NCBI GenBank assembly: GCA_027022365.1 | Contig: JALVYU010000026.1 | Location: 160,001-224,000 of the forward strand | Source of the DNA: Desulfurococcales archaeon | GTDB taxonomy: Archaea; Thermoproteota; Thermoprotei_A; Sulfolobales; Desulfurococcaceae | Length of the DNA stretch: 64,000 bases | Direction of reading: 5' to 3' | Part shown: positions 1 through 64,000 of the stretch, piece by piece | Layout of the letters: every line of letters starts with the position of its first letter | Position numbering within the stretch: the stretch's first letter is position 1 | Position numbers and translations under genes: made by a program | Notes under the pieces: generated by a model | Seen by the model: only the letters and a program-made list of their open reading frames with translations | Databases searched by the model: none | What the model was told of the DNA's origin: nothing

Positions 1-151
1 TTGATGCCTGTATCTCGGGCTTCGTGATAATCGTTATTCTTGACAGGTACGGGTTAACAACGCCGTAGTGTTTGATACTGCATGCTAGTTCGCATAGATG
101 GCATCCAGTACATTTCTCATAATCTACGGCTAGGATATACCTATGGGCCAT
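1..151 (-). CDS. 4Fe-4S dicluster protein (AOR small subunit/DmsB-like), runs off window edge
   Basis: Manual translation MAHRYILAVDYEKCTGCHLCELACSIKH with CxxCxxCxxxC; directly downstream of the AOR gene. Confidence 0.8.
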   Translation of the reverse strand, partial: MAHRYILAVDYEKCTGCHLCELACSIKHYGVVNPYLSRITIITKPEIQAS

Positions 152-156
152 CACGA

Positions 157-2100
157 TCACCTCCCACGCGGATACTTGTCCAGAGGCCATAGGGGTGGGC
201 CATCCCATTCTGGGAACTCCTTGTTCTCGATCTCGTCGGCAACCCACTCGATCCCCAGGTTTCTCAGCGTCTCTCTCTTCGGCACCGCGGTCTCTACGTC
301 ACACCCTCTCCTTTTAAGATACTCGTCGACCATCTCCCAGTGCCTCTTTATCTCGGCCTGTACCTTCGGCGTATTGATTATTTCTGGCGGGAACGGCACT
401 GCGTAGTGCTTCTTCTTGATGCCCTGCTTGACGTTGAACGCCATCTCGATCAGGTATATCCTGTCGGCAATCTCTACTAGCTTCTCCTCGGTGAACTCGT
501 AGCCTGTGGCGGCTGTCAGTAGCTTGGCTAGCCCCTTGAATAACGGGTACTTCCATACTAGTGGTACGGCCTGTGGCCAAGAGTTGATTGAGCCCTTACA
601 CCTACCGATGCTGTCGGCGAGTGTACAGGCGCGTTCGCTGACGATCAACGCTCCTACAGGGTCTTTCCTATAGTCTGGGAGGCCGCCCTCAAGGAGCTTT
701 AGGGGCAGCTCTGGATCCATGTTTCTGTCGTTCTCCCAGTATGCCCAGCTTCTTCCGCGCAGGTGGTCTGCTCCTCTCGTTGAGGTTGCATGTGCTAGTG
801 TGAAGATGCCGTTGAGAAAGTCTACGTGGTACCATCCTCTGCTTAGTCCTTTGACATCATAACTGTATTTGAGCGCTTCTGGGCCTATGATCTTGGCGAA
901 GTTCCTGTATCCTTCAGCCAGCTTGTTTCCGAAGCCCTCCCTGTATGCTATCATCTCTATGAGCTTGATCTGGGTCTCAGCATCGCCCCATTTCAGCGGT
1001 ATTCCGCCGGTGTCCGTGTCTGTTATTATTCCTTTCTCGTAAAGGAACTTGGCCATTGCAAGGGTGTCTCCGAGCGTGATCACATCCATGCCGTACTCGT
1101 CGGCCATCTGCTCCATCTTCAGTATAGCCTCAGTATCGGTTATCGCGTTGTTTGCTCCGAGCGCGTAGATCGACTCATACTCGCTCGATACTCCGTACTC
1201 GTTCCACCTAGGAAGCTTATAGACGTCCTTGCACGATACTGGGCAGCTGAAACACTGTGTCCTGCCTACCTCGTACTTGGCGAGGTCAACGGGCCTTATG
1301 CCCTCGGGCAGTTCTTCGGGGCCCAGGTATTTCTCGAAGTATTTCCAGCCGGGATACCATGCTAGTAGTCCGTAATGGGTCCCTATCACACTGTATATTT
1401 TCTTTACGAACTCGTTTTTCTTGAACCATTCTTCGTCCTCCTTGGCCAGCTTGAAGAAGGTCTCGGGATCAGCGATCTCGACGCCCTTGGTTCCCCTCAC
1501 TGCTATGGCTTTGAGGTTCTTAGAGCCCCAGACAGCGCCTGTTCCACGGGCTCCACTGTGGTACTTATCGATCATGGTGGTGGCGAATCTTACGAGGTGC
1601 TCGCCCGCCGGGCCTATGCCGGCCACAGCTATGTCGTCGCCATGGATGTCTCTCAGCGTGTCAACCATTTCGCTGACCTTTAATCCCCACAGATCACTTG
1701 CGTCCCTGATCTCCACCGTGTCGTCCTCGATCCAAATGTATTTAGGCTTGCTAGCTCTCCCGGTAATGACTATCTGGTCGTAGCCGGCATGCTTTAGGAT
1801 CGCTGAGAACTCGCCGCCAGCACTGCCGTCGCCTAGTATTCCTGATAAAGGCGATAGACTGCTTATCTCGGTCCTGCTTGTCATCGATAAGGCTGTGCCA
1901 GCCAACGCACCGTTAGCTAGACACAACACGTTCTCCGGGCTCAGCGGGTCTATTCCCGGCTTAACCATCTTGAATAACCTGTAGGAGTTAAGGCCTCTCC
2001 CGCCAAGATACATCTTGGCCTCTGTCTCGCTGAGAGGCTGTACTACGACTTTTTCCCTGGTTAAGTCGACATAGATTACTCTGCCTCCCCAACCATACAA
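157..2100 (-). CDS. aor: Tungsten-containing aldehyde:ferredoxin oxidoreductase family protein
   Basis: MYGWGGRVIYVDL start, YLGGRGL, IGPAGE, GSKNLKAIAV, CxxCxxxC, EYES, RGADH motifs. Confidence 0.9.
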   Translation of the reverse strand: MYGWGGRVIYVDLTREKVVVQPLSETEAKMYLGGRGLNSYRLFKMVKPGIDPLSPENVLCLANGALAGTALSMTSRTEISSLSPLSGILGDGSAGGEFSAILKHAGYDQIVITGRASKPKYIWIEDDTVEIRDASDLWGLKVSEMVDTLRDIHGDDIAVAGIGPAGEHLVRFATTMIDKYHSGARGTGAVWGSKNLKAIAVRGTKGVEIADPETFFKLAKEDEEWFKKNEFVKKIYSVIGTHYGLLAWYPGWKYFEKYLGPEELPEGIRPVDLAKYEVGRTQCFSCPVSCKDVYKLPRWNEYGVSSEYESIYALGANNAITDTEAILKMEQMADEYGMDVITLGDTLAMAKFLYEKGIITDTDTGGIPLKWGDAETQIKLIEMIAYREGFGNKLAEGYRNFAKIIGPEALKYSYDVKGLSRGWYHVDFLNGIFTLAHATSTRGADHLRGRSWAYWENDRNMDPELPLKLLEGGLPDYRKDPVGALIVSERACTLADSIGRCKGSINSWPQAVPLVWKYPLFKGLAKLLTAATGYEFTEEKLVEIADRIYLIEMAFNVKQGIKKKHYAVPFPPEIINTPKVQAEIKRHWEMVDEYLKRRGCDVETAVPKRETLRNLGIEWVADEIENKEFPEWDGPPLWPLDKYPRGR

Positions 2101-2402
2101 TTAGATCACCAGGACATGTTGTTCAAATAGAAAATGTAGGGTCCACGACGGATAATAAGCATTCCCCAATATTCTATCACAGAGTGTTTACTCTTCATAT
2201 AAGCAAAGCATTCCTTCCAACAAATAATATGTACAGCAAAAACAAACAAGATAGAATACTCTAATAAACACCGAGACAAAAACAAGATAAAATGAAGCAA
2301 TGACGAAGGAGTCACGAGACTGAACAAATGATGACCGGGCTATCAAGCCGAGCAAAAACACAGAAATAGGCAACAATACTATCACAAAATACACGGACAA
2401 CA

Positions 2403-2481
2403 GGGCCCGTAGCCTAGCCAGGACCAAGGCGCCGGCCTTCGGAGCCGGAGACCCCGGGTTCAAATCCCGGCGGGCCCGCCA
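2403..2481 (+). tRNA. tRNA-Arg(TCG), encoded CCA
   Basis: Cloverleaf GGGCCCG..CGGGCCC; anticodon arm CCGGC-CT TCG GA-GCCGG; GGTTCAAATCC T arm. Confidence 0.95.
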
Positions 2482-2606
2482 CTTATGAACTCACTATATA
2501 AGTCTTTCCTTTTTATCCAAGATAAGGCCGTAGCTTCTAGTTCAGATAAGAACTAAATTAGTTCCTAGCTTCATCGTTGATAACCTCGGCAGATAATCTT
2601 GACGAT

Positions 2607-3059
2607 CTAGGGCGCAACTTTTAGCCAGGGAACTCTCTTAAAGTCTTCATCGAATGTTATGATAGTGTCTATGTTATTGTGTTTACATGTTAGGGCTATG
2701 ATTGCGTCGCTTGGAAGGAGTTTTAGTTGGCTAGCTGTTTCTATCATGTCTTGGTATTCCACGTTTTCTACTAGGACTTCTACCTCAAGGTCTTCCAGTA
2801 ACTTCCTTATACCATTAACTATGAACTCTGGATATCCCTTGTTCACTATTAGTTTTCTTAGGCTGTACGGCCCTTTAAGTTCCTCCATGGTCTTGTAGCA
2901 TTTTCTTGTGGATATGTAGAGTAATTCGTTTATCACTGTTAGACTAGTATAGAACTTGTTTTCTTCGTAATCCTCTAGCAACTTTCGGGCTTTACGTGTG
3001 AGGTTTGTCTCAAATAATACATTATAAAATATATTCGTGTCTATGAAGACCTTATTCAC
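2607..3059 (-). CDS. vapC: PIN-domain toxin, VapC family
   Basis: VFIDTNIF, EL, LLPSDAIIA, IITFDEDF acidic PIN motifs. Confidence 0.9.
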   Translation of the reverse strand: MNKVFIDTNIFYNVLFETNLTRKARKLLEDYEENKFYTSLTVINELLYISTRKCYKTMEELKGPYSLRKLIVNKGYPEFIVNGIRKLLEDLEVEVLVENVEYQDMIETASQLKLLPSDAIIALTCKHNNIDTIITFDEDFKRVPWLKVAP

Positions 3060-3271
3060 TGAGCTTGAGCCTCCTCCTCATACTCCTTGAGCTCCTCTAC
3101 AGAAGCCTTACCGAATAACCCAACATATTTGTCGAGTACTTCGCTCACTCTATGCTTACGTATGAAGACTACTAGCTCCTCTCCCTCCTGTAACTCTACC
3201 GGCTCCAACGGCTTTAATACTCCCTTCTCATATCGGACACGTATAGCCTTAGACAAGACCCTATCCACCAC
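3056..3271 (-). CDS. Antitoxin, AF2212/DUF104-like
   Basis: RVRYEKGVLKPLEPVELQEGEE motif; overlaps the vapC start. Confidence 0.85.
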   Translation of the reverse strand: MVDRVLSKAIRVRYEKGVLKPLEPVELQEGEELVVFIRKHRVSEVLDKYVGLFGKASVEELKEYEEEAQAQ

Positions 3272-4211
3272 TTATAAGTAGTACTCCTCAAGGCAATTAG
3301 CCTTTCTAGTCTAGGCGTTTCCGGATCATCAGTAACAATATTTATGGGCGATAATCATTTTTGAAGTTTGTTTCCAGTTCATGGTTTCCTCTGGAAACTC
3401 CACTTATATTTCCCGGGTTTTCGGAGCGGAGATCCTGGCTCTAATCCCTGCGGGCCCGCCACTTATGAACTCACTATATAAGTCTTTCCTGACTGTTCCC
3501 GATAAGTTTTTATACCCTTGGGATTGTCCCATTTCTCCTCATGAGATTTGGGACACTTGCATTGTATCTTGGAGGAGTGGCAGGCAAAGGAAGTTCTCCA
3601 GCACCTCTATTGCCAGCACAAGAGTATTAGAGAGCTGGCTAGCCTGTTAAGTGTTAGTAAGAGTACTCCCCATAGATGATTGAAGGGGGAGCAGCCAATC
3701 CCAGCTCTGCTAAGGGTAAGGCTCTGCGAATTACTGCCAGAGGAAGAACTCTTACATATTCAGAGCTTCCAAAGTACCTCGAAGACTATTTCAGAAAATT
3801 TCCAGAAAGTGTGTTATAATCTATAATCATAGAAACATTACTAAAATACGCCATATTCTTACTATGATAATTGTGGTTTTGGGCTGGAAAACAGCCATAG
3901 ACAAAGGTATTAACTATAAAGCATAAATGCTTCCAAATGAGATAATAGAATATCTATAAATATCTGTTTAGGTCATAAGGAATTAAGATGATCTTGGGGT
4001 ATTTCCTACTGCTTCTACGTATATCTGCTTTTATAAATTACGTCTTGTATTAAAATTGTGCCATACAAAAGGATATGACCAATGAAGGGTCAATATCTTT
4101 TATAAGTTTCTCTCTATTGCTTCTTTTTTGGTTCTCTTTATCGTGTCATCAAAGCAAGTAATAGACTTTATTTAGTAGAGATATGCTAGAGATTGCCGGA
4201 GGTTAATTATA

Positions 4212-5066
4212 ATGGATCTTGCTATATTAAGAAAGAATGTGGAGCTATGTTTCTCTTCTGCTATTAAGGATTCAGAAAAAAGAAAAGTGGCTGTTTCTCG
4301 AAGGGCAACTGGAAGTGCAAGTGGACTACCTTTTGAGCCTTGGGCTAGAGACATACTACAAGAATGTGGATTCTCTGTATTTCTTCAAGAAGAGTTCATT
4401 GGTACAGTTGTAAGAGAGATGAGAAAAAGAGGTTATACCAATGACAAAATATCGTATATTATCAGGGAGAGAACTTGGTGGGGTATGAAGGATTACATGG
4501 TTTCAAGAAAACAACTAGAGGCAGCTCTTAAAAATACCGATATACCTACATATCAACAGAGTATTGCAGATATTGTACTATTTTATGGAAATGATATAGT
4601 CAGCGAACTCAATAACATAGTTATTATCAATGTCAAATCACATGATATTGATAGAAAAAGTAGGGATCCTAATATTATATCAGCTAAAAGAGTTTTGGAG
4701 TTTTTCAAGGATCTCTTGGAAAAGGCTGTCACCTATCCGGAATTCATCGATAAGGCTAATTTATGGTTTATAGGTTTCTACTATAAGAGATATCGAAGCT
4801 ATAGTGAAATAAAAGAAATATATGTAAAAGATTTATTCAAACTTGATGTTACAAGAATACCTGTTATAAACTTCGATGCTGCAATTCAGATACAGTGGCA
4901 TGTTAAAAATATGATTGAGAAAGAGGATATGGACAAGCTAAAATTCATTGAAAGTCTTGCAGAGGAGTATCTTAAAAGATGGCAGGAATTCGTGCAGAAG
5001 CGTACCCAAAAACTAGAGGAAACAATTCAAGAATTGAAGTCGTTAATTAAGAAGGTAAAAAGCTAA
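4212..5066 (+). CDS. Type II restriction endonuclease, HincII-like
   Basis: Q..ADIVL, NVKS, PNIISA, INFDAAIQIQWHV resemble HincII motifs; convergent with an MTase; AT-rich. Confidence 0.75.
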   Translation: MDLAILRKNVELCFSSAIKDSEKRKVAVSRRATGSASGLPFEPWARDILQECGFSVFLQEEFIGTVVREMRKRGYTNDKISYIIRERTWWGMKDYMVSRKQLEAALKNTDIPTYQQSIADIVLFYGNDIVSELNNIVIINVKSHDIDRKSRDPNIISAKRVLEFFKDLLEKAVTYPEFIDKANLWFIGFYYKRYRSYSEIKEIYVKDLFKLDVTRIPVINFDAAIQIQWHVKNMIEKEDMDKLKFIESLAEEYLKRWQEFVQKRTQKLEETIQELKSLIKKVKS

Positions 5067-5077
5067 AGAAGGCTTTT

Positions 5078-6685
5078 CTAATGAAGGGTGATTCGTAGAA
5101 GTTTAGAAACTAGTCTGTTAATTTCATCGATATACGTTCTCCACGATTTCTTACTAATTATTTCATTTGTTAAATTAACTATTTCTTCATATAGTTTCTT
5201 TTCTTCACTATTATTCCAGTCTATTCTAATAATGGGTATAGTTGCTAAAGGTTTCTCTGAGAAATCATAAACTCCTCCACGGGTAAATCCCTTATATATT
5301 ATATATTGTTGATAAGGCTCGGAATTTAACAGGGCCAATAAATACTTTGCGCCTTCGCGAAATTCAGCCTTAGGACAGATTACGGTTACATCTTGAGTAG
5401 CATAGTATAAGCCCTTTATATAAGCAAACCTGAAGTAACCCCGGGTATCGTACCGCTCCTTGCTTGGTACAAGTATTTTTTCTTCATATCTTTCAAAAAG
5501 ATGCTTATTCCGGGGGAACACCCAATGCCACCACGGTATGTATCTCCCGTAGTTATATCTCTTGAGTAGCCTGTCTTTGTACTGGGTAAGCTTTTGATAA
5601 AAATATGGATAGTCTTTCCTTAGCTCATCTTCCCTCTCGACATCATTTATATAAATATAAGGTATGGGGTTTTTTATAGGGTAAAATCTATCTAGAGTGC
5701 TTGCTTTATATACGTATATCACATGATTCTTTTCTTTTGAATTTAGTTTTTGTATTTCATTTTCGTTTAACTGGAAAACTTTATCGAGGCCACTGACCAT
5801 TCCGTTGCCTATCTCAGCTATATTACCGAGAAGCGATATTCTCCTGAAATGTATTAATGGTGAGAATTGGAAAGATAACAGGGGGTTTAAAGTTGATATA
5901 TTATCAGGAACAGGTCTCCACGGCTCTCCGTCTTTGAATTGTTCGTGAAGAAAAGCTTCGTAGATGCCATCACGGATATATTTTTCCCCGTTATCTAGTC
6001 TAAGGAGTAATTTCTTTATCCTATCAAGATGAGTAGGCGTGAGACGCTCCTTTGTATGTAAATTAACTATTTTTATTTGTTTCAAGGATTTTCTTTTCAC
6101 ATATTTAAATATAATAATAGTAGAGGACACTTCCTCAAATATACGCATCTCATTAAAATTAATCAGTAATTCTAAATGACCCCTCTTGATAAGGTAATTT
6201 CTCAGTTTCCTTCCATGAACAGTTTCTGTCCAGAAAATTGGTGTAATAAAGATGAGTTCTCCTCCGGGCTTTAACATATTAACACTATGATAAATAAATG
6301 CGTAGGTTAAATCCGATAAACCGTTCATTATAGAACTCCAATAATTATCGCTTCTAAATTTATCCCTCCATTTTTTAGGTATATTTTTCCATCTAACATA
6401 GGGTGGATTTCCAATAACTACATCATACTTTTCTTCAGGTTTCACTTCTAAGAAATCCTTGTACACTATTTTTACGGGCGAGTAGTTTGGTAGGTTTTGG
6501 TCTATTTCATAAGCATGTATATTCGTGTATCCAGCCTCAACAAGAGCAGAAAGGAACACGCCAGTACCAGCACACGGATCTAAAATCAATGCATTTTTAG
6601 GCTTAGTTATAAGAGAAACCATAAACTTGGCAACAAATTTTGGCGTGAAATATTGCCCTAGCTCCTTAGTCTTCTTCTCCCTCAT
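5078..6685 (-). CDS. N6-adenine DNA methyltransferase, gamma class (TaqI/HincII-like)
   Basis: LGQYFTP, LDPCAGTG, GNPPY motifs; C-terminal TaqI-like LLALLNS region. Confidence 0.9.
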   Translation of the reverse strand: MREKKTKELGQYFTPKFVAKFMVSLITKPKNALILDPCAGTGVFLSALVEAGYTNIHAYEIDQNLPNYSPVKIVYKDFLEVKPEEKYDVVIGNPPYVRWKNIPKKWRDKFRSDNYWSSIMNGLSDLTYAFIYHSVNMLKPGGELIFITPIFWTETVHGRKLRNYLIKRGHLELLINFNEMRIFEEVSSTIIIFKYVKRKSLKQIKIVNLHTKERLTPTHLDRIKKLLLRLDNGEKYIRDGIYEAFLHEQFKDGEPWRPVPDNISTLNPLLSFQFSPLIHFRRISLLGNIAEIGNGMVSGLDKVFQLNENEIQKLNSKEKNHVIYVYKASTLDRFYPIKNPIPYIYINDVEREDELRKDYPYFYQKLTQYKDRLLKRYNYGRYIPWWHWVFPRNKHLFERYEEKILVPSKERYDTRGYFRFAYIKGLYYATQDVTVICPKAEFREGAKYLLALLNSEPYQQYIIYKGFTRGGVYDFSEKPLATIPIIRIDWNNSEEKKLYEEIVNLTNEIISKKSWRTYIDEINRLVSKLLRITLH

Positions 6686-7240
6686 ATTTATTCACCTCTT
6701 TAATCAAATTATAAATGATTATATTATGGACTTCTCTGCCAACCATGACAAAACTATTACTTTAACAGTTTCAGAATCGCTATTAAGTCCAAGTTTTTTC
6801 CTTATCATTTTAATTATTTCATATTGCTTTTTAGAAAAAAGGACTTGTACCCGCTTATACCGTTGCTCCGTAGACATTATACTCGTACCCGAGTATAATA
6901 ATACTCGATTTTGAGTATATTTGAGTATATATGTTATGCACTTAGTAGATCTAGATCTTCAAGTGGAATTCATATGCTATTCATTCTTTTTCATAAAGCC
7001 TATATTCATAATATTCATACCCGAGCTCAAGTTTATAGAAGGTAGATCTTGAATATACTCTAGAACGCTAGTTAGTTTAAGAAGACCAATATAAAGACAA
7101 GGCGCCAAGCCCATTATAGAATAGGAAGGGCGAGATGAGCTTTTGTCTCGAGATCCTGGAATCCCCTAGTATTATGGCTTAGACCTACACTTTTCTCTTC
7201 GATATATAGATGTTGTGCTGAGAGTTATAGGCTTCTTCCT

Positions 7241-7810
7241 GTGGATGTAAGAAGGGTTTTGGAGGATAAGAAGCTTGGATATTTCGGTGATGTTCGGCGT
7301 TCGCTAGATCTGCTTCTATGTATGCATGCTTATTGGGATCTCCAGTATGGGCCTAAAAGGGTTAAGAATGCTCCGGAGCTGAGAAGGCGTGTAAAGTTGG
7401 GTTGGATAGCTTATAGCATGAATGCTGCTCAAAAACTTCTTGATCAATGGAGCCAGTTAGAAGAAGAGTTATGGAAATGGTATGAAGATGAGGGCAACAA
7501 ATACAGGGATAAGAAGACGTTTAAGGATTCCATAGACTTCCTGCACGGCTACATACAGACAACAATTGCCGAACTGGCAGATATCACGCTGTTTAACATA
7601 CGGTTTCAGAGTCCACTTCACTTCATCGTACCACGTTTCTTAAGTTTGGTTGAGATAAACAAGTACAAACACTTTAATGAAGAGAAGTACTTCTTCGTCA
7701 GTGACCTCATAGCTATCCGTCTCGTACTCTACAAACCAACAAACCCGTCCGTCGATGATTTCTTGACTGTGAGTCTTGAACCCTTGAGAAAAAAGAATAT
7801 TGTTATGTGA
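7241..7810 (+). CDS. Hypothetical protein, possibly truncated
   Basis: 189-aa ORF without recognisable motif. Confidence 0.45.
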   Translation: MDVRRVLEDKKLGYFGDVRRSLDLLLCMHAYWDLQYGPKRVKNAPELRRRVKLGWIAYSMNAAQKLLDQWSQLEEELWKWYEDEGNKYRDKKTFKDSIDFLHGYIQTTIAELADITLFNIRFQSPLHFIVPRFLSLVEINKYKHFNEEKYFFVSDLIAIRLVLYKPTNPSVDDFLTVSLEPLRKKNIVM

Positions 7811-8096
7811 TATTATGGCTAGCTGTGGAGAAGAATTAACATGGAAGAGGATATGAAACTCACTTACTGAAGAAAGCCGAGAAGTATGCCTGCATTAGAG
7901 GGAAGTATACCCTCACCGCTAAGACTTACGGAGGAGGGACTACGAACCCTATATTAAAAACATTGAAACTCTACAAGAATGAAGGGTTCAAAGTATATGA
8001 GACAATAGATCAATACAAAATCCTTTGACGGCAATCAGCCACTATCCTAATGGAAAAATTACCAGAATATTGAAAATCTTAATGATTAATTCGTTA

Positions 8097-8543
8097 TTAA
8101 GATGGTGTTTGTTCTTGCTCGTTATTTTCCTCTATGATTTTAAGTATTTTTTCTGCAAGTATTTCGAATCTCTTTAGATCTCTCAAAAGTTCGTTCAGAT
8201 TATCTGAGTGTTTAACTGTTACTTCTTTCTCAAGGATATTTCTCAGGGGGATCAAATATTCCTTGAGTATTCTTCTAGGGAATAGAAGTAGCTGATTCAG
8301 AGCGCTTTTTGCTTTGTATAGTTTCATTTTGCCTAGTTTAACATGATACACTAGGCCGTCATGCTCGAGCAGTCTTAGTGCTGTCGATGCTGTTGACTTA
8401 CCTATTCCTGCTTTCTCGGCTAGCTCTGTAATAGACATTTCCTTACCAGTATACAGGAGTATAGCGTATACCCTTGCCGCTGCAGGTGGATAACCAAAAT
8501 GTTCCAGTATTTTGGATATATAGAAGATAGGTGATTCCCTCAC
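8097..8543 (-). CDS. Winged-helix transcriptional regulator (GbsR/MarR/TrmB-like)
   Basis: FGYPPAAARVYAIL, SITELAEKAGIGKSTASTALRLLE..GLV HTH. Confidence 0.85.
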   Translation of the reverse strand: MRESPIFYISKILEHFGYPPAAARVYAILLYTGKEMSITELAEKAGIGKSTASTALRLLEHDGLVYHVKLGKMKLYKAKSALNQLLLFPRRILKEYLIPLRNILEKEVTVKHSDNLNELLRDLKRFEILAEKILKIIEENNEQEQTPS

Positions 8544-8609
8544 AGTCTACACCTTTGATTACTGTTTATTCTACCGGTACTAACGATTGTATCACTACTA
8601 TTTATTTTA

Positions 8610-8633
8610 TTTGTTCAGTTAAAACCGAACAAA
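8610..8633. promoter_or_regulatory. Inverted repeat, candidate operator in the divergent promoter
   Basis: TTTGTTCAGTT-AA-AACCGAACAAA, one mismatch in 11-bp arms. Confidence 0.55.
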
Positions 8634-8700
8634 CGAAATAAACAAAAAGTATAAAAATAACTACACACTATACTATTTCAAAACAAAATCTTATCCGGAA

Positions 8701-8919
8701 GTGATGGAATTGGCTAAAATGTCCGCGAATATGACTGTTGAAATAGCCGATGAGGTTCTCGGAAAAATTGCCGAGAGCCTTGGACTAGGCAAAAGCAAAG
8801 CGCCTCAAAAAGTAGTCATAGAAGTAAAGGACATAGGCGGAAAAATAGTAATAACAGCTGAGCCCACCAAGGAATCGGTGGCCGAAGGCGGTTTAAAGCT
8901 AGAAGCCGAGAAAGAGTAA
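8701..8919 (+). CDS. Small hypothetical protein
   Basis: 72-aa ORF divergent from the regulator. Confidence 0.65.
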   Translation: MMELAKMSANMTVEIADEVLGKIAESLGLGKSKAPQKVVIEVKDIGGKIVITAEPTKESVAEGGLKLEAEKE

Positions 8920-8939
8920 CAGCAACATAGTGACTTAAT

Positions 8940-9116
8940 GTGGTTAAGCTGAACATTAAGTTCGACATCGAAATTGATGACGATAAAATAATAAACACTA
9001 TTAGGAAATATGGTAAAGCAACTATTATCATAGCACAAGAGAAAAGTAACACCATAACTATAGTCCTCGAAGAAACAGGACAAATAATCGGATATGCCGA
9101 GCTAGTCTTTTTATAG
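8940..9116 (+). CDS. Small hypothetical protein (58 aa, not in ORF track), possible paralog of 8701-8919
   Basis: Manual translation from GTG: MVKLNIKFDIEIDDDKIINTIRKYGKATIIIAQEKSNTITIVLEETGQIIGYAELVFL. Confidence 0.55.
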   Translation: MVKLNIKFDIEIDDDKIINTIRKYGKATIIIAQEKSNTITIVLEETGQIIGYAELVFL

Positions 9117-9265
9117 CATACTCCAGTAGGATCCCAACACCCAGTCAGTATTGGGATCCTACTGGATCTATACCTTGCTGTTGTGCTATTTTTACAAAGG
9201 TCTTTTGATGTTTGGATATCAAGCACTATAGTTTATATATTACTTTATTCAATTTGTTAGGTTAG

Positions 9266-10837
9266 GTGAACCTAATGCTCGACTCTACGGGGCCAGGTTT
9301 GCTGGCGCCTTTGTCTGCTTTTTTGTTGATTGGCGGCGCGTTTTCAGTAATATTGCTTAAGGCTTTAAAAACTCCCAAGGTAGTGACCAGGATTTATTCT
9401 TATATTTTTGTTCTTGTTTCCCTAGCTTTTTCGCTTTGGCTTTACATCGAAACAAGCGGGGGCAATGTATTTGTATATACTGTTGGAGGCTTCCCTCCTC
9501 CTATCGGGATTGTTTACCAGGTTGACGGTTTCTCCGCCCTTCTTGGTTTGGTCATTGCGGTACTTTTTGCTGTCTTCTATCCCCTGATCGGCGTGTTATC
9601 TGATGCTAATGAGTATTTCTATGCATTGTTCTTGGGCCTGGAGGCTGGTATGCTTGGAGCGGTCTATACTGGTGACTTGTTTAATTCTTTCGTTATGCTT
9701 GAAGTACTCACGATCTCGGCTCTCGGCCTGATCGCTATGTCTAAAACCAGGGATTCCTATGTAGCGGTTTATCGCTATGGTATTCTAATGTTTATCACCG
9801 GCATCCTATACTTCTTCGCGGCTGCTTTGATGTATTTCGCGACAGGATCTTTATCTATAGGATATATTGCGGCATGGAACTATGCTCCCAGAATATTGGC
9901 TGGAAAATCAGTATATATCGGAGCAAGTATGGGTGCTGTTATAGGATTTATACTATTATTGCTAACATGGAGCCTGATAGCCGAGGAGGCCCTCGCCCCA
10001 TTGCACTTCTGGCTACCCGACGCATACAGCTCAGCACCCCCAGTTATTGCTGGTTTACTGGCTGGTGTAGGCGAGGCTGTAGGCTATTATCTCATGCTTA
10101 GATTCTACTACACAATATACGCAGGCGTGCCTTGGAGCATAGCCGTTCTCCTCAGGGTACTCGGCATAATAACCATAATCATAGGAGGGTTCGGCATCGT
10201 TTATTCTGACAGGCTACTCAAAATGATATCATATAGCGTTGTCTTGGATACAGGATATATCGCATTAGCAGTATCCATCGGTCCTCAGGGAGTGCCCGTT
10301 GTGTTATCCTATGTCATTGCACACGCTATTGTGAAGCCGCTCTTATTCATTTCCGCGGGATGGGCTAGGCAAGTTTCAGGCACAGATAAGCTTGACGGAT
10401 TATCAGGAGTGTTCAGATCGAGTAGGTTAATGCAAGTAGGATTCGTATCAGGGGCATTAGCAGTTATAGGTATTCCACCAACTATCTTGTTTGCCGCAAA
10501 ACTCGAACTATATATCAACATGTTCAACAGCCTATTGGGAGACCCGCTAATGATTATCGCAATAATAGCTGCTTTTATAGGTTCAGGCCTAGCCGCCGCC
10601 GGGTTTATCAAGGCGATATCGGCGACTATTCTATCGCCGAATAAACAGTCATTTAGCGTTAAGCCCGGTATAAAGGCATATGTACTACTGCTAACACTAG
10701 CCGTTTTCGCTTTCGGACTACTTTACCCAGCATTTCATAGCCAAGTGATAGTTCCAGCATCAAATACTCTAATCGAGCACAGAGACGCTTACATCAACGA
10801 AATATTAAAGCTCATACCACAATTAGCGGGTGGATGA
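9266..10837 (+). CDS. MrpD/NuoN-like antiporter subunit (MbhH/MbsH type)
   Basis: Polytopic membrane protein; GGFPPPIGIVYQVD, TGDLFN.FV.LE, PLHFWLPDAY. Confidence 0.9.
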   Translation: MNLMLDSTGPGLLAPLSAFLLIGGAFSVILLKALKTPKVVTRIYSYIFVLVSLAFSLWLYIETSGGNVFVYTVGGFPPPIGIVYQVDGFSALLGLVIAVLFAVFYPLIGVLSDANEYFYALFLGLEAGMLGAVYTGDLFNSFVMLEVLTISALGLIAMSKTRDSYVAVYRYGILMFITGILYFFAAALMYFATGSLSIGYIAAWNYAPRILAGKSVYIGASMGAVIGFILLLLTWSLIAEEALAPLHFWLPDAYSSAPPVIAGLLAGVGEAVGYYLMLRFYYTIYAGVPWSIAVLLRVLGIITIIIGGFGIVYSDRLLKMISYSVVLDTGYIALAVSIGPQGVPVVLSYVIAHAIVKPLLFISAGWARQVSGTDKLDGLSGVFRSSRLMQVGFVSGALAVIGIPPTILFAAKLELYINMFNSLLGDPLMIIAIIAAFIGSGLAAAGFIKAISATILSPNKQSFSVKPGIKAYVLLLTLAVFAFGLLYPAFHSQVIVPASNTLIEHRDAYINEILKLIPQLAGG

Positions 10838-11858
10838 CATGGGTATCCTAGAGAAGATATTCAAGTGGTCCTTCAGTAGGAGTTTGTGGATGATACACTA
10901 CTGCTCTGCATGCGGAGCCGTGGAATTCCCACCCTTAGTAATGTCCCCGGTGGACTGGGAGAGATACGGGTACATGCCCGCCCCCAGCCCGAGACAGAGT
11001 GACATCTATATTGGAATGGGGTACCTGACCAAGAAAACCGTGAAATTCTTCCTTAATATGTATAGGCAGATGCCAGAACCAAAGTTTGTAGCTGCTGGAT
11101 GCAATTGTACGGCTACAGGAGGATTATACTGGGATAGCTATGCAACATACAAGAGGCTTGATGACTTCGTCGAGGTAGAGGGATGGGTTCCTGGATGCAT
11201 GCCTATGCCTGACGACTACACTGCATTCATCGAGTACTTCAGAAGAAATCTAAAGGAGAGAGAGATCGAAAAATATGTTTCCAGAATAAAGCCCGAAGCG
11301 TTCAAGAAGATTATGGAGTGGGAAAAACTAGAGCGTGAATGGCTTAAGGAATACGAGGAAAAAATGAAGAAAGAATCTAATACACCTATTCAATACGATT
11401 TCGCCGAAACCTATCCCAAATGCTTTGAGAAGGATGAAGCCAAGGGAATATGCAAGACAAGTATCAGCTCGACTAAAGTTAGAAAGGCGCTTAAAGAATT
11501 AAAAGACAAGGGATACGTGTTATTTATCAATATTAATACCATTGATTGGCCCAAGAAAGGAGTGATTGAGATATTCTATATCGTCGAGAATCCTTCCAGC
11601 GGCGAACAAGTCTGGGTGAAAACATTTGTTCCAAGGGCTAATCCCGTGATCGATAGTGTACACGACATATATCCGATAGCCTATTACATCGAACGAGAAG
11701 TCTATGAGATGATGGGCGTAGTGTTCAGTGGGCACCCTAATCTGAAGAAATGGATACTTGAAGGAAACTGGGATGGCCCGCCACCGCTTAGGAAAGATGT
11801 AGATACTCCTAGTTTTGTCGTAAAAACGATGTATGGGGGCTACAGGTATGGGAGATAA
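10830..11858 (+). CDS. Fused NuoB/NuoC-like subunit (MbsJ+MbsK type)
   Basis: CSACGAVE, SPRQSD, VPGCMP followed by EREVYEMMGVVFSGHPNL, PPLRKD. Confidence 0.9.
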   Translation: MDDMGILEKIFKWSFSRSLWMIHYCSACGAVEFPPLVMSPVDWERYGYMPAPSPRQSDIYIGMGYLTKKTVKFFLNMYRQMPEPKFVAAGCNCTATGGLYWDSYATYKRLDDFVEVEGWVPGCMPMPDDYTAFIEYFRRNLKEREIEKYVSRIKPEAFKKIMEWEKLEREWLKEYEEKMKKESNTPIQYDFAETYPKCFEKDEAKGICKTSISSTKVRKALKELKDKGYVLFININTIDWPKKGVIEIFYIVENPSSGEQVWVKTFVPRANPVIDSVHDIYPIAYYIEREVYEMMGVVFSGHPNLKKWILEGNWDGPPPLRKDVDTPSFVVKTMYGGYRYGR

Positions 11859-12954
11859 GGGGAAGCTAGTACAGGTTTATTTCGGGCCGCAACATCCGGG
11901 AGCTCCCGGCAATATAGGTTACAAGCTGTGGCTAGACGGAGAAAGAATTGTTAGAGCGGAAGTTATACCTGGTTTTCTGCATCGTGGATTTGAGAAAATG
12001 ATGGAAAATCGAACGTGGGAAATGAGTATCACGCTCAGCTATAGGTTTTGTGTAGAAGATCCTGATCCCTTGGAAATAGCGTATGCCTTAGCAGTTGAGG
12101 ACTTATTTAGTGCAGAAATACCTGAAAACGCCAAGTATATTAGAATGATCCAGGCAGAGTTCTCCAGAATAGCCTCCCATATGTTCTGGATTCATTTCAT
12201 AGGTGGAAGCACAGGTCTCAGAACACCAGCATACTGGGCAGTAACTGCACGTGAGGAGATTTTAAAGTGGTTCGGATGGTATGCCGGGCATAGAGTATAC
12301 CACAATATAAGCGTTCCTGGAGGGGTAAGGTACACTCTTCCGGAGGGATTCATCGAAAGAACACTTAAAGTTCTAGACTTCGTTGAGAAAACAGTTAAGG
12401 ATGTAGAGAAAGCATTAATGCGGAACAGTATATTCAAGGCCAGAACCATTGGTATGGGTAAACTTTCCACCAAGGAAGCATTAGAACTAGGTGTAACCGG
12501 GCCCGTTCTAAGAGCTACTGGTATGCCGTATGACATAAGGAAGGCTAGGCCTTATCTAAATTATGATAAGGTAAACTTTGAAGTCCCGACAGGCTCTGCT
12601 GGAGATTCTTATGATAGATGTCGTGTAAGGTTTCAGGAGATATACCAGAGCATAAGGATCATCAGAGAAAGTTTGTCGAAACTCGACCCTAGCGAACCTT
12701 TCAGGATAAAGCTACCAATAGTTGCGCCTGCAGGTGAAGGGATCGCTAGGGTCGAGACAGCCAGGGGAGAATACTTAGTTCATATTGTTAGTACTCGTGG
12801 TAGACAACCGTATCGTGTGAGGCTTAGGAGCACATCAATGCCGTTACTCACAACTGTTGTTAACTATATCATAGAAAACGAGGAGATCACTATAGCTGAT
12901 TTCCCGGTATTACTTGCCTCGCTAGATCCATGTGCACCCGACTTAGACAGGTGA
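11848..12954 (+). CDS. NuoD-like catalytic subunit, MBS/MbxL type (no complete NiFe ligand set)
   Basis: FGPQHP, GFLHRGFEK; RFCVEDPD and DPCAPDLDR in place of the two CxxC motifs. Confidence 0.88.
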   Translation: MGDKGKLVQVYFGPQHPGAPGNIGYKLWLDGERIVRAEVIPGFLHRGFEKMMENRTWEMSITLSYRFCVEDPDPLEIAYALAVEDLFSAEIPENAKYIRMIQAEFSRIASHMFWIHFIGGSTGLRTPAYWAVTAREEILKWFGWYAGHRVYHNISVPGGVRYTLPEGFIERTLKVLDFVEKTVKDVEKALMRNSIFKARTIGMGKLSTKEALELGVTGPVLRATGMPYDIRKARPYLNYDKVNFEVPTGSAGDSYDRCRVRFQEIYQSIRIIRESLSKLDPSEPFRIKLPIVAPAGEGIARVETARGEYLVHIVSTRGRQPYRVRLRSTSMPLLTTVVNYIIENEEITIADFPVLLASLDPCAPDLDR

Positions 12955-12960
12955 TCTATT

Positions 12961-13458
12961 ATGGTGCTTTCAACTATAAAGAACGCAATAAAATACATGG
13001 TTAAAAAACCGTACACAAGGCAAGTGCCCCGGAAAGACGACAAGTACAGGAGCGAGAACCTGAGAGGGGCACATATCTTATACATGGATAGGTGTACTGG
13101 TTGTTCAATGTGTCAGCGGGTATGCCCGGCAGCATGTATTGATATGGTGGTCGTCGAGGGTGATTGGCCCCGTAACCATAGGAAAAGGTTTCCAAGGATA
13201 GATCATAGCAAGTGTACTTTCTGCGCGCTATGTGTCGAATACTGCCCGTTCAATGCCTTGTCAATGACTGATGCGACGGGGTTTGAATTGTTTACTACAG
13301 ATAAATCGAGGACGCTTAAGATGCCACAGGACCTAAAACCGATCGGGAAAGAAACGCTGACCAAACAGAAGCTATTAAGCAGTTACGCGCCCTCCTATGC
13401 TCTCAAGAAGTTCGTGGAGACACTGGAGGGATCTAGGAAGGTGAGCCCAAATGGTTAG
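12961..13458 (+). CDS. NuoI-like 2x[4Fe-4S] subunit
   Basis: RGAHILYMDRCTGCSMCQRVCP and CTFCALCVEYCP. Confidence 0.92.
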   Translation: MVLSTIKNAIKYMVKKPYTRQVPRKDDKYRSENLRGAHILYMDRCTGCSMCQRVCPAACIDMVVVEGDWPRNHRKRFPRIDHSKCTFCALCVEYCPFNALSMTDATGFELFTTDKSRTLKMPQDLKPIGKETLTKQKLLSSYAPSYALKKFVETLEGSRKVSPNG

Positions 13459-13732
13459 CTATAGTGTTCTCGAAGGAGTTTTACCACTACTTTTCGGCTT
13501 GTTTACGCTAGCTATGATTATCTATTCTTTAAGAGTATTTACATCAAAGTCTGTATCGGATATGGTTTTAGCTGTTGATGCTCTAACAATTGATTTAATC
13601 ATAATATTTGTTCTCATAGGATTGTATTATAAGTCTCCGTACCTACTCATAGGCGTGATACCTCTTGCCGCATGGATTCTAATACTAGACATAGTTGTGT
13701 CTAGGTATCTTTCTAAGGGTGATAGGAAATGA
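13451..13732 (+). CDS. MrpF-like subunit
   Basis: Three TM helices, DMVLAVD motif, operon context. Confidence 0.8.
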   Translation: MVSYSVLEGVLPLLFGLFTLAMIIYSLRVFTSKSVSDMVLAVDALTIDLIIIFVLIGLYYKSPYLLIGVIPLAAWILILDIVVSRYLSKGDRK

Positions 13733-14106
13733 TTGACTGGATATTGTTTTATATAGGCTTAGCGCTCACACTGTTAGGTGGCGTAATGGATTTAATAGCC
13801 TCCATAGGATTCTTCAGGTTCAAGGATTTCTATATGAGGCTTCATGCAGCAACTATAGGAGCCATCGGCGGAGGATTTTATCCTTTGATAGGCTTAGCGT
13901 TAATAGCCCTCTCACTAGATCTTGACATCTACATTAAAGCTTACATTTCGGGCGTATGCGTTATAGCTGCGGCCCTGATAGCTTTAACTGCCCCGGCGGG
14001 CTCCCATATACTTGCGAGAGCAACTCATAGAAGCGGGGAGGTCGTGCCGAAGGTAGTTGTTGATAGAATTAAAGAAGACATGGATAAAGGTGATGGTGAG
14101 CAATGA
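13729..14106 (+). CDS. MrpG-like subunit
   Basis: RFKDFYMRLHAAT, TAPAGSHILARA. Confidence 0.9.
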   Translation: MIDWILFYIGLALTLLGGVMDLIASIGFFRFKDFYMRLHAATIGAIGGGFYPLIGLALIALSLDLDIYIKAYISGVCVIAAALIALTAPAGSHILARATHRSGEVVPKVVVDRIKEDMDKGDGEQ

Positions 14107-14351
14107 TCACACTTATAATGGGAGCTATAGCTGTAACACTAGCACTTGTTTCAGCGATACTTATTGTTAATGAAAAAGATGTTTTAAAGGCGATAGTCCT
14201 AGCCGGTGTGGAGTCGGTGTTCTTTGCTATTGCTCTAGCGATATTTCTAGCACCGGATCTACTGATAGCCTATATTGCAATAGGCCTTGGTTTGAACAGT
14301 TTACTGTTTATATATGCGCTGAAGAGGGGTGAAAGATATGAGGAGGAGTAA
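14103..14351 (+). CDS. MbhD/DUF4040-like subunit
   Basis: EKDVLKAIV, APDLLIAY.AIG.G. Confidence 0.8.
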   Translation: MITLIMGAIAVTLALVSAILIVNEKDVLKAIVLAGVESVFFAIALAIFLAPDLLIAYIAIGLGLNSLLFIYALKRGERYEEE

Positions 14352-15150
14352 GTCCTTCCTGGCGATCTGCCTAATAACGGCGATCTCGATTGTTCTCATA
14401 TTAGCATTTCTGTTAAATATATCTGGGCTTACAACATACGGGGTCAACGAATTAACGGGGCTAGCCAAACTATTCGTTCTAAACATCCCCGATCCTACTA
14501 AGCCCTGGTCATCGCACGCATTTGAAATAGTTACAGCTATTTTGTGGGATCAAAGAGGCCTCGACACGTACTTTGAGACAAGCGTATTATTTCTTGCGAT
14601 AGTTGCATCTGTTGCCTTACTGTCTTACTATGGAAGAAGACACGTACATGAAGGTACTGGCGACGGATACACTACTATGATTGTAAAAGTCGTAACAAAA
14701 CTTGTTGTACCAATAATCGCTGTTGTAAGCGCCTCTATAGCTATTCATGGTCATCTGACCCCTGGAGGAGGTTTTCAGGGCGGTAGCGTTTTCGTTGTTG
14801 CACCAGTTTTGATGCTCCTGGCCTACGGGAGCAGATTTTTATCGTCTAGAGGCTTCAATGAGCTAAGGCTATTAGCCATCAGAGCTTTAAGCGTGACCCT
14901 GATATTTGTTGTGGGCTTACTACCTGTTCTGTATCTCCTAACACATGGTACAGCGTATCTGTTCCAGAACACGTATAAGCCGGACTCAGCTTTTACGTAC
15001 CCGTACCTTATACCGACACCTATAGGAATGATACTGACTGCAGGCTCGATAATGATATACAATATACTCGAGTTCTTTGCTGTAGCCGCAGGCTTTACCC
15101 TAGCCATACTATTATTGACGAGGGAGTTCGAAAGAGGTGATAAGAAGTGA
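14329..15150 (+). CDS. MrpB-like subunit (MbhE+F fused)
   Basis: VTAILWDQRGLDTYFE and HGHLTPGGGFQGG. Confidence 0.9.
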   Translation: MKDMRRSKSFLAICLITAISIVLILAFLLNISGLTTYGVNELTGLAKLFVLNIPDPTKPWSSHAFEIVTAILWDQRGLDTYFETSVLFLAIVASVALLSYYGRRHVHEGTGDGYTTMIVKVVTKLVVPIIAVVSASIAIHGHLTPGGGFQGGSVFVVAPVLMLLAYGSRFLSSRGFNELRLLAIRALSVTLIFVVGLLPVLYLLTHGTAYLFQNTYKPDSAFTYPYLIPTPIGMILTAGSIMIYNILEFFAVAAGFTLAILLLTREFERGDKK

Positions 15151-15557
15151 TGTCACTGGATGGTTTTCTTTGGTACTATATAGTTGTCGCGATATTGTTC
15201 ACGATTACTTGTGCGCTCTACGGCATAGCTACGAAACCACATATTATTAAGAAGCTCGTCCTACTAACCATAGTCTCTGATGCTGTCTACGTGTTGCTTG
15301 TTCTTATGGGTTACAGGATAGGGGCAACGAATCCACCAGTTGTTCCCGGCGGAGTACTCGAAAACCCGGTTTTTCCGTCCCATAAAACAATCGTGGAGTT
15401 TATGCATAAAGTAGTTGATCCTGTTCCTCAAGTACTGATCGTAACAGCTATAGTTATAGGACTCGCACAATTCGTTTTCCTCGTAACTATATCGATGCAC
15501 TTGGTGAAATCAACTGGCTCATTCGATATTAGGAGGATCGAAGGTGAAAAAGAATGA
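15147..15557 (+). CDS. MrpC-like subunit
   Basis: DPVPQVLIVTAIVIGLA. Confidence 0.9.
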   Translation: MMSLDGFLWYYIVVAILFTITCALYGIATKPHIIKKLVLLTIVSDAVYVLLVLMGYRIGATNPPVVPGGVLENPVFPSHKTIVEFMHKVVDPVPQVLIVTAIVIGLAQFVFLVTISMHLVKSTGSFDIRRIEGEKE

Positions 15558-16057
15558 GAAAAGCCGTATCGATCATAATATATGGCTTGCTAATGGCTAT
15601 TGTATATCTAGTATATACTGGAGTGTTTTCTCTAGTAGAGATCATACTATCAATAGCAATAGGATTAATTGTTGCATATATATTTGCGGGAGACATTATA
15701 ACTTATCCTTCAAAGTTCTCGCTATCAAGGATCTACCACGCTATAGCATATCTAATTAAGTACTTCACTGTCATAGAAGCCAGGGCTCACTGGAGCGTTA
15801 TGAAAATCATCCTGTCAAGAAATACGAGCCTCAAACCAGCAATTGTAAGGGTACCATTCAAAGCTAATAATCCTTACACTATAGTATTCGTCGCCAACAG
15901 CATCACTAATACCCCTGGAACAGTTGTCGTAGATATGGATGAGAATAAAAAAGCATACTATGTTCACTGGCTCACGCCGACCAGTCTAACTGATGATGAC
16001 GCATATAGGAATATTTCACTGGAATTCGAGAAGCACCTTACAAAGGTTTTCGAGTAG
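15554..16057 (+). CDS. MrpE-like subunit
   Basis: KPAIVRVP, ANSITNTPGTVVVD, YYVHWL. Confidence 0.9.
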   Translation: MRKAVSIIIYGLLMAIVYLVYTGVFSLVEIILSIAIGLIVAYIFAGDIITYPSKFSLSRIYHAIAYLIKYFTVIEARAHWSVMKIILSRNTSLKPAIVRVPFKANNPYTIVFVANSITNTPGTVVVDMDENKKAYYVHWLTPTSLTDDDAYRNISLEFEKHLTKVFE

Positions 16058-16066
16058 GTGGTATAA

Positions 16067-16411
16067 ATGATGAGCGTGTTCGGGTTCCTGAGCACTATAA
16101 TAGGTTTGACTGTGCTGATAGGCTTCATTATTTATATTGTCTTCTACGAGTTTTTCCAGAGGCTAATTGCGGTTAAAATACCTGCTTTGAGAGACGATGT
16201 TTCAGAAAAACCCGTCATGTGCGGCTTCGTTGTCGATGAAATAGATAGTCCGCCGGTTACGAAAATAGTTAAGGAGATCTTATATAGGGCTTGGAGGCAG
16301 GGAGCAAAGTTTGTAGAAAGGAGCGTGTCATCATATCTGAGTGACTGGTATTTTGTCTCAATAGTCTTGTTGCTCATACTGGTATTGTTATCATTCATTA
16401 TGGGGTGGTAG
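16067..16411 (+). CDS. Small two-TM subunit, MbhI-like
   Basis: N- and C-terminal TM helices, KPVMCG, LSDWY; sits directly before the NuoH homolog. Confidence 0.6.
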   Translation: MMSVFGFLSTIIGLTVLIGFIIYIVFYEFFQRLIAVKIPALRDDVSEKPVMCGFVVDEIDSPPVTKIVKEILYRAWRQGAKFVERSVSSYLSDWYFVSIVLLLILVLLSFIMGW

Positions 16412-17394
16412 GAATGACTGGGCAGGCAGTTACATTGTTTATTGAAGCCCTGCTTTATCCCGGCTTACTATTCACAATATTCCTCATTATATTCACACAG
16501 TGGCTTGCAAGAAAGCTTGTTGCGAGAATACAGTTTAGGCGCGGACCCATATATGCTGGTCCGGCAGGCTTTCTCCAGCCAATGGCCGATCTATTGAAGC
16601 TCGTGATGAAGAAGGACTTGATAAACAAGTACAGTATGAAGATCAGTCCTTTAATAGCGGTTGCTATCGGGATAGGTGCATTAATATCAATAACTGTAGC
16701 AACTCCAATAGCGTTTCAGCCCATATATGGAGATTACGACTTTATAGTAATACTTTATCTATTATTGATGGTTCCATTTACGCTAGCGTACTTAGCTGTC
16801 GCCCATCCAAACCCCTACACGGCTATTGGTGCCGGTAGGTTTATAGCGCAGTTGTTTTCAAGCGAGCCGGCATTCGCACTATCTCTTCTCGTACCAGTAA
16901 TAATCGCATCAAAAGAGTTCAGTGCTTCCTATTCTCTATACATGACAAGCATATATTCTGCTTACTTATGGGGTATAAGCTTCTCGAAAACACTAGCTAT
17001 GATACTCGCGGCTATTGCGGGGTTTCTCGGATTACTTGCCGTGCTGATGGTAAAGCCCTTCGATACGCCCGAAGCAGAATCAGAGCTTTATTGGGGCATA
17101 TTTACTGAGCTCGGTGGTCCTAGGCTTGCACTGGCCTTTTTCCTAAAATTTGCGGAGAAGATAGTTTATCCGTTGATCTACTCGCTTTTATTCTTGGGTG
17201 GAATATGGCCAGCGTCTCCTGACAACTGGTTGGCAGGTACAGTTGCTGTGTTATTTAAGACAATCATAGTGTTCATTGCGATAACAGTAATTGATGCTTC
17301 TCTACCTAGGTATAGGCCTGACCAAGCTGTCAAGTTTATGTGGAAATACCTATATCCCATCTCTATAATTGCAATACTACTATCGATTATTTAG
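16405..17394 (+). CDS. NuoH-like membrane subunit
   Basis: RKLVARIQFRRGP, LQPMADLLKL, PFDTPEAESEL, PRYRPDQ. Confidence 0.92.
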   Translation: MVGMTGQAVTLFIEALLYPGLLFTIFLIIFTQWLARKLVARIQFRRGPIYAGPAGFLQPMADLLKLVMKKDLINKYSMKISPLIAVAIGIGALISITVATPIAFQPIYGDYDFIVILYLLLMVPFTLAYLAVAHPNPYTAIGAGRFIAQLFSSEPAFALSLLVPVIIASKEFSASYSLYMTSIYSAYLWGISFSKTLAMILAAIAGFLGLLAVLMVKPFDTPEAESELYWGIFTELGGPRLALAFFLKFAEKIVYPLIYSLLFLGGIWPASPDNWLAGTVAVLFKTIIVFIAITVIDASLPRYRPDQAVKFMWKYLYPISIIAILLSII

Positions 17395-17867
17395 GAAGAA
17401 TCTTTTCATCAGTAAATTCGGCCTGTACCTAGTATCGACATAGTTAGTTATAGCCATGACGGCTACATGGCATGCTCTGCAATGATAACGTAATCCAGGC
17501 TACGGAAAGCACGGAAAACTGGGGTTTATAATAGAATAGTATGTTTTTGTCAACACATTGTTTCTGAAATTCATCGAATGTATATCAACAGGACTTTTTT
17601 AGGGAAAACCATATAAGCTATGCAATTTATCCAGACGATTTTATCTATACACCAAGAAGGATATACAAGAACGTTGTTAAAGTTTTTATGATAATGTTTG
17701 CGACAATGTTCTAAGCTTATATTTATCCGGGTCTAGGACGTATGCTGACAAGCACCGATAATATCCTCGAATACACTATACCTATGCTTGTTTTTCCTTA
17801 AAAACACTGGAGAGGGCAGAGGAGACGAAAGATAGCAGAAAAGATTAACAACTGAAGGGAATAAGAG

Positions 17868-19073
17868 TTGATACAGCGAAAACTAGCGGCAATGTTATTC
17901 ATAGTCACGGCCTACACTGGTACAGTTGCTTTTAGGTTGAGTATGCCAGCCATAGCTTTTTATGCAAAAAACGTTCTCGAAGCATCAATGTTAGGTATAG
18001 GTCTTCTTACTTCATCCTTCTTTATTGCCCGCGGAATCACGGCAATAATTGCGGGTGGTCTAACGGATAAGCTCGGATCAAAGGTGCTGGTTGCATCGGC
18101 AGCGGGTTTCCTATTGAATGCTCTCGTGGTACAGCTTTACCCCGCTGTACCCAACATATACTGGTTGCTCCTTCTGAGATTTGTACAAGGAGTACTAAAC
18201 GGCTTTGCATGGGTGCCTATACAGGCTCTCCTCGGATTTATAACTAGTAAGAACATACGTGGAAGAATATACTCGATCTACTTTATACTTGGAGCGCTTG
18301 GAGCCCTATCAGGTAATCTCTTATATTCGGTGCTCTCATCAGCGCCGCTAACACGTATACTTATGATCTCATCAATATTCTTCATTATCTCGGGCATCGA
18401 GATAGTACTCGCTAAATCAATGATCGGCGAGAACGTATCGATAGACGGTAGATTCGAGAAGCGCGGCGAGCCAAGCGCAAGACATGCTGTCCAAACAACC
18501 ATCCTGACAATCGTGCCGTTGATACTTGTTGTGCTTTCAAGCAGTATGTTCAGCTCGATACTGAAGGGTGATCTTATATATGTTTACCTCAACGTATACC
18601 TAGGACTATCCAGATCTGCTGCTTCCCTCATAATCGGGTTTGCAGGAGTGATCGTTCTCCCCGTGAACTATATGATCAGTTGGATAGCTGATAAGAAAAG
18701 CAGCAAAATAGCGCTAGAAATAGCATTGACTATGGGCATTCTAGGGGGATTGTTACTATCAACTAGAAATCCCCTACTAGCAGTACCCGGGCTCATCCTT
18801 GCAATGATAGGTGGATCAAGTATTGTACCTGTAACAAGGAAACTAGCCGTTTCGATTAGATCTTATGGTGGAACGAGTATCGGCCTAATAAATACTTCTG
18901 GAAACATCGGCAGCATGGCCGGATCAGCTATCGCAGGCTTATTATTTGATCGTCTAGGCAACATCTATCTCGCCGGAGAACTAGTATTACCTATGATACT
19001 AATGATTCTGCCCCTAGTTATCGCGATTGCCCTTGTCACATTAGCGTTAAAGGAGAATTTCTCTGAGAACTAA
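17868..19073 (+). CDS. MFS transporter
   Basis: About 12 TM helices, GGLTDKLG motif A, LRFVQG. Confidence 0.85.
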   Translation: MIQRKLAAMLFIVTAYTGTVAFRLSMPAIAFYAKNVLEASMLGIGLLTSSFFIARGITAIIAGGLTDKLGSKVLVASAAGFLLNALVVQLYPAVPNIYWLLLLRFVQGVLNGFAWVPIQALLGFITSKNIRGRIYSIYFILGALGALSGNLLYSVLSSAPLTRILMISSIFFIISGIEIVLAKSMIGENVSIDGRFEKRGEPSARHAVQTTILTIVPLILVVLSSSMFSSILKGDLIYVYLNVYLGLSRSAASLIIGFAGVIVLPVNYMISWIADKKSSKIALEIALTMGILGGLLLSTRNPLLAVPGLILAMIGGSSIVPVTRKLAVSIRSYGGTSIGLINTSGNIGSMAGSAIAGLLFDRLGNIYLAGELVLPMILMILPLVIAIALVTLALKENFSEN

Positions 19074-19337
19074 CCATAATTTTTCTCGTCTTACTGAGGA
19101 GCAGGCCTTACTGTTCGGTAAACGTAATATTTTCCTTCTCTAGTCAAATGCATCCCGAATCCCTATATCCTCTAATAAAAAGAAGTGAATCAATTATGGT
19201 TCGCTAGCTACTTCTATGATCTCATAATGTTGCGGTCATGCAATAAACATGCATTCTCACACAAACTAAGGTGGTGCTAGCATATTTTATCTTATTGAGC
19301 ATAATATAGGTACATGATAGAGATCAAGGTGTTATGA

Positions 19338-20954
19338 TTGACGAATAGAGAATCCATTGGGTTCACCGAGGCTTTTAGTATAGGAGTAGGCGGCATGATT
19401 GGCGGAGGAATATTCGCTGTCCTTGGTCTCAGCCTTCAACTAGCAGGCGCTGCTGCGCCAATAGCCTTTCTTATTGCTGGCCTTATAGCATTAGCAACGG
19501 CTTACTCATATTCAAAACTATCTATTAGATACCCCAGCGAGGGAGGAACGATAGAGTACCTGGTAAGGGCTTATGGGAACGGCGTCTTCTCGGGCGGCCT
19601 CAACATAATGTTGCTTGCAAGCTACATCGTTATGATATCGCTCTATAGCTATGCCTTTGGAAGCTATGGAGCAAGCATACTTGGGGGCTCCATACTAGCT
19701 AAACACTTACTGGCAACACTGGCTATAGTCATATTCACAATAATCAATGCCTTGGGGGCGGTGATAACCGGGAGGACCGAGGACGCCCTTGTCTTGTTCA
19801 AGGTGGCGATACTCGTTCTAGTTGTTGGTGCTGGTTTCTCCTTCGTGGACTGGGGGCGGATGTCTCCCTCAAACTGGCCAGGTCCTGTTAACATCATAAC
19901 TGGTGGGATGATCATATTTCTAGCCTATGAGGGCTTCGAACTAATAGCCAACACTGCAAAGGATGTCAGTGACATAAAGGTTTTGCCCAAAGCATTCATA
20001 TCAGCCGTGGTATTCGTAACAACAATTTACGTCCTAGTAGCGATCGTCACGGCCGGTACACTGACCCCACAACAAGTCGCTGTCGCCAGAGACTATGCAC
20101 TAGCCATGGCGGCTAAACCGGCCCTCGGCGAGCTAGGCTTTCTACTCATAGTTGTAGCAGCTCTTGCATCAACTAGTAGCGCCATCAATGCTACGCTTTA
20201 CGGCACAGCAAGGGCTAGCTATATTGTCGCTAAATATGGCCAGCTACCAAAGATCGTTGAGAAGAGAGTATGGAGAAACGCCTACGAGGGACTAATACTG
20301 ATCAGTATCCTCAGCGTCATAATGGTTAACACTACAAGCCTAGAAGCAATAAGTGCGGCTGGTAGTGGAGGCTTCCTAACGATCTTCATGATGGTTAATT
20401 TCGCTGCCTATAAGCTCCGTAGAGAAACAGGCGCAAATAAATACATAACGTTGCTTGGAGGCTTCGCAACACTATTTGCTCTGGCCCTGCTCGTCCTTAG
20501 GATGATCCAGCTTGCCCCGACGAAACTATCCGTGTTCATAACGCTCCTCGTTCTCTCGTTCCTCATAGAATACATCATACGCCGCACGACAGGCAGGGAG
20601 ATATCGAAATACATAGACCCGGATCTCGAGAAGCGCGAGAAACACATAAGGAGCTGGCACGAGTGGATACACAGGGTTATCAAGGAGATCCTCGAGGAAT
20701 TCAGAGATGCGGAGATATATATTGTCGGAAGCATTGCTAGGGGAGAAATACATAGATCCCACGATGTCGACGTAATGATTGTTAGTAGTAAGGTCCCGGC
20801 AGACAAGAATGAGAGGCTAAAGAAGAAGCTAGAGCTCATGACTATTAAACCCCATCTTAGAGAGTACCCTGTCGACATACATTTGGTGAGGCCAGAAGAA
20901 AAAGAGGAGTGGCTCAAGAAACAACACAAAAAACTAGAATCAAAGGAAGCATAG
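19338..20954 (+). CDS. APC-family amino acid permease with C-terminal minimal nucleotidyltransferase domain
   Basis: GVGGMIGGGIF, FLAYEGFE; C-terminal IYIVGSIARG..SHDVDVMIV..PVDIHLV. Confidence 0.85.
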   Translation: MTNRESIGFTEAFSIGVGGMIGGGIFAVLGLSLQLAGAAAPIAFLIAGLIALATAYSYSKLSIRYPSEGGTIEYLVRAYGNGVFSGGLNIMLLASYIVMISLYSYAFGSYGASILGGSILAKHLLATLAIVIFTIINALGAVITGRTEDALVLFKVAILVLVVGAGFSFVDWGRMSPSNWPGPVNIITGGMIIFLAYEGFELIANTAKDVSDIKVLPKAFISAVVFVTTIYVLVAIVTAGTLTPQQVAVARDYALAMAAKPALGELGFLLIVVAALASTSSAINATLYGTARASYIVAKYGQLPKIVEKRVWRNAYEGLILISILSVIMVNTTSLEAISAAGSGGFLTIFMMVNFAAYKLRRETGANKYITLLGGFATLFALALLVLRMIQLAPTKLSVFITLLVLSFLIEYIIRRTTGREISKYIDPDLEKREKHIRSWHEWIHRVIKEILEEFRDAEIYIVGSIARGEIHRSHDVDVMIVSSKVPADKNERLKKKLELMTIKPHLREYPVDIHLVRPEEKEEWLKKQHKKLESKEA

Positions 20955-21065
20955 TGAGTAGGCATTCCATCAAGAATTTATTTGTTATCCTTCAATTAAT
21001 TCGTATCCGGAGAAACATATGCATGTATCTATGATATAGGATAAATAGGGTAAGGTTGATGAGAT

Positions 21066-22277
21066 ATGGCAAAGCCCAGGGGACTAGTTGTAGGCCTGGA
21101 CTTGCTGTTCATGAGCGTTAACTTCAGCGCACTAACACTGTTTGCCGCACTCAGTACGTATATATCAAGCTCTATCGGTATCGATAAGTTCACCGAGTGG
21201 CTGGCGTCAGCCGTTTATAGCGCTGGTATATTCGCCGCGTTTTTCATCGGCCACTCGAGATACACGGAAGAACATCCCAGGAAGACAGTGTTCATCGCAG
21301 CCATACTGGCGTCAATACCCCAGTTCCTCATACCATACTCCATAAATCCATGGGAAGTGGTCATCTTGAGATTCATACAGGGAATGGTTATGATGGCGTT
21401 GCCGATATTCTCATCACAGGTCGGACTATTGTTTGCTGAGGCTCGACCATTAGCGCTGGGCATAATATTGTCGGGAATATTCGTCGGAGGCCTAATAGGC
21501 TCCAGTGTAGGCCCTCTACTGGCAACAAGCATAGGCTGGAGAGCCACCTACATATTGTTCGGTATCGCAATGTTAATAGCGGCATTCATATGGATCGGAC
21601 TGACGCCGTGTGACGCACTACCGGTTCACAAAGAAGTTAAGACCGAGAAACGCGTTAGTGTATGGAAAGACCCGTTCACAATCCTCTGGGGCTTCTCGTT
21701 CTTCCCAGCAATATGGATAATCTTCACACTGGCACCACTGATCTCATTCATAGTTGAGAGTATGGGTGCCCCTTGCAGCGTTAATAAGCTGTCCTCAACG
21801 GTGCTTGAAGCATCCTATCTCAGCTGGTCTATAATCATAGGCGGAGTAGCATATGCCTTAGCCCGTCGCAAAACCGGGACGCCGCACAACATGTTCAATA
21901 CGTTTGCATCAGTACAGCTGTTCTGCTTCATAGTAACGTTCGTAGGAGTACTGATCGTTATGAACTCCCGTAACGTCGCTATGTTATTGGCGGGACTAGT
22001 ACTTGTAGCAATGATTCAGGGAACAGGCCCTACATTCTGGTCGGCGCCATCAACGGCGTACCCTGAAGACCTAGCGATAAGAGCAGGATATGCTCTCGGT
22101 TTGATCTCCAACTCTGCCGCATTGGTCGGCCCTATGACATCTGTCGCAGTGCACAGCGTCACTGCTGTTTGGGGTATAATACTGTTCATGGCGATACTCG
22201 GTGCGGTACTGACATTCATTGGTATGAAGATGAAACTACCCATCGAGAAATACGGTTCTGAAAACCGAGTAGAATGA
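21066..22277 (+). CDS. MFS transporter
   Basis: About 12 TM helices, LRFIQG, GWRATY. Confidence 0.8.
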   Translation: MAKPRGLVVGLDLLFMSVNFSALTLFAALSTYISSSIGIDKFTEWLASAVYSAGIFAAFFIGHSRYTEEHPRKTVFIAAILASIPQFLIPYSINPWEVVILRFIQGMVMMALPIFSSQVGLLFAEARPLALGIILSGIFVGGLIGSSVGPLLATSIGWRATYILFGIAMLIAAFIWIGLTPCDALPVHKEVKTEKRVSVWKDPFTILWGFSFFPAIWIIFTLAPLISFIVESMGAPCSVNKLSSTVLEASYLSWSIIIGGVAYALARRKTGTPHNMFNTFASVQLFCFIVTFVGVLIVMNSRNVAMLLAGLVLVAMIQGTGPTFWSAPSTAYPEDLAIRAGYALGLISNSAALVGPMTSVAVHSVTAVWGIILFMAILGAVLTFIGMKMKLPIEKYGSENRVE

Positions 22278-22316
22278 ATAAGATCTACATAAACATAACA
22301 TAAACGTTTTTATCAA

Positions 22317-22880
22317 TTATTTCTCGGTCTTCATTGTTTCACGTAGGAAGAATGGGATAAATGATATACTTGAAAGTATCTCTGGAATAGCGGCGCCGGG
22401 CGGAAGATGATATGCGAAGTGAAGCATCCATATTACGACATCTATAATAGCAATAATAAACGCTGGCAAGGAAACATGGATGTAGCCATAGGATGTCAGG
22501 TAAGCAATTATCGCTAGGAAAAACGCGACCGATACGATGAAATGAATGTATCCATACGATTCATTCAGGACACCTATGAGGATTAATGTGAACCCGGCAA
22601 TACACAATATGAGCCTATTTACTGCTCTGATGCCCTGGGATAATGCGGTTGCCAAACCGAGTAGATATCCTCCGAGCGCTAGTCCCGAATTGAAGATTGG
22701 TGCTGAACATATATGCTCCATCTCGCCTAGGTCGCTGAGAGCATTTGACCATATACTAAACCAAGGTGCACGTATTACAGCCAGTATTATCGCTATGTAT
22801 GGAGCCAATATTGAGGATATTGCGATGACTTTGAAAACATTGTCTCGTGTGATGAGAAGGTGTTCGGTGGGATTGTTCAT
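22317..22880 (-). CDS. DUF998-like membrane protein
   Basis: PWFSIWSNALSDLG, IFNSGL, GAAIPE. Confidence 0.75.
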   Translation of the reverse strand: MNNPTEHLLITRDNVFKVIAISSILAPYIAIILAVIRAPWFSIWSNALSDLGEMEHICSAPIFNSGLALGGYLLGLATALSQGIRAVNRLILCIAGFTLILIGVLNESYGYIHFIVSVAFFLAIIAYLTSYGYIHVSLPAFIIAIIDVVIWMLHFAYHLPPGAAIPEILSSISFIPFFLRETMKTEK

Positions 22881-22892
22881 AGTTTATACCCG

Positions 22893-24113
22893 TCATATTT
22901 TTTCTATTAATAACGTTATAAGGTATGCCATCAGCACAATTGCTACTACTAGTGCAATATTGATTATTATTATTTGAAATGCTGTGGCTGGCCCCGTCTT
23001 TTTATGCACTATGAATGTTATGTCCAAGTTCTTGACAAGCTTAACCCTTGTATCGCTACTCGGTGTCTGGATGAGTATATGCTTTATTTCCTTCATAGGT
23101 ATTGGTTTCGATATCAGGACATAGTAGTTTGACGAAAAAATTTTCTTCCCATAAATTGGCGACGCGGTTGTGCCGTTCTTGTATATAATTACTAATCTGT
23201 AGCTTTGTTTTACGGGAGCGGGGCCACTAATATTCTCTTCTTCGATCACAATACGTAAAGGAGATGTAGAAGAGCCTACTAGGTTTACCCTTATTTGCTT
23301 GTCCTGATGCTGTAGGGAGACATTGATAGGTGCTGAAGATATAAATGCTATTTTCCCAATTATCTCGGGTTTTCTACGTTCTATGAGTAATCCAGTAGAG
23401 TAATGTGCTCCGAAACCCGGGTTATCAGTGGTTATCTCGACTTCCGATTCAACGAGTAAATTGGTATTATTCTTGTTATCTTTTTGGTAATACATGTAGT
23501 ATTCGTATAGTGGTGTGCCTGTTAGCATGTCGCTGTACGAAGCATAAATGAATCTCTCAACAACTTTATCGTGGCGGTAAGTGTAGGAGTATCTTGTTTC
23601 GAGGCAGTATGTGTTCTTATAATATGCTACAACCGTTGCGTTGGGCTTCGTAACCCATTTAGGCCATATGAAGGGCTTAGACGCAAGTTTTATCTGTACA
23701 TTACCTGTTATATTGGTTAGCTGTAGGATCAATGGGATCATGGTTCTGTTCTTAGTAGTGATGTATTCATGTAGATGTGCTATCTGAGCGTTTACGGTTA
23801 TACTTGGTATTCCAGCTATTTTCGTTATACTTATATTGATCAGCGATACTGATACCGGTGTAACCATATTTTTTCCTAGAGGACCTACAAGGAGCTTGTA
23901 TTTCATGATTATTTCAAATCCTTTAGGTGATACAAGCCCGAGTAGTACGGGGACAAGTGGCTTGCCCGAATATATTATTCTGAAATACCCCCGATACAGG
24001 TAGTAGCCAATGTATAGTGTACTCTTATCCGTGCCTCCATACACTAACAAATTCGTGAGACTTCCGAGAATGATCAGGGCAAGCAATAATATGGTTAAAA
24101 TGTTTTTGGACAA
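22893..24113 (-). CDS. Hypothetical exported, membrane-anchored protein
   Basis: N-terminal signal-like helix, C-terminal TM, several N-x-S/T sequons. Confidence 0.7.
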   Translation of the reverse strand: MSKNILTILLLALIILGSLTNLLVYGGTDKSTLYIGYYLYRGYFRIIYSGKPLVPVLLGLVSPKGFEIIMKYKLLVGPLGKNMVTPVSVSLINISITKIAGIPSITVNAQIAHLHEYITTKNRTMIPLILQLTNITGNVQIKLASKPFIWPKWVTKPNATVVAYYKNTYCLETRYSYTYRHDKVVERFIYASYSDMLTGTPLYEYYMYYQKDNKNNTNLLVESEVEITTDNPGFGAHYSTGLLIERRKPEIIGKIAFISSAPINVSLQHQDKQIRVNLVGSSTSPLRIVIEEENISGPAPVKQSYRLVIIYKNGTTASPIYGKKIFSSNYYVLISKPIPMKEIKHILIQTPSSDTRVKLVKNLDITFIVHKKTGPATAFQIIIINIALVVAIVLMAYLITLLIEKI

Positions 24114-24248
24114 ATTATTCCCCTTAACTAATGGTTATTCGGTTAAGGGCCCACCTCCTCACAGCCGTCCACGGCTCGGCTATGCGGGCAAACATTCATC
24201 AATAATATTATCAATAATACTAACAATTTATTAGTGTAGGGGGACCAG

Positions 24249-25046
24249 GTGGTATCCGTGTTTAATATAGAAGGATTAAGAGTGATAATTACTGCATCAA
24301 GTAGAGGTATAGGCTTCGGTATTGCCAAGGTATTAGTCAGGGAAGGGGCCAGGGTAGTGATCTCTTCTAGGAATAAGGAGAGGCTGTATAGGGCGCTACA
24401 TGAGCTTAACAATATAGGCTCTGGAGAGGCCTATGCTGTACAGGCTGATCTCACTCGCCGAGAAGATATTGAGAGATTAGTCGAAGAATCCCTGGATAAG
24501 CTTGGCGGGCTAGATGCCATAGTCTATGTTACTGGGCCCCCTAGGCCAGGGAGATTCCAAGACCTTGGACTCGATGATTGGGAATACGGTGTCAGACTGC
24601 TGGTAATGAGCGCGGTCTGGCTTACTTATTACTCCCTGCCCTACATACTGGAGTCGGCTAATCCTTCTATAGTATATGTCACGAGCGTCGCTGTAAGGGA
24701 GCCTATCGAGACCATTGCTTTGTCTAATACGCTGAGAATAAGTGTTCATGGTCTCGTAAAGACACTTGCAAGAGAACTTGGAAGGAAAGGTGTGAGAGTC
24801 AACGCGGTGCTCCCTGGGTACATATACACGGATAGGATCAGGGAGATCGCGTCCGATAAGGCTGTGAGAACCGGGAAATCTGAAGAAGAAATAATCAATG
24901 ATATGATCAAAGAAGTGCCTCTCGGCAGGATAGGTAGACCCGAAGAAGTGGGTTATCTTGTCGCTTTCCTGCTGAGCAATTACGCATCTTATATCAATGG
25001 TGCATCTATACCTATAGATGGAGGGCTCCTTAAGTCGGTGTTTTGA
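24249..25046 (+). CDS. SDR family oxidoreductase
   Basis: TASSRGIG, VRVNAVLPG, ASYINGASIPIDGG. Confidence 0.9.
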   Translation: MVSVFNIEGLRVIITASSRGIGFGIAKVLVREGARVVISSRNKERLYRALHELNNIGSGEAYAVQADLTRREDIERLVEESLDKLGGLDAIVYVTGPPRPGRFQDLGLDDWEYGVRLLVMSAVWLTYYSLPYILESANPSIVYVTSVAVREPIETIALSNTLRISVHGLVKTLARELGRKGVRVNAVLPGYIYTDRIREIASDKAVRTGKSEEEIINDMIKEVPLGRIGRPEEVGYLVAFLLSNYASYINGASIPIDGGLLKSVF

Positions 25047-25099
25047 TCGGACAATACCAGCCTAAACATTATGAGACTTGATCGGAAAACATATTTTGT

Positions 25100-25155
25100 C
25101 GGGTGCTGAGCGGCTGGTACCTGATTCTAATGATGAACAACACCTAGGCTAAGCA
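25100..25155 (+). ncRNA. Putative box C/D guide sRNA
   Basis: GTGCTGA-guide-CTGA-ATGATGA-guide-CTAA; guide CAACACCTAG complements the recalled 16S segment CUAGGUGUUG. Confidence 0.55.
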
Positions 25156-25156
25156 T

Positions 25157-25214
25157 GGGATGATGAGGCCGGCCTGTCCCTAGTGATGGGGAGGGCCTTG
25201 GCCTCTGCTGACCC
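25157..25214 (+). ncRNA. Putative second box C/D-like sRNA
   Basis: ATGATGA 25160-66 to CTGA 25208-11, GC-rich, GGG/CCC termini; internal boxes poor. Confidence 0.45.
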
Positions 25215-25215
25215 T

Positions 25216-26574
25216 TTATTTCTTCTTTCTCAGCAACGCGTAGTAAAAGCCGATGGTCCCGTGAATGTGGGGATACGCTCTCATAGTTCCGGGGAGTAGT
25301 GGTGATGGCTTGAAGGGTTTTGTTAGATGTATTAGTTCTGCATCGTCGTGGCTCTCAGTGAATTCTTTTATGATTTTTTCTCCCTCCTCGACTAGGACAC
25401 TACATACTGTGTATAGGAGTCTCCCACTTGGCCTTAACAGCCTCCATCCAGCCTCGAGAAGCTCGCGTTGAAGCCTCGTTATCTCTCTTATATCCTCGTC
25501 TCTGTACCTCCATCTCACATCAGGGTTCCTGGCCAGTGCACCGGTAGAGCTACAAGGGGGGTCTACGAGTACATAGTCCATGGTCTCTTCTCCGAGTATC
25601 TCGGGGGCTTTCCTGGCGTCTTCAACATGTATTGTTACCGCCTTCAGCGTGCCTGTTCGTTCGAGAAGCGCTCTCAACCTTTTAGCTCTATCACTGTATA
25701 TTTCAAAGCTGTGGATCTCTGATTTTAGTCCCGTGTACTCGGCCAAGTAGCTTGTCTTTCCCCCCGGCGCCGAGCATAGATCAGCAATACGTGTGCCCGG
25801 TTTTGGATCCAGCAGTTCGACCGCCACCATGCTCGACTCGTCCTGCGGAGTCAGTATCCCTGTCTCTATCAGCTTCACAGCATCTTTGCCGAGAGGGCCA
25901 CGTATTATGACCGCGTTTCTACTATATCTTCCCGGCTCGACGCTGTATCCTGCTTTTTTCAGGAATACGAGAATCGCTTTTCGGCTTGCCTTTAAAGTGT
26001 TTACTCTAAATGTCTTTGTATACTGCTTATATGTTAGAGCCAAGAATGCCTCGAGGTCTTCTCCTAGGAGATCGAAGCTATTCCTCAACGCGTAGTAGAG
26101 GCTAGGTGAAACACGGTATTCTAGAAGTATCTTCTCCTCCGGGCTTTTAGGCCTCCATTTAGTCTCCGCTATTTTATTGATATATTCTATGTTATCGGTT
26201 CTCGCACGGAGTGCCAGATACTTTTTAGCATATCTTGTCACGGTGTGTTTCAGGCTATGTCCGGCTCTTGGGTCAAGCTGTAAGACGTATGTAACAAGTC
26301 TCAGCACCGATCTCGTGATGCTATCTAACTCGTATGGTTTCTTCCCTGTAATCTCCTCTATGATCTTATCTACTATACCGAGGTTTCTGAAGACACTATA
26401 TATTATGCCCGATGCCCGCCTATCCAGAGGTGTCCCCTGGAGCTTGTACTTGATCATGGCTCTCCTGATCGGTTCCTGCACGGGTTTAATTTTCTCTCCC
26501 TGCCTTACAGCCTCGATGACAGCATATATCATTCTCTCATAGTCTTTCGCTGAAACCATTCTTTCCTCCCACAT
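25216..26574 (-). CDS. RsmB/NOP2-family RNA m5C methyltransferase
   Basis: QDESSM, DLCSAPGGKT, VDPPCSSTG, LLYTVCS. Confidence 0.92.
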   Translation of the reverse strand: MWEERMVSAKDYERMIYAVIEAVRQGEKIKPVQEPIRRAMIKYKLQGTPLDRRASGIIYSVFRNLGIVDKIIEEITGKKPYELDSITRSVLRLVTYVLQLDPRAGHSLKHTVTRYAKKYLALRARTDNIEYINKIAETKWRPKSPEEKILLEYRVSPSLYYALRNSFDLLGEDLEAFLALTYKQYTKTFRVNTLKASRKAILVFLKKAGYSVEPGRYSRNAVIIRGPLGKDAVKLIETGILTPQDESSMVAVELLDPKPGTRIADLCSAPGGKTSYLAEYTGLKSEIHSFEIYSDRAKRLRALLERTGTLKAVTIHVEDARKAPEILGEETMDYVLVDPPCSSTGALARNPDVRWRYRDEDIREITRLQRELLEAGWRLLRPSGRLLYTVCSVLVEEGEKIIKEFTESHDDAELIHLTKPFKPSPLLPGTMRAYPHIHGTIGFYYALLRKKK

Positions 26575-26645
26575 ACCTATGGTCGACTATACTGTATTTG
26601 TACCTCGTCCACCACTATCTATTATGTGGAGAGGTGGTGGTTTGA

Positions 26646-27815
26646 TTGGTGTTTAAACTTGGTTTTGCGACAACATACCCCCCCACTCACTGTGGCATTG
26701 CCGAGTACTCTCGCATGCTTTTAATGGCTATGAAATCCATTATGCCCTCTATCGAGGCATATGTTTTCGCGGACAGGCTCGGCGGTGACAAGAGATTCGA
26801 CGAGTTCGCCCGTGTAAAGGTTTATCCGTCCTTTACTCATCAGGAGAGGGGTTACGGCGGATTACTCGATAAGCTTACGGAACTCGGCGGAGTCGATGTT
26901 CTTCATGTACAGCACGAGTACGGTATCTTTGGCCTGCACAACGGGTTGATCCATGCTGTTGAGGAAGCTGTCAGGGAGAGGCTTGCAAAGAAGATAGTTA
27001 TAACCATGCACACAGTTGATCACCCGAACTCGCCGAGAAAGGCGGCGATAGAGTTCCAGTCCTATCTAAATGTTTTCGATGCCGTCATCGTGCACAGCGT
27101 CCTCCAGGAATTTGAACTACAACACCAGGATATCCACCCACTAAAAATATATAGGATCCCCCATGGAACCATGTTGAACCCATACCTCTGGATGCCGAGA
27201 TTCAAGTTAATGGAGGAGCTCGGCCTCAAATCAGAGCAGCTACGGGGCTTCATAGTTGTTGTCCCGGGTTTTCTCAGGAAGGATAAGGGTTTCGACATAC
27301 TTGTCAGGGCCGTCAAGCCATTGTTGAAGGAGAGGGGTTTTACTCTTATCGTTGCAGGGGAGACGAAGGATCCTGTTCTTAGGCGGGAGCTCGAGGAGAT
27401 GATCAGGAACGGGCCCAATACGATCTTCATAGAGCGGTATCTGGCCAATGAAGAAATACTCAAACTCGTGGCCCTGGCCGACGCCGTCGTGCTACCATAT
27501 AGAGATAGGCCTAAATCCTATAGCGTGTCCGGCATACTTCATCTCTCCATGGGCGGGTTGAAGCCGATCATAGGTACTAGGACGCCTAGGCTGATCGAGC
27601 TATACCAGCACGCCCCACGCCTCACAGTCCCGCCGAAATCACCGAGGGAATTAACAAAGAAGATCAGGTGGCTGTCGAAGAACTATGACCTCGCAATAGC
27701 GTATATGGGGTCGCTATACAGCTATGCTGTGAGAACTCAGTGGCTGAGAATGGCCCGCAGGCACTTGTCCCTCTACGCCTACCTCTTGGGAGTCGACCGT
27801 GTGACCGATATCTAG
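26646..27815 (+). CDS. Glycosyltransferase family 4
   Basis: TYPPTHCGIAEYS, HVQHEYGIF, IPHG, DAVVLPY. Confidence 0.88.
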   Translation: MVFKLGFATTYPPTHCGIAEYSRMLLMAMKSIMPSIEAYVFADRLGGDKRFDEFARVKVYPSFTHQERGYGGLLDKLTELGGVDVLHVQHEYGIFGLHNGLIHAVEEAVRERLAKKIVITMHTVDHPNSPRKAAIEFQSYLNVFDAVIVHSVLQEFELQHQDIHPLKIYRIPHGTMLNPYLWMPRFKLMEELGLKSEQLRGFIVVVPGFLRKDKGFDILVRAVKPLLKERGFTLIVAGETKDPVLRRELEEMIRNGPNTIFIERYLANEEILKLVALADAVVLPYRDRPKSYSVSGILHLSMGGLKPIIGTRTPRLIELYQHAPRLTVPPKSPRELTKKIRWLSKNYDLAIAYMGSLYSYAVRTQWLRMARRHLSLYAYLLGVDRVTDI

Positions 27816-28381
27816 ATAACGATAAGGCGACCGGTATAGTGGATAAGATCATCTGTAGGACGATGTATCGCAACACCGAGATCATAGGTTTGAGGGGCGA
27901 TATTACCCGCCTAAAAGTCGATGCTATTGTGAATCCGGCGAACAGCCTGATGATCATGGGCGGCGGTGTTGCCGGAGCTATAAAGAGGCGTGGAGGAAAG
28001 ATGATCGAGGAGGAAGCGAAGAGGCACGCCCCCGTACCCGTTGGGAGAGCAGTGGTTACCCGTGCTGGCAGACTTCCAGCGAAGTACGTCATACACGCCC
28101 CGACTATGGAGAGACCGGCCATGATGATACCGGTTGAGAACGCCTATAAGGCGACCAGAGCAGCCTTGATCAAAGCACTGGATCTATCCCTCGAATCAAT
28201 AGCGTTGCCAGGTATGGGTACAGGCGTCGGAGGCTTATCGCCGAGAGAAGCAGGTAAGGCTATGGCCAGAGCGATCAAGGAGATACTCGACCTAGGGACG
28301 AAACTTAGGAAGATATATGTTGTCGACCTAAACGAAGAGATACCTCTAGAAGTATGCAGGAACATAGAGGCGGAGCCGTAG
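27740..28381 (+). CDS. Macro domain (ADP-ribose binding/hydrolase); true start probably near 27839-27863
   Basis: GDIT..DAIVNPANS..MGGGVAGAI, VIHAPTM, PGMGTGVGG. Confidence 0.92.
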   Translation: MAENGPQALVPLRLPLGSRPCDRYLDNDKATGIVDKIICRTMYRNTEIIGLRGDITRLKVDAIVNPANSLMIMGGGVAGAIKRRGGKMIEEEAKRHAPVPVGRAVVTRAGRLPAKYVIHAPTMERPAMMIPVENAYKATRAALIKALDLSLESIALPGMGTGVGGLSPREAGKAMARAIKEILDLGTKLRKIYVVDLNEEIPLEVCRNIEAEP

Positions 28382-28383
28382 AG

Positions 28384-28650
28384 ATGCGGGTGGTTGTCAA
28401 GTACTTGTTGTGGATGCGGGAAAAAGCAGGGACGAACAAGGAGGAGTATATCTTAGAGGAGAACAGCACAATCGAAGACCTGCTCGAGAAAATAATCAGT
28501 AAGCACGAGAACCTAAGAAAACACCTCGCTAACCCATTTACACGAGAAAACCCAGTTCTAATAACAATTAACGGCCGCACAGCCCGGCCAGGAGCTAGAC
28601 TAAGAGAAAACGATACAGTAACGATAATGCCGCCAGTATCAGGAGGATAA
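28384..28650 (+). CDS. MoaD/ThiS/SAMP ubiquitin-like protein
   Basis: C-terminal PPVSGG, ING motif. Confidence 0.9.
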   Translation: MRVVVKYLLWMREKAGTNKEEYILEENSTIEDLLEKIISKHENLRKHLANPFTRENPVLITINGRTARPGARLRENDTVTIMPPVSGG

Positions 28651-28655
28651 AATAA

Positions 28656-28761
28656 TGGAGCCGCCGGCGGGATTTGAACCCGCGACCACCGGCTATCCCG
28701 ACGGGCCTGATACGCCGAACCGCTTACAAGGCCGGCGCTCTACCGGCTGAGCTACGGCGGC
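28656..28761 (-). tRNA. tRNA-Thr(TGT) with 30-nt intron at 37/38 (28695-28724), encoded CCA
   Basis: Minus strand GCCGCCGTAGCTCAG..CCGGC CT TGT A[intron]A GCCGG..GGTTCAAATCC..CCA. Confidence 0.92.
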
Positions 28762-29109
28762 ACAAACCATTAAAAACAAAATCCGGAAACACCTTTAAAG
28801 AATTTTTCCACAAGAACAAAGATGCCCGCCCACCTAAAACATTAATTACCTAAACAAACTCCTCTTCCACAAAGGTACTAGACAAATCACTACTGTCGGT
28901 AATGGATTATTTCCGGGATGTGTTTTGTGCTTGTTTATTTCTGGGAATATGTGATTGTTCTTGATTCTGTGTTAGCCTATGCTTAACACTTTATCGCTGA
29001 TCTATACCAACCGGTTTATGGTGGCTCTCACCGGGCCAGTGGATCGTTAGTGGAAGCACTCAGAGCAAAACATAAAATATTAAAACAACCAAATAAACAA
29101 CAAAGAACA

Positions 29110-29432
29110 GTTACAAACACAAAGAACTGAAAGCAATACATATTGGGTCGTATAACCCACGACGGTGAAGACATTCACAATACTTGTTACAAACACAAAG
29201 AACTGAAAGTGTATGGGTACCACTTCGGATTGATTGGCTTCTCCCCTCTGATCCTTGCCTTCGTTACAAACAAAAGAACTGAAAGTTATTCATGAAACAC
29301 CCAGAACTAGACACAATCACAAAATGAAGAAGGTGTTACAAACAGGTAGAACTGAAAGTAGAATCGCCGACGCCGAGACCAGCATACTCGAGGACAAAGC
29401 CGTGGCTAAGTTACAAACAGATAAACTGAAAG
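29110..29432 (+). CRISPR. Orphan CRISPR array: 5 repeats (GTTACAAACACAAAGAACTGAAAG), 4 spacers of 52, 53, 49 and 51 nt
   Basis: Repeats start at 29110, 29186, 29263, 29335, 29410; unique spacers; repeats degrade rightwards; A-rich leader on the left. Confidence 0.85.
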
Positions 29433-29603
29433 ATGAATGCTTGATGTAATAATTCAAATAGTTTTATGTTATTCTATGAACTCTAAACTCTAGGTAACAA
29501 TTATCTCTGAGGTACTTTTCTACGTAGAATTTGAGAAATAAGGGATAACCAAGTGTATTGTCGGAAAAGTAGTTGTCTTCTTGTAGGAGAGAGGATTTGC
29601 TCG

Positions 29604-29691
29604 TGGTGCGGGGGGTGGGATTTGAACCCACGCAGGCCTACGCCATCGGGTCCTGAGCCCGACCCCTTTGACCAGGCTCGGGCACCCCCGC
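29604..29691 (-). tRNA. tRNA-Leu(CAG), encoded CCA
   Basis: GCGGGGG acceptor, TCGGG-CT CAG GA-CCCGA, long variable arm. Confidence 0.95.
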
Positions 29692-29698
29692 GTCTGTT

Positions 29699-31129
29699 TT
29701 ATTGGATTTGGGCGTTGGGGTTATAAATGTGGTTTTCGGGTTTTTCTCTGATTTTTCGGGCTGTTTCGCGGGCTTTTCTGGCTAGTTTTTCCGGTATTAC
29801 TCCTTGTTCTAAGAGTTGTTCTAGTTCTTCTTCGTCTATTATCTGTGTTTTTGTCCTTGTTATGACTATGTCTATTGCTAGGTCGTGGTATTTTATTTCT
29901 CGGGGCAGTATTTCTGGCGGCGTGTTTATGTTTACGTATGTTCCTAGCCATTCTTCTCCTCTGTAGTAGTTGTGGCTTATCCACCACTCTCCAGTTTTTA
30001 TGAACATGTAGTCTATGTCTCCCGGTTTTTTCTCCATGTTTAGCCCGTCGTATACTCCCTTGGAGCGCATTGTTCTTTTAACAATGAGTGTTGCACCTTT
30101 TTTGCCTATCTTTATCTCGTGTACTGTTCCTGGTGTTAGATGTAGTTTTTCACCTGTGGGCTTTATGTGTGTGATCCCTATTCTGGTCTCCTTGTTTTTC
30201 TCTAGAATATAGTCTCTGATACTATGTGAGGCATGCTCTCTCGTGAATACTTGTTTCTGGACCAGGTATTCCGTATAGTCTACTAGCTCGCTGAGGCTTT
30301 GGTCGTGCGTTGATTTTAGGCTGTGATGCCCGGTTATCGTCGGGACTACCTGGTTGCGTATCTCGTCTAGTCTCTCCTTGGCTCTACTTGTGAGACCTAT
30401 TAGGCCGAGGTATTCTCCGGGATAGATTATTGTCGGTTTTTCAGGCGGCTCCATAACTAGGATCTCGTCCAGTTTTTCCAATAGTTCGTCTATCTCTCTC
30501 ATTATGTCTTCGTCCGAGGCATACATGCTACTGCTTCTTAGATGCACGCCGACTCCTTTTCCGAAGACCTTGGATGCGGCAAGGGCTAGTAGGTAGTCTC
30601 TCCTAGCCTTATCCCTTATGTGCTCTGATGCTGTAAGTTTGGGCACGCCATGGATTAGCGCGACGTATTTTCCAATGATCCTGATATTTGTTGTAAGCCT
30701 GATCTTCTCCCCTGGCTTGACAGGGGGTCTCGCCACGGCCAGAATGACTTTTTCTCCAGGCCTCCTCCCGCAGTTGAATAGTTCTCCTTCAAGGCCGAGT
30801 GGTAGTTTGACCCGGCACACTCTATCGTTACTCTCGATGATTACTCCGGAGACTATGCTCCATAGGCCGAGCCTCGAGCGCCACGTGAACACGTCTTCGA
30901 GCGTCTCTACAAGTAGCTCGTAGACCTGTCTGGCTGGCTCCGGGAAGCCGATCACTAGTATCTCGTCGTTGTCCGCGTCCTTCACAGTCACTTCTGCCGG
31001 GCTTGTATTGAAGCCTATACCTAGTCTTTCCTGTATAGGCTTGCTGGCCTGAACAATAGTGTAGCCATGATCAAAAAGAATTTTGGATACAGCTGTAGCT
31101 ATGATTCCACGCACACGTACATTCGCCAA
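29699..31129 (-). CDS. fau-1: FAU-1 RNA-binding protein/ribonuclease (RNase E/G-like plus DUF402)
   Basis: VRVRGIIATA, VQASKPIQERL, GHHSLKS, GVYDGL, YVNINTPPE, YHDLAID. Confidence 0.85.
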   Translation of the reverse strand: MANVRVRGIIATAVSKILFDHGYTIVQASKPIQERLGIGFNTSPAEVTVKDADNDEILVIGFPEPARQVYELLVETLEDVFTWRSRLGLWSIVSGVIIESNDRVCRVKLPLGLEGELFNCGRRPGEKVILAVARPPVKPGEKIRLTTNIRIIGKYVALIHGVPKLTASEHIRDKARRDYLLALAASKVFGKGVGVHLRSSSMYASDEDIMREIDELLEKLDEILVMEPPEKPTIIYPGEYLGLIGLTSRAKERLDEIRNQVVPTITGHHSLKSTHDQSLSELVDYTEYLVQKQVFTREHASHSIRDYILEKNKETRIGITHIKPTGEKLHLTPGTVHEIKIGKKGATLIVKRTMRSKGVYDGLNMEKKPGDIDYMFIKTGEWWISHNYYRGEEWLGTYVNINTPPEILPREIKYHDLAIDIVITRTKTQIIDEEELEQLLEQGVIPEKLARKARETARKIREKPENHIYNPNAQIQ

Positions 31130-31141
31130 GCCGAGACCACG

Positions 31142-31420
31142 CTAGTCTCTAACTGTCTCGAGTATAGCGATGATCTGCCATATTTTTGTCCTAGTGTTTA
31201 TGGGCATGTTCGGGTCCTGGCTTATGGAGTCCAGGATGCTTATAGCGTTGGCGGCTCTGACGCCTGGACTATACTTCGTATTACGTAGCTGGTTAAGAGC
31301 CTCTGTAGCGGCTCTACGAATGTTTCGTGGTACACCGGTATCGTTAATAATACTCATAAGCATGAACATGGCGTTCCTTATTTTTGTCTCATTATCGATT
31401 ATCGTGGCCATAACGCTCAC
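31142..31420 (-). CDS. UPF0147 family protein
   Basis: [25 protein letters not shown]. Confidence 0.9.
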
Positions 31421-31587
31421 CCCTACAGCTTATCTTATAAGCGGAGCGTCTCCCTATTTTTCCATAACAGGTATTTGGTATTAAATAATAATCTTTATTT
31501 AAACTTGTACTTCACATACTAATAATAATTATTTTCATAAATATAGTGTCCGGCTATAGAGCCAGGCATTATTGTAGGTGGTGAAGA

Positions 31588-31962
31588 ATGAGTAGAATCA
31601 GCCGAGACAAGGTTGTCAGGAAAATGGCTGAGCTCATGAAAGCAGGGGCCGTGATGCTTTCTGATACATGCCCTGTTCAGGGATGTAATCTACCATTATT
31701 CAAGCTCAGATCAGGAGAGATAGTATGCCCTGTTCATGGAAGAGTAGTTGTTGTTCGGAGCGAGGAGGAAGCTGTTGAGGTCACTAAGAAGTATGGCTTG
31801 GCCGGTGTACTGGATAAGTTAGAAGACTATGCGATTAAGACGATTGATTCTATGGTGGGTGAAGCTTCTGATCCGTCGCTTATCATTGAGTGGCTAGAAG
31901 TGATTGAGAGGGTTGAGAGGATCAAGAAGATGATTAGGGCGACCCCTAGAAGTCAATCCTAA
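31588..31962 (+). CDS. UPF0148/Sjogren autoantigen p27-like Zn-ribbon protein
   Basis: MAELMKAGAVMLSDTCP..C.LPLF..GEIVCPVH. Confidence 0.85.
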   Translation: MSRISRDKVVRKMAELMKAGAVMLSDTCPVQGCNLPLFKLRSGEIVCPVHGRVVVVRSEEEAVEVTKKYGLAGVLDKLEDYAIKTIDSMVGEASDPSLIIEWLEVIERVERIKKMIRATPRSQS

Positions 31963-32572
31963 GCTTCTCAGCAACTAGTTCCTTAACATCCCGATAAACC
32001 TCGTTGAAGCTTCTCGATGCATCCACCATTATGAGTAGTCCTTTATCAACGAGGTACAAGTAGTTCTGCCTGACCTTCTCGAGGATTTCCAGCTGTTCGT
32101 ACTCGGGGAACCTAGACGATAATCCCTTCCTTCTCTTAAGCCCTAACCCGGGATCTATGTCTAGGTAGATCGCTATGTCGGGCCTCATGGCGAATCTGTT
32201 GATCTCGAGTATCCAATCTATTGGTGCTCCCATGGCTCCCTGGTAGGCCGCACTACTGTAGTAGTAGCGGTCGCACAAAACTATCTTTCCTTCACGGATG
32301 GCTGGTTCTATGACCATTTCGATGTGTAGTAATCGGTCGGCAGCATATGTTAGGGCGTCTAGGAAAGCCGACCGAAAACTACTGTATTCGTTCTTGAGTA
32401 TCTCTACATAGCGGGTATTGTACGGCTCATACGTGTATAGCGCTTGGTACTTGCTTTTTTCGATATCTTCTAATAGCTTATAGGCGATGCTGGTCTTGCC
32501 AGCCCCATCTATTCCTTCCAGAACAACAAGTTTTCCCCTACTCAATAAACAGCACCTCTTCCCCGCGTCCAT
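31946..32572 (-). CDS. tmk: Thymidylate kinase; true start probably about 30 nt inside
   Basis: LEGIDGAGKT, TYEP, CDRYYYSSAAYQ. Confidence 0.93.
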   Translation of the reverse strand: MDAGKRCCLLSRGKLVVLEGIDGAGKTSIAYKLLEDIEKSKYQALYTYEPYNTRYVEILKNEYSSFRSAFLDALTYAADRLLHIEMVIEPAIREGKIVLCDRYYYSSAAYQGAMGAPIDWILEINRFAMRPDIAIYLDIDPGLGLKRRKGLSSRFPEYEQLEILEKVRQNYLYLVDKGLLIMVDASRSFNEVYRDVKELVAEKLRIDF

Positions 32573-32936
32573 GAAGTATTATGGCATGCTCCCTGTTCTT
32601 AACGTGTCCTACTAATTCCTCATACTCCTCCCTGACTATAAACAATGGTATATCTGCAAGGACTGCTCCAGCAATGAGTATTGGCTCGGCATCATGCACA
32701 ATCATACATGCAGGTGCATGGCCATAGTATTTAAGGCCATATATTATGTACGTGCCGACAGTCGAACCTCTTGTTCCAGGGAAGATGAGGGCTTTTCCGC
32801 CGATGTAGTGGCCCTCAACAGTTCTACCCATCCTAGGATCTACTTCGCCGAAGAAACTGATCCTGTGATCGACTACTAGGGCTTCCGCCCTACAGCTGCC
32901 GTCAACTATGATCTTGTCGATCCTTATCCTCTTCAA
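32538..32936 (-). CDS. Aconitase X small subunit (DUF126), phosphomevalonate dehydratase
   Basis: ISFFGEVDP, RGSTVG, GAVLADIP. Confidence 0.88.
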   Translation of the reverse strand: MKRIRIDKIIVDGSCRAEALVVDHRISFFGEVDPRMGRTVEGHYIGGKALIFPGTRGSTVGTYIIYGLKYYGHAPACMIVHDAEPILIAGAVLADIPLFIVREEYEELVGHVKNREHAIILHGRGEEVLFIE

Positions 32937-34102
32937 TACTTTGCACCGATAATTTCCTCTATGCTTGCAAGGTACACGTCTAGTTTGTGTAGTCTTCTCA
33001 GATAGAAGAACGCCTTACCACTATTAGTGACCACTAGTCCGGGTTTATACTTGAACCTCGTTACAACTGGACATGTGCCCGCAATAACTTCTATACATTT
33101 CTTCCTAAGAATACCAAATTCTCTTCCGAACACGCTAAACACTATAGGTGGTATTGATAAGATCATTTTACCCCTAGCCTTCCATAAGCATTTTTCCAGT
33201 GACCGCATTATCTTGAGCACCTCGGCGCCTGAAAGGTGTGGGCACCCGATATAAGCAAGATCATAGTCTCCCCTACTCCACAAGTAGTCTCTATAGTCTT
33301 TCAGGAGATCCTCCCTCCTCAATGAGATCTTGTCAACTATATCCTCCCCATAGGTTCTCGGAGGCGTCACTCCACGGATCACTATTAGGGCGTGGCTCCC
33401 AGTCGCAGCTGCAGACGCCAGCAATAGCTTGATCTCATGAATACTTGGCCTCGGAGTAAGTTCTAGCAGGGGTATATTGTTGATGCTCTCCCCGATCCAT
33501 AGGCCTAGGAGGCTCGCCGTCAGATCATCTAGCCGGTCATGGAATCTAATCATAACTCTAGCCGTGCGCTCCTCGATCTTGTGGAGCCCTGCGTCGTATA
33601 TATACCCTGTTATTGATGCTAGGAGCGCTATAGGGCCCCCCTCCCTGTTCGTCCTGGCCCCATAGAAGCTGTTGGCCATAGCTACGGCATTACTCTCCCC
33701 CCACGCTAGGTGTTCATGGGGCGCGGGGGCTCTCAGCATGTATGGAAGGCATGTATAAGTGGGTTTTATCCTCATTTTCTCGAGTGCTTTATTGACGAGG
33801 AGTTGTTGCTCTAGATGACTATGATCGATCAGACTCGATTCTCCAGTAAGGTCTACACAGGTGGGATTGGACGTGGTGTAGACAGCTGTTTCCGCACCAC
33901 TACTGGCTAATTCTTCCAGAAACTTTAGGCCCGGCTCACCTATGTTTGTGTAGGATATGCCGGAGACATGTGCATGCCTTATCTTAACCAGCCTGTCGGC
34001 GCCCAGCGCCTCCCCTACCCGGACAATCACCTTTAGGGCTTTCGCTTTCACCCAGCCTTCTTCCCCGGCAAGTATTCTTTCCTGTTCCCTGGTCAGGTAC
34101 AT
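32933..34102 (-). CDS. Aconitase X large subunit (DUF521), phosphomevalonate dehydratase
   Basis: HVSGISY, TCLPY, AWGESNA, GCPH, TCPV, TNSGKA. Confidence 0.9.
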   Translation of the reverse strand: MYLTREQERILAGEEGWVKAKALKVIVRVGEALGADRLVKIRHAHVSGISYTNIGEPGLKFLEELASSGAETAVYTTSNPTCVDLTGESSLIDHSHLEQQLLVNKALEKMRIKPTYTCLPYMLRAPAPHEHLAWGESNAVAMANSFYGARTNREGGPIALLASITGYIYDAGLHKIEERTARVMIRFHDRLDDLTASLLGLWIGESINNIPLLELTPRPSIHEIKLLLASAAATGSHALIVIRGVTPPRTYGEDIVDKISLRREDLLKDYRDYLWSRGDYDLAYIGCPHLSGAEVLKIMRSLEKCLWKARGKMILSIPPIVFSVFGREFGILRKKCIEVIAGTCPVVTRFKYKPGLVVTNSGKAFFYLRRLHKLDVYLASIEEIIGAKY

Positions 34103-35376
34103 TAGCTGGGCTTCACCATCCTATACTTTGTCCACGGCTCGGACAACGGCTTTGTCGCATCTATGATCACCTTATCACATACTCCCTCATCGCATCTAGG
34201 GTCTAGTGTACTTCCCCTAGTCCTTCTAATCACATGTATGTCCTCGCTTGGTTTGACGCGTGTCGCTATGGCCCATTCAACCATGAATGAGTCATCCACG
34301 TCTATATCGTGATCAACGACGATAACCAGTTTGGCGCTAGGGTGGGCAGCGAGCGCGGCCATCCCGGCGTTGACCGCCTCTCCCTCTCTCGTTTTCTCGA
34401 TTGAGACGATTATGTGCAACCATGAAGAGCCTCCACGCGTAAGTCTCACGGACTTGACGCCGGCCACGGCTTTCTTCACGCTCTCATATATTACTGGCTC
34501 CTTCGGGAAACCCATGAACATGTAGTGTTCGTGATATCCCGGGACTATTGCGTGGACCATTGGGTCATGTTTTTTGTTCACATATATCGCGTCAACCTCC
34601 AGTACTGGCTGTAGCCTCTTCTTATCGACCATTCGGAGTATATCGACAAAGGGGCCCTCCCATGCTTTATCCCGTGTTATCCTTCCCTCGATTATTACCG
34701 AGGCGTTTACCGGGATATTTAGGCCGTGGATAGGGGTTTCTACGACACGTTTATCCCCTGTTATCCTAGCATAGATGTCTAGCTCGTATTTCCCGAGCGG
34801 CGGGCTGGTCGCGGCCGCTAGCTCGAAGACAGGGTGCGCGCCTAGGATGACCGCTACAGGCGTGTCTTCTCCTTTCTCAGCATGTTTTTTAACTATGTAG
34901 TAGAGGTGGCGTGGAACTATTCTTAGTGTTGCTCTGCGTGGTCCCAGCCTCATAATCCTGTGTATGCTGGCGTTATGGATGTTGTTCCATTTAGTAATAA
35001 CGATAGATCCTGTTAGATAGTATCCCCCGTCTTCTCGGTAGAATTTTATGAACGGTATATCTTCGAGACTACCACTATATTTCTCATAGTAGTCTTCGAA
35101 CACTTCAAGACTGTATTTTGGGGGCGGGCTATTAATAGCGTTGATGTATTTTTCATAGAGTACTGTATCACTGTCTACTTGGAACAGGCTATACAGATCT
35201 TTCCTTGTCGTTACTATGTTTGAGTAGCAGGGAAGTTTTGCTCCTTTAACCCTGTATATGTATAGGGTGTCGGGATTCCTGTTGCTTATCCTTGTTATGG
35301 TGTATTCGGCCTCTATTTCCCCTAGATCCTCTATTTTCTTCCCACTAGCCAGGCTTATCGCAGGGTGAACAAGCAT
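34102..35376 (-). CDS. UbiD-family decarboxylase, likely anhydromevalonate phosphate decarboxylase
   Basis: DGGYY, NASIHR, EGPFVD, VDHDIDVD, WAIATR, GSTLDP; adjacent to the AcnX genes. Confidence 0.88.
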   Translation of the reverse strand: MLVHPAISLASGKKIEDLGEIEAEYTITRISNRNPDTLYIYRVKGAKLPCYSNIVTTRKDLYSLFQVDSDTVLYEKYINAINSPPPKYSLEVFEDYYEKYSGSLEDIPFIKFYREDGGYYLTGSIVITKWNNIHNASIHRIMRLGPRRATLRIVPRHLYYIVKKHAEKGEDTPVAVILGAHPVFELAAATSPPLGKYELDIYARITGDKRVVETPIHGLNIPVNASVIIEGRITRDKAWEGPFVDILRMVDKKRLQPVLEVDAIYVNKKHDPMVHAIVPGYHEHYMFMGFPKEPVIYESVKKAVAGVKSVRLTRGGSSWLHIIVSIEKTREGEAVNAGMAALAAHPSAKLVIVVDHDIDVDDSFMVEWAIATRVKPSEDIHVIRRTRGSTLDPRCDEGVCDKVIIDATKPLSEPWTKYRMVKPS

Positions 35377-35387
35377 TTGCCTAGCAC

Positions 35388-36635
35388 CTAGTATTCGAGC
35401 AATGATTCGTGATATTCTTCTGTGAGCTTATATCTTGCGAGTCTGACTATGTGTGTATTTGTTAGTTCTTTAGTCTTCAGGTAGATTGTCCCGCCTGCGA
35501 AGTCTATTTTCTCGATCATCGCGGGATAGTCTGTCTGGTCACCAATAAGGGCTGCATAAGCCCGTTTCTCGAATCCGGCCACATAGTACCTTATCCTCTG
35601 TACGCCGAAAGCGCTTTTCAATAGGTCGAGCCGCGGGCTCTTGATCGGTTCTTGGACAACCATATATAGTGTGTCCGGAGTCTTTGACGCATATAGTGGC
35701 TTCACACCAATTATCTCCCGTATTAATGCGGGATCCACTGGTGCTCCATGGAATAATGGGTGGCCTGAGATTATAGTGGCGGCCAGCCCTAGTCTTACCG
35801 GTTTGCCGCCGTCAAGGTATTCCCTGTATTTTTCTGATCTCAAACACCTTCTATCTTCTCTGTTTCTCTCCCTCTTGCTGGGCGGCGGCTTGATCATCTT
35901 CACCTTTATCCCGATCGAGCTATATTTATTATAGATCTCGTAGAGGGTACCCCCAATAACCACTAAGTAGTCAGGCCTTATCTCCTCGATGAGTGTTGAC
36001 TTGTATATTGTTGCATAGGTATCCATTATCCACCCATCAGTATCTATTATGACAGGCGATCTATTGTCTCGTATGGAGATATCTATCAATTGTTTTATGG
36101 CCTGTATTATCTGGAACATGTGCCCCTGGGGCTTGATATCTCCTATAAACTTCATTGCCTGGGGCTTGAGGGTCCTCATCCACACGGTTTTCCCGCTGGG
36201 ATAGGATAGAGTTATGAAGCCCGGGGGCCCTATATCTGCTTGTCCTACATCACCATCTATTATCGCTGGTTTTCCCCCGTTTCTGAGCGCAATGTTTGAT
36301 AATAGTATTGATACGGATGATTTCCCCGAGTCAACTTGGCCGATAACCATTATTTTGCGGGGCTTATCATTGATTATTTCCTCAGCTGTTTTTCTCCATT
36401 CAAGATACGGGTCCTCTTGGCCTGCCGCCTGAATCGTTCCCTCGGAGCCAAGGTTTACGTCTAGTATTGATTCTTTCAGGGCCAGGATGGTATAGCTTCT
36501 TAGTCTGTGTATGATTATTCTCTCGCCTGCACTATATAGTGCTCCGAGAACCTCTATTTCCCCCGTGGCTACGTTTAGTGCGGCTGGGCCGAAGACCCTT
36601 ATAAGCTCACCCTCTGCTAGATGGATTCTCGGCAT
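35388..36635 (-). CDS. Clp1/Grc3-family polynucleotide 5'-kinase
   Basis: GQVDSGKS, DGDVGQADIGPPG, IDTDGW, R..R..LR. Confidence 0.9.
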   Translation of the reverse strand: MPRIHLAEGELIRVFGPAALNVATGEIEVLGALYSAGERIIIHRLRSYTILALKESILDVNLGSEGTIQAAGQEDPYLEWRKTAEEIINDKPRKIMVIGQVDSGKSSVSILLSNIALRNGGKPAIIDGDVGQADIGPPGFITLSYPSGKTVWMRTLKPQAMKFIGDIKPQGHMFQIIQAIKQLIDISIRDNRSPVIIDTDGWIMDTYATIYKSTLIEEIRPDYLVVIGGTLYEIYNKYSSIGIKVKMIKPPPSKRERNREDRRCLRSEKYREYLDGGKPVRLGLAATIISGHPLFHGAPVDPALIREIIGVKPLYASKTPDTLYMVVQEPIKSPRLDLLKSAFGVQRIRYYVAGFEKRAYAALIGDQTDYPAMIEKIDFAGGTIYLKTKELTNTHIVRLARYKLTEEYHESLLEY

Positions 36636-36636
36636 C

Positions 36637-37305
36637 TTACGCTATTACCTCGATTCCTTTTCTTAGTGCGATTGATAAGGCTGCATAGGCGTCCTTGTTC
36701 CTATATGGTTTGAGCATGTTTTTTATTCTCTCAACTATCTCTCCCGTGCCGTTTTTCGGCGTGGTTTTAGCCTCATCCACTATTTCTACGGCTATGTCTC
36801 TCTCGGCTTTTTTCAGCGTGTATGCTATTCTCCACCCGTTGTGGCATTGTCCGACACGCACTTTCAGTGTCTTGTATGGATATTCCTGCTTGATCCTCTC
36901 GATCTCTTTTGCCAGGGGGGCCTCTGGATCTAATCTCTTCATCTCGAGGATCTCCGAGTCTCCCAGCACTATAATGTATGGGCTGGGCCCGGGATCAACT
37001 CCTACTATGATCTCATTATATGTTTCTTTGAGTTTTGTTCTTAGGATTGCTTTCTCGACGACTAGCGACCGGTGTTCTGGATCATATACTATCTCTAGGT
37101 CTTTTCTCCCCGCTACTTGGTCGACGAAGTACTTGTAGTCCGTATAGAGTACGCTATAGTATGGTATGTTGTCAGGTGTATAGTATAGGGTGTAAGGTAT
37201 TCTACGGGCTTTCAGCCTGTCAAGGACTTTCATGAACCATCTCGGATCATATACTGCAAGCACCAGTGCTCTGTATCTTGGCGTGCTCAATGTCAGTTCT
37301 TCCAC
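36637..37305 (-). CDS. Hypothetical protein with YqgF/RNase H-like C-terminal domain
   Basis: IVGVDPG, VDEAKTT, DAYAALSIA. Confidence 0.65.
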   Translation of the reverse strand: MEELTLSTPRYRALVLAVYDPRWFMKVLDRLKARRIPYTLYYTPDNIPYYSVLYTDYKYFVDQVAGRKDLEIVYDPEHRSLVVEKAILRTKLKETYNEIIVGVDPGPSPYIIVLGDSEILEMKRLDPEAPLAKEIERIKQEYPYKTLKVRVGQCHNGWRIAYTLKKAERDIAVEIVDEAKTTPKNGTGEIVERIKNMLKPYRNKDAYAALSIALRKGIEVIA

Positions 37306-37400
37306 CCTTTTCGTGGACAGGTTTCAGACTATAATCCTTTATTATATTGTAACCTCTATTTTTATCCTCATGTAACCGCTAATGGGTGGTGCCATAATTA

Positions 37401-38060
37401 TTGGGTGGCGCGCGAAGTATTACTGGCTGGGGTGCCCTCGATAAGATTATTGGGTCCCCGCCGCGCGCCATCCTATTTTATGGGGAAGCCGGTATCGGTA
37501 AGACGAACATGTTGCTATGGATCGCGAAGAATGTGTGTAGGGAGAGCTGCCCATGTATCTATATCAGTACTGAGGGCTCCCTGTACCAGGGGATCGTTGC
37601 ACGTAGGCCTGAGGACTACGAGCATGTATTGTTTGGTGAGACCAGGGATTTGTATGGTTTGCTTGAGACGATTATTCGAGGGGTTTACCCGGTTGAACCC
37701 TGTGCTGTGTTTGTGGATAGTATTAATGCTCCGTTCCGAGAGGCGTCGGGGTCTGAGGAATCCATACCCTTATTTGGACTCATACTTGCTCTGCTGAGGA
37801 AGAAGACCGATGAGGGTAGGGCCTACTTGTTCGCCTCGGCCCAGGTGAGGGGTTTGACCGAGCTTGAGCCGCGTGGTGAGGGGGAGGAGGTTGTCGCTAG
37901 CGGCATGTCTATCCTTGAGTACTGGTTTGACGTAATAGTTTTTCTGGGTGTAGAGGAGGGGCTCCGCTATGCCCGTATTGTTAAGCCTGAGGGATTGGAG
38001 GCTGAGGCATACTTCGTGATCGAGAATGGGGGTGTTGAATGGTTTGAGTCTCTCGAATAA
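37401..38060 (+). CDS. RecA-superfamily ATPase (RadB-like)
   Basis: YGEAGIGKT, YISTEG, FVDSIN, AQV. Confidence 0.8.
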   Translation: MGGARSITGWGALDKIIGSPPRAILFYGEAGIGKTNMLLWIAKNVCRESCPCIYISTEGSLYQGIVARRPEDYEHVLFGETRDLYGLLETIIRGVYPVEPCAVFVDSINAPFREASGSEESIPLFGLILALLRKKTDEGRAYLFASAQVRGLTELEPRGEGEEVVASGMSILEYWFDVIVFLGVEEGLRYARIVKPEGLEAEAYFVIENGGVEWFESLE

Positions 38061-38571
38061 TGTCTTCACGGTGTGTTTTTTGCTCTGGTTCATAAGGTAT
38101 TATGTGCCCCCAATGATCGCTAATGCTTCTCCACTACTAGTTAGTGGCTCTCATCCTATCGATGGTGGTAGAGTATTTATCGACGGCAAGCCCCTGCTCG
38201 GGCCTGGTAAGACTGTTGAGGGCTTCATCACCGGGGCCTTAATGGCTCTTTTTTCTTCAATGCTTGTATCAGTTATTGTTGGTGACGAGTATTTTGTCCC
38301 CTACGGATTTATTGGTGGTGTCGCTGGTTTACTGGGGGATATGGTGGCTTCGTTCTTTAAGAGGCGTTTGGGGCTTAAGCAAGGTGATCCTCTCCCCATT
38401 ATTGATCAGCTGGACTTCGCAGTAGCTTCAACCATATTTTACTGGTTTGTAGACCCGGGTTTTGCTTATAGGCCTTTGTTCGTACTCTACGCGTTTATTA
38501 TTATCTTGGTTCTCCATATTGTCACCAATAATATCGCCTATTATATGGGGGTTAAGGATAGACGATGGTAG
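38026..38571 (+). CDS. carS: CDP-archaeol synthase
   Basis: ANASP, PIDGG, LGPGKT.EG, GDMVASFFKRR, DQLDF. Confidence 0.92.
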   Translation: MGVLNGLSLSNNVFTVCFLLWFIRYYVPPMIANASPLLVSGSHPIDGGRVFIDGKPLLGPGKTVEGFITGALMALFSSMLVSVIVGDEYFVPYGFIGGVAGLLGDMVASFFKRRLGLKQGDPLPIIDQLDFAVASTIFYWFVDPGFAYRPLFVLYAFIIILVLHIVTNNIAYYMGVKDRRW

Positions 38572-38654
38572 TTTTTCGCTAGATTTATTATAGGTAATGT
38601 TTTAAGTTGGTTTGGATTGATACTACTGCGTAGTTGGAGCGGAATGGTTGAGGG

Positions 38655-38951
38655 GTGCTACGGTTGAGGATCCCCAAGATGATAGTGACGTATTGTCCGA
38701 GGTGCAAGACCCATACACCGCATACTGTGACGATTTATAAGCATGGCAAGAGGAGGAGCATGGCTCAGGGTGAGCGTAGATACGCGGCTAAGAAGAAAGG
38801 TTATGGTTCTAAGAGGAAGAGCGAGCAGAAGAGATTCGCTAAGGTTACCAAGAAGGTTGTGCTTAAGCTTAAGTGTAGGAAATGCGGCTATATCTTGCAT
38901 AGGAGAGGTATTCGTATGAAGAAGTATGAGCTTGTGGAGGTGACTCGTTAG
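38655..38951 (+). CDS. rpl44e: 50S ribosomal protein L44e
   Basis: [26 protein letters not shown]. Confidence 0.95.
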
Positions 38952-38953
38952 CC

Positions 38954-39163
38954 ATGGTTAAGAGGAGAAAGATCCTTATTCCTCAGCCTAGGAGTAGATT
39001 CTTGAAGGTTGTGTGTAAGACCTGTGGTGCTGAGAATATAGTGTTTAGCCACGCGACCTTCCCGGCTCGATGCAAGGTATGCGGTACTCTGCTTGTCAGG
39101 CCTACTGGTGGGAAGGCCGAAATTATAAGGGAGCATGCCGAGATTGTTGCTGAGCTCGGATGA
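38954..39163 (+). CDS. rps27e: 30S ribosomal protein S27e
   Basis: PRSRFLKVVC..CG, C..CG..L..PTGGKA. Confidence 0.95.
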   Translation: MVKRRKILIPQPRSRFLKVVCKTCGAENIVFSHATFPARCKVCGTLLVRPTGGKAEIIREHAEIVAELG

Positions 39164-39332
39164 GATCGTTTCTCTTGTTCTTCATCTTTTCTCGTAATAT
39201 AGGTCTTTGATTATCCTAGTGTCTATTCTTCATAGGATGTATAGTAGTCGATAAGATTACTTCATTGTTTATTGGCGGAGGAAGATATGTATTATTTAAA
39301 AATTGAGTGTTTGTTATTACTTGTTCTCTTGA

Positions 39333-40025
39333 TTAGAATAATGCTGTACCTATAAGTATTGTTAGGAAGCTGACTAGCGGCACCGTTATGTTGTCATCGA
39401 TCGGGTTTGACTCGAAGTGTTCAACGATGCTTGCAAGTAGGCCTGCTAATGCCCCTATCCATCCTAAGGCTATATATCCTATTGGTATGACTACTGCGGC
39501 CATTGCTATGTTTCCTATCCAGGACTTTGTTCTTTTATTGTACAGCATGTTTCGAATAATACCTGTTACGCCGTCGCCGAACGCCATAAAGGCTACGGGT
39601 ATTACACCGTACCACCAGTTGTGGAAGATTAACCACGCAAGCGTAATGGTTACTCCCCACATAATTATGAAGTGTATCTCGTAGTTGTTCTCCTCTACTT
39701 GGAACCAGTCCATTAGTTGATTCCTTCTTCTAGGCAGCCATGTCAATATGGCTAGGATTACGGCTAGTAGTGCTGGGTACAACGGTGTTGTGTAGAAGAA
39801 TGGTACTAGAACCGATACAAGTCCTCCGGCCAGTATGTGTATTACTTTCCTATTATAGTAGACGGCCTTAATGTGTGTCATCCCTCTAGCACGCATCTTC
39901 TGGTACAAGAACTTCGTCAGTGGTCCGACGACGATCATTACCCAGATGAACAAGACCAGGGTAATTAAGCCCTCCCTAATCAATACACTAATATCCATGT
40001 TGTTCACCGAACCCAGTACATACAA
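39333..40025 (-). CDS. Dolichol/phytol kinase-like membrane protein
   Basis: RKVIHI, AFGDGVTG, KSWIG, DDNITVP. Confidence 0.85.
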   Translation of the reverse strand: MYVLGSVNNMDISVLIREGLITLVLFIWVMIVVGPLTKFLYQKMRARGMTHIKAVYYNRKVIHILAGGLVSVLVPFFYTTPLYPALLAVILAILTWLPRRRNQLMDWFQVEENNYEIHFIIMWGVTITLAWLIFHNWWYGVIPVAFMAFGDGVTGIIRNMLYNKRTKSWIGNIAMAAVVIPIGYIALGWIGALAGLLASIVEHFESNPIDDNITVPLVSFLTILIGTALF

Positions 40026-40106
40026 TACATACAGCTAAGTACAGCTACACACTAGAAAAATCTTCTAAATGTAAATATAAAAACCATACAGGCACAGAAA
40101 ACCCTC

Positions 40107-40165
40107 GGGGATGATGAAGGCCGTACTCACAGAGACAAGTGAAGAAACCTTTAAGTCCTGACCAC
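40107..40165 (+). ncRNA. Box C/D guide sRNA, likely targeting 16S rRNA near 890-915
   Basis: ATGATGA-aggccgtactca-CAGA..GTGAAGA-aacctttaagtc-CTGA; guides complement the conserved 16S GAGUACGGCC and ACUUAAAGG. Confidence 0.85.
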
Positions 40166-40180
40166 GCCAGAAACTCGAAA

Positions 40181-40240
40181 CGTGTGATGAAGGCTAGATA
40201 AACTGAAATACACGGTGATGAAGGTTTCTGGTACTGAAAA
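40181..40240 (+). ncRNA. Box C/D guide sRNA, target not identified
   Basis: GTGATGA-12 nt-CTGA..GTGATGA-12 nt-CTGA, canonical boxes and spacing. Confidence 0.8.
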
Positions 40241-40495
40241 CAATTATAGAACACATCAACCCCAACATGATATATTACCAGCATGATCCGAGTTATCACC
40301 GATACCATTGATACATGATTTTATATAGCCTGAACATGCCAGTAAAACAGCCATCTTATAAAAATCGCAATAAATATGAGCCACAAATACACATAGCATC
40401 AGCACATCTCGTTAATTTAATTCCCAGATAACACACCTATACAACTTATTAGAAGAAATGGTGGCGGGGCCCCCACAATGGTAGCGGGGGGTGGA

Positions 40496-41207
40496 TTCTC
40501 CCGGGGCGGCTGTCCGCAGAGTCTTATTCGCTATATGTAATGAGTATTATTGACCCTTTTAAAACTTACTACAAATCTTAGTCAAAGCCCTTTTCTCAGC
40601 TTGATGATGAATATCCATGATGTTATATAGATTGCATACGTTATCTTTTCTACTAATAACTAATCTATAAAATCCCCAGGTCTCGCCATAATTATATCTT
40701 AGAATCTATGCTGATTTTCCTAAGCATTTTGAATATCTAACACTCCGTAATAGTTCACAGAATTGATGATAACTCTATGTTTTTGTTTATCAATATGTCC
40801 TTCATCTATAAATGCTGAGATCCAATTAATGAGTATATTGGGACTTTTTCTTATGAATGCCTGTGCTCTCCATAATTTTTGAATTATTTGCACCTAAACG
40901 TCTAAGTGTGTAGTAAAGATATCTTGATTTAACTCTTGCTATATAGACGTGTTTTTGGATGAATATACAATAGTCGGGCTTATCTTCAAAACATCATATA
41001 TGTCTCTGGCAAATGAACTAATTAGTTCAATTGATTTATTAATATATTCTATAATGTAACGTTTTCCTCTATCTCCTTTCTCGACATATATATGTCCATC
41101 TCCGCAAATATGTGCATGAATCCTTGCAAAATAAGGATTATCCATTAAGGACATGTTATTCCCGTTTTAGATAGAATAGGAGAATATAAAGCGGACAGCC
41201 GCCCCGT
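40496..41207 (-). mobile_element. 712-nt intervening sequence at tRNA position 59/60 carrying a decayed LAGLIDADG gene
   Basis: Perfect 16-bp terminal complementarity 40502-40517/41191-41206; central helix TTCA/GGAG with 3-nt bulges. Confidence 0.82.
40559..41154 (-). pseudogene. Frameshifted two-motif LAGLIDADG homing endonuclease
   Basis: IHAHICGDG in the first frame, WISAFIDEGHI after a frameshift near 40950, YRLVISRKDNV tail after further breaks. Confidence 0.75.
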
Positions 41208-41229
41208 TTTGAACCACCGACCTCGGGGT

Positions 41230-41250
41230 GTCCCTGAGGCGGCAGCCTCT
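41230..41250 (-). other. 21-nt canonical tRNA intron at 37/38
   Basis: A GAGGC TGCC GCCTC AGGG AC hairpin with relaxed BHB. Confidence 0.88.
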
Positions 41251-41307
41251 TATGAGCTTCGCGGGGCGGGGCTACCGTCCCTGCTACTACCTTTATTATT
41301 GGGGGTC

Positions 41308-41481
41308 TTATAAAGTTTTATTCTTAGGTGTTATGAGTAAGCCTTTTCTTTTATTGTTAATATAAATTTCGACACTAAGTTCTATCCCTTCTTTCCAGCC
41401 TAAGGCTTCAACTAATTGTTTTGGTAGTGTTATTTCATAGGTGTAATATTTTTGTTTACCTTTCCTCTTTCTAAGTTTCAT
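41308..41481 (-). CDS. AbrB/MazE/SpoVT-family DNA-binding protein (57 aa, not in ORF track)
   Basis: MKLRKRKGKQKYYTYEITLPKQLVEALGWKEGIELSVEIYINNKRKGLLITPKNKTL; GGTGA RBS upstream. Confidence 0.8.
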   Translation of the reverse strand: MKLRKRKGKQKYYTYEITLPKQLVEALGWKEGIELSVEIYINNKRKGLLITPKNKTL

Positions 41482-41564
41482 TATTTCACCAAGAAATACT
41501 ATATAATCGTAGATAATAAATTTATATAGGAATTCTTTACAGAATTCCTAACAGAGGTGAAGAA

Positions 41565-42644
41565 ATGAAGCAGTCTATGGGTAATATTATCGCAAATTTG
41601 CTGGAAAATTATGGATCAAACTATCTTAATAAATGGAAATCAAGAGAACATTTACTGGGTAGAAGAAAGTTTTTGGTATATAATGTCGATGAACAAATAA
41701 AGTCAGAAATTCTATTTCTTCTTTATAAAGAACTTCACAACATAAAAACAACTACCTTTAAAGAAGTAAAGTTCTTGAGTAAGTGCTTAGTAATTAGGTC
41801 AACGCATGAGGCCCCGCTATGGTATAGATTAGGCTTAGCATTAAGCGATGGCTCTGTCCTAGGTAAAAGTAATATAATATTCTCTACATCAAAACCACAC
41901 ACAATAGATGCCGTGATGTATGGATTTAGTTATATAAAGATCTACGTAGCTAGATACATGCTAAGTATAAAAACTAACAAGATAATACCTGTTATTAACA
42001 TCGTAGTGAAGGATCCGGATACTGCATTACTTCTAAGACGTATTAAAGAAAACAAACTAGATACGGATCAATTTATAGATGCACTAGTTAATGATAGAAT
42101 GGCGTTGGCACAATTCCTAGCTGGGATAATAGATGGTGATGGAAGTATAGATTGTGATAATATAAGAATATGCATTGATAAACGTGATCCTCTATACACG
42201 ATTTTACAAAAAATCTTTAGAAATAATTTGGTTTATGATGAAAAACGATATATGTTAAGGATAAAAACACGAGCCGTTAGGGAACTAAGCATTTTAGAAG
42301 AACTAATAAATAACATAGTCTCGGAACATAAGAAAACTATGATTAAAAGAATCCTGAGAAAAAGAAAAAGATTCGTTCTAAACAACATCACATTAACAAA
42401 TTATAAAATTAAAGAAATCCTAGACAAACTTGATAATGATGATCTAAAAACACTTACCTTATTTAAATTTAGAAAAAAGCAAAAATATACCTATGCATAC
42501 ATCTCCTTTAACAAAAAGAATAAAAACTATATATTCAGCTTAATTAACAAGCTACTCTATAAAATAGAATCCGTACTTTTCTTAAACCTCCTCGATTCTG
42601 TTAAGGAAGGTAACAGAGAATATGTAATTTATAACAAAGAATAG
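41565..42644 (+). CDS. Two-motif LAGLIDADG homing endonuclease-like protein
   Basis: LGLALSDGS and LAGIIDGDGS motifs; GAGGTGA RBS; TTTATATA at 41521; Lys-rich, low GC. Confidence 0.82.
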   Translation: MKQSMGNIIANLLENYGSNYLNKWKSREHLLGRRKFLVYNVDEQIKSEILFLLYKELHNIKTTTFKEVKFLSKCLVIRSTHEAPLWYRLGLALSDGSVLGKSNIIFSTSKPHTIDAVMYGFSYIKIYVARYMLSIKTNKIIPVINIVVKDPDTALLLRRIKENKLDTDQFIDALVNDRMALAQFLAGIIDGDGSIDCDNIRICIDKRDPLYTILQKIFRNNLVYDEKRYMLRIKTRAVRELSILEELINNIVSEHKKTMIKRILRKRKRFVLNNITLTNYKIKEILDKLDNDDLKTLTLFKFRKKQKYTYAYISFNKKNKNYIFSLINKLLYKIESVLFLNLLDSVKEGNREYVIYNKE

Positions 42645-42855
42645 TAGAACTTATCAAAACACTTAGAATATATATTGAGATGGGGAAGGGACGGTAGCCC
42701 CTGCACCTCCCGCGGGCTACCTGGCTGCCCTACCCCGCTGTTTTGCCCCGCCGTATTGTTTGTGGTGTTTTTCGGTGGTTATAAGGTTTTCTGGGCTTTT
42801 CTTCTTGTTGTGTTGTTTCTTTCTAGGAGGAGGGAGAGGGGAGGGGAAAAAGGAG

Positions 42856-43602
42856 TTATTTTAGCTGGTTTAGCGGTGTGTATGTTTTTGCCGGTATGTA
42901 TGGTAGGATGTGGCGGGTTGTTTTTGGGCTGTATACTTTTCCTTGCCTAGCTATTTCTATTACTTCTTGTTTTGTCGGTGGTTTTCTCAGAAACAGGTAG
43001 TCGATCTCTCCTTTTTCGAGGTCTTGTATTGCTTCTTCGCGTAAGCCGTAATAGGCGAGCTTTATTTTTCCCTCGACGTTAAGCTTGTTTAGGATCTTTG
43101 ATACTTTCTTTTGTTCTTCTACGCCTCCCTTTATGATCCATGCTCTACCGTCTCGAGACAATATTATGAAGGCTATACCTCCCTGCTCCAATAGTTTTAT
43201 CGCTTGCTCCGCATCGAGCTTGGACTCGTTTATATCTAGTTCTTTAGACGCTTCTCGCAGGAAGTCATCGATACTACCTATAATAGCGGGATACCATGTC
43301 TCGAGCCTGATACTATCGTCAAAGTAATCTACGACGATCGCTGGTGCTTTGCGATACCCCAGCTCTTTTAGAGCAGCCCAACGATGATGTCCATCAACAA
43401 TCAAGTACTTATCAGTCCCCGGTATAGGGGCAACTATGATGGGCATATCCACAGCGCCCAAGTCCATGATCATCTTCTTTACATCCTCAAGGCGCTTAGT
43501 AACAATCTCCTCGTGCGGCACCATATTATCAACATCGATCAGAACTGGCTCAACCCGCTTAACCGGTATATTTAGCTTCGGCAGCTTTATGATCACTGAC
43601 AC
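42856..43602 (-). CDS. serK: Free serine kinase SerK (ParB/Srx fold)
   Basis: PHEE, DGHHRWAAL, TWYP, SPKTTRH; clustered with a SerA-like gene and an aminotransferase. Confidence 0.78.
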   Translation of the reverse strand: MSVIIKLPKLNIPVKRVEPVLIDVDNMVPHEEIVTKRLEDVKKMIMDLGAVDMPIIVAPIPGTDKYLIVDGHHRWAALKELGYRKAPAIVVDYFDDSIRLETWYPAIIGSIDDFLREASKELDINESKLDAEQAIKLLEQGGIAFIILSRDGRAWIIKGGVEEQKKVSKILNKLNVEGKIKLAYYGLREEAIQDLEKGEIDYLFLRKPPTKQEVIEIARQGKVYSPKTTRHILPYIPAKTYTPLNQLK

Positions 43603-43736
43603 AAGGCACCAGCCCCACAGCTTCTCTTGAGAGACAAGAATATACTAACATCTATAAAACGGTAATTGCATATACATACAATAGATATTCGTAGATAAAT
43701 TAGAGAAAAGAGAAGAAGATAAAAAGAAAGAATAAT

Positions 43737-44663
43737 TTAGTTAGACTTAAAGAATTCAATGATTTTCTCTGCGATCTGGACGCCAGCCCTCTCCTGGGCT
43801 TCGGTAGTCGTCGAGCCTATGTGTGGTGTTAGCACAACATTATCGAACTTGGTCAGCGGATGATCCTTGGGTAGAGGCTCCTCCTCATACACGTCAAGCC
43901 CCGCACCAGCAATCCAACCGTTAGATAATGCCTTGACAAGGGCTTCGGTGTCGACGACGCCGCCTCTTGCGGTGTTTATCAGTATTGCTGAGGGCTTCAT
44001 AAGCTTTAACCGTTCTTCGTTAATCATATGTCTCGTTGAAGGCAGTAAGGGCACGTGCAGGCTGACTATATCAGCTTCCCTCAAAACATCGTCAAGCTCT
44101 CTATACTCGGCATTAAGTTCTCTTTCAACATCTTCTATCTTCCCACGAGCATCATAGTAGATTATCTTCATACCGAAACCATAATAGGCTATACGGGCTA
44201 CCTCCCTGCCAATCCTGCCCATACCGATAATGCCGAGGGTTTTTCCCCTTAGCTCAAACCCCATGCACTGCTTCTTGGCCCAAACACCCTCACGCATCTT
44301 ACGATCGGCGAAGGCGATCTTACGTGCAACAGCAAGCATTAATCCAATAGCTAGCTCGGCAACACTCCTTGAAGGAGCACCGGGAGTATTCAGTACTGTG
44401 ATCCCTTTCTCCTTGGCCGCCTCAAGATCGATGTTATCAATGCCGACGCCAGCCCTGCCAATAACCCTTAGCTTCTCCGCGGCCTCGATAACTCTCCTAG
44501 TAACCCTCGGCTTAGACCTCACAATGATAGCGTCGGCGTCCTTTATCAGCTCGATGAGCTCGTCCTCGGAAGGATACTCTTTAACAATGACTTCGAAGCC
44601 AGCGCTTCGGAGCTTCTCGATCGCTTTGGGATGAAGGGGTGCGGCAACCAGCACCTTTACCAT
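43737..44663 (-). CDS. serA: D-3-phosphoglycerate/D-2-hydroxyacid dehydrogenase
   Basis: RAGVGIDNID, GMGRIG, NTARG, LDVYEEEP, TPHIG. Confidence 0.85.
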   Translation of the reverse strand: MVKVLVAAPLHPKAIEKLRSAGFEVIVKEYPSEDELIELIKDADAIIVRSKPRVTRRVIEAAEKLRVIGRAGVGIDNIDLEAAKEKGITVLNTPGAPSRSVAELAIGLMLAVARKIAFADRKMREGVWAKKQCMGFELRGKTLGIIGMGRIGREVARIAYYGFGMKIIYYDARGKIEDVERELNAEYRELDDVLREADIVSLHVPLLPSTRHMINEERLKLMKPSAILINTARGGVVDTEALVKALSNGWIAGAGLDVYEEEPLPKDHPLTKFDNVVLTPHIGSTTTEAQERAGVQIAEKIIEFFKSN

Positions 44664-44761
44664 AGCGTATCACCTACAACAATAGTATGGATACTTTCAT
44701 CTTAATAAATTAGGTAACAGCGAGAAGAGGAAGAGAAGAAAAAGAGTCGGCTGAAAACAAT

Positions 44762-45904
44762 TTATTTCTGTTTGAGTTCCTCGATAACCTCCCTTAAGTT
44801 CTTGAACAGCTCATCGATCTCTTCATCGGTGATATAACCCATATGCCCGATCCTAAACGTGTACTCCTTGACGGGCCCATAGCCCTTCGCTATCTCGAAG
44901 CCGCGCTCCCTCATCTTGTTATAGACGTCAACACCCCTGACACCCGGTGGCGTCTTAACAACAGTTATGGTAGGGCTATAGTATCCCGGAGTAGCGAACA
45001 GCTCCAACCCCAGGTCAAGCACACCCTTCCTAATTCTTTCCGCACGCCTAGCATACATGTCGAGCCAAGCCTTCTTACCGCCCATAGCCTCAATGGTTCT
45101 CAGCACAACGTTCAACGCGATAATCTGTGGTATCGGGGGCGTCGAAGGGGTAGACCATTGTTTCTCCAAGTACTTCTTGTACTTCAACAAGTCGAAATAC
45201 CAGCCCCTGTTTGGAATGTTCTTGGCCTTCTCGAATACTGCCTCACTTACAGCAGCCATGGCAAGGCCTGGCGGTACACCGAACGCTTTCTGGCTACTGG
45301 CAAAGACCAGATCGAGGCCCCACTCATCAACCTTTATATCGGCTGCACCCATAGCCGAGACGGCATCGACAAACACGAGCTTGTCATGCTCCTTAGCAAC
45401 CTTGGCGAGTTCAGGCAATGGATTGAGAACACCTGTGCTTGTCTCATTATATGTTATCGTAACTGCTTCGACATCGGGGTTCTTCTTCAGTGCCTCGTCC
45501 AGTTCCTCGGGGAGGACAGGCTCGCCGGGCTTCTTTTCAAGAACAACAGCTTTACGGCCGTTGCTCTCAACTACTTCACGGTATCTGTTGCCGAAAGCAC
45601 CGATGATCGTTACTAGGACTTTGCCGCCGGGAGTTACGGCGTTCCTGATGCTGGCCTCCATGAACCCGGTGCCGCTAGCAGGTATTAGAAGTACCGTAGC
45701 CTTTTTTGCCTCGAGGAACTCTGCAAGCCTCAGGGTTGTGTCGCGGTGGAGTGCCTGATACTCCTTAGACCTGTGGCTGAACATCTGGAAACTCATAGCC
45801 TTCAGTACTTCGGGAAAACACGCTACTGGCCCAGCAGTGAATAGTTTCAGCTTCTTAGGCCATATAATCTTCTCAACTTCGCGTAGGATCTCATCACAGT
45901 TCAT
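44762..45904 (-). CDS. Class V PLP aminotransferase (alanine-glyoxylate/serine-pyruvate family)
   Basis: AGPV, SHRS, NETSTGV, VDAVS, SSQKAFGVPPG, FRIGHMG. Confidence 0.92.
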   Translation of the reverse strand: MNCDEILREVEKIIWPKKLKLFTAGPVACFPEVLKAMSFQMFSHRSKEYQALHRDTTLRLAEFLEAKKATVLLIPASGTGFMEASIRNAVTPGGKVLVTIIGAFGNRYREVVESNGRKAVVLEKKPGEPVLPEELDEALKKNPDVEAVTITYNETSTGVLNPLPELAKVAKEHDKLVFVDAVSAMGAADIKVDEWGLDLVFASSQKAFGVPPGLAMAAVSEAVFEKAKNIPNRGWYFDLLKYKKYLEKQWSTPSTPPIPQIIALNVVLRTIEAMGGKKAWLDMYARRAERIRKGVLDLGLELFATPGYYSPTITVVKTPPGVRGVDVYNKMRERGFEIAKGYGPVKEYTFRIGHMGYITDEEIDELFKNLREVIEELKQK

Positions 45905-45983
45905 AGCACATACCCTCCAGTATGCTTCAGTCAATTTTGCCTATATAGAGATATGCTAGTAATATATGATTCCATACGATCAA

Positions 45984-46050
45984 GGAGAGGCGGTCCCAGT
46001 CGCTCCACCTACATCATCGCTCAGATCGTCTCTGCCCGGTCATCCCAGAC
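45984..46050 (-). ncRNA. Possible C/D-like small RNA
   Basis: GGGATGA..CTGA..ATGATG..CTGG in a GC-rich intergenic patch; TATATAAG about 25 nt upstream. Confidence 0.4.
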
Positions 46051-46107
46051 ATGTCTATAAATCCAATACCTTATATATCCAGATACTGATCAATAATCCT
46101 GGGTCAG

Positions 46108-46431
46108 ATGATCATGGTGGAAGAAGAGATCGATTATAGCGAGATAGTGCCCGAAGATGTGCTGGAGGAGATCGAGGAATACGAGGCAAAACCGAACAGG
46201 CGGAAAACAAGGAAAAAATACCCCTCTAGCAGAGACATAGTAGAAGCCGTAAAAGAAGCAGCCCTCCATGCAAGGGGGATACATCCCGACGAATTCCCGG
46301 ATCTGGTTTACCGAATACTCGAGGAACAAGGCTTTGACACAAGGTACGTTACTGTGAAAAGGATCTGGAGAACCTACGAGAAACTAGTAAGGACAGGAGT
46401 TATACCTGACACACTACACGTCGTCTATTAA
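46108..46431 (+). CDS. Conserved-looking hypothetical protein
   Basis: 107-aa ORF with typical codon usage. Confidence 0.7.
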   Translation: MIMVEEEIDYSEIVPEDVLEEIEEYEAKPNRRKTRKKYPSSRDIVEAVKEAALHARGIHPDEFPDLVYRILEEQGFDTRYVTVKRIWRTYEKLVRTGVIPDTLHVVY

Positions 46432-46457
46432 TAATCAGCTGGTTAAGGGAAGAAGCC

Positions 46458-46886
46458 ATGACAGGCGATAAAGACAGTGTCACGCCCGGAATCTACGTTA
46501 AACTACCATCTGGTACATGGGTGAAAATACAGGGGAAACTAGAGAGACTAGTAAGGACGTCGCGGAAAGGTAGGGGAAAACCGAAAACTAGTGTAGCATA
46601 CACGTTGATCGGTAAAAGCCTGGATAATCCCCCCAAAAAGCCCAGCGGGATACCTGAAAGAATATACGTTTCCTCGACTAGAATAACAAAGCTCCTCATA
46701 AAACTACTTGATGAGATCAAGATTGATAAAGAAATAATACTTGTCTGGCCACGGACCAAGGAGACCTATGTTATCGAAATATATTATCCAAGGAGAGCGA
46801 TCGTTGACAGGATAAGAAAGCTTGCAGAAGAGCTAAAAATACTGAGGCAGATCAAGGAGAAAGCCGTAGGCTCCTCCTCACGATGA
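46458..46886 (+). CDS. Hypothetical basic protein
   Basis: 142-aa ORF following an RBS-like GGGGA. Confidence 0.65.
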   Translation: MTGDKDSVTPGIYVKLPSGTWVKIQGKLERLVRTSRKGRGKPKTSVAYTLIGKSLDNPPKKPSGIPERIYVSSTRITKLLIKLLDEIKIDKEIILVWPRTKETYVIEIYYPRRAIVDRIRKLAEELKILRQIKEKAVGSSSR

Positions 46887-47055
46887 TGTTTGGCCCGCTA
46901 TTCTCTATTATTATCTGCTCAATAGTGATCCTATACCCGCATACAGGGCATCTATAATAGAACGTTATTCTATGGCTTCCATCACTCATTCTCTCCGATT
47001 CTTCTACAAGATACATTGGCCTGCCATCCTTTTTACAGTACAATGTACCGGTCAT
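46852..47055 (-). CDS. Small Zn-ribbon-like protein
   Basis: CKKDG and CPVCG knuckles. Confidence 0.65.
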   Translation of the reverse strand: MTGTLYCKKDGRPMYLVEESERMSDGSHRITFYYRCPVCGYRITIEQIIIENSGPNIIVRRSLRLSP

Positions 47056-47156
47056 ATCGTGTCCCCGGCAAAAATCTCTGTATTCTAGGGGTAAGTAGTA
47101 ATTTAGTACCCAATATATACGTATGCTTAGAGAACAGCTTCACCGGTGTAAAAGGA

Positions 47157-48260
47157 ATGGACTTCATATATAAGCTTCGCAAGCTACATGAGGAGACAGG
47201 TCTCGACGACATTGTGATAATCTCTTCTGAGAATATCGAGTACTTTCTCGGCGTACCAACCATAGCAGACTCGATGATAGTGCTCTACAGCCATAAAGGA
47301 GACATAGAAGTCTATGTGCCGATACTCGAGTACTACAGGTACAGAGACATGCTCAGTAAACAGGATGTAGAAGTCTATGCAGTATCCAAGAAGATCAAGC
47401 CAAACGATGCAAAGGTCTTCGAGGGCGAATACAAGGATCTTTTCGAAAAAATAGGTACGGGGAAAGAGAAGATAGGATGCGACATAGGCTACTCATCACC
47501 ACTAGTAAATCCACTACGGGAAAAGCTGGGAGAGAAAATAGCTGATATATCAGAGACTATCATGGGCTATAGGATGAAGAAAGAATCTTGGGAGATCGAG
47601 AGGATAAAAAAGGCAGTAAAAATTACGCAGAACTCGATAAAAGCGCTCGTTTCCTACATACAGGAAGGAATAACTGAGGCGCAGCTCGCTGGCATATTCG
47701 AGCATAGAGCTAGACAGTACAATGTATCACAGTACGCTTTCGACCCAATTATCGTCTTCAACCCGGGGACAAGCTATCCGCACAATATACCTGGTCCTAA
47801 CAAGCTCAGAAGACCGAATCTCATCCTGGTAGATGTTGGTGTCAAGTACCAGGGGAGATGCAGCGACCTAACAAGAATGATCCTCTGGGGTAGGCCCAGA
47901 AAAGAATGGAGAAGGGCGTTAGAAGCTGTCAACGAAGCCATAAATGAGGTTATCGACAAGGCAGAGCCGGGGATGACTGGAGAAGAAATAGCGAAGATAG
48001 CCATAGACGTAATAGCAAAACATGGCTATAGAGAGAGATTTATCCACGGACTAGGACATGGACTAGGAGTGGTCGTCCATGAACACCCCTACTTAACACT
48101 AGGATCGACTACCAAGGTGGAACCCGGCGCGGTGTTCACCATTGAGCCCGGCGTATATATACCCGGCGAATTCGGCATTAGAATAGAAGAAGATGCTGTG
48201 ATGACAGGGAAAGGAGTAAAAATACTCTCGTCAGGCCTCGAGAGAATAATTACTCCTTAA
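47157..48260 (+). CDS. Xaa-Pro aminopeptidase (M24 family)
   Basis: DVG..Y..CSDLTR, HGLGHGLG..HE, TIEPGVY, GIRIEED. Confidence 0.92.
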   Translation: MDFIYKLRKLHEETGLDDIVIISSENIEYFLGVPTIADSMIVLYSHKGDIEVYVPILEYYRYRDMLSKQDVEVYAVSKKIKPNDAKVFEGEYKDLFEKIGTGKEKIGCDIGYSSPLVNPLREKLGEKIADISETIMGYRMKKESWEIERIKKAVKITQNSIKALVSYIQEGITEAQLAGIFEHRARQYNVSQYAFDPIIVFNPGTSYPHNIPGPNKLRRPNLILVDVGVKYQGRCSDLTRMILWGRPRKEWRRALEAVNEAINEVIDKAEPGMTGEEIAKIAIDVIAKHGYRERFIHGLGHGLGVVVHEHPYLTLGSTTKVEPGAVFTIEPGVYIPGEFGIRIEEDAVMTGKGVKILSSGLERIITP

Positions 48261-49065
48261 GGAACTTCGGAAAATCAAGTATTTCTTTGCCGCCGATAAG
48301 CATCGATCTAAGGCGGCTAATACCATCCGTTCTCCCATCGATCTCAATACCCTCAACATCAATAACGGGCAAGCCGAACCTCTTAGCAATAGCGTAGCCA
48401 CACGCGATATCGAGGTTTCTAAGCTTACCAGTATTATTGATAAATAGCGAGAACCTGCCTATGGCAGCATATGTTGATTCGAGAGCTGCCGAGCCGAGCA
48501 CCCTTATTCTTGAACCAAGCCTGTATCTGCCATGTAAATACCTCTCAACAACCATGAATAGCGATGGATCATTAGTATAAACAGTGGCTATACCCGATTC
48601 TAGCTCGCGGCGCTCATGCATAACCGCCCCATTAACATACACGTTCTCTTCATCGAAACTGTATATTTCACGTACAAACACATTAGCGACAGCACCGCTT
48701 AGTGCCTGGCTTAAGTAGGGTTTATCAATGCTATAGAAAACCACGGAAACCGCGGCAACCGGTATTCCGAGGACATAGTTGAGAGAACCGTCCAGTGGAT
48801 CTGTCAGCAAGACCAGATTGGGCCTATCACTTATTCTCACAATTCCTTTCTCTTCGGACACGATCAGAACATCTAGGCCTTCAGCCTCAACAAGATCAAT
48901 TAGGAAATCTTCAGCAAGTCTATCAGCTCTTCTCGTCGTATCGCCAGAGGCGCCTCTGCCTAATACCTCGTCCAATCCCTTCGTTCCATGAATATCGCGC
49001 AGATATCCAGCAACTTCACCAACTATTCTCCGGGCTATTCTCTCTAGTTCTTTCGCATCCAACAT
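48250..49065 (-). CDS. Inositol monophosphatase/FBPase family
   Basis: SEE.G, DPLDGSLN, RVLGSAALE, RNLDIA. Confidence 0.9.
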   Translation of the reverse strand: MLDAKELERIARRIVGEVAGYLRDIHGTKGLDEVLGRGASGDTTRRADRLAEDFLIDLVEAEGLDVLIVSEEKGIVRISDRPNLVLLTDPLDGSLNYVLGIPVAAVSVVFYSIDKPYLSQALSGAVANVFVREIYSFDEENVYVNGAVMHERRELESGIATVYTNDPSLFMVVERYLHGRYRLGSRIRVLGSAALESTYAAIGRFSLFINNTGKLRNLDIACGYAIAKRFGLPVIDVEGIEIDGRTDGISRLRSMLIGGKEILDFPKFLKE

Positions 49066-49158
49066 AATTACCTCTTATGGGCTTGATAGTATCCTAATAT
49101 AGGTTTTAAACAGTACATAGTTATATCTCTTGAACAAGTAATATAATGAAGATAAAAA

Positions 49159-50418
49159 ATGGGTGATACAATGAAGCTTATAGAAGCAACATTCAAGCCT
49201 GCCAAGGACAAAGTCATCGAAGGCGTAGAAGATACTGTGCCATTTATTCTATCGATCAAGGGAGTACATAGCGCATCACCACCAGTAGCCTTTCTCATAA
49301 TGATAGATGTCAGTTACTCGATGGACGGTGAAAAGATATTCAGGGCAAAACAGGCCGCGCTGAAAATTCTTGAGCTTATTCGTGACAAAGACTATGTCGG
49401 GGTATATGGGTTCTGCGGTAAAGTCAAAGAAGTACTAAAGCCAATACCCTTCACCGATAAGAAGCTCGTCGAGAAGGCCATTGTTTCGCTTAAACTAGAT
49501 AGTGGTACGAATATTTATGAAGCATTGAAAGTCTTAGCGGAGCAGGCTAGGAAGCTTGTAGAGTCAAAAACAGTATCTGCTGTTAGAGCAATATTCATCA
49601 CGGACGGAGAACCCACATCTGGGCCGAAGAAGCCCAAGAAAATACTCGAGATGGCAAGAAAGCTCCGTGAGGCTGGCGGGACAGCTCTAGTGATCGGTGT
49701 AGGCGATAAATATAATGAGAAACTGCTCCTAGATATTGCGCGTGCCGTTAACGGTGTATTCGAACATGCACAGGATCCGGAAGCACTTGAAAAAACCATG
49801 TACGAATACACGTCGATCGTAAGAGAGCTGTGTGCGAGAGAAATAGTCGCAACGTTTGTCTCATCACCGTACACTCGTGTGAATATCTATAATAGAGAAT
49901 CTATAACCATCGACAACGAGACCAGAGTAAACATTGGAGACATACATTATGGAGAGGTGATTGATGTAGTTGGCGAATTGCTCGTGGAGCCTATGGTTTC
50001 AGGCACACACGAGGCATTAACCATAACAATATCGTACATCAACCCAGAAACTGGTGAACAAGAATTCCTAAAACCAATCAAGTTCTCACTAAACATCATA
50101 GAGAGAAGCCGTGCTGGCGAAATAATGGTGGATAATACCGTAGAAGCAGAAGTAAGAGCCGTCAAGGCCGCACTGGCCCTGAGCGAGAATGTGGGTAAGA
50201 AGCCTAAGAAAGAGGAGATCGAGAAGCAGTTCGAAGAACTCGTAGAGGCTACACGTGTACTGGGCTCAAAGAACCTCGTGACAAGAACCATGAGTATAAA
50301 GGAGATGTTGAGCGAAGAAGGATTCACACCCGACGTAACCAAGGAGATGGCGAGTATAATATCAAAGATTTTATCTGGAAGAATCGAAAAAGAGAAAGAA
50401 GAAGGTGAAAAAGAATGA
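49159..50418 (+). CDS. vWA-domain protein (ArnB-like)
   Basis: MIDAS DVSYSM, GTNIY, ITDGEP, IGVG..YNEKLL. Confidence 0.9.
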   Translation: MGDTMKLIEATFKPAKDKVIEGVEDTVPFILSIKGVHSASPPVAFLIMIDVSYSMDGEKIFRAKQAALKILELIRDKDYVGVYGFCGKVKEVLKPIPFTDKKLVEKAIVSLKLDSGTNIYEALKVLAEQARKLVESKTVSAVRAIFITDGEPTSGPKKPKKILEMARKLREAGGTALVIGVGDKYNEKLLLDIARAVNGVFEHAQDPEALEKTMYEYTSIVRELCAREIVATFVSSPYTRVNIYNRESITIDNETRVNIGDIHYGEVIDVVGELLVEPMVSGTHEALTITISYINPETGEQEFLKPIKFSLNIIERSRAGEIMVDNTVEAEVRAVKAALALSENVGKKPKKEEIEKQFEELVEATRVLGSKNLVTRTMSIKEMLSEEGFTPDVTKEMASIISKILSGRIEKEKEEGEKE

Positions 50419-50765
50419 GCGAGGCAAAGGGAGAGAAGCCCAAATTACTAAAACTAACTGTCGTCAAGAGTAATTTCTTCATGCCGCAGAATCAATGGGT
50501 CTTAGAACCGGGAGAATACATTCTCGGAAGATATCCTACTAACGACATAGTAATTCCTGATCCGTATGTGTCTCGTCGCCACGCAAGAATATTCTTTAAA
50601 GAAGGAGAATGGTACATAGAAGACCTAGGTAGTACTAATGGTACACTTGTAAATAACGAAGATATTAAGGGAAAAGAACCTGTCAAGCTAGAGGATGGTT
50701 CAGAAATAGTTGTTGGTTTAACAATACTCGCAGTATCATTTGTTGAGAAAACAGAGGAAGAATAA
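50415..50765 (+). CDS. FHA-domain protein (ArnA-like)
   Basis: LGR, VSRRHA, DLGSTNGT. Confidence 0.93.
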   Translation: MSEAKGEKPKLLKLTVVKSNFFMPQNQWVLEPGEYILGRYPTNDIVIPDPYVSRRHARIFFKEGEWYIEDLGSTNGTLVNNEDIKGKEPVKLEDGSEIVVGLTILAVSFVEKTEEE

Positions 50766-50856
50766 ACAACTTAAACAACGATGTAGTTAAATAACATATT
50801 CAATGACAAGGTTGTATTTGGTTTTCATTATTTGTCAGTATACTGGTGGATGAGAA

Positions 50857-52452
50857 TTGGTTGATTTAAGGCCGTATTCAAGAATAGATGATTCAAGCAA
50901 TGTATTTGTAGATCCAGTAGTATTATCAACTATTTTACTTAAACAAAAAATGATTGTCGCTAATAAGAAGGCTAATTTAGCCCAATTCATAGACGAGTTA
51001 AAAACAAGAGCGATAAATGCTGCTAAAAATGAGCAAGTACTATACGTAACCGTGCGAGCCGCAGATTCATCCTGGAGAATAAGGCTTTTACTCTACTCTA
51101 CAAATATCGTTGGAATGATTTACGAGACTAGGGAAGGCACACAGATAGTAGGCGGTTTAGCTTATAGTAATTTCATAAAAGAGGTCTATCCTAGCAACCC
51201 AATGGTAAAATACAGTATGGGTGTGCTTCCAATAGATGAACTCCCTGATCAGCTGAAAGAGCATGTAATAAACTGTAGGCAGGAAAAATCAAGGGAAAAA
51301 CCCCCATATATTTGGCTCAATAAAATGATATATGATATATATATTGACAAGATATTGACTGAGAAAGGAGCCTACATGTATGTTCTCCTAGGCCGCGATA
51401 GATTCGGATATAGGTACGCGGTTAAAATACCGAGAGAAAAAACCATTGAGGGGAAACCACTAGCTGTTAGTAGTAGGTCGATGGGATTAAACGAGGTGCT
51501 CAAAGGAGTCTTCAATTCCCTAGAAGTAGCCCACTCTAATAGGCAGGGTATACGCGAATCATTAATGCTCAGAGGATACGATGAAGCGCTCGCCGATAAA
51601 CTGCTTGTCTATAGGAAATACATACTATATCCGAAAGCGATTATAGTGTTAAGAGATATTTATACAGAAGATGAATATATGTCGAGCCCGCCAATAGTGA
51701 TCGAGGATTATGCTGATCTAGGAGACCTGGATGGCAGGATCAAAAAATACAAGATCGATCCGAGAGAAGTAGCCTTTATAGCGATACGTACATCTGGCGC
51801 TCTAGGATTGATACACGCGAATCATTATGTACACATGGATATTAAGCCTCAGAACATACTGTTAAGGGAAGACGATGGAGAACCTTATGGGTACGCCCCA
51901 CTAATAAGTGATTTCGTTGGAACACCGCATTTGTTCAACGAAACCATAGAGTTAAAGAAGTCGACGCCAGAATATGCTGATCCTCTAGCCCTGATAAGAG
52001 GAAAGGCTGGATACAATTACGATGTATACAGCTTAGGGCTGACATTATTCTATGCCGCTACACGCCAGAAGCTTAAGACAAGGATCCTTGTAAACCTATT
52101 GATACTTAAAAACCTCTACGGCACGCCTGTCCCTCTAAGAGTATTTTTGATCGAAAACCCAGATCTAGTTCAAATACATAGAAGGCTCGAAGTAATTCTG
52201 CGCAACTATACTAGCTCAACCAGAAAATCACCACCAGAAGAACTAATGTCAAACATATTATCCATAATAGGAGATCATGATGCAAATGCTGTCAAAACTA
52301 TACGTAAGAAATTACCTGATAGACTAGTCAAAGTGATTCTTAAAGCGATAACATTAGATGAGCAAAAAAGATATCAAGATGCTATCGCTATGTGGAACGA
52401 TCTAATGTCTGCTCTTGTTGAGCTAGGATATACAAACCTTATACCGAAATAG
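50857..52452 (+). CDS. Hanks-type Ser/Thr protein kinase with N-terminal extension
   Basis: YAVKIP, HMDIKPQNIL, SDFVG, TPEYADP, DVYSLG. Confidence 0.88.
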   Translation: MVDLRPYSRIDDSSNVFVDPVVLSTILLKQKMIVANKKANLAQFIDELKTRAINAAKNEQVLYVTVRAADSSWRIRLLLYSTNIVGMIYETREGTQIVGGLAYSNFIKEVYPSNPMVKYSMGVLPIDELPDQLKEHVINCRQEKSREKPPYIWLNKMIYDIYIDKILTEKGAYMYVLLGRDRFGYRYAVKIPREKTIEGKPLAVSSRSMGLNEVLKGVFNSLEVAHSNRQGIRESLMLRGYDEALADKLLVYRKYILYPKAIIVLRDIYTEDEYMSSPPIVIEDYADLGDLDGRIKKYKIDPREVAFIAIRTSGALGLIHANHYVHMDIKPQNILLREDDGEPYGYAPLISDFVGTPHLFNETIELKKSTPEYADPLALIRGKAGYNYDVYSLGLTLFYAATRQKLKTRILVNLLILKNLYGTPVPLRVFLIENPDLVQIHRRLEVILRNYTSSTRKSPPEELMSNILSIIGDHDANAVKTIRKKLPDRLVKVILKAITLDEQKRYQDAIAMWNDLMSALVELGYTNLIPK

Positions 52453-52800
52453 CTGTTGTAGTTACCCAGATGTTTTACATCAAGTTCTTTTACTCATCTA
52501 TTTTTCATTAGAACCAATATGTTTTCGTCTTTACGATAATGTTGTCTTGGACAATGATTCACAATAACGTGTATTCTGTTTATATTTTAGTATTGATCAT
52601 TATATGCTTGGAACATTATCTTTGCTAATACGTATACATGGTACTGTTTATAGAATACATACTATTTAACGTCAATACAGTGATGTAAAATAATTGTAGG
52701 TAGAATATAACAGGTTTTATTAAACCAATATAAATCTGTAAAAAAGAAATAATTAATTGTATTTATTAGTATATATTATATGGACACAGGGTGACCAATA

Positions 52801-53832
52801 GTGGTAGAGAAAAGAAAGATACAGAAAACGGGTTCTTCCTCATATATCGTTACATTACCAAAAGAATGGATAGATATGATGGGACTAAAATCAGGTGATT
52901 ACGTACTAATATATGAGCATGAGGGTAAACTAATAATTACTTCTCCTAAAGCGGAGGCTAGACAACTGAGCGGAGAGATCCATATCAAAGAGGATATCGA
53001 TAACCAGGAAATATTCCGTGTACTCGTCGCGATGTACCTCGCTGGCTATGACAACATAGCTGTAACGTTCTCATCTAACATTCCTAATCTGGCGCGACGG
53101 ATAAGCGAGCTCAAGAATATGGCAAGGATCAAGCTTGCCGGTATAGAGGTTGTCGACGAAACCTATAATTCAATATCATTTAAGATACTCCTTGACCTAA
53201 AGGAGCTACCGCTCATTAGAGCGATAAGGAGGCTACACTTGATAGTTAACGGCATGCTCAACGATGCTCTAAATGCGTTCATAAAGAAAGACAAGGAACT
53301 GGCTGCTGCGGTAATACAACGTGATGATGAAGCAGATAGGTTTCACTTCATGATCGTTAGACAGTTAGCCCTAGCACTACTTGATATCAAGATAATGTAT
53401 GAGCTCGGAATCTCGAACCCCGTTGAGGCAATCAACTATAGAATAGTCGTTAGAAACCTCGAGAGAATAGCTGATCATGCCGTAAATATAGCTAAGAGGA
53501 TCAAGCACATGCCCGAGGATTGCGTCTTATGCCAGGAAACCTATGAGCTCGGTCAGAGAATAATCAGTACTTTCAACAACGCAATGGATAACCTATACAA
53601 ATTAGGGAGAAAGAAGGCGGAAGAGGTGATCAGAGATGCGCAGAAAATAGTCGGTGAGATAGAGGATGTATTACTGAACAAGATCCTCTTAGGAAACATA
53701 AGTGATCAAGAGAAAATAGTCTTAACACTAATCTACGATAGTCTACGGAGAATCACAAGATATAGTAGCGGAATAGCCGAAGCTACTCTAAACATCAAAG
53801 TTAACAAGAACAACATCATAGATATTAAATAA
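52801..53832 (+). CDS. phoU: AbrB-PhoU phosphate uptake regulator
   Basis: RKIQKTGSSSYIVTLPKEW; RDDEADR, LERIADHA. Confidence 0.9.
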   Translation: MVEKRKIQKTGSSSYIVTLPKEWIDMMGLKSGDYVLIYEHEGKLIITSPKAEARQLSGEIHIKEDIDNQEIFRVLVAMYLAGYDNIAVTFSSNIPNLARRISELKNMARIKLAGIEVVDETYNSISFKILLDLKELPLIRAIRRLHLIVNGMLNDALNAFIKKDKELAAAVIQRDDEADRFHFMIVRQLALALLDIKIMYELGISNPVEAINYRIVVRNLERIADHAVNIAKRIKHMPEDCVLCQETYELGQRIISTFNNAMDNLYKLGRKKAEEVIRDAQKIVGEIEDVLLNKILLGNISDQEKIVLTLIYDSLRRITRYSSGIAEATLNIKVNKNNIIDIK

Positions 53833-53865
53833 GTTAAATTAGGAGCAATACAATAAACTCTATAC

Positions 53866-53931
53866 GAGTGCCCCGGAGCCTACGCAACGCCCCCGAGTAC
53901 CGGGGGAGTATGAGCGTAGGACGGGTCACTC
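53866..53931. ncRNA. GC-rich long hairpin, unclassified ncRNA candidate
   Basis: Nested helices GAGTG/CACTC, CCCG/CGGG, CCTACGC/GCGTAGG, CCCCCG/CGGGGG in an AT-rich intergenic region. Confidence 0.55.
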
Positions 53932-54074
53932 CCGGCCATAACAACATGTCGCATTGTCTGAATTCTAGTAGATTCTTATTATGATATAAAAGCAGCAGGC
54001 ATGATAAGTTATTAAGAATTAAAAAATAATGAATAAGTGGTAGCTATGCGTTCGCCTTTTCCAGAAAAGAATGA

Positions 54075-54353
54075 TCATTCTTTTCTTGCAGGTATATAGG
54101 TTCTCTTCTCCGGGGGTTCAAGTTCATCCATGTTTCTAAGAGCTTCAAGGTAAGAATCATAGTCGTCGGTAGGCAGTAGTTTCCTAACCCTAATATATGA
54201 TTCTATTAGTTCGTCAGGGATATTATCCAGCCTACCAAACAGATGAGTGTATCCCTGGTTCCTAAGCCATTCCATAAAGTCTTCTTCGAGGCCCGCATCG
54301 ACTATTAATTTGACAAGCTCGTATTTTTCAGAAGGGCTCAACTTGGGCGTCAT
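54075..54353 (-). CDS. Hypothetical protein
   Basis: 92-aa acidic ORF. Confidence 0.65.
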   Translation of the reverse strand: MTPKLSPSEKYELVKLIVDAGLEEDFMEWLRNQGYTHLFGRLDNIPDELIESYIRVRKLLPTDDYDSYLEALRNMDELEPPEKRTYIPARKE

Positions 54354-54431
54354 AGAAGAATCCCTGCGAGGAATCCTGTGCCGAAAATAGTTTTGTCGCC
54401 GGCCCTAATTAAGGCTTAGGTTTACGGATCC

Positions 54432-55646
54432 TTATTCTTCCTCTTCTTCTATGCCCTCGTATTCAATGTTCAGAGACTCAAGTTTTTCTATAAGATTGGC
54501 CTCGGTTCCTGAATAGTATTTTATTAGGAGTGTATCACCGGGTTTAACTATGGTATTAGGTTTAGGCATGGGTATTATCTTGTTGTTTCTATAAAGAGCT
54601 ATCACGAGAACGCCTAGGTCGTCCAATGCAAGAGATTCTAGTGTTCTTTCCTTGAATCCTTCAGGGATCTTCAGTCTTGCTACTTGTTCTACGCTTTCTT
54701 CCTCTACCCTCCTAACAATAGGATGGATCGGTAGGTTTGACGCCAATGGCACTATTAGTTCTGTCGCTGCATCAGCTATGTTTTCCATAGATGTTACGAA
54801 GCTCATGAGGCCGGCCTTTTCTTCAGGCTCGCCATTGTACTCGGATAATATGTATAGGATCATTTTGTACGCCAGGTCGTCAACGACCTCTTCAAGATTT
54901 AGTACTTCGTTGGCGGCGATTTTATCGTTATTTACTATTGCGTGGAACGCTAGATCAATCATGACGTCAGAGATATTCTTGAGATAAGCTATTTTCTTAG
55001 CTAGTTTTTCCTCTACAACATTAGTGCTTGGTTTCCTAAGAGCGATTTCATCGCCCAACATCTTTGCAACTAGGCTTAGAGAATCGAAGGTTCCCCGCAC
55101 GATCAATATGTCGCCGACCTTGATCTCCGTGTCCTCGTCAGGGTTTATGATCCAGTGATCCTCTCTCCTGATAGCGATTATGTTGAAGCCTGTCATCATC
55201 TCATACAGTCTGTCTATGCTAAAGCCTTCGTAGGCTTTGTTCTTAACGATTATTCTCGCAATAACTTCCTCGGACTCGAGAAGCGCTGCGCGTACTTGTT
55301 CACTAATTCCTGTACCTCTCAATACGAGCATGGCTATATCAGCTGCCGAATCACTTAATTTATCGAGGGCATTTGCCATCCTATACACGCTTACCATCTC
55401 CTCGGCGTCACGCACTGTTTTGACGGCAAGGCTTGCCTGCATTACCAGGAGGCTCCAAGCGGCATCTAGTTTGTCTTCTACACGCTGTACTTCATAGGCA
55501 AGGCTAGAGTCATTCACTACTACTGAGTAGTAGGCTAGATCGACCATTAGTCTCGAGTACTCGCTCATATCGGTTAATAGTTCATATACAGGTATGGGTT
55601 CGTACTTGACTTGCCTTGGCGCCTTTATAGGCAATATCTTCTTCAC
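54432..55646 (-). CDS. Tandem PhoU/TrkA-C domain protein
   Basis: Two repeats of MVDLAY/MIDLAF helices, each followed by an RCK-C domain (IIAIRR..GDILIVRG). Confidence 0.85.
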   Translation of the reverse strand: MKKILPIKAPRQVKYEPIPVYELLTDMSEYSRLMVDLAYYSVVVNDSSLAYEVQRVEDKLDAAWSLLVMQASLAVKTVRDAEEMVSVYRMANALDKLSDSAADIAMLVLRGTGISEQVRAALLESEEVIARIIVKNKAYEGFSIDRLYEMMTGFNIIAIRREDHWIINPDEDTEIKVGDILIVRGTFDSLSLVAKMLGDEIALRKPSTNVVEEKLAKKIAYLKNISDVMIDLAFHAIVNNDKIAANEVLNLEEVVDDLAYKMILYILSEYNGEPEEKAGLMSFVTSMENIADAATELIVPLASNLPIHPIVRRVEEESVEQVARLKIPEGFKERTLESLALDDLGVLVIALYRNNKIIPMPKPNTIVKPGDTLLIKYYSGTEANLIEKLESLNIEYEGIEEEEE

Positions 55647-55695
55647 CTAATAGTGGAGGGGATTAATGTTCAGAATACATGAATTATTGACTGGA

Positions 55696-56832
55696 TTAAT
55701 AAATCCTATATCTTAGTATGCCTACTATGCCCCCGAAGGTCTTCTTAAGCCATGCTCCCTCCGGTATATCGTCGCTCAAATAAACTGGTTTGGCACCAAA
55801 TTTCTTCGCGAGCTCAGCCCACTCCAGAGCATCCGCTCTGCTCTCATCGATTATCAGTGTCTTGACAGCTCCCATTTGAAGTGCTTGCCTAACTTCATCC
55901 TCACCATAAATAATAAGGCCGTCGTCCTTCGCCATGTGGAGCTTGAACTCCTCGACAGCCTTTAGTGCATCAACATATTCTTGTTCTTTCAAAATATCCG
56001 CAGCCTTCATGATCATCTCTCTAAGCCCTACCTCACCCTGATAACCAACATCGATTAGTCTCGGTAGCACGATCTGCTTGAGCCTATAATCTAGATAATT
56101 TCCTTCTAGGAAATCGTATTTACTATAGGCTGGGCCACCGATAAGTATCGCTTTTAGTTTTCCTTGCTCGAGAAGTGGTAGGAAATGCTTCTTGGCATGC
56201 TCAGCAACTCTTTTGTAAAACTCGTCTACAAGTTGCTCTATTATACGGTCAAAACGTCGCTGACTCTGACCGCCCCTGTGGTGTTTGCCTGGGATATAGG
56301 CTTCTAGTTCTTCGAGGACTTCGAGTCTACTGCCTTTAAGCAGTCCAAGTGTTGCTGCGTCTCTCTCGACAAGTATTAGTCCGACAAGATTTGACTCTAG
56401 CACCATTTCTTCTAGGAATTCTGTGTGGAACTCCTTGTCGGTTCTATAGTAGTATACGGGCACTTTCTCAGGCGGTATGAGCATTATACATATGAAGTCA
56501 CCGGTATTCATGTCCTCTCCACAAAACAGTGCCAATCCCTTATCAGGTATCTTTGGAACCTTGCTGAGTCTCTCGATGGCTGCCGATAGTGCTCTCTGGA
56601 CGGCGTTTCGTGTTTTCTTCAATTTGATGTTATCAGTAATAGAAAGCTCTTGTCGCAGCATGTTCAGTACGTCGCTTACAGGTCTTCCCGGAGGAATATA
56701 CAGGCTCAACAATACAGTCGCGGGTGCACGCCATTTCTTGAGCTCATTAATTATGTTTTTCAGCTGCCTCCGATCAACACGGAGCGACTGGAGCTTCTCC
56801 TCACTATAGCTAAAAACCCACCCCTCATACAC
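55696..56832 (-). CDS. prf1: Peptide chain release factor aRF1, start uncertain
   Basis: LLSLYIPP, NIKL, GKHHRGGQSQRRF, FGGIVGILRY. Confidence 0.95.
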   Translation of the reverse strand: MYEGWVFSYSEEKLQSLRVDRRQLKNIINELKKWRAPATVLLSLYIPPGRPVSDVLNMLRQELSITDNIKLKKTRNAVQRALSAAIERLSKVPKIPDKGLALFCGEDMNTGDFICIMLIPPEKVPVYYYRTDKEFHTEFLEEMVLESNLVGLILVERDAATLGLLKGSRLEVLEELEAYIPGKHHRGGQSQRRFDRIIEQLVDEFYKRVAEHAKKHFLPLLEQGKLKAILIGGPAYSKYDFLEGNYLDYRLKQIVLPRLIDVGYQGEVGLREMIMKAADILKEQEYVDALKAVEEFKLHMAKDDGLIIYGEDEVRQALQMGAVKTLIIDESRADALEWAELAKKFGAKPVYLSDDIPEGAWLKKTFGGIVGILRYRIY

Positions 56833-56904
56833 CTCTCTCACGCATAATTCATTAACTCGTGGATGTTGAAACTCTATTATATAGGTTTGGAACAGGTGAT
56901 AGCA

Positions 56905-57549
56905 TTGCGTGTAGTAAAAACACCGTTTTGGCGTCCGAGCGAGCAAGTTGTTGAGGAAGCATACAGGGCAATAAGAAGTGGATGGCTTGTTGTAGGTCCG
57001 ACGGATACCGTATACGGTATTTTCAGCGATGTATATAATGATGAATACGTGGAGAAGGTTTTCCTTGTTAAGCGTAGAGAAAAAACTAAGCCCTTACCTG
57101 TACTAGCATCTAGCATAGCGGCTGTTGAAGAGATCGTTGAGATGAATAACAAGTTAAGAGCATTTCTCACAGCGGTCTGGCCTGGCCCGATAACGATTGT
57201 TTTCAACGATATTGATTGTAATATATTCTCTAGTCTTGTGTGTAGGAATAATAGTGTAGCTCTACGTGTTCCTGCAGCGCCTTTTCCGCGAAAACTAGCA
57301 GAAATGAATGGAGGATTCATAACAGGGTCAAGTGCTAATATTTCCGGCGAGCCGTCCCCCTTGAACATTGAGGAAGCCATACATTATTTCAACGGGGACG
57401 TGCAGATATATGTGGATTCAGGCGAGACACCACTTAAAGCACCGTCAACAATTGTTAGTATAAATGACCGGGAATTATCCCTAATCAGACAAGGAGCCGT
57501 AGATTACGTTATCATATCGAGAATCTACCGTAGAATAATGAGTGGTTGA
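56905..57549 (+). CDS. L-threonylcarbamoyladenylate synthase (TsaC/Sua5 YrdC domain)
   Basis: PTDTVYG, VKRR..KPL, WPGP, SSANISG, PSTI. Confidence 0.9.
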   Translation: MRVVKTPFWRPSEQVVEEAYRAIRSGWLVVGPTDTVYGIFSDVYNDEYVEKVFLVKRREKTKPLPVLASSIAAVEEIVEMNNKLRAFLTAVWPGPITIVFNDIDCNIFSSLVCRNNSVALRVPAAPFPRKLAEMNGGFITGSSANISGEPSPLNIEEAIHYFNGDVQIYVDSGETPLKAPSTIVSINDRELSLIRQGAVDYVIISRIYRRIMSG

Positions 57550-58523
57550 GATTGAATATTCAGGAAATAAAGATCTCCAAGAAAACAATAGTACTTGTTA
57601 TTCTTGTTGTTACTACAGTTATGATAGCCTATAATGTTATTACAGAAGGGATGAAACCGCCAATCATAGATCCGCTTAATCTTCTCCTAGCCTTTATTGT
57701 ATTCTTCGGGGCTTGGCTGGTCTCAGCTATTAGATTAAGAACCATACACGCCAGCCTCGATCCCGAGAAGAAGCTTCCGCTGAAAGAATACTTATACGCA
57801 AGATTGCTAGGCGGGTTAATGGCATATATAACGCCGTCTGCAATAGGGGGAGAGCCCGCTCGTGCATATTATTTATCATACAAGTGTCATGAACGGTTCT
57901 CAAAATACTTCGCCCTAGTCATATACGAGGTTCTATACGATGTATTCGTTACATCAATAGGTGCTGTAGTATTTAGCCTATTCTACCTGCCATTAACGAT
58001 ACCTATAATCATCGTGGGAATAGCAAACACGAGTTTTTGGGGAACGATGTACCTCTTACTCGAAAACATGATTGATCCCGATAACGCGCCGCGCATCATA
58101 AGATTTGTGGTTAGAATAGTCAACGACCAGCTCAGTAAACGATTAGGCGATTCCTACACATCTTTTGCCTCATCTTTTAAGACGATTGTTTCAAGAATGA
58201 ATATTACCAGAAGATTCGTTGTTTGTGCCTTAACAATTGTTTTTCAAATACTATTTGGTATCACGATCTATTTATTGGGCTTCAATGTTTACAACGTAAA
58301 CGTTGTGAGAGCTATAGTTGCTTATTTTCTAGCAATAACAGCTAGCGCTCTCCCTACACCCGGCGGAGCTGGTACCATGGAATATGGTTTATCTATAACT
58401 CTTCCTCCAGGACTAGTTATTCTTTCACGCTCATTCATATATTATACGACCGTAATTATGGGGATTATTATCTTATACCATAGCGGTATAAGAGAAATTA
58501 TTGAAAGAAACAGCGGGTCTTAA
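57546..58523 (+). CDS. Lysylphosphatidylglycerol synthase TM/flippase-like membrane protein
   Basis: TPSAIGGEPAR, PTPGGAG..E. Confidence 0.85.
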   Translation: MRLNIQEIKISKKTIVLVILVVTTVMIAYNVITEGMKPPIIDPLNLLLAFIVFFGAWLVSAIRLRTIHASLDPEKKLPLKEYLYARLLGGLMAYITPSAIGGEPARAYYLSYKCHERFSKYFALVIYEVLYDVFVTSIGAVVFSLFYLPLTIPIIIVGIANTSFWGTMYLLLENMIDPDNAPRIIRFVVRIVNDQLSKRLGDSYTSFASSFKTIVSRMNITRRFVVCALTIVFQILFGITIYLLGFNVYNVNVVRAIVAYFLAITASALPTPGGAGTMEYGLSITLPPGLVILSRSFIYYTTVIMGIIILYHSGIREIIERNSGS

Positions 58524-58592
58524 CAAGTTTGCATAAAATATTTTTAATTAATCAATACAAATAGTGTTTGAAATAAAATGAGTTGATATAAA

Positions 58593-59213
58593 ATGTTAAG
58601 TCAGATTTATGCTAATAGTAGTATTGTTCTACTGAATTTGTCGGGATTTGATCTTGTTGTGACTCCGGAAGTGGAAAACTTTATTCCAGAGTTTTGGCAC
58701 ACGAAAAAGACTGATGAATGGCAATACATAATACTCCCAAGGAGATCGGTCAGCTTTCTCCAAGTATTCAAGATACTGTCAGACAATTGTTCAGGTAAAC
58801 TTTGTTATTCACGAATATTCTTCTACGAACTACGAGATAGACCCGTGGATTTAGTCTTAGAACCCATAGATACTAAGACATTCATTATATATGGTTCGAA
58901 TCCCCCATTTCCACGAATAGTTAGAAGAATACTTGCTAATCCTAAGTATAGCAATACAGTTATATTTATCGCTAAATTCAATGAGACAAAATATGATAAA
59001 TACAGGAAATCTACGGCAATAGCTCGCCGCATATTCATGGAATTATCGCCACTAACAATCAGTAGAGGACTAGGCAGGTTATTGGGTGTAAAACTTGAAA
59101 ACATAAGTGGTCGCATGAAAGTAACCCTATGCGTTAGCAGGGAAGGAATAAAATCTACCGAGACTATGGGAGGAGTATTAGTTGATATAAGAAGTATAAA
59201 CCAGTGTCTTTAA
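58593..59213 (+). CDS. Hypothetical protein
   Basis: 206-aa ORF. Confidence 0.65.
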   Translation: MLSQIYANSSIVLLNLSGFDLVVTPEVENFIPEFWHTKKTDEWQYIILPRRSVSFLQVFKILSDNCSGKLCYSRIFFYELRDRPVDLVLEPIDTKTFIIYGSNPPFPRIVRRILANPKYSNTVIFIAKFNETKYDKYRKSTAIARRIFMELSPLTISRGLGRLLGVKLENISGRMKVTLCVSREGIKSTETMGGVLVDIRSINQCL

Positions 59214-59307
59214 TACAGGGCCCTACAAGTTTTATTCTCAGCCCTATCCATTATCACACGGGTTCACGACTACTTTATCAGTATTACTGATTAAAGGTGT
59301 CTAGTTT

Positions 59308-59601
59308 ATGAAGGAAATAAACATTGTTTTACATACCACTAGAACAAGTCAAGGAATAGTACTAGATAACATAGTTGGATTCACGGTTGAATTACTTAGG
59401 AAAATATATGGTTTACCCGTCGTCTATAGTGTTCTTTATGATAATCCCGATATACCTTACTTAATTGTAGACAATATGCCTCCGCTCTATCTTTATGAAC
59501 AGCCTGAAATCGACACCCTGATCAATATAGTGAGAGCCGTATATGATATATATAGCATTGAGACAATACATAATGAGAGACTCGTACCAAGTGAGATCTA
59601 G
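59308..59601 (+). CDS. Hypothetical protein
   Basis: 97-aa ORF with AGGTG RBS. Confidence 0.55.
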   Translation: MKEINIVLHTTRTSQGIVLDNIVGFTVELLRKIYGLPVVYSVLYDNPDIPYLIVDNMPPLYLYEQPEIDTLINIVRAVYDIYSIETIHNERLVPSEI

Positions 59602-59618
59602 CTGGAAACTATCCGCAA

Positions 59619-60017
59619 TTATACGAGTTCCATATTAGCGCCTATCTCGTAGAACGGGCATTTATCCCAATAAAGGGCGCATTTCTTGACAGCGCTTCTA
59701 GTTATGTATCTTTCAGTTATGTAACAATAGGCTACATACATGTTATCGCCGGCTTTTACCAATTTATAAAACGGGCAGTCCGAGTCTACAGGCTCCGACA
59801 ACACGTGGACCAACGGATAATAGCCTCTACGGATCTCAACACCTAAAGCCTCTGCAAGTCCTTCTTCAGGGCCGGGCTTCTCATATAGTGGGCATGAAGT
59901 GAATTTATTTGTTAGACAAATGTCTTCAACTACAGGCTCGGGTGAAGGACTGCCATATTTTGCAATTGCTCTCTTACTGTAACACAATCCACTATTGTAC
60001 CAAGGGCACTTAGGCAA
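59619..60017 (-). CDS. Cys-rich hypothetical protein with duplicated CP(W/F)Y..C..C..CP.Y module
   Basis: Two four-Cys repeats. Confidence 0.7.
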   Translation of the reverse strand: MPKCPWYNSGLCYSKRAIAKYGSPSPEPVVEDICLTNKFTSCPLYEKPGPEEGLAEALGVEIRRGYYPLVHVLSEPVDSDCPFYKLVKAGDNMYVAYCYITERYITRSAVKKCALYWDKCPFYEIGANMELV

Positions 60018-60222
60018 GCTTAATCCCTTGTCGACTCTTTATTAGGTCTTCCCTTTAAATAGACTGTTATTGTCCAGTATTCTTTTTTAAAATTACTAAA
60101 CATTTATGGATTTATGAGAAAATATTGCTGGATTTGAACTCTGTATAAGCTCATTTAAGAAAAGATATATTTAGAGATAATGTGTTATAGAATACTATGC
60201 AGAATATATCAGTTACATCAAG

Positions 60223-60864
60223 GTGTGGAGGGTGAAGAACATGAGCATCCAGGAAAAAATCAACGAGATGACTGAAGAGATAACAATTGATCTGTCGCAT
60301 ATACCTTTAAGGCCAACAAGCAAGAAAGAGATACAACAGCTTGAGATGGCGCTAATCATAGCAACGCTATACTCGCCTGAAGTAATAGAATTAATCAAAG
60401 ATCCTATTGAGCGTGCAACATGGGTTGATAGCCTCGCAGTTGCTGCTGCTGCTTTAGCGCGATATAAGGCGGGCTACTCGATCAGACAGATTGCTGATGA
60501 AGTGGGAAGAAGTGAAACAATGATAAGGGCTCATCTTAGCGGTAAAACAAAAGCTGGAAAACTAGTACTTCAAACGTATGAGAAATTAAAGCGAGGCGAG
60601 TTGAAAATAGTTGTACCGTTCTTAAAAGTACCGAAGACCATGGTGGAAGCCGACTTACAAGCGATACGTGAGGAGAAGAAGAAATTTGAAGAGGAGCTGA
60701 AGAAAACGAAGGAAGAACTAGAAAACTTGAAGAAACAATACGAGGATCTCAAGAACAAGTATGATCAGCTACTACACGAGAAGCAAGAATTAGAGGATAG
60801 GCTCAACAAGTTTACAGAAGCACTCAAGAAGATCAAGGAGATTATCGAGAACTTCACTCTTTAA
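60223..60864 (+). CDS. HTH regulator with C-terminal coiled coil
   Basis: TWVDSLAVAA, SIRQIADEVGRSETMIRAHL, TKAG; heptad tail. Confidence 0.8.
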   Translation: MWRVKNMSIQEKINEMTEEITIDLSHIPLRPTSKKEIQQLEMALIIATLYSPEVIELIKDPIERATWVDSLAVAAAALARYKAGYSIRQIADEVGRSETMIRAHLSGKTKAGKLVLQTYEKLKRGELKIVVPFLKVPKTMVEADLQAIREEKKKFEEELKKTKEELENLKKQYEDLKNKYDQLLHEKQELEDRLNKFTEALKKIKEIIENFTL

Positions 60865-61225
60865 TCCTAATGCTTAGATGTATTTTTTCTGATTCCTTAT
60901 CCTTTATCTGTATCTCAATCTTTGATATGTTCTGTAATTTGAAATCCTCATCCCTCCTCAGTACAACTTGATACTTAAAACCATTAATGCTTCCTACAAC
61001 TTTGTACTCGTAGCCCTTAGAGGCGTCGCTAATACTCTTTTCTATTAGCTCAAATAGTATATTTGGTTGAATATTCATTTGCTCATATCTAGCTATGCCA
61101 AGCCAAGTATAATTTCCTCTCCTCACCTTAAATTTCTGTATAATTTTTCCATCCTCTCTATGTATGGGCATTCCTATCTTCATTTCCATAATGATCGCCT
61201 CCATTTGTAAACATATTTTTACCAT
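60854..61225 (-). CDS. Hypothetical protein
   Basis: 123-aa ORF. Confidence 0.55.
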   Translation of the reverse strand: MVKICLQMEAIIMEMKIGMPIHREDGKIIQKFKVRRGNYTWLGIARYEQMNIQPNILFELIEKSISDASKGYEYKVVGSINGFKYQVVLRRDEDFKLQNISKIEIQIKDKESEKIHLSIRIKE

Positions 61226-61295
61226 TAAATATATAGATCTTAACTAATCTCTCTATAAATTTTTGAAAATAGCCTAGTGAAGAATAATTATATGA

Positions 61296-62246
61296 TTACG
61301 TGTTCCTAAATCTATCCAAGAATTTTAGCCTCTTAGAAGGATGAGGATGAGAACTAAATAATTCTTCCAGGAGACTAGGTTTAAGCGATTTAACATATTC
61401 TATTAGATAATCTATATCATGTGTACTTACCATTATTATGTTCTCGGGATCACTTATCAGTAGCATCTTCAGCTGAGAAGCCTTGGCAATCTGTGTCCTC
61501 ATTCTCTCTGACAACCTGCCCGTAGCGGCGAGTATCTTGACTAGTGCTCTCTGAAGATAATAGGCTCCATTTTTGACTGTTAGTGCTGAGTGCATGTCTG
61601 CATAATATTCTCGTAGTCTTGAAAGATAAAGTACACCTAGATTCAGAATAAATGCTATGACCATGAGGCCCAAGCCTATGATCATTATCGCGATTGGGCT
61701 TAGATCGTTTTCATCCCTATTGCCGAACCCGTAAAACCATCCCCAGCGGAGCATGATGTTTCCTAGCCACCATAGAATAGCTGGGAGTAACCCTATCATC
61801 ATCATTACCATGACATCCTTATGCTTTAGATGCCCTATCTCATGTCCTATTACAGCCTCGACTTCCCTCGGTTCTAAAATATTTAGGAGGCCACGTGTAA
61901 CCGCTATCCTATATCCCGCGATGATGTTACCATATGCAAATGCGTTAGGTACGTCCATTTCTGCAAGCATAAGGCGCGGTCTCTTGATACCGCTTTCCCT
62001 CGATATCTTATCTACGGCTTCCCTAAGCCATGAAGGCGCTCTATCGTCATAGGGCTCGACATGATACATAGCGTCTATTAGGTATGGGGAGATCAACCAT
62101 TGTATAAAGTATATCATTGTTACCATTGCGACAAGAGATTCTATGCTTATACCGCCAATTAATGGTGATATAGCCCATAATATTAATAGGCTCGCCCCTG
62201 TAACAATTAAGATTGATATGAGCATTGATAAGTAGAGCTTCCACAT
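61296..62246 (-). CDS. htpX: Zinc metalloprotease HtpX (M48)
   Basis: PNAFAYG, HEIGH, SRLREYYAD, SSHP..KR. Confidence 0.93.
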   Translation of the reverse strand: MWKLYLSMLISILIVTGASLLILWAISPLIGGISIESLVAMVTMIYFIQWLISPYLIDAMYHVEPYDDRAPSWLREAVDKISRESGIKRPRLMLAEMDVPNAFAYGNIIAGYRIAVTRGLLNILEPREVEAVIGHEIGHLKHKDVMVMMMIGLLPAILWWLGNIMLRWGWFYGFGNRDENDLSPIAIMIIGLGLMVIAFILNLGVLYLSRLREYYADMHSALTVKNGAYYLQRALVKILAATGRLSERMRTQIAKASQLKMLLISDPENIIMVSTHDIDYLIEYVKSLKPSLLEELFSSHPHPSKRLKFLDRFRNT

Positions 62247-62343
62247 CAACGTACAAACACCGTAATACTCCACGATATCCTTTAGAATTACTCCTTTGCA
62301 CCCCTTATAAATACTCAATGTTCAATCAAGATAACAGAAACGG

Positions 62344-62655
62344 GTGGAAGCAATGTCTGAACTAGCTGTAGCGGTACTTGATCTTCATGGCCGTCTAATA
62401 ACGTGTAGCTCTACCAGCTCAATGCCTTATTCAAAAATACAGAATGCGGTTAGAATAGGCTACGACATATTCAGAACCGTTGATTTCATTGTAAGAGAAC
62501 TAGGTTATGAAACGCCTAAAAACGTCAGCGTGAAGACCGAGGATCTAGAGCTGACGGTATTTAGGCGCAGAGATAAAGTTGTCGTAGCAATGATATATGA
62601 GCCGAGCATACCAGTATCAATAAATAGCAATGCTACTGCCTCAATGGAGGCCTAA
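62344..62655 (+). CDS. Hypothetical protein, possible Roadblock/profilin-like fold
   Basis: VAVLDLHGRLI N-terminus and beta-rich C-terminus. Confidence 0.55.
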   Translation: MEAMSELAVAVLDLHGRLITCSSTSSMPYSKIQNAVRIGYDIFRTVDFIVRELGYETPKNVSVKTEDLELTVFRRRDKVVVAMIYEPSIPVSINSNATASMEA

Positions 62656-62695
62656 ATACGAGTAAAATATTTACCAATCCATATTTCGATTCAGA

Positions 62696-63421
62696 TCATA
62701 AGTTAAGGATTTTCTTTCCATTAAGCTCAATCATTTTAACCACATATTCACGTTCAACGCCCTTTAAGGAACTGATCAGCTCAATTGTTTTCTCAATAAG
62801 GAATGGATTGAGCTGAAGCGACTTATACTTGTACGGGCCATCAGATTCCGTAACCATTATTTTAAGTGGGGCTTTCTCAATTATCCTCTTATGTTTTTCT
62901 TGAATAAGTGCTGCAGGATTAATACCTATAAAGTAGCCCATCGACTCAATATCTTTCAATAGATCCGCAGGACCAGTATACCAATGGAAATATGCTCTCT
63001 TTACATCGTATTTTACGAGTAAATTGAATACTTCACGCCAAGTCTTTGGAGTGTGGAGATTGTATATGAAATCATGTGATCTACCTGCTTCTAGGAAAGC
63101 CTTTAAGATTTCGTTCTGTTTATTAATCGTTTCAGCGACAAATAATCGATCAAGACCAACTTCTCCAATACACTTTACATCGTTCTCGATCGCTAAGTCA
63201 ACAAGCTTGTAGACATCATTAATGTTGTATTTAGTGATCTCCCAAGGATGTATTCCAATGCAAGGTATTATCTTACCTTTAAACTTTTTTCCGATCTCAA
63301 TATTTTTTATACTCGTACTAGGATCATCGGCGACAGATACAACTAAGATTTTATTGTTAATGAATTCAATGATGGATTTTTCATCGTATTCGTGGGCATG
63401 ACAATGCATATCAATGATCAT
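62696..63421 (-). CDS. tatD: TatD family hydrolase
   Basis: DMHCH, GIHPW, IGEVGLD, FHWYTG, TESDGPY. Confidence 0.92.
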   Translation of the reverse strand: MIIDMHCHAHEYDEKSIIEFINNKILVVSVADDPSTSIKNIEIGKKFKGKIIPCIGIHPWEITKYNINDVYKLVDLAIENDVKCIGEVGLDRLFVAETINKQNEILKAFLEAGRSHDFIYNLHTPKTWREVFNLLVKYDVKRAYFHWYTGPADLLKDIESMGYFIGINPAALIQEKHKRIIEKAPLKIMVTESDGPYKYKSLQLNPFLIEKTIELISSLKGVEREYVVKMIELNGKKILNL

Positions 63422-63860
63422 GGATAATTATCTCCCTCCCTTTTCCAAGCTTTTTGTAGGTGAGATCAAATCTCTTTGTCTCAACAAATAATTTGTTATC
63501 ACTAGTAAACACATTTATCTTACTATATCCTATGATGCCTTTTATGATTGATATTATAATATGATGAGACAAGAGACCATCCGTTATCAGATCAGCGAGT
63601 TTCTGGACAATATCGGTATCACTGATAAAAAGTCTCAAAAAATTCTGTGTAGCATACGATAGTGGTTTACTGGTTCTGCCCGACAGGATCGTGAGCATAG
63701 AGTACTTTGGCTCTAAGAATGGGATAAAAAATATGCACGCATTGTGTCCAATTAATGATTTAATGACCAATGAATAGTATGAAATGTTTTGTAGAACATC
63801 TAGCTCTTTATAACTAGTATTATTCTTGAGAACATATAGATTATCATCGAATTTTTTCAT
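63411..63860 (-). CDS. Hypothetical protein
   Basis: 149-aa ORF overlapping the tatD start. Confidence 0.5.
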   Translation of the reverse strand: MKKFDDNLYVLKNNTSYKELDVLQNISYYSLVIKSLIGHNACIFFIPFLEPKYSMLTILSGRTSKPLSYATQNFLRLFISDTDIVQKLADLITDGLLSHHIIISIIKGIIGYSKINVFTSDNKLFVETKRFDLTYKKLGKGREIIIHDH

Positions 63861-64000
63861 ATATGCCTTAGTGCGAACACAATATATCTTCTTGCCCTGT
63901 AGGAAATCCGGAAAAGACCATAGAAAACCCTTGTCTTTACCCCAGACAAGTTCTTGGAAGTCCTTACCAGGGCATATTATATTATCGGTAGCACTAACCA

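Follow-up and report, generated by a model that had tools for sequence, protein, structure and literature searches.

The initiator tRNA-Met gene of this hydrothermal-vent archaeon lies on the minus strand of the window (the whole 64,000-nucleotide stretch of DNA analysed here, to which all coordinates refer). Its four exons, of 31, 7, 22 and 17 nt, are spread over positions 40479-42739 and are separated by three introns (I1, I2 and I3) at tRNA positions 30/31, 37/38 and 59/60. The features of the locus are given below in the order in which the tRNA would be read; promoter scores come from a matrix built on 44 tRNA upstream regions of only this genome, with the initiator gene excluded from training.

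42775..42792, minus: BRE/TATA-type promoter of the 5' transcription unit (score 11.7; fraction of C26 scoring at least as high, 6e-5)
42745..42752, minus: leader strand of an 8-bp leader/trailer helix, pairing with 40463-40470 (read from the sequence)
42709..42739, minus: exon 1 (E1), tRNA positions 1-30, 31 nt
41258..42708, minus: I1 at 30/31, 1451 nt, 31% G+C
41565..42644, plus: HE1, a LAGLIDADG-type gene with two motifs, intact at 359 aa and antisense to the tRNA
41527..41550, no strand: perfect 10-bp inverted repeat, spacer 4 nt, lying between HE1 and the divergently oriented AbrB-like gene
41308..41481, minus: 57-aa AbrB/MazE/SpoVT-fold gene in I1, sense to the tRNA
41304..41321, minus: predicted tRNA-type promoter in I1, 22 nt before the 3' arm and 46 nt before exon 2
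41251..41257, minus: exon 2 (E2), positions 31-37, 7 nt, including the CAT anticodon
41230..41250, minus: I2 at the canonical position 37/38, 21 nt
41208..41229, minus: exon 3 (E3), positions 38-59, 22 nt
40496..41207, minus: I3 at 59/60, 712 nt, 33% G+C
40562..41154, minus: HE3 pseudogene, a decayed LAGLIDADG gene, sense to the tRNA
40479..40495, minus: exon 4 (E4), positions 60-76, 17 nt, with encoded CCA
40463..40470, minus: trailer strand of the leader/trailer helix (read from the sequence)

When the exons are joined by script, ARAGORN recognises the 77-nt product as tRNA-Met(cat), a cloverleaf that has A1-U72, an encoded CCA and an anticodon stem of 5 bp of G-C pairs. The initial annotation, which described a four-exon initiator gene with three bulge-helix-bulge (BHB) introns, was exact in its coordinates and lengths. 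An A1:U72 pair is the mark of archaeal initiator tRNAs, and the joined product has it together with the CAU anticodon, G-C pairs at 29-31:39-41 and the cloverleaf. Nucleotides 1-74 are the same as those of the uninterrupted gene of the relatives G014 and G017 (74/74), which scores 68.2 bits with RF00005 against a cut-off of 29. The leader and trailer pair also flanks the initiator gene of G008, and the helix that they form is presumably functional.

The interrupted genomic form is reported neither by ARAGORN nor by Rfam (positions 39000-44000, E<=10) nor by RF00005 (whole genome), as had been predicted of standard scanners. Because these scanners missed the genome's only initiator tRNA, tRNA censuses of such genomes are likely to be incomplete. 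A search for another initiator tRNA, suggested at the outset, found none in the assembly: blastn-short returns no second copy of any exon, and the other two CAT tRNAs of the genome have G1-C72. One of these two is foreign, since the 5.4-kb contig on which it sits has a G+C content of 62.5% compared with 45% for the genome. The genome is estimated to be 99.97% complete. Four large contigs (691 kb) have zero tRNA matches and a slightly higher G+C content, so the bin may be mixed, which would weaken the completeness figure and leave the tRNA census unaffected.

One explanation of such an arrangement is that the gene is dead, having been destroyed by the insertions, while a working copy went unassembled or lies on a contig missed in binning. 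The assembly is indeed a 44-contig metagenome bin with compositionally different parts, and the third CAT tRNA expected in archaea is also undetected. However, in addition to the missing second exon copy, the exons are 100% conserved (exon 1 is identical across G003, G005, G007 and G008) whereas the decayed HE3 has gained stops, and both the splice-motif residues and the intron arms described below are maintained by compensatory changes across families. Moreover, the sole exon-1 match in G005 (99% complete) has the same architecture, and two relatives with split initiator genes, G024 and G026, carry one exon-1 copy each, the split forms being their sole copies. We regard a dead gene as very improbable.

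Less probable still is an assembly artefact, in which chimeric joining placed unrelated mobile DNA, rich in A+T, between fragments of the tRNA. Short-read metagenome assembly is error-prone near repeated, conserved tRNA sequence, and contigs of several relatives end within these introns. Against this, contig records from elsewhere reproduce the junctions: in run X3, from a separate study, record 7 spans E1/I1 and record 5 spans I1/E2/I2/E3/I3, 0 differences being seen in either. For I3/E4 the sole spanning record by a 31-letter rule is record 18 of run X5, a variant that shows 24 differences along with 9 gaps. The sister assemblies G005 and G004 have the same layout, and the arms are exactly complementary and are placed where the tRNA requires them.

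Splice motifs and genes of the inserts

A BHB is defined by a 4-bp central helix with two flanking 3-nt bulges and a splice site in each (PMC4090602). All three breaks have BHB geometry, with the register read by hand from the sequence and from folds. At I1 the exon sequence CGCG pairs with an intron CGCG (41263-41260), the bulges are GG/A and AA/G (slashes mark splice sites; the intron AA is 41259-41258), and the two intron bases past the core covary, with AGG...CC changing to AGA...TC in G035 and G011. At I3 the T-stem is followed by the 4-bp helix and two 3-nt bulges (AA/A and AA/T); the central helix has 3 pairs and an A.G mismatch in this genome and is perfect in G026, G011 and G038. The central helix of I2 has 3 of 4 pairs, its hairpin and register likewise being read by hand. 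Minimum free energy folds of I1 and I3 adopt a near-equivalent neighbouring register instead of the strict 3-4-3 BHB.

Both long inserts are closed by the 15-16 bp perfect arms that had been noticed in the sequence. The arms of I1 (5', 42701-42687; 3', 41282-41268) form 15 bp and those of I3 (5', 41206-41191; 3', 40517-40502) form 16 bp, these being the longest perfect Watson-Crick arms in each; in 500 shuffled controls the mean is about 5 and the maxima are 8 and 9, and the arm lengths thus exceed chance. The sequence of the closing helices varies by lineage, and pairing is kept in 15/15 I1 and 11/11 I3 copies folded. [quoted passage not shown]

The initial annotation placed LAGLIDADG genes in both long inserts, a claim that stands for I1, where the gene is intact but antisense, and that needs correction for I3, where the copy is a pseudogene. 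The HE1 motifs LGLALSDGS and GxIDGDGS do not vary across 7/7 sequences, and neither do D95 and D192. An AlphaFold model of HE1 (pLDDT 88.3) used as a Foldseek query against the PDB gives LAGLIDADG proteins for all of the top seven matches (E 9e-5 to 3e-3), I-DmoI and I-Tsp061I among them, at modest TM-scores of 0.3-0.45 that are due to additional N- and C-terminal parts. By sequence, HE1 falls below the cut-off of Pfam LAGLIDADG_3 (PF14528; 20.7 versus 22.5 bits, E 5e-4), its homologues score 14-19 bits with the same model, and the family profile has 0 hits in the PDB.

The 57-aa ORF of I1 passes PF04014 (E 1.1e-6, 28.9 bits versus a cut-off of 24.7). Among the loci compared the AbrB-like gene is found in I1 of G004, G005 and G035 (62% identity) and is absent from the remainder; the G035 homologue scores 24.5 bits, slightly below the cut-off. 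The inverted repeat between HE1 and this gene is identical in G005 and unconserved in G035, and is a possible operator.

The short I2 occupies a site that in relatives is filled by 1250-1313 nt, including an endonuclease gene in sense orientation. Within I3, tblastn with the intact 200-aa homologue from G004 recovers HE3 as two overlapping pieces, and the best frame has 8 stops. G004, G007 and G019 have intact HE3 homologues of 200-209 aa, which exceed the PF14528 cut-off at 33-44 bits (E 4e-8 to 2e-11).

Distribution of the inserts among relatives

Comparison of 41 genomes, this one (G000) and 40 relatives, supplies the insert-free alleles that the initial annotation had suggested seeking. 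The initiator gene is uninterrupted in 11 of the 41 and others have mixtures of empty, mini-intron and full sites, a further state being an endonuclease gene disrupted by an IS; the presence or absence of inserts differs among relatives with the same exons. Relatives of HE1 occupy 30/31 at 9/9 distinct loci, all of them antisense, those of HE2 are at 37/38 at all 4 distinct loci, and those of HE3 are at 59/60 at all 6. In the 40 relatives searched, no member of any of the three families is present at another site.

Sequence similarity also points to movement. Between G000 and its sister species G005, I1 is 98.9% identical, whereas the flanking serK, dehydrogenase and downstream genes are 93.4%, 91% and 89.5% identical, respectively. 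I3 is 91.5% identical in G007, which belongs to a different genus and in which the contig has no serK match; this genus assignment may be wrong, since the intron contig is only 2.3 kb and bin contamination is 7%. In G024 and G026 the initiator gene is split at 30/31 with its halves on opposite strands and has an arm and a promoter of the same type, which bears out the link to split tRNAs drawn in the initial annotation.

The best reading of the inserts is that they are mobile introns of the BHB type, hosted by an essential tRNA. Site-specific endonuclease families, variable presence, similarity of I1 above that of its flanks and the presence of EndA and RtcB all agree with the earlier proposal of homing-endonuclease-bearing introns, and the comparative data support the view that these are functional and mobile introns of a single initiator tRNA.

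In construction, I1 and I3 resemble the BHB introns with endonuclease genes that are known from crenarchaeal rRNA, with a short G+C-rich splice core, a long closing helix and an A+T-rich LAGLIDADG cassette in the loop. A plausible scenario is that each endonuclease family recognises intron-free DNA at one site, which it would cut, the insert then being copied in during repair. The endonuclease gene would later decay and be deleted to leave mini-introns of 20-40 nt, and this genome would represent a stage at which HE3 has died and HE1 is still intact. Judging from the motifs and the genes present, the heteromeric EndA would cut the 3-nt bulges and RtcB would ligate the exons, with I3 and I2 probably excised in cis from a single transcript.

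A putative internal promoter and the expression of I1

A more complex relationship is suggested for I1, in which a putative promoter of the tRNA type precedes the 3' arm, and for which the term intron may therefore be an understatement. Two modes of expression can be considered. We lean slightly towards one in which I1 is trans-capable, so that its flanks could be joined from two transcripts. The locus would then most likely comprise two tandem units, the first consisting of promoter, E1 and 5' arm and the second of promoter, 3' arm, E2, I2, E3, I3 and E4, whose RNAs would be brought together by the 15-bp arms and ligated in the manner of split tRNAs. Cis splicing of I1 from a read-through transcript could also occur. 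In the exclusive form of cis splicing, which we consider less likely, a single 2.3-kb transcript from the promoter at 42792 folds through its arms, all three introns are excised by EndA and RtcB, and the box in I1 is either incidental or serves another role.

The box itself argues for trans-joining. It is the top match to the tRNA promoter in the 2.6-kb sense strand (13.3; genome fraction 2.3e-5), and similar boxes lie 43-49 nt before exon 2 in G005, G003, G035, G027, the locus L049 and the split genes of G026 and G024. Scores of at least 8.5 are found in this interval in 7/8 distinct long or split I1 loci, compared with 6/5919 positions within I1 interiors; the box is weak in L048 (4.7, at 52 nt). 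The spacing to exon 2 is constant across lineages with diverged arms, and the box is kept both in the ORF-free 252-nt I1 of G027 and in the two relatives whose 3' piece needs separate transcription. Exclusive cis splicing draws some support from the overlap of the box with the stop codon of the AbrB-like ORF.

The remaining evidence is divided. A polymerase reading through I1 in this genome would meet 12 T>=5 runs on the sense strand of the tRNA (I3 has 0), as well as a convergent endonuclease gene inside the intron. In favour of cis splicing, the other copies of I1 have only 3 (G003) or 2 (G035) such runs, about equal to the I2 introns with sense genes, and the argument from T runs applies to this genome alone. 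In G000, G005, G003 and G035 every piece lies collinearly on the same strand, here the minus strand, whereas the separate loci or strands of a split gene are found in G024 and G026. In addition, rRNA BHB introns of similar size to I1 are spliced in cis.

Taking these lines together, we put a probability of roughly 0.78 on a working single-copy initiator tRNA-Met gene in which three sites have been colonised by mobile BHB inserts and which is probably transcribed as two units. In a tandem two-unit layout an inversion would be harmless, and this would explain the split genes of G024 and G026. We further suggest, as something less than an even bet, that inserts of the I1 type are promoter-carrying mobile introns, such that homing adds a second tRNA promoter ahead of the exons downstream, along with a long pairing arm, and at once creates two halves that are transcribed separately and can be spliced in trans.

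If I1-type inserts do carry promoters in this way, inversion (as in G024 and G026) or permutation (at 59/60, as in Thermofilum) would be neutral, homing-endonuclease introns would be the missing mechanistic link among intron-containing, split and permuted tRNA genes, and the non-canonical introns of 20-40 nt that are common in Crenarchaeota would be deletion scars. The origin of non-canonical introns and of split and permuted tRNAs has been debated for two decades and, to our knowledge, the mechanism has never been caught in the act. This clade has one essential 77-nt gene in all of the stages (empty, invaded, decaying, mini-intron, IS-hit and split) with identical exons. HE1, HE2 and HE3, as thermophilic LAGLIDADG enzymes with a presumed defined target, may also interest meganuclease engineers.

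Comparison with known systems

LAGLIDADG-bearing BHB introns have been described in rRNA (Jay & Inskeep 2015, PMC4496867). Such crenarchaeal rRNA introns (I-DmoI, I-Tsp061I and those of Thermoproteales 16S) resemble I1 and I3 in having a BHB core, a closing helix and a loop that holds an A+T-rich endonuclease gene, and likewise combine a conserved essential host gene with variable presence and ORF-less remnants. The present system differs in that the host is a 77-nt tRNA, that three endonuclease families occupy three sites within about 30 nt, that HE1 is antisense to the host gene, and that I1 additionally contains a small gene of the AbrB-like kind and a putative tRNA-type promoter.

The initial annotation judged the arrangement to be undescribed, and we found no published precedent for endonuclease-bearing archaeal tRNA introns in the literature searched. 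A laterally moving ribozyme intron has reportedly been found in the anticodon loop of an initiator tRNA, whereas splicing here would be protein-dependent. According to a 2014 review, crenarchaeal tRNAs (Thermoproteales, Aeropyrum) have at most three BHB introns, with 30/31 and 59/60 among the positions, and are processed by a broad-specificity heteromeric EndA (Yoshihisa 2014, PMC4090602). The archaeal tRNA introns given there are 11-129 nt long and are non-coding save for C/D box RNAs (PMC4090602). At 1451 and 712 nt and with protein genes inside, I1 and I3 are far longer than any archaeal tRNA intron that we found reported.

Split tRNAs are known in Nanoarchaeum equitans and for Staphylothermus tRNA-Lys(CUU), the latter divided at 30/31 (Chan et al. 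2011, PMC3218864). The position 30/31 is shared with I1, and the split genes described there have a G+C-rich complementary trailer and leader that form a relaxed BHB at the junction, and a promoter for each half, to which the arms and the putative internal promoter of I1 would correspond. In contrast, the two putative units here still follow one another on one strand, 1.45 kb apart and separated by a homing-endonuclease cassette; truly split initiator genes are those of the relatives G024 and G026, outside the window. The same source describes the tRNA-iMet of Thermofilum pendens as circularly permuted, with its junction at 59/60 and an encoded CCA (PMC3218864). By that description it is the same tRNA with a BHB at the same position as I3, whereas the gene here is unpermuted and carries a 712-nt insert at 59/60.

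Structure of the initiator tRNA locus

The initiator tRNA gene comprises four G+C-rich exons of 31, 7, 22 and 17 nt (E1 to E4), separated by inserts of 1451, 21 and 712 nt (I1 to I3).

Features of the locus
42739-40479, minus strand: tRNA-Met(cat) gene, interrupted at 30/31 (I1), 37/38 (I2) and 59/60 (I3)
41565-42644, plus strand, antisense to the tRNA: HE1, LAGLIDADG-type endonuclease gene within I1, intact ORF of 359 aa
Within I1, sense to the tRNA and divergent from HE1: AbrB/MazE-fold gene, 57 aa
41527-41550, between HE1 and the AbrB-like gene: 10-bp perfect inverted repeat with a 4-nt spacer
41321-41304, tRNA-sense strand: promoter-like box in I1

Joined by coordinates, the exons give a 77-nt tRNA-Met(cat) with a standard cloverleaf, an A1-U72 pair, an anticodon stem made entirely of G-C pairs, a regular T-arm and an encoded CCA (ARAGORN), in agreement with the initial annotation. 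The junctions are unambiguous because sliding either long insert would alter the product, and nucleotides 1-74 of that product agree at every position with the uninterrupted gene of two relatives, G014 and G017, a natural sequence that scores 68.2 bits on the tRNA model RF00005; the coordinates, lengths and breaks first proposed are therefore exact. The prediction that standard scanners would miss the gene also held, in that the unspliced form receives no ARAGORN call, matches no Rfam model at E<=10 (39000-44000 searched) and is absent from the 45 RF00005 matches of a whole-genome scan. No group I or group II intron model matched in the same Rfam search, and an insertion of either type is rejected.

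We note that an 8-bp G+C-rich leader/trailer helix (42745-42752 with 40463-40470) brackets the whole tRNA gene, as one does around the G008 gene, and could keep the two termini of the precursor together, whether that is one long RNA or made in two parts. Two adjacent C/D-box sRNA-like matches (sR41, sR5, snoPyro_CD) lie immediately downstream of the gene, at 40107-40163 and 40181-40240 on the opposite (plus) strand, and score 19-22 bits, under gathering scores of 40-54.

The genome (1.74 Mb in 44 contigs, 45% G+C) has an estimated completeness of 99.97%, and a second initiator tRNA, the absence of which had been taken to mean that this locus must be functional, was not found in it; each exon of the product matched only here in a blastn-short search of the assembly, and the two other CAT tRNAs are both G1-C72. 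One of these two, of bacterial look (57% G+C), is carried by contig C1 (5354 bp), which at 62.5% G+C, against 45% for the genome, is probably foreign or contaminant DNA in the bin. Four contigs (C31, C30, C38 and C3, 691 kb together) have no tRNA match by ARAGORN or RF00005, and C26, C7 and C11 hold 44. These four are of 46.8-48.3% G+C versus 43.2-45.8%, G+C-rich islands are roughly twice as dense in some of them, and the pattern could reflect heavily disrupted undetected tRNAs, replichore bias or a mixed bin. Some tRNAs that would be expected are likewise missing from the ARAGORN list, among them those with His and Phe anticodons and a third CAT tRNA.

In X3, a metagenome run from a different study, record 7 covers E1/I1 and record 5 covers I1/E2/I2/E3/I3, each with 0 differences; under the 31-letter rule, the only contig across I3/E4 is a variant from run X5. 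The sister species G005 has all three inserts too (1451, 21 and 717 nt), and the layout of G004 agrees as far as its contigs show. Other metagenome joints (likeness 85; runs X4 and X5) skip 41416-42304 and 42382-42554 in I1, implying an I1 of about 400 nt without the endonuclease gene, at a depth in X5 similar to that of the full form. Further joints replace the I3 interior with 13-20 letters, and loose ends run from exon 1 straight into exons 2 and 3 or from exon 3 straight into exon 4. These variants are hints and not evidence, because the matching sides are short (20-48 letters) and other source organisms are possible.

A bulge-helix-bulge (BHB) is a 4-bp helix between two 3-nt bulges, with the first two anticodon bases within the helix in its canonical form, as described in part of a review (PMC4090602). 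I2, of 21 nt, is a canonical intron of the ordinary kind and forms a 5-bp hairpin. At I1 exon CGCG pairs with intron CGCG between bulges GG/A and AA/G, followed by two pairs, an internal loop and a 15-bp perfect arm. At I3 the T-stem forms the outer helix and T54-A57 pair with the four intron bases preceding the last two, such that the central helix in the window has three pairs and an A.G mismatch, between bulges AA/A and AA/T, followed by a 16-bp perfect arm. The arms are far longer than expected by chance (maxima of 8 and 9 bp in 500 shuffles). Relatives show covariation: beside the I1 core, G035 and G011 have AGA...TC in place of AGG...CC; in G026, G011 and G038 all four pairs of the I3 central helix form, and the closing helices differ in sequence among lineages yet are paired in all 15 I1 and all 11 I3 copies folded. 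Shuffles and covariation bear out BHB geometry with perfect 15-16 bp arms at the junctions, and MFE folds choose a neighbouring, nearly isoenergetic register over the strict 3-4-3 form. The genome also encodes the ligase RtcB and two paralogues of about 200 aa (at C26:594618 and C26:391845) of the splicing endonuclease EndA, which together we take to be the broad-specificity heteromeric crenarchaeal enzyme. Judged from sequence, EndA would cleave and RtcB ligate the exons, I2 and I3 would be removed in cis, and excised I3 RNA would serve as the messenger for HE3, the endonuclease of site 59/60, wherever that gene is intact.

Endonuclease cargo and distribution among relatives

Both long inserts had been described as containing LAGLIDADG genes, which stands for I1, where the intact gene is antisense, and fails for I3, where the sense-strand gene is wrecked by multiple stop codons and one or more shifts of frame. 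HE1 lies in an insert of 31% G+C and has only six relatives in 5.8 billion clustered proteins; it falls below the Pfam cut-off (20.7 vs 22.5 bits), and its profile has no match among PDB sequences. Two LAGLIDADG-type motifs and acidic residues are retained in all seven HE1-family sequences, and the best seven PDB fold matches of its AlphaFold model (pLDDT 88) are all LAGLIDADG proteins, including bI3 maturase, I-AniI and the archaeal intron enzyme I-Tsp061I, with I-DmoI present from rank 9. Weak HE1 matches (E 3e-7 to 5e-5) occur in DPANN and Halorubrum records (L050-L056), and L050-L053 are without initiator exons. The AbrB-like protein may regulate the divergent cassette. The inverted repeat overlies the likely HE1 transcription start and is identical in G005; as a conserved operator it is rejected, being absent in G035. 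HE3, too, has few relatives (12). Its homologues are intact (200-209 aa) in G004, G007 and G019 and pass Pfam LAGLIDADG_3 (E 4e-8 to 2e-11), and a search of PDB sequences gives nothing beyond intein-endonuclease matches at E 0.3. In G005 (L002/L045) the situation is reversed relative to the window genome, with HE1 frameshifted at about residue 226 and HE3 nearly whole (192 aa).

Forty relatives were searched, the mature sequence being placed with a spliced aligner and corrected by hand. The aligner misplaced the 7-nt exon 2 in G003, and its chains are meaningless at part-gene loci (L003, L005, L008, L009, L011, L020, L021, L022, L035, L040 and L042), which were settled by hand or kept as partial (G029, G022). 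Among the 41 genomes including that of the window (G000), 32 have a complete gene, six are partial or unclear and three, G001, G015 and G036 (completeness 79%, 77% and 99%), have no match. The related loci belong to Desulfurococcales, Thermodiscus and Thermoprotei metagenome genomes. Insert-free alleles, which the initial annotation had proposed to seek in relatives, are present in 11 genomes.

States of the initiator gene
Uninterrupted: G009, G010, G012, G014, G017, G025, G028, G030, G033, G037, G040
Long insert at 30/31: G000, G005, G003, G035; partial in G004, G002, G020; split in G026; also records L048, L049
Long insert at 37/38, 1250-1313 nt, with sense-strand HE2 (a third endonuclease family): G019, G006, G018
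HE2 broken by a TnpB-type IS: G013
Long insert at 59/60: G000, G004, G005, G007, G019, G026
Mini-introns of 22-40 nt, same sites and same core: G027, G011, G006, G016, G034, G038, G023 and others

By tblastn, HE1 relatives are at 30/31 in nine of nine distinct loci, all antisense, HE2 at 37/38 in four of four and HE3 at 59/60 in six of six. Site combinations look independent of each other; G007 has I3 alone, G035 has I1 alone, and G003, from the window's genus, lacks I3 and has an I1 whose endonuclease is 41% identical, its flanks being just 79-82% identical. G027 has an ORF-free I1 of 252 nt with arms as in the window. The HE2 gene of G013 (L008/L042, contig C103, about 1796-2862) is split by a minus-strand gene for a 289-aa TnpB/Cas12f-like protein (PF07282, E 8e-17), and this is an IS200/605-type insertion within a tRNA intron. 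Elsewhere in the gene, L012 (G008, 1645-1674) and L014 (G016) have a 30-36-nt intron in the T-stem 3' strand, after linear position 65, and L034 (G031) has a 14-nt D-arm insert after position 20.

Identity between the window genome and G005
I1 (1451 nt): 98.9%
I3: 94.3%
serK: 93.4%
Dehydrogenase gene: 91%
Downstream membrane-protein gene: 89.5%

Purifying selection on the HE1 protein does not account for the high I1 identity, because HE1 is frameshifted in G005. G007, assigned to another genus, has an I3 of 91.5% identity, in contrast to G003, which shares the window's genus and has none; the G007 contig is only 2.3 kb long, lacks a serK match and comes from a bin that is 7% contaminated. A plausible scenario is that HE1, HE2 and HE3 cleave empty sites and so drive homing, after which the endonuclease genes would decay and be deleted down to mini-introns; homing, decay and deletion form the standard homing cycle. 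The initiator tRNA is a likely homing target because it is single-copy and essential and its sequence does not vary over 74 nt from one family of the order to another, properties that also make rRNA a target. The main reading, to which we assign a probability of roughly 0.78 on sequence comparison, is that a working single-copy initiator gene has been colonised by mobile BHB introns at three sites. Site-specific families, presence and absence among relatives and the excess identity of I1 support the earlier proposal of homing-endonuclease-bearing introns in an essential tRNA, with the corrections that HE1 is antisense, that HE3 is dead in this genome and that I1 may be a tandem split and not a simple intron.

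A predicted internal promoter and split initiator genes

A promoter matrix trained on the sequence upstream of 44 tRNA genes in this assembly shows the BRE/TATA element that would be expected, and its best two matches on the tRNA-sense strand of 40300-42900 are the exon 1 promoter (score 11.7, outside the training set) and the I1 box. The latter scores 13.3, equalled at just 2.3e-5 of positions on contig C26, and lies 22 nt ahead of the I1 3' arm and 46 nt ahead of exon 2. A like box is found 43-49 nt ahead of exon 2 in G005, G003, G035, G027 and L049 and is weak in L048; scores of >=8.5, counted as promoter-like, occur at 6 of 5919 positions in I1 interiors. In G024 and G026, where exon 1 and the 3' piece cannot be on one transcript, a similar box stands ahead of the 3' piece at an equal distance.

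In these two genomes the initiator gene is truly split at 30/31, with pieces on opposite strands and convergent, a TATA-like box for each piece and arms complementary over 12-16 nt.

Split initiator genes
G024: L021, contig C4, 3630-4096
G026: L022, contig C25, 33-2135

G024 has exon 1 and its arm on one strand and the 16-nt complementary arm, E2, an I2 of about 178 nt and E3-E4 on the other, with about 165 nt between the ends of the two pieces. G026 has exon 1 and an antisense HE1 gene, followed by the inverted 3' piece with a 775-nt I3 carrying HE3. There is one exon-1 copy per genome, and the link to split tRNAs suggested in the initial annotation is realised here. The predicted box would make I1 two tandem transcription units whose RNAs are joined through the 15-bp arms, and we lean somewhat towards this arrangement. 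Splicing of I1 in cis only is the less probable course, at about one chance in three. On the tRNA-sense strand, runs of at least five T number 12 in the I1 of the window and none in its I3, and as terminators these are given little weight because other I1 copies have just 2-3.

Relation to known introns and split tRNAs

The literature searched, which included a 2026 Asgard tRNA-intron preprint and of which most subscription journals and supplements were outside the scope, contains no endonuclease-encoding archaeal tRNA intron, no split initiator tRNA gene in this order and no precedent for the arrangement, which the initial annotation had thought undescribed. Archaeal tRNA introns are of 11-129 nt in the consulted part of a 2014 review (PMC4090602), and the part seen of a 2023 meeting report likens tRNA introns to transposable elements and names homing endonucleases for rRNA introns alone (PMC10714607). 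The closest known counterparts are BHB introns with LAGLIDADG genes in the rRNA genes of Crenarchaeota, as described in two reports (PMC4496867, PMC6125680). A tRNA-Lys split at 30/31 in Staphylothermus and a tRNA-iMet permuted at 59/60 in Thermofilum pendens are described in a portion of a further paper (PMC3218864), and both positions recur in the initiator gene of this clade. Both the splice system and this class of endonuclease were known already. What is new is the residence of endonuclease-bearing BHB introns in a tRNA, the presence of three site-specific endonuclease families within one 77-nt gene, an antisense cassette with its own predicted downstream promoter, and a direct series from intron to split gene. 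Together the relatives show each stage of the endonuclease life cycle within one gene.

Follow-up and report, generated by a model that had tools for sequence, protein, structure and literature searches.

The origin of split tRNA genes has been debated since 2005, with these genes regarded either as relics of an RNA world or as late products of genome damage. The closest described system is tRNA-Asp of A. pernix, in which the two halves are adjacent and an internal promoter is present; northern blots show the halves together with a faint read-through product (PMC3218864), and the authors regard the gene as an intermediate between an intron-bearing and a split gene. The same source (table 1) lists tRNA-Lys(CUU) of Staphylothermus, split at 30/31, and the permuted initiator tRNA (iMet) of Thermofilum pendens with its junction at 59/60. 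For the Desulfurococcales cases, the splitting agent was left unknown by Chan et al. (2011). According to the sections of PMC4033280 and PMC10714607 that treat it, the tri-split tRNA-Gly of Caldivirga maquilingensis (Fujishima et al. 2009) is put together from three separate transcripts by splicing at BHB motifs, and its leaders resemble introns of relatives. For tRNA-Thr of Caldiarchaeum subterraneum, it was proposed that a mobile element in the tRNA gene gave rise to both intron gain and splitting (Sugahara et al. 2012, PMC3293823). In crenarchaeal rRNA genes, as outlined in parts of PMC4496867, BHB-bounded introns carry one- or two-motif LAGLIDADG genes.

Here, we followed up an interrupted initiator tRNA gene in a window of 64,000 nt, the whole stretch of DNA analysed, from a Desulfurococcales archaeon. 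It is probably the working initiator tRNA gene of this genome and has the layout of a split gene with collinear pieces. As in A. pernix tRNA-Asp, the pieces are collinear on one strand, with an internal BRE/TATA element, a short GC-rich leader and a GC stem next to the BHB motif (14 bp in A. pernix). The A. pernix precedent implies that a separate strand or locus is not required for a split tRNA. Its gene encodes an elongator tRNA in two pieces, is divided at 37/38 by a gene-free spacer of 121 nt and is proven by northern blot, whereas here an initiator tRNA in up to three pieces, predicted from sequence, is divided at 30/31 and 59/60 by spacers of 1451 and 712 nt with endonuclease genes. The Staphylothermus and Thermofilum cases share these two junctions but differ in the tRNA or its topology, and no cargo genes were described for them. 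With the Caldivirga gene, the proposed arrangement has three transcripts and BHB joints in common; in the sections cited above, the Caldivirga gene has scattered pieces that isoacceptors have in common, whereas ours are collinear with selfish cargo between them, and a closer match to that gene is found in a relative (G024, see below). The element described for C. subterraneum carries a recombinase gene and leaves part of the tRNA in duplicate, in contrast to endonuclease genes placed exactly at the splice positions without a duplicate. Like the rRNA introns, in the outline given by PMC4496867, the insertions are BHB-bounded and lie in a stable-RNA gene, but the host is a tRNA, and insertion 1 carries its endonuclease gene in antisense orientation behind a candidate promoter of its own, together with an outward-facing one for the downstream exon. 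In the literature that was searched, we did not find endonuclease-bearing BHB insertions in archaeal tRNA genes described.

Anatomy of the interrupted initiator tRNA gene

The minus strand carries an initiator tRNA-Met in four exons with breaks at 30/31, 37/38 and 59/60 (Table 1). Joined by their coordinates, the exons gave a 77-nt RNA with a perfect cloverleaf as minimum-energy fold (−36.1 kcal/mol), which ARAGORN identified as tRNA-Met(CAT) and which has A1:U72 and G29-31:C39-41. Thereby, the four exons of the original prediction were confirmed; the GC-rich complementary arms that it had named proved real (pairs of 14–15 bp for insertion 1 and 16 bp for insertion 3), and the T-rich tract claimed after the middle piece is present. 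Exon 1 and the 3′ end occur once each in the genome. The Rfam tRNA model detected 45 other tRNAs, and none of the CAT-bearing candidates, the only ones inspected, starts with A1; the four-exon gene is the only initiator tRNA gene found in the genome. Contigs of four DNA runs from vent metagenomes contain the locus as well as shorter variants, and those of runs X3, X4 and X13 cover most of it in overlapping pieces, none of which spans all. Among sequencing runs catalogued as RNA, none was found to contain the stretch 40400-42850.

Table 1 Features of the initiator tRNA locus and its insertions (positions in the window)
Feature	Position	Strand	Remarks
P1, A-rich BRE + TATA word CAGAAAACCTTATAAC	42778..42793	-	candidate promoter of the 5′ piece, by position and conservation
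Leader strand GGCGGGGC	42745..42752	-	pairs with trailer 40463-40470 (three-strand fold)
Exon 1	42709..42739	-	tRNA positions 1-30, with 17a; identical word in many relatives
Insertion 1 at 30/31	41258..42708	-	1451 nt; 5′ arm 42701-42688, 3′ arm 41281-41268
359-aa double-motif LAGLIDADG homing-endonuclease-like ORF	41565..42644	+	antisense to the tRNA
Promoter-like matches	41494..41530	+	11.9 and 10.0 bits; within the 83-nt divergent spacer ahead of the endonuclease ORF
57-aa AbrB/MazE-fold ORF	41308..41481	-	tRNA-sense; Pfam PF04014 28.9 bits, cut-off 24.7; stop inside P2
P2, BRE/TATA word TAAAACTTTATAAGAC	41305..41320	-	13.5 bits; core AAAACTTTATAAG at 41319-41307
Exon 2	41251..41257	-	positions 31-37, contains CAT anticodon
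Intron 2	41230..41250	-	21 nt; canonical 37/38 position; hairpin GAGGC/GCCTC
Exon 3	41208..41229	-	positions 38-59
Insertion 3 at 59/60	40496..41207	-	712 nt; 5′ arm 41206-41191, 3′ arm 40517-40502
Pyrimidine/T-rich tract TTTATATTCTCC...	41170..41190	-	after the middle piece; like 3′ flanks of ordinary tRNA genes in the genome
Decayed small LAGLIDADG ORF	40582..41154	-	sense-oriented, broken over three frames; intact (192 aa) in congener G005
P3, weak BRE/TATA word GTAAGTTTTAAAAGGG	40554..40569	-	9.0 bits; core TTTTAAAA at 40564-40557
Exon 4	40479..40495	-	positions 60-76, CCA encoded
Trailer GCCCCGCC, then TTTCTTCT	40451..40470	-	40470-40463 and 40458-40451; TTTCTTCT likely terminator

On the raw window, ARAGORN did not call the interrupted gene, and a search of the window with Rfam at a permissive threshold gave three matches, none of them a tRNA and all at chance level (E ≥ 0.92). 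Standard tRNA finders thus miss the initiator tRNA of such genomes. An ARAGORN call of tRNA-Arg with an intron of 2786 nt is spurious, an ordinary tRNA-Arg being called at the same start, and C/D-box RNA was rejected as an explanation of the insertions because only the chance-level Rfam matches were found.

At 59/60, the BHB motif comes close to the canonical form, and its outer helix is the T stem. In the minimum-energy fold, the motif at 30/31 is a relaxed BHB in which a 6-bp helix lies between a 4-nt bulge and a 1 × 2 loop, instead of the 3-4-3 form. When the three pieces were folded together, the structure contained both arms as well as the acceptor and T stems and a leader-trailer helix (−161.8 kcal/mol versus −100.1 kcal/mol for the three strands alone); the leader word is also present upstream of iMet in most relatives. 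The genome encodes RtcB and two EndA-family genes.

The 359-aa ORF of insertion 1 is a predicted LAGLIDADG homing endonuclease, based on its two motifs, their acidic residues and a family profile match. By itself, it scored 20.7 bits against Pfam LAGLIDADG_3, 1.8 bits under the cut-off of 22.5, and phmmer against PDB sequences gave only a chance match (E 0.22). Six of the seven members of the profile built from its relatives matched LAGLIDADG_3, the columns G90, L91, D95 and G96 as well as G187, G191, D192 and G193 are invariant in all seven, and the profile found the I-DmoI chimera 1mow (E 2.5e-4), I-DmoI and I-PorI being LAGLIDADG endonucleases of crenarchaeal rRNA introns.

Candidate promoters and transcription of the pieces

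We propose that a first RNA would start at about 42754 downstream of P1, comprise leader, exon 1 and the 14–15-nt GC arm, and end in the pyrimidine/T-rich DNA beyond. A second RNA, starting at about 41285 downstream of P2, would consist of the complementary arm, exon 2, the 21-nt intron, exon 3 and the 16-nt arm. Exon 4 with its arm and trailer would be supplied either from the weak P3 (start at about 40534) or by read-through of insertion 3. After annealing via the arms, the acceptor and T stems and the leader-trailer helix, the splicing endonuclease would cut the BHB motifs at 30/31, 37/38 and 59/60, and RtcB would ligate the exons. The DNA between the pieces would be selfish cargo, namely two LAGLIDADG genes, one antisense and intact, the other sense and decayed. 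That exon 1 is made apart from exons 2 and 3 appears, on balance, the better reading of the sequence data.

All three promoter-like words of the original prediction were recovered, P2 and P3 exactly and P1 shifted by 1 nt (42793-42778 versus 42792-42777). They were scored with a matrix from 43 tRNA promoter sites of the same genome, which is overfitted: P1, regarded as surely real, obtained less than 9 bits, and window scores were poor in some relatives (e.g., −2.1 in L023 and 3.4 in L057). The P1 motif begins 53 nt upstream of the mature 5′ end, a usual distance in this genome, whose other 43 tRNA promoters fall between −40 and −58, and the P1 word is also found upstream of iMet in relatives. 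P2 is the best match in the whole of insertion 1 and exceeds chance, since only 87 sites with at least 13 bits occur in 3.34 million strand positions of the genome; its TATA centre is separated from the GC arm by 29–30 nt, which equals the spacing at P1. On the sense strand from 42900 to 40400, only three matches reach at least 9 bits, P2 and P3 among them. It had been cautioned that both internal TATA words coincide with stop codons of cargo ORFs. This holds for P2, in which the 57-aa ORF stops, but not for P3, as the endonuclease frame of insertion 3 stops at 40584-40582, 13 nt upstream. The middle piece could also be the 3′ tail of the mRNA of the AbrB-like ORF.

On its tRNA-sense strand, insertion 1 contains 12 runs of at least five T (8.3 per kb). 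Across 723 long ORFs, such runs occur at 0.31 per kb on the sense strand and 1.53 per kb on the antisense strand. The first run of insertion 1 lies 182 nt beyond exon 1, and no strong terminator was found directly after the 5′ arm, unlike in the relative G066; the pyrimidine richness after the 5′ arms was judged by reading sequence columns.

With 9.0 bits against a background of 0.35 matches per kb and strand, P3 is borderline with respect to chance, and the distance from its centre to the 3′ arm is 43 nt, in contrast to a spacing of 28–31 nt elsewhere. It ranks first or second among the matches of the homologous insertion in G005 and in G007. Transcription of exons 2, 3 and 4 as one RNA from P2, with exon 1 alone, insertion 3 spliced in cis and P3 being a chance AT-rich word, is a rather unlikely alternative that gains from the low score and the long spacing of P3. 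It also gains from insertion 3 itself, which may be read through because none of its 712 nt belongs to a sense-strand run of at least five T, and from the intact sense ORF in the congener, which needs transcription through the insertion or a promoter at its start. Moreover, no relative split at 59/60 onto opposite strands was found; G016, a candidate for such a split, was rejected, as its gene is complete in cis with the intron placed further 3′. Against a two-piece gene stand two unrelated 59/60 insertions with a TATA word 27–33 nt before the arm, L057 (187 nt, top match) and L094, and the tract after the arm of exon 3 with its likeness to tRNA gene flanks, although this tract could act either as terminator or as TATA element of the endonuclease ORF starting at 41154. 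Of the claim that each inner piece has its own promoter, the part on the exon 2 piece is well supported, based on score, spacing, conservation including ORF-less insertions, and three relatives with opposite-strand pieces, whereas P3 is weak. The three-piece gene originally suggested is thereby not established, given the weak P3, the lack of T runs in insertion 3 and the intact sense ORF of the congener; a full tri-split may be put forward only tentatively.

Insertions and split genes in relatives

When the sequences are aligned at the 3′ splice word, all nine related 30/31 insertions or split partners show an AAA(A)NTTTATAAR-like word at the same distance, with differing flanks. Among these are L004, L012 and L113, in which the upstream sequence is different and no such ORF is present (the insertion of L004 comprises 252 nt). 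For 17 insertions of more than 100 nt in relatives, the best match at 22–45 nt upstream of the 3′ arm ranks first in the whole insertion in nine cases and 2–5 in eight. A window test over the insertions, which are not independent of each other, gave a combined p of 4.5e-7 versus 0.84 for the mirrored antisense control.

In three of the nine, the module with exon 2 lies on the strand opposite to exon 1, so trans-splicing is obligatory there and the exon 2 module has to be transcribed alone. One of these is a true tri-split: in G024, iMet is distributed over both strands, one of which has exon 1 and the other exon 2 (7 nt) as well as exons 3-4, and every piece is preceded by a TATA word of its own. 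In G066, exon 1 is followed by the arm and T6, and the partner is located 2.5 kb away on the other strand, while the pieces of L114 are convergent around an endonuclease gene.

These data also bear on an ordinary cis-spliced gene, with a precursor of about 2.3 kb transcribed from P1, three introns removed, and internal TATA words serving the cargo or nothing. Such a precursor is physically possible, since the minus strand contains all pieces in the right sequence within 2.3 kb, and long arms would equally help in folding a 1.4-kb intron; insertion 3, without T runs and with its sense ORF, fits as well. LAGLIDADG-bearing rRNA introns are spliced in cis, as stated in part of PMC4496867, and relatives with sense-oriented endonuclease genes at 37/38 have few T runs there and still possess the TATA word, so the word alone is no proof that the cis route is closed. 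Nevertheless, the 12 T runs and the antisense gene in insertion 1, the location of P2 at the exact promoter distance and its conservation where the ORF is absent, the homologous modules standing alone in three relatives and the flat mirrored control render this explanation improbable. That the interrupted copy is a dead relic, with the working initiator tRNA gene in unassembled DNA, is highly improbable: the assembly consists of 44 contigs and ARAGORN and Rfam miss the interrupted gene, but the genome is rated 99.97% complete, all four exons match intact genes of relatives such as L008, all arms pair perfectly, and the same layout is kept in G005 while the cargo ORFs decay differently.

A possible path from mobile intron to split gene

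The idea that a collinear split gene such as this one is an intermediate between an endonuclease-invaded intron and a split tRNA gene finds support in relatives, which form a graded series. In Desulfurococcales, iMet genes occur as intact genes, with short introns at 30/31, 37/38 and 59/60, with ORF-less insertions of 160–250 nt containing a promoter-like element, with kilobase insertions bearing live or decaying endonuclease genes, and finally with pieces inverted or moved apart (G024, G066 and L114). We infer that an essential gene can tolerate such an insertion owing to the outward-facing promoter of the cargo. With the downstream exon under a promoter of its own, inversion or transposition of the piece would be harmless, and splitting would follow from endonuclease invasion. 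Homing-endonuclease cassettes with an outward-facing promoter possibly convert intron-bearing into split tRNA genes. An essential single-copy tRNA gene with endonuclease genes exactly at splice positions, a promoter-like element directed towards the downstream exon and an inverted module in relatives thus offers a concrete and testable path from a mobile intron to a split gene.

A second case is present in the same genome, where tRNA-Phe contains an insertion of 666 nt at 30/31 with a T6 tract after the 5′ arm and a 13.7-bit match 28 nt before the 3′ arm. Among 1588 matrix matches of at least 8.5 bits, four are followed by a GC-rich 11-mer with its complement no more than 4 kb upstream; of these four, two are strong, namely P2 of iMet and the tRNA-Phe match.

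Anatomy and identity of the interrupted initiator tRNA gene

The initiator tRNA-Met (iMet) gene was located by reading of the sequence and by unique words at 42793-40451 on the minus strand, where its four exons are interrupted by two long insertions and a short intron. ARAGORN did not report it in the raw window, and Rfam gave three matches there, all with E >= 0.92 and none to a tRNA. Joined by coordinates, the exons form a 77-nt RNA with a perfect cloverleaf (-36.1 kcal/mol), which ARAGORN identifies as tRNA-Met(CAT). Because it bears A1:U72 and, at the base of its anticodon stem, three G:C pairs, which are initiator marks in archaeal tRNAs, it was assigned as the initiator. Two complementary GC-rich arms close each long insertion as a perfect helix (14-15 bp for insertion 1, 16 bp for insertion 3).

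Features of the iMet gene and related sites (window coordinates unless a contig is named)
Feature	Position	Strand	Remarks
Upstream ORFs	42856-43602 and 43737-44663	-	SerK-like serine kinase; dehydrogenase-like ORF
Leader of 8-bp flanking helix	42752-42745		GGCGGGGC; from three-strand fold
Exon 1	42739-42709	-	
Insertion 1	42708-41258	-	1451 nt, at 30/31
Endonuclease ORF	41565-42644	+	359 aa, in insertion 1
Further matrix match	41690-41675	tRNA-sense	9.2 bits
Divergent spacer	41482-41564		83 nt
P2	41320-41305	tRNA-sense	13.5 bits
Exon 2	41257-41251	-	
Intron	41250-41230	-	21 nt, at 37/38
Exon 3	41229-41208	-	
Insertion 3	41207-40496	-	712 nt, at 59/60
P3	40569-40554	tRNA-sense	9.0 bits
Exon 4	40495-40479	-	CCA encoded
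Trailer of 8-bp flanking helix	40470-40463		GCCCCGCC; from three-strand fold
Elongator tRNA-Met	C26:415223		CAT-bearing candidate, without A1
tRNA-Met on C1			Foreign-looking CAT-bearing candidate, without A1
Gene starting GGGCCC	C26:413019		CAT-bearing candidate, without A1
tRNA-Phe(GAA)	C26:325169-324429	-	Outside the window

The genome has 45 other tRNAs (Rfam tRNA model), of which the CAT-bearing ones were inspected as initiator candidates. Since exon 1 and the 3′ end of iMet each occur once in the 1.74-Mb genome and none of the inspected CAT-bearing tRNAs starts with A1, no initiator tRNA gene other than the interrupted one was found in the assembly, whose completeness is rated at 99.97%. 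The candidate on contig C1 (5354 nt, 62.5% GC) has weak stems unlike the genome's other tRNAs, and this contig is probably foreign to the bin. The remaining 44 of the 45 matches are located on contigs C26, C7 and C11 (about 980 kb), and none on C31, C30, C38 and C3, which total about 690 kb, contain no N and are slightly higher in GC.

The endonuclease ORF in insertion 1 is antisense to the tRNA and scores 20.7 bits against Pfam LAGLIDADG_3, slightly below the cut-off of 22.5. In a profile of this ORF and six relatives both LAGLIDADG motifs are invariant; the profile matches the I-DmoI chimera 1mow (E 2.5e-4), and six of the seven members match LAGLIDADG_3. Its closest relatives (33-98% identity; loci L109-L113) all lie antisense in the 30/31 site of iMet (5/5). 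Insertion 1 also contains a sense-oriented 57-aa ORF with AbrB/MazE fold (PF04014, 28.9 bits), and in the divergent spacer between both ORFs TATA words occur on both strands, together with an inverted repeat (AGGAATTCT ... AGAATTCCT). Regulation of the endonuclease gene by the small AbrB-fold protein is possible. In insertion 3, a small LAGLIDADG gene runs in the sense direction; it is disrupted in the window, spread over three frames, and intact (192 aa) in the congener G005. Directly upstream of iMet, the SerK-like kinase includes a ParB-N domain (PF18231, E 8.5e-34); the neighbourhood is conserved, since a similar ORF precedes iMet in three relatives (L012, L014, L020).

Promoter-like words and termination signals

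Promoter-like words had been noted before exon 1 (P1) and before the arms leading into exon 2 (P2) and exon 4 (P3), and all three were recovered in place, within 1 nt. For scoring, a 16-column matrix was derived from the sequences upstream of 43 of the genome's tRNA genes, whose promoter motifs begin 40-58 nt upstream of the mature 5′ end and have as consensus an A-rich BRE, a TTTATAA-like word and then CC. Only three sites reach 9 bits on the tRNA-sense strand between 42900 and 40400. With 87 sites genome-wide reaching 13 bits versus 1172 reaching 9 bits (3.34 million strand positions), P2 is a top-class match and P3 a marginal one. The score of P1 stays below 9 bits, since one column of the small matrix does not allow a C; as P1 lies at the normal tRNA-promoter place and recurs upstream of iMet in relatives, the matrix is overfitted and misses real sites. 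The proposal of a promoter for each piece is supported for P2 by score and for P1 by position and recurrence; P3 is a weak candidate.

From the TATA centre, the following leader helix (P1, 42782 to 42752) or arm (P2, 41311 to 41281) is 30 nt away in both cases. Given an archaeal TATA-to-start distance of usually about 26 nt, transcription is predicted to start near 42754, 41285 and 40534, each following a T.

Oligo-T plays a role in archaeal transcription termination. In 723 long ORFs of the genome, runs of at least five T occur at 0.31 per kb in sense and 1.53 per kb in antisense direction, and their rarity in sense fits this role. On the tRNA-sense strand, insertion 1 has 12 such runs in 1451 nt, the first at 42526, versus two on the other strand; insertion 3 has none on its sense strand. 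On a purely cis route, which we consider unlikely, a polymerase from P1 would meet all 12 T runs and the opposing endonuclease gene. Pyrimidine-rich tracts directly follow both 5′ arms and by eye resemble ordinary tRNA 3′ flanks of the genome. The one after the arm of exon 3 agrees with the T-rich tract noticed behind the middle piece; it may just as well serve as TATA for the endonuclease ORF starting at 41154.

The anatomy of iMet and its promoter-like motifs are confirmed. The original suggestion of a possible collinear tri-split tRNA is partly supported: the best reading is a collinear split gene, with exon 1 probably made apart from exons 2-3, while the full tri-split, with exon 4 as a third transcript, is a tentative extension.

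The same design was found in tRNA-Phe(GAA), which is interrupted at 30/31 by 666 nt. This insertion has 12-bp arms, the 5′ one followed by a T6 tract, and contains a decayed LAGLIDADG ORF in sense orientation; a promoter-like match of 13.7 bits lies 28 nt before the 3′ arm. Genome-wide, only 4 of 1588 matrix matches of at least 8.5 bits are followed by a GC-rich 11-mer with its complement within 4 kb upstream; the two strong ones are the tRNA-Phe word and P2. The arm of P3 fell just beyond the range covered by this search.

Insertions and split genes in relatives

The exon-1 word (up to three mismatches) is present in 33 of the 41 nearest genomes and, within a sample of 201 genomes of the order, in 150; named matches are MAGs labelled Desulfurococcales, Desulfurococcaceae, Thermodiscus and Thermoprotei. 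Besides the window, 89 iMet places were examined, drawn from 30 first loci, four extensions and 60 chosen across families from about 150, after four first-round loci replaced by extensions and the window's own copy had been left out. There is no insertion in 44, short introns only (up to 100 nt) in 19, and at least one insertion above 100 nt in 16 (17 insertions). The remaining ten comprise six running off contig ends and the genomes G016, G024, G066 and G044. G016, considered as a split gene, is complete in cis. G044 agrees with G066 in exon 1, arm and T-rich tract; no further iMet pieces were found within 4 kb, and a search with its arm (up to one mismatch) retrieved only the arm itself. Among 79 classed places, introns occur at 37/38 in 27, in the 59/60 region in 19 and at 30/31 in 18, the last count leaning on the required word CGCGAA before exon 2. 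Metagenome contigs from runs X3 and X4 (window 40505-41203) show the 59/60 arms no more than 13-18 other letters apart, and another joins exon 1 directly to the anticodon word; therefore, short and empty forms of the insertion sites exist in the same kind of habitat.

For each of the 17 long insertions, the best matrix match centred 22-45 nt before the 3′ arm was determined. It is the top match of the whole insertion in nine (L003, L004, L012, L015, both of L031, L057, L080, L093) and ranks 2-5 in the other eight, at 23-33 nt from the arm, except for 43 nt in insertions of the same family as insertion 3 of the window. Distant families give modest scores (e.g. L023 -2.1, L057 3.4), as is to be expected of a matrix derived from another genome. 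In a comparison with every window of equal size within the respective insertion, the matches give a combined p of 4.5e-7, a value that overstates the significance because the insertions share ancestry; the mirrored control (antisense strand, before the 5′ arm) gave p = 0.84. We regard as more telling the alignment of nine 30/31 modules (window, G005, L012, L004, L112, L113, L114, G066, G024) anchored on the 3′ splice word, in which an AAA(A)NTTTATAAR-like word stands at about the same distance in all nine, somewhat further upstream in L112, with differing flanks. As the sequence upstream of the TATA word differs in L004, L012 and L113 and the L004 insertion is only 252 nt long, the P2-type word is more than the stop codon of the AbrB-like ORF. 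At L080 (G102:C58), the 37/38 site holds an insertion of 1616 nt whose ORF, antisense and 463 aa long, is ATPase-like and takes the place of an endonuclease gene; the top match of this insertion is still 31 nt before the 3′ arm.

In G024 (same family, another genus, 94% complete; L043 = G024:C4:193124-193370, and L038), exon 1 and its arm lie on one strand. The opposite strand has a TATA word and, 27 nt on, the complementary arm; the splice word, exon 2 (7 nt) and a second arm come next, and about 100 nt beyond follow another TATA word, the matching arm and exons 3-4. Judged by this arrangement, G024 has a true tri-split initiator tRNA whose middle transcript contains only seven exon nucleotides; no published report of it was found. 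In G066 (another family; L108 = G066:C7:36595, and L076), exon 1, arm and TATTTTTTC are on one strand, and 2.5 kb away a divergent partner on the other strand carries the remainder of the gene, which ends in the same trailer, and an arm with a TATA word 29-30 nt before it; a GGGCTACCG core is common to its arms and those of the window. In L114, the 5′ and 3′ pieces on opposite strands converge on an endonuclease gene, and a TATA word precedes the arm by about 28 nt. With pieces on opposite strands, trans-splicing is obligatory in all three. The window's succession of promoter word, arm and exon 2 is homologous to these modules, which are necessarily transcribed alone.

Predicted assembly and splicing, and known split tRNAs

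The three-strand fold of the predicted pieces reaches -161.8 kcal/mol versus -100.1 for the three alone; in it both arms pair, and the acceptor stem, the T stem and the 8-bp leader-trailer helix are present. The leader word is also found upstream of uninterrupted iMet genes in most relatives (L018, L022, L027, others); the helix may serve end processing or hold the pieces together. The 59/60 junction is a near-canonical BHB with the T stem as outer helix, three of four central pairs and the bulges AAA and AAU. At 30/31 the BHB is relaxed, with 6 bp drawn between a 4-nt bulge and a 1x2 loop, or 3-4-3 on the 5′ side in a slipped register; in relatives, these same splice words flank short introns, whose removal must function there. 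The genome encodes RtcB and two EndA-family proteins (104.5 and 40.6 bits), which fit the heterotetrameric type, described in published abstracts as having broad specificity.

In A. pernix, the two halves of tRNA-Asp lie side by side and there is an internal promoter, as shown by northern blot (PMC3218864, section 5). The iMet gene would be of the same kind, with collinear adjacent pieces and a predicted internal promoter. Tri-split tRNAs are described from Caldivirga in passages of PMC4033280 and PMC10714607. The longest archaeal tRNA intron recorded in 2011 was 129 nt (main text of PMC3218864), and the literature searched, available in part, did not describe any BHB insertion with an endonuclease gene in an archaeal tRNA gene. 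New are a probable collinear split gene for an initiator tRNA, kilobase spacers with LAGLIDADG genes exactly at splice positions, a predicted outward promoter in an insertion, and a series of stages within one order, including three unreported split iMet genes.

Follow-up and report, generated by a model that had tools for sequence, protein, structure and literature searches.

An antisense LAGLIDADG endonuclease gene and a divergent AbrB-type gene in a predicted BHB intron of an archaeal initiator tRNA gene

INTRODUCTION

The closest described systems include the crenarchaeal rRNA BHB introns that encode LAGLIDADG enzymes, such as I-DmoI (from the 23S rRNA intron of Desulfurococcus mobilis), I-Tsp061I, I-PorI, and I-ApeI. 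Like these introns, the element described here appears to be spliced by protein, occupies a conserved gene for a stable RNA, encodes a double-motif LAGLIDADG protein, and is sporadic in its distribution. As in the rRNA introns, the coding end of its open reading frame overlaps a structural stem of the intron. It differs from them in several respects. The host is a tRNA, interrupted at the noncanonical position 30/31. The endonuclease gene, which we call LAG1, runs antisense to that tRNA from a predicted promoter of its own, and a second gene, of the AbrB type, is carried along with it. LAG1 is also about twice the size of I-DmoI and has extra alpha-beta-beta-alpha-beta-beta units at both the N and the C terminus.

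Three systems from outside the archaea share single traits with this locus. A group I intron of the cyanobacterial tRNA-fMet gene carries the endonuclease I-Ssp6803I. This intron in an initiator tRNA gene was reportedly described by Biniszkiewicz et al. in 1994, a paper cited in PMC3218864. The likeness lies in a mobile intron that has its own homing endonuclease and sits in an initiator tRNA gene, but the cyanobacterial intron is a self-splicing bacterial ribozyme with a PD-(D/E)XK enzyme, whereas the intron studied here gave no group I signal and would depend on the splicing endonuclease of the host. Some group I introns of nuclear rDNA carry a homing endonuclease gene on the strand opposite the host RNA, and this orientation reveals the gene to be mobile in its own right. 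LAG1 is likewise antisense to its host RNA; the nuclear cases are eukaryotic, reside in ribozyme introns, and lack a companion regulator. Finally, the controller (C) proteins of restriction-modification systems and the repressors of phages are small DNA-binding proteins that are encoded beside a nuclease gene and whose operator lies over the promoter of that gene. By functional analogy only, the layout of the AbrB-type gene would give delayed or zygotic-type expression of the nuclease. The protein would have the SpoVT/AbrB swapped-hairpin fold rather than the helix-turn-helix fold of C proteins, and it belongs to another domain of life.

According to the openly available portions of two papers (PMC3218864, PMC4090602), positions 30/31 and 59/60 are hot spots of archaeal tRNA introns, the BHBs are relaxed, and a gene may hold up to three introns. 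The same portions place noncanonical or multiple tRNA introns in Thermoproteales, Desulfurococcales, and DPANN archaea and report a tRNA-Lys split at 30/31 in Staphylothermus and Nanoarchaeum, with leader and trailer pairing in the split forms (PMC3218864, PMC4090602). The published noncanonical introns in these portions are short and noncoding, and no mechanism of mobility is given there (PMC3218864, PMC4090602); the openly available text of the review (PMC4090602) nowhere uses the terms "homing," "ORF," or "open reading frame." At the present locus, in contrast, two of the three introns measure 0.7 to 1.45 kb and hold endonuclease genes, one of them a pseudogene. In the openly readable literature we found no report of a BHB intron of an archaeal tRNA that holds an endonuclease gene, and none of five further sources, as far as their text is open, describes one (PMC4496867, PMC6125680, PMC3082918, PMC10714607, and bioRxiv 10.64898/2026.10.13.758758); the intron lists in the supplements of surveys may hold long introns.

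RESULTS

We analyzed a 64,000-nt stretch of DNA (the window) from a heat-loving Desulfurococcales archaeon (assembly GCA_027022365.1, contig JALVYU010000026.1, positions 160,001 to 224,000 of the forward strand). All positions given below are relative to the window. On the minus strand, the host gene encodes a tRNA-Met(CAT) that has the features of an initiator, with an A1:U72 pair and an anticodon stem that contains three G:C pairs. Exon 1 (tRNA positions 1 to 30 with one extra D-loop base; 42709-42739) matches bases 1 to 31 of the spliced tRNA at 100%. In silico excision placed exon 2 (GCTCATA, positions 31 to 37; 41251-41257), exon 3 (positions 38 to 59; 41208-41229), and exon 4 (positions 60 to 76, with CCA encoded; 40479-40495). 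Between the exons lie intron 1 at 30/31 (1451 nt; 41258-42708), the canonical intron 2 at 37/38 (21 nt, from ARAGORN; 41230-41250), and intron 3 at 59/60 (712 nt; 40496-41207), all on the minus strand. On the same strand, about 40 to 45 nt 5' of tRNA base 1, the motif TTATAA (42779-42784) is a candidate TATA box for the tRNA promoter.

Both ARAGORN and Rfam missed the native, unspliced gene. Excision of 42708-41258 and 41207-40496 in silico yielded a perfect cloverleaf for tRNA-Met(CAT) with its canonical 21-nt intron (ARAGORN). Because excision restores the exact cloverleaf, the insert at 30/31 reads as a removable intron. An earlier note on this DNA, made from its letters alone, had described an insert at 41258-42708 with a 359-aa ORF, a 57-aa ORF, an 83-nt spacer between them, a TATA box at 41521, and a ribosome-binding site, and had proposed that this cassette is spliced out of the tRNA. 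The coordinates all hold, and the proposal of a spliceable intron agrees with the restored cloverleaf and with homologues at the same 30/31 site of initiator tRNA genes.

We then compared the ends of intron 1 with the BHB layout. The ends resemble the relaxed type: a 4-bp central helix (CGCG/CGCG) with the bulges GG/A and AA/G is followed by a long inner stem, whose 5' arm (42687-42701, minus strand) is 15 nt long and 100% complementary to the 3' arm (41268-41282, minus strand). No convincing outer helix between the exons could be drawn at the intron 1 junctions; it is weak or absent. The sequence of the inner stem varies among relatives and its pairing is kept, with compensatory changes, in W, L006, L019, L020, and L022, and also in the split forms described below. 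The layout of the junction was identical in five of the six introns compared (L007 was left out because a wrong GCTCATA had been taken as its 3' junction), with dG from -50 to -56, despite their differing stem sequences; L023 has complementary stem arms, yet cofold gave it a different fold. The G+C content of intron 1 is about 28%, against about 45% in its surroundings. A search for group I or group II introns gave no match, whether at the gathering threshold or at an E value of ≤1. We infer that the insert is an archaeal BHB-type intron of the relaxed variant and that it is spliced. The genome has two EndA paralogues, that is, two PF01974 genes above the cut-off, which fits the two-subunit splicing endonuclease of crenarchaea.

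Could the tRNA gene simply be broken, with the insert unspliced and initiation supplied by another tRNA or by an unassembled copy? The genome is 99.97% complete and contains neither a second initiator-like tRNA nor another copy of an exon, the exons show perfect conservation and fit together exactly, and the same interruption occurs in 12 genomes, with the compensatory stem changes noted above. Moreover, an uninterrupted 30/31 junction was found in none of the six genomes of the source genus. Against these observations stand the relaxed form of the BHB and an assembly in 44 contigs, and we consider a broken gene extremely unlikely.

The longer of the two genes in intron 1, LAG1, is a 359-aa double-motif LAGLIDADG ORF on the plus strand (41565-42644), antisense to the tRNA, with a truncated C terminus. 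A Shine-Dalgarno-like sequence, GAGGTGA (41554-41560, plus strand), stands 4 nt ahead of its ATG. Since LAG1 is antisense and has its own predicted promoter, it could not be translated from the excised intron. Its frame stays open in DNA of about 28% G+C, and its homologues were found at E values of 1e-57 to 1e-174. Against the Pfam profile LAGLIDADG_3, the LAG1 of the window scored 20.7 bits, below the cut-off of 22.5, and eight of the nine family members match a LAGLIDADG profile at an E value of ≤0.01. The two motifs read LGLALSDGS and LAGIIDGDGS, and their catalytic residues, D95 and D192, are invariant in all nine aligned sequences. We modeled the protein with a pLDDT of 89. The core of the model (residues 81 to 267) matched PI-SceI (Z 10.6), E-DreI (10.2), I-Tsp061I (9.6), and I-DmoI (about 9), and the best 50 structure matches of this core were all proteins of the LAGLIDADG fold; structures of rRNA-intron enzymes matched by the model were 2vs8/1b24 and 2dch. 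As modeled, LAG1 is a LAGLIDADG endonuclease with a pseudo-dimeric alpha-beta-beta-alpha-beta-beta-alpha fold, which bears out the earlier assignment of the 359-aa ORF to this family.

The 63 nt after the LAG1 ORF encode, in the +1 frame, QRIVELIKTLRIYIEMGKGR and a stop, which corresponds to the tail present in the homologues. This lost tail (42635-42697, plus strand) ends at the TAG 42695-42697, within the intron stem. In the X4 and X13 metagenome contigs, one extra T after 42634 brings the tail back into frame. The 14 sequencing runs listed for this stretch are all DNA metagenomes. The predicted LAG1 product of the window lacks about 20 C-terminal residues owing to a 1-nt frameshift.

In the model, the C-terminal part of LAG1 forms a third alpha-beta-beta-alpha-beta-beta unit of LAGLIDADG-like form, for which the match to the N-terminal half of I-DmoI is weak (Z 6.2). 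Because the LAG1 segment RKKQKYTYAYI resembles the AbrB segment KGKQKYYTYEI, a kinship between this region and the AbrB protein had been suggested. The letters are correct, but the likeness does not rise above chance (BLASTP E value of 5.8; hhalign probability of 3%). We rejected the kinship: the unit is LAGLIDADG-like, and no AbrB fold was present among the best 50 structure matches of the C-terminal domain.

The second gene of intron 1 encodes a 57-aa protein of the SpoVT/AbrB type (41308-41481, minus strand). It lies on the tRNA strand, hence in the sense orientation, and diverges from LAG1. A profile search gave 28.9 bits to Pfam PF04014 (cut-off, 24.7) over residues 17 to 55, in agreement with the earlier reading of this ORF as AbrB/SpoVT-like; the protein terminates 2 residues beyond the Pfam domain. 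The AbrB profile had no match among PDB sequences at an E value of ≤1. An exact-word protein search returned only two candidates, and a precomputed PF04014 label was found on P0007 and P0008. Between G000 and G047, pS was 0.93 and pN was 0.24, and by this comparison of codons the gene is under purifying selection.

Between the two genes lies a divergent control region of 83 nt (41482-41564). It contains a TATA-like box, TTTATATA (41521-41528), which may serve both directions and whose A/T block is conserved in G047. A dyad, AGGAATTCT-TTAC-AGAATTCCT (41528-41549), with 10-nt arms of 100% complementarity, is a candidate operator. It occupies the interval from the presumably shared TATA box to the start of LAG1, over the predicted LAG1 transcription start. 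A looser motif, AGRAAT-N8-10-ATTYCT, occurs twice in the 1,742,253 bases of the genome, in six of six AbrB-bearing spacers, and in none of nine introns that lack the AbrB gene. As the motif was defined after inspecting three spacers, its presence in those is partly by construction, and the independent observations are its rarity and its absence from the AbrB-less introns. The perfect 10-nt palindrome was rejected as a conserved operator since it is confined to the lineage of the window; only the looser dyad is shared. The AbrB protein is probably a repressor of LAG1 that would act through the candidate dyad.

We searched other genomes for the same gene pair, as the earlier note had proposed. 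All seven AbrB relatives with at least 58% identity and a readable DNA context lie within the 30/31 intron of an initiator tRNA (G000, G004, G005, G047, L074, L075, and L076, representing three lineages), and they keep the same place and orientation beside LAG1. Its absence from the LAG1 introns of 7 of the 12 carrier genomes shows that the element can do without this gene. Because the lineages with the AbrB gene do not group as sisters in the LAG1 tree, the gene has either been lost repeatedly or moved.

A different role for the AbrB protein would be that of an antitoxin-like inhibitor that binds LAG1 directly, as MazE and VapB do with their toxins. The two genes are adjacent and co-inherited, and PF04014 carries the name of MazE-type antitoxins. 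However, they diverge across 83 nt and do not form one operon, the profile match covers residues 17 to 55 of 57 and so leaves no C-terminal toxin-binding extension, and the partner is a LAGLIDADG enzyme rather than a toxin of the PIN or MazF family. In addition, LAG1 homologues appear to do without the gene in most lineages, and the motif supposed to be common to both proteins is not significant. We judge such direct inhibition very unlikely. A complex prediction for LAG1 with two AbrB chains scored 0.00, which has no bearing either way. The earlier idea of a self-regulated cassette with a "controller or antitoxin" is thus retained in its first half, which purifying selection, the confinement of close relatives to the intron, and the rare dyad favor, and not in its second, which the divergent genes and the missing toxin-binding tail contradict.

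The AbrB gene might also be a mere passenger, a small regulator gene that came from a tRNA-targeting integrative element, is sheltered by the intron, and has no control over LAG1. More distant AbrB relatives (E values of 1e-15 to 5e-7) are spread over 21 further genomes of the order, and at 10 of the 16 distant loci that we fetched a tRNA gene lies within about 3 kb, in some cases with integrase-like frames entering the tRNA; the absence of the gene from most LAG1 introns points the same way. Against a passenger stand the seven close relatives with readable DNA context, all of them in this intron at one place and in one orientation by LAG1, the protein kept by selection while synonymous sites are saturated, and the co-occurrence with a rare dyad over the LAG1 start. 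No AbrB match was found in viral contigs either. We hold a passenger origin to be unlikely and prefer repression of LAG1.

We next surveyed 325 genomes of the order. The LAG1 family is present in 12 of them, in a patchy pattern, and initiator exon 1 adjoins LAG1 on the opposite strand in 11 of the 12 loci, i.e., in every locus that reaches that end; the count is not 12 because L024 contains only the 3' exon. Five of the 12 LAG1 copies are damaged. The 30/31 junction is uninterrupted in 199 of the 325 genomes. Among the 12 carriers, this junction was seen only in G143, which is 7% contaminated. The LAG1 tree conflicts with host taxonomy: G000 groups with G020, which belongs to another genus, while G003, of the same genus, falls elsewhere. 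A homing element would be expected to show such a patchy distribution, with decayed copies at the same 30/31 site.

In three related genomes, the 30/31 site is a split tRNA gene, with the 5' and 3' halves on opposite strands, and the halves still flank the same endonuclease gene. Within one order, the site is thus found empty, with an intact element, with a decaying element, with an endonuclease-free mini-intron, and as a split gene.

DISCUSSION

Together, these observations make it likely that the insert is a mobile BHB intron whose homing endonuclease gene is antisense and free-standing and whose AbrB-type protein is probably a repressor. According to our model, the intron would be harmless at the RNA level: the host splicing endonuclease would cut the relaxed BHB, formed by exon bases 25 to 28 with the 3' end of the intron and by the long intron stem, and the exons would be ligated. 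At the DNA level, the intron would spread, or would once have spread, by homing. LAG1, antisense and independently promoted, would cut the conserved intron-less allele, and repair would copy the intron in. The AbrB protein would most likely bind the dyad at 41528-41549 and switch off LAG1 transcription, which would run head-on into the essential tRNA promoter, in cells that carry the intron. In a naive cell, a burst of LAG1 expression would be expected until the repressor accumulates.

A broader reading goes beyond this model. The locus could represent a regulated homing system of an undescribed kind, in which an antisense endonuclease is paired with its own AbrB-type repressor and operator and the nuclease fires only in the naive cell, and such introns could be the missing engine of tRNA-intron spread as well as the state from which split tRNA genes directly arise. 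The last part is suggested because three genomes have tRNA halves flanking the same endonuclease gene. We offer this broader reading tentatively, as a possibility that we would not yet bet on.

It has long been an open question how the tRNA introns of archaea multiply and move, and likewise how a tRNA gene comes to be split. This locus offers a testable mechanism, namely, a homing endonuclease in a protein-spliced tRNA intron at the 30/31 hot spot of an essential single-copy gene. If true, the AbrB protein and its matching dyad would make it a rare homing element with its own regulator. The predicted enzyme family of LAG1 would be thermophilic, with an unusual four-unit architecture and a target that is likely conserved across archaea.

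In the source genome, the element would be past its active phase because LAG1 is frameshifted and intron 3 retains its endonuclease gene only as a pseudogene; the AbrB gene has stayed intact. Intron 3 has a 16-bp stem (41191-41206 with 40502-40517), and its ends match the strict BHB layout of 4 bp plus 3 nt with three of the four pairs. The pseudogene, lag3 (40559-41154, minus strand), is of the LAGLIDADG type and lies on the sense strand. It differs by five indels from the intact 200-aa ORF of G004, and indel variants of lag3 are present in the X4 and X13 metagenome contigs.

Structure of the interrupted initiator tRNA gene

The initiator tRNA gene lies in four pieces on the minus strand of the window, from 42739 to 40479. 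Exon 1 (42739-42709, minus strand) is followed by a 1,451-nt insert at position 30/31 (intron 1, 42708-41258), the interval singled out in the earlier note. Exon 2 (41257-41251) and exon 3 (41229-41208) flank a 21-nt intron in the canonical 37/38 position. The other large insert, 712 nt long, lies at 59/60 (intron 3, 41207-40496) and is followed by exon 4 (40495-40479), which ends in CCA. The native, unspliced gene was detected by neither ARAGORN nor Rfam. Once both large inserts were excised in silico, ARAGORN called tRNA-Met(CAT) and found the small canonical intron unaided. The spliced tRNA carries an A1:U72 pair, and its anticodon stem has three G:C pairs at the foot; we take both to be marks of an archaeal initiator tRNA. 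The assembly searched comprises 1.74 Mb in 44 contigs and is 99.97% complete. ARAGORN found only two other tRNA-Met genes in it, both with G1 and elongator-like, and BLAST with the spliced tRNA as the query returned no further exon copies from the whole assembly. Since the assembly holds no second initiator-like gene or exon copy, the interrupted gene must, judging from its sequence, be functional.

Perfect inverted repeats close both large inserts, with a 15-nt stem in intron 1 (42687-42701 and 41268-41282) and a 16-nt stem in intron 3 (41191-41206 and 40502-40517). [quoted passage not shown] The 59/60 intron obeys this rule, with the T stem as the outer helix, TTCA against GGAG forming three of four pairs, and the bulges AA/A and AA/T (the slash marks the cut). 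With the cuts placed in this manner, the T loop reads TTCAAAT. At intron 1, CGCG at tRNA positions 25 to 28 pairs with CGCG just 5' of the 3' splice site, flanked by the bulges GG/A and AA/G and a long inner stem; we term this motif relaxed because no convincing outer helix could be drawn. Co-folding of the two junctions gave the window and four other lineages an identical layout (dG of -50 to -56 kcal/mol), and a layout shared despite different stem sequences indicates compensatory change. Two splicing-endonuclease paralogues are present in the genome, and no group I or group II intron model matched.

The gene's upstream neighbor encodes an L-serine kinase of the SerK type that has a ParB-like N domain (42856-43602, minus strand; Pfam SerK_C, 116.5 bits), and the locus is syntenic because this neighbor also occurs in genomes G003 and G020 of the order. 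The 5' leader GGCGGGGC (42745-42752, minus strand) is able to pair with a 3' trailer (...GGGGGCCCCGCCACCA; 40459-40475, minus strand), and the trailer is also similar to the 3' end of the tRNA itself (CCCCGC-ACCA). Four genomes (G047, G003, G143, and G129) keep the trailer element after the tRNA; it could be part of a stem used in processing or a leftover duplicate of the 3' exon.

The LAG1 protein of intron 1

The LAG1 open reading frame of intron 1 (359 aa; 41565-42644, plus strand) runs antisense to the tRNA; its extent agrees with the earlier description. Its match to Pfam LAGLIDADG_3 (20.7 bits) is under the cutoff and weak on Pfam alone. Eight of nine family members match LAGLIDADG at an E value of ≤0.01, and both motif aspartates are invariant in the family alignment. 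An AlphaFold model built on an alignment of 9 sequences reached a pLDDT of 89. Foldseek and VIA-align placed residues 81 to 267 of this model on LAGLIDADG enzymes only (Z scores of 10.6 for PI-SceI, 10.2 for E-DreI, 9.6 for I-Tsp061I, and about 9 for I-DmoI), which upholds the identity first proposed for this reading frame. The N-terminal 80 and C-terminal 70 residues share an alpha-beta-beta-alpha-beta-beta order in the model; the C-terminal part modeled alone gave as its best match the N-terminal half of I-DmoI, a weak one (Z score of 6.2). The family has few members: among 1.84 billion representative proteins, a profile search yielded 51 matches at an E value of ≤1e-3, 19 of them at ≤1e-30. 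LAG1 in the window stops about 20 residues short of its homologues, which end in ...GR with a TAG within the intron stem. The missing tail is recoverable in the +1 frame, and contigs from two other metagenome studies have an extra single T after 42634 that restores the frame there.

Distribution of LAG1 and split tRNA genes

LAG1 is found in 12 of the 325 genomes searched in the host's order, representing 9 of 97 genera (E value of ≤1e-10). At every locus that extends to the exon 1 end of the intron, 11 of the 12, LAG1 adjoins initiator exon 1 and lies on the strand opposite to it (the twelfth, L024 in G002, has the 3' exon only). The association with tRNA extends to the homologues. Eight more close loci were found in the GTDB collection, all in uncultured Desulfurococcales or Thermoprotei bins. 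The LAG1 frame is open in seven genomes (G003, G020, G038, G047, G129, G143, and G208) and damaged in five (G005, G002, G199, G227, and G000, the genome of the window). An intact, empty 30/31 junction occurs in 199 of the 325 genomes and in none of the six assigned to the window's genus. The only one of the 12 carriers in which it was seen is G143, which is 7% contaminated and where the match lies on a small contig. The protein tree is incongruent with the hosts: LAG1 of G000 groups with that of G020, from another genus (support of 100/99), and that of G003, from the same genus as G000, falls in a different clade. Conserved target, patchy occurrence, decay, and tree incongruence make up the usual signature of homing, and intron 1 with LAG1 appears to be such an element.

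One related family (G038, G208, and G227) has an initiator tRNA gene split at 30/31, with its halves on opposite strands and LAG1 between them. The halves lie at 984-1015 (plus) and 2208-2277 (minus) of L021 in G208, at 33-64 (plus) and 1296-2116 (minus) of L018 in G038, and at 2186-2216 (minus) and 1103-1148 (plus) of L025 in G227. Their flanks are complementary and show compensatory differences (cofold of -43 to -50 kcal/mol), and A/T-rich, TATA-like promoter-type boxes precede the 3' halves. No uninterrupted 30/31 junction was found in these three genomes, and the LAG1 tree places G038 and G208 as sisters. The split gene looks like a derivative of the endonuclease-bearing intron.

The AbrB gene and its possible role

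The 57-aa gene at 41308-41481 (minus strand, that of the tRNA) scores above the cutoff of Pfam PF04014 (SpoVT/AbrB), in line with its earlier assignment. Close relatives occur in G004, G005, G047, three metagenome contigs, and a 951-nt contig (P0008) left out of the context count because its context is not visible. Every AbrB gene of this close group whose DNA context is readable, seven in all, sits in the 30/31 intron of an initiator tRNA, between LAG1 and exon 2 and divergent from LAG1; at loci L075 and L076, ARAGORN called tRNA-Met unaided, with a 1,455- to 1,457-nt intron. The carriers form three lineages with a mutual identity of about 60%. Synonymous sites have reached saturation between the G000 and G047 copies (pS of 0.93) and pN is 0.24, which argues that the gene is real and under selection. 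It is intact in G000, G004, and G005, although both flanking endonuclease genes are decaying. It is missing from 7 of the 12 LAG1 carrier genomes, and its carriers are not sister groups in the LAG1 tree.

The 83-nt spacer between the two genes contains, in order, the TATA-like box TTTATATA (41521-41528), an adjoining perfect palindrome (10+4+10), and GAGGTGA, after which LAG1 begins with its ATG. Two features recur in the spacers of all three AbrB-bearing lineages: a block surrounding the TATA box and a less strict dyad, AGRAAT-N8-10-ATTYCT. The dyad is present in all six available AbrB-bearing spacers (the G004 contig begins inside the spacer and is not among them); because the motif was written after inspecting these spacers, its presence in them is partly built in, and only the counts given next are independent. 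It occurs twice in the 1.74-Mb genome and not at all in the introns of nine AbrB-less loci, a single match at L007 lying outside the intron. An archaeal TATA box lies about 26 nt upstream of the transcript start, which puts the predicted LAG1 start within the dyad, and archaeal repressors usually act over the start. For this reason, we favor repression of LAG1 by the AbrB protein, to which we give an about even chance, over a gene that is a mere passenger or encodes an antitoxin. Of the self-regulated cassette proposed earlier, the mobile, spliceable cassette stands and a controller is plausible; the antitoxin did not hold up.

More distantly related small AbrB-type genes occur elsewhere in the order, and at 10 of 16 such loci (L034, L035, L036, L038, and 12 others) an ordinary tRNA gene is no more than about 1.5 kb away. 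Some adjoin ribbon-helix-helix-like and integrase-like reading frames, the latter running into the tRNA, which suggests that these genes belong to integrated elements.

Comparison with other endonuclease-bearing introns

Among known systems, the nearest counterparts are the LAGLIDADG-bearing BHB introns in rRNA genes of crenarchaea. The element resembles them in its RNA-level behavior and presumably also in its behavior as DNA, splicing and homing being predicted here from sequence. In contrast to the rRNA introns, its host is a tRNA, it is inserted at 30/31, its endonuclease gene runs antisense with its own predicted promoter, and a conserved companion gene is present. In the openly accessible article text searched, no archaeal tRNA BHB intron with an endonuclease gene is reported.

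The 59/60 intron of the same tRNA (40496-41207, minus strand) carries a sense-strand LAGLIDADG gene, lag3, which in the window is a pseudogene with five indels. Intact copies occur in G004 (L031, 393-992; 200 aa, Pfam 34 bits) and G038 (L008, 1401-2054; 218 aa, 51.5 bits). In metagenome run X3, only 13 to 18 nt separate the arms of the 59/60 stem, forming an endonuclease-free mini-intron. Outside the window, tRNA-Phe(GAA) (G000, C26, 324429-325169; locus L073) contains a 666-nt intron near positions 30 to 32 with a sense LAGLIDADG_2 reading frame, in which a stop codon falls within the second motif. Counting introns 1 and 3, the tRNA introns of this genome that bear endonuclease genes thus number at least three.

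At L007 of G003, an additional 292-aa LAGLIDADG_3 gene (409-1287, plus strand; 40.4 bits) lies directly against the 3' end of the initiator tRNA gene. It is encoded on the other strand, and its frame continues through the trailer element that is conserved there; the window has no such gene at that place.
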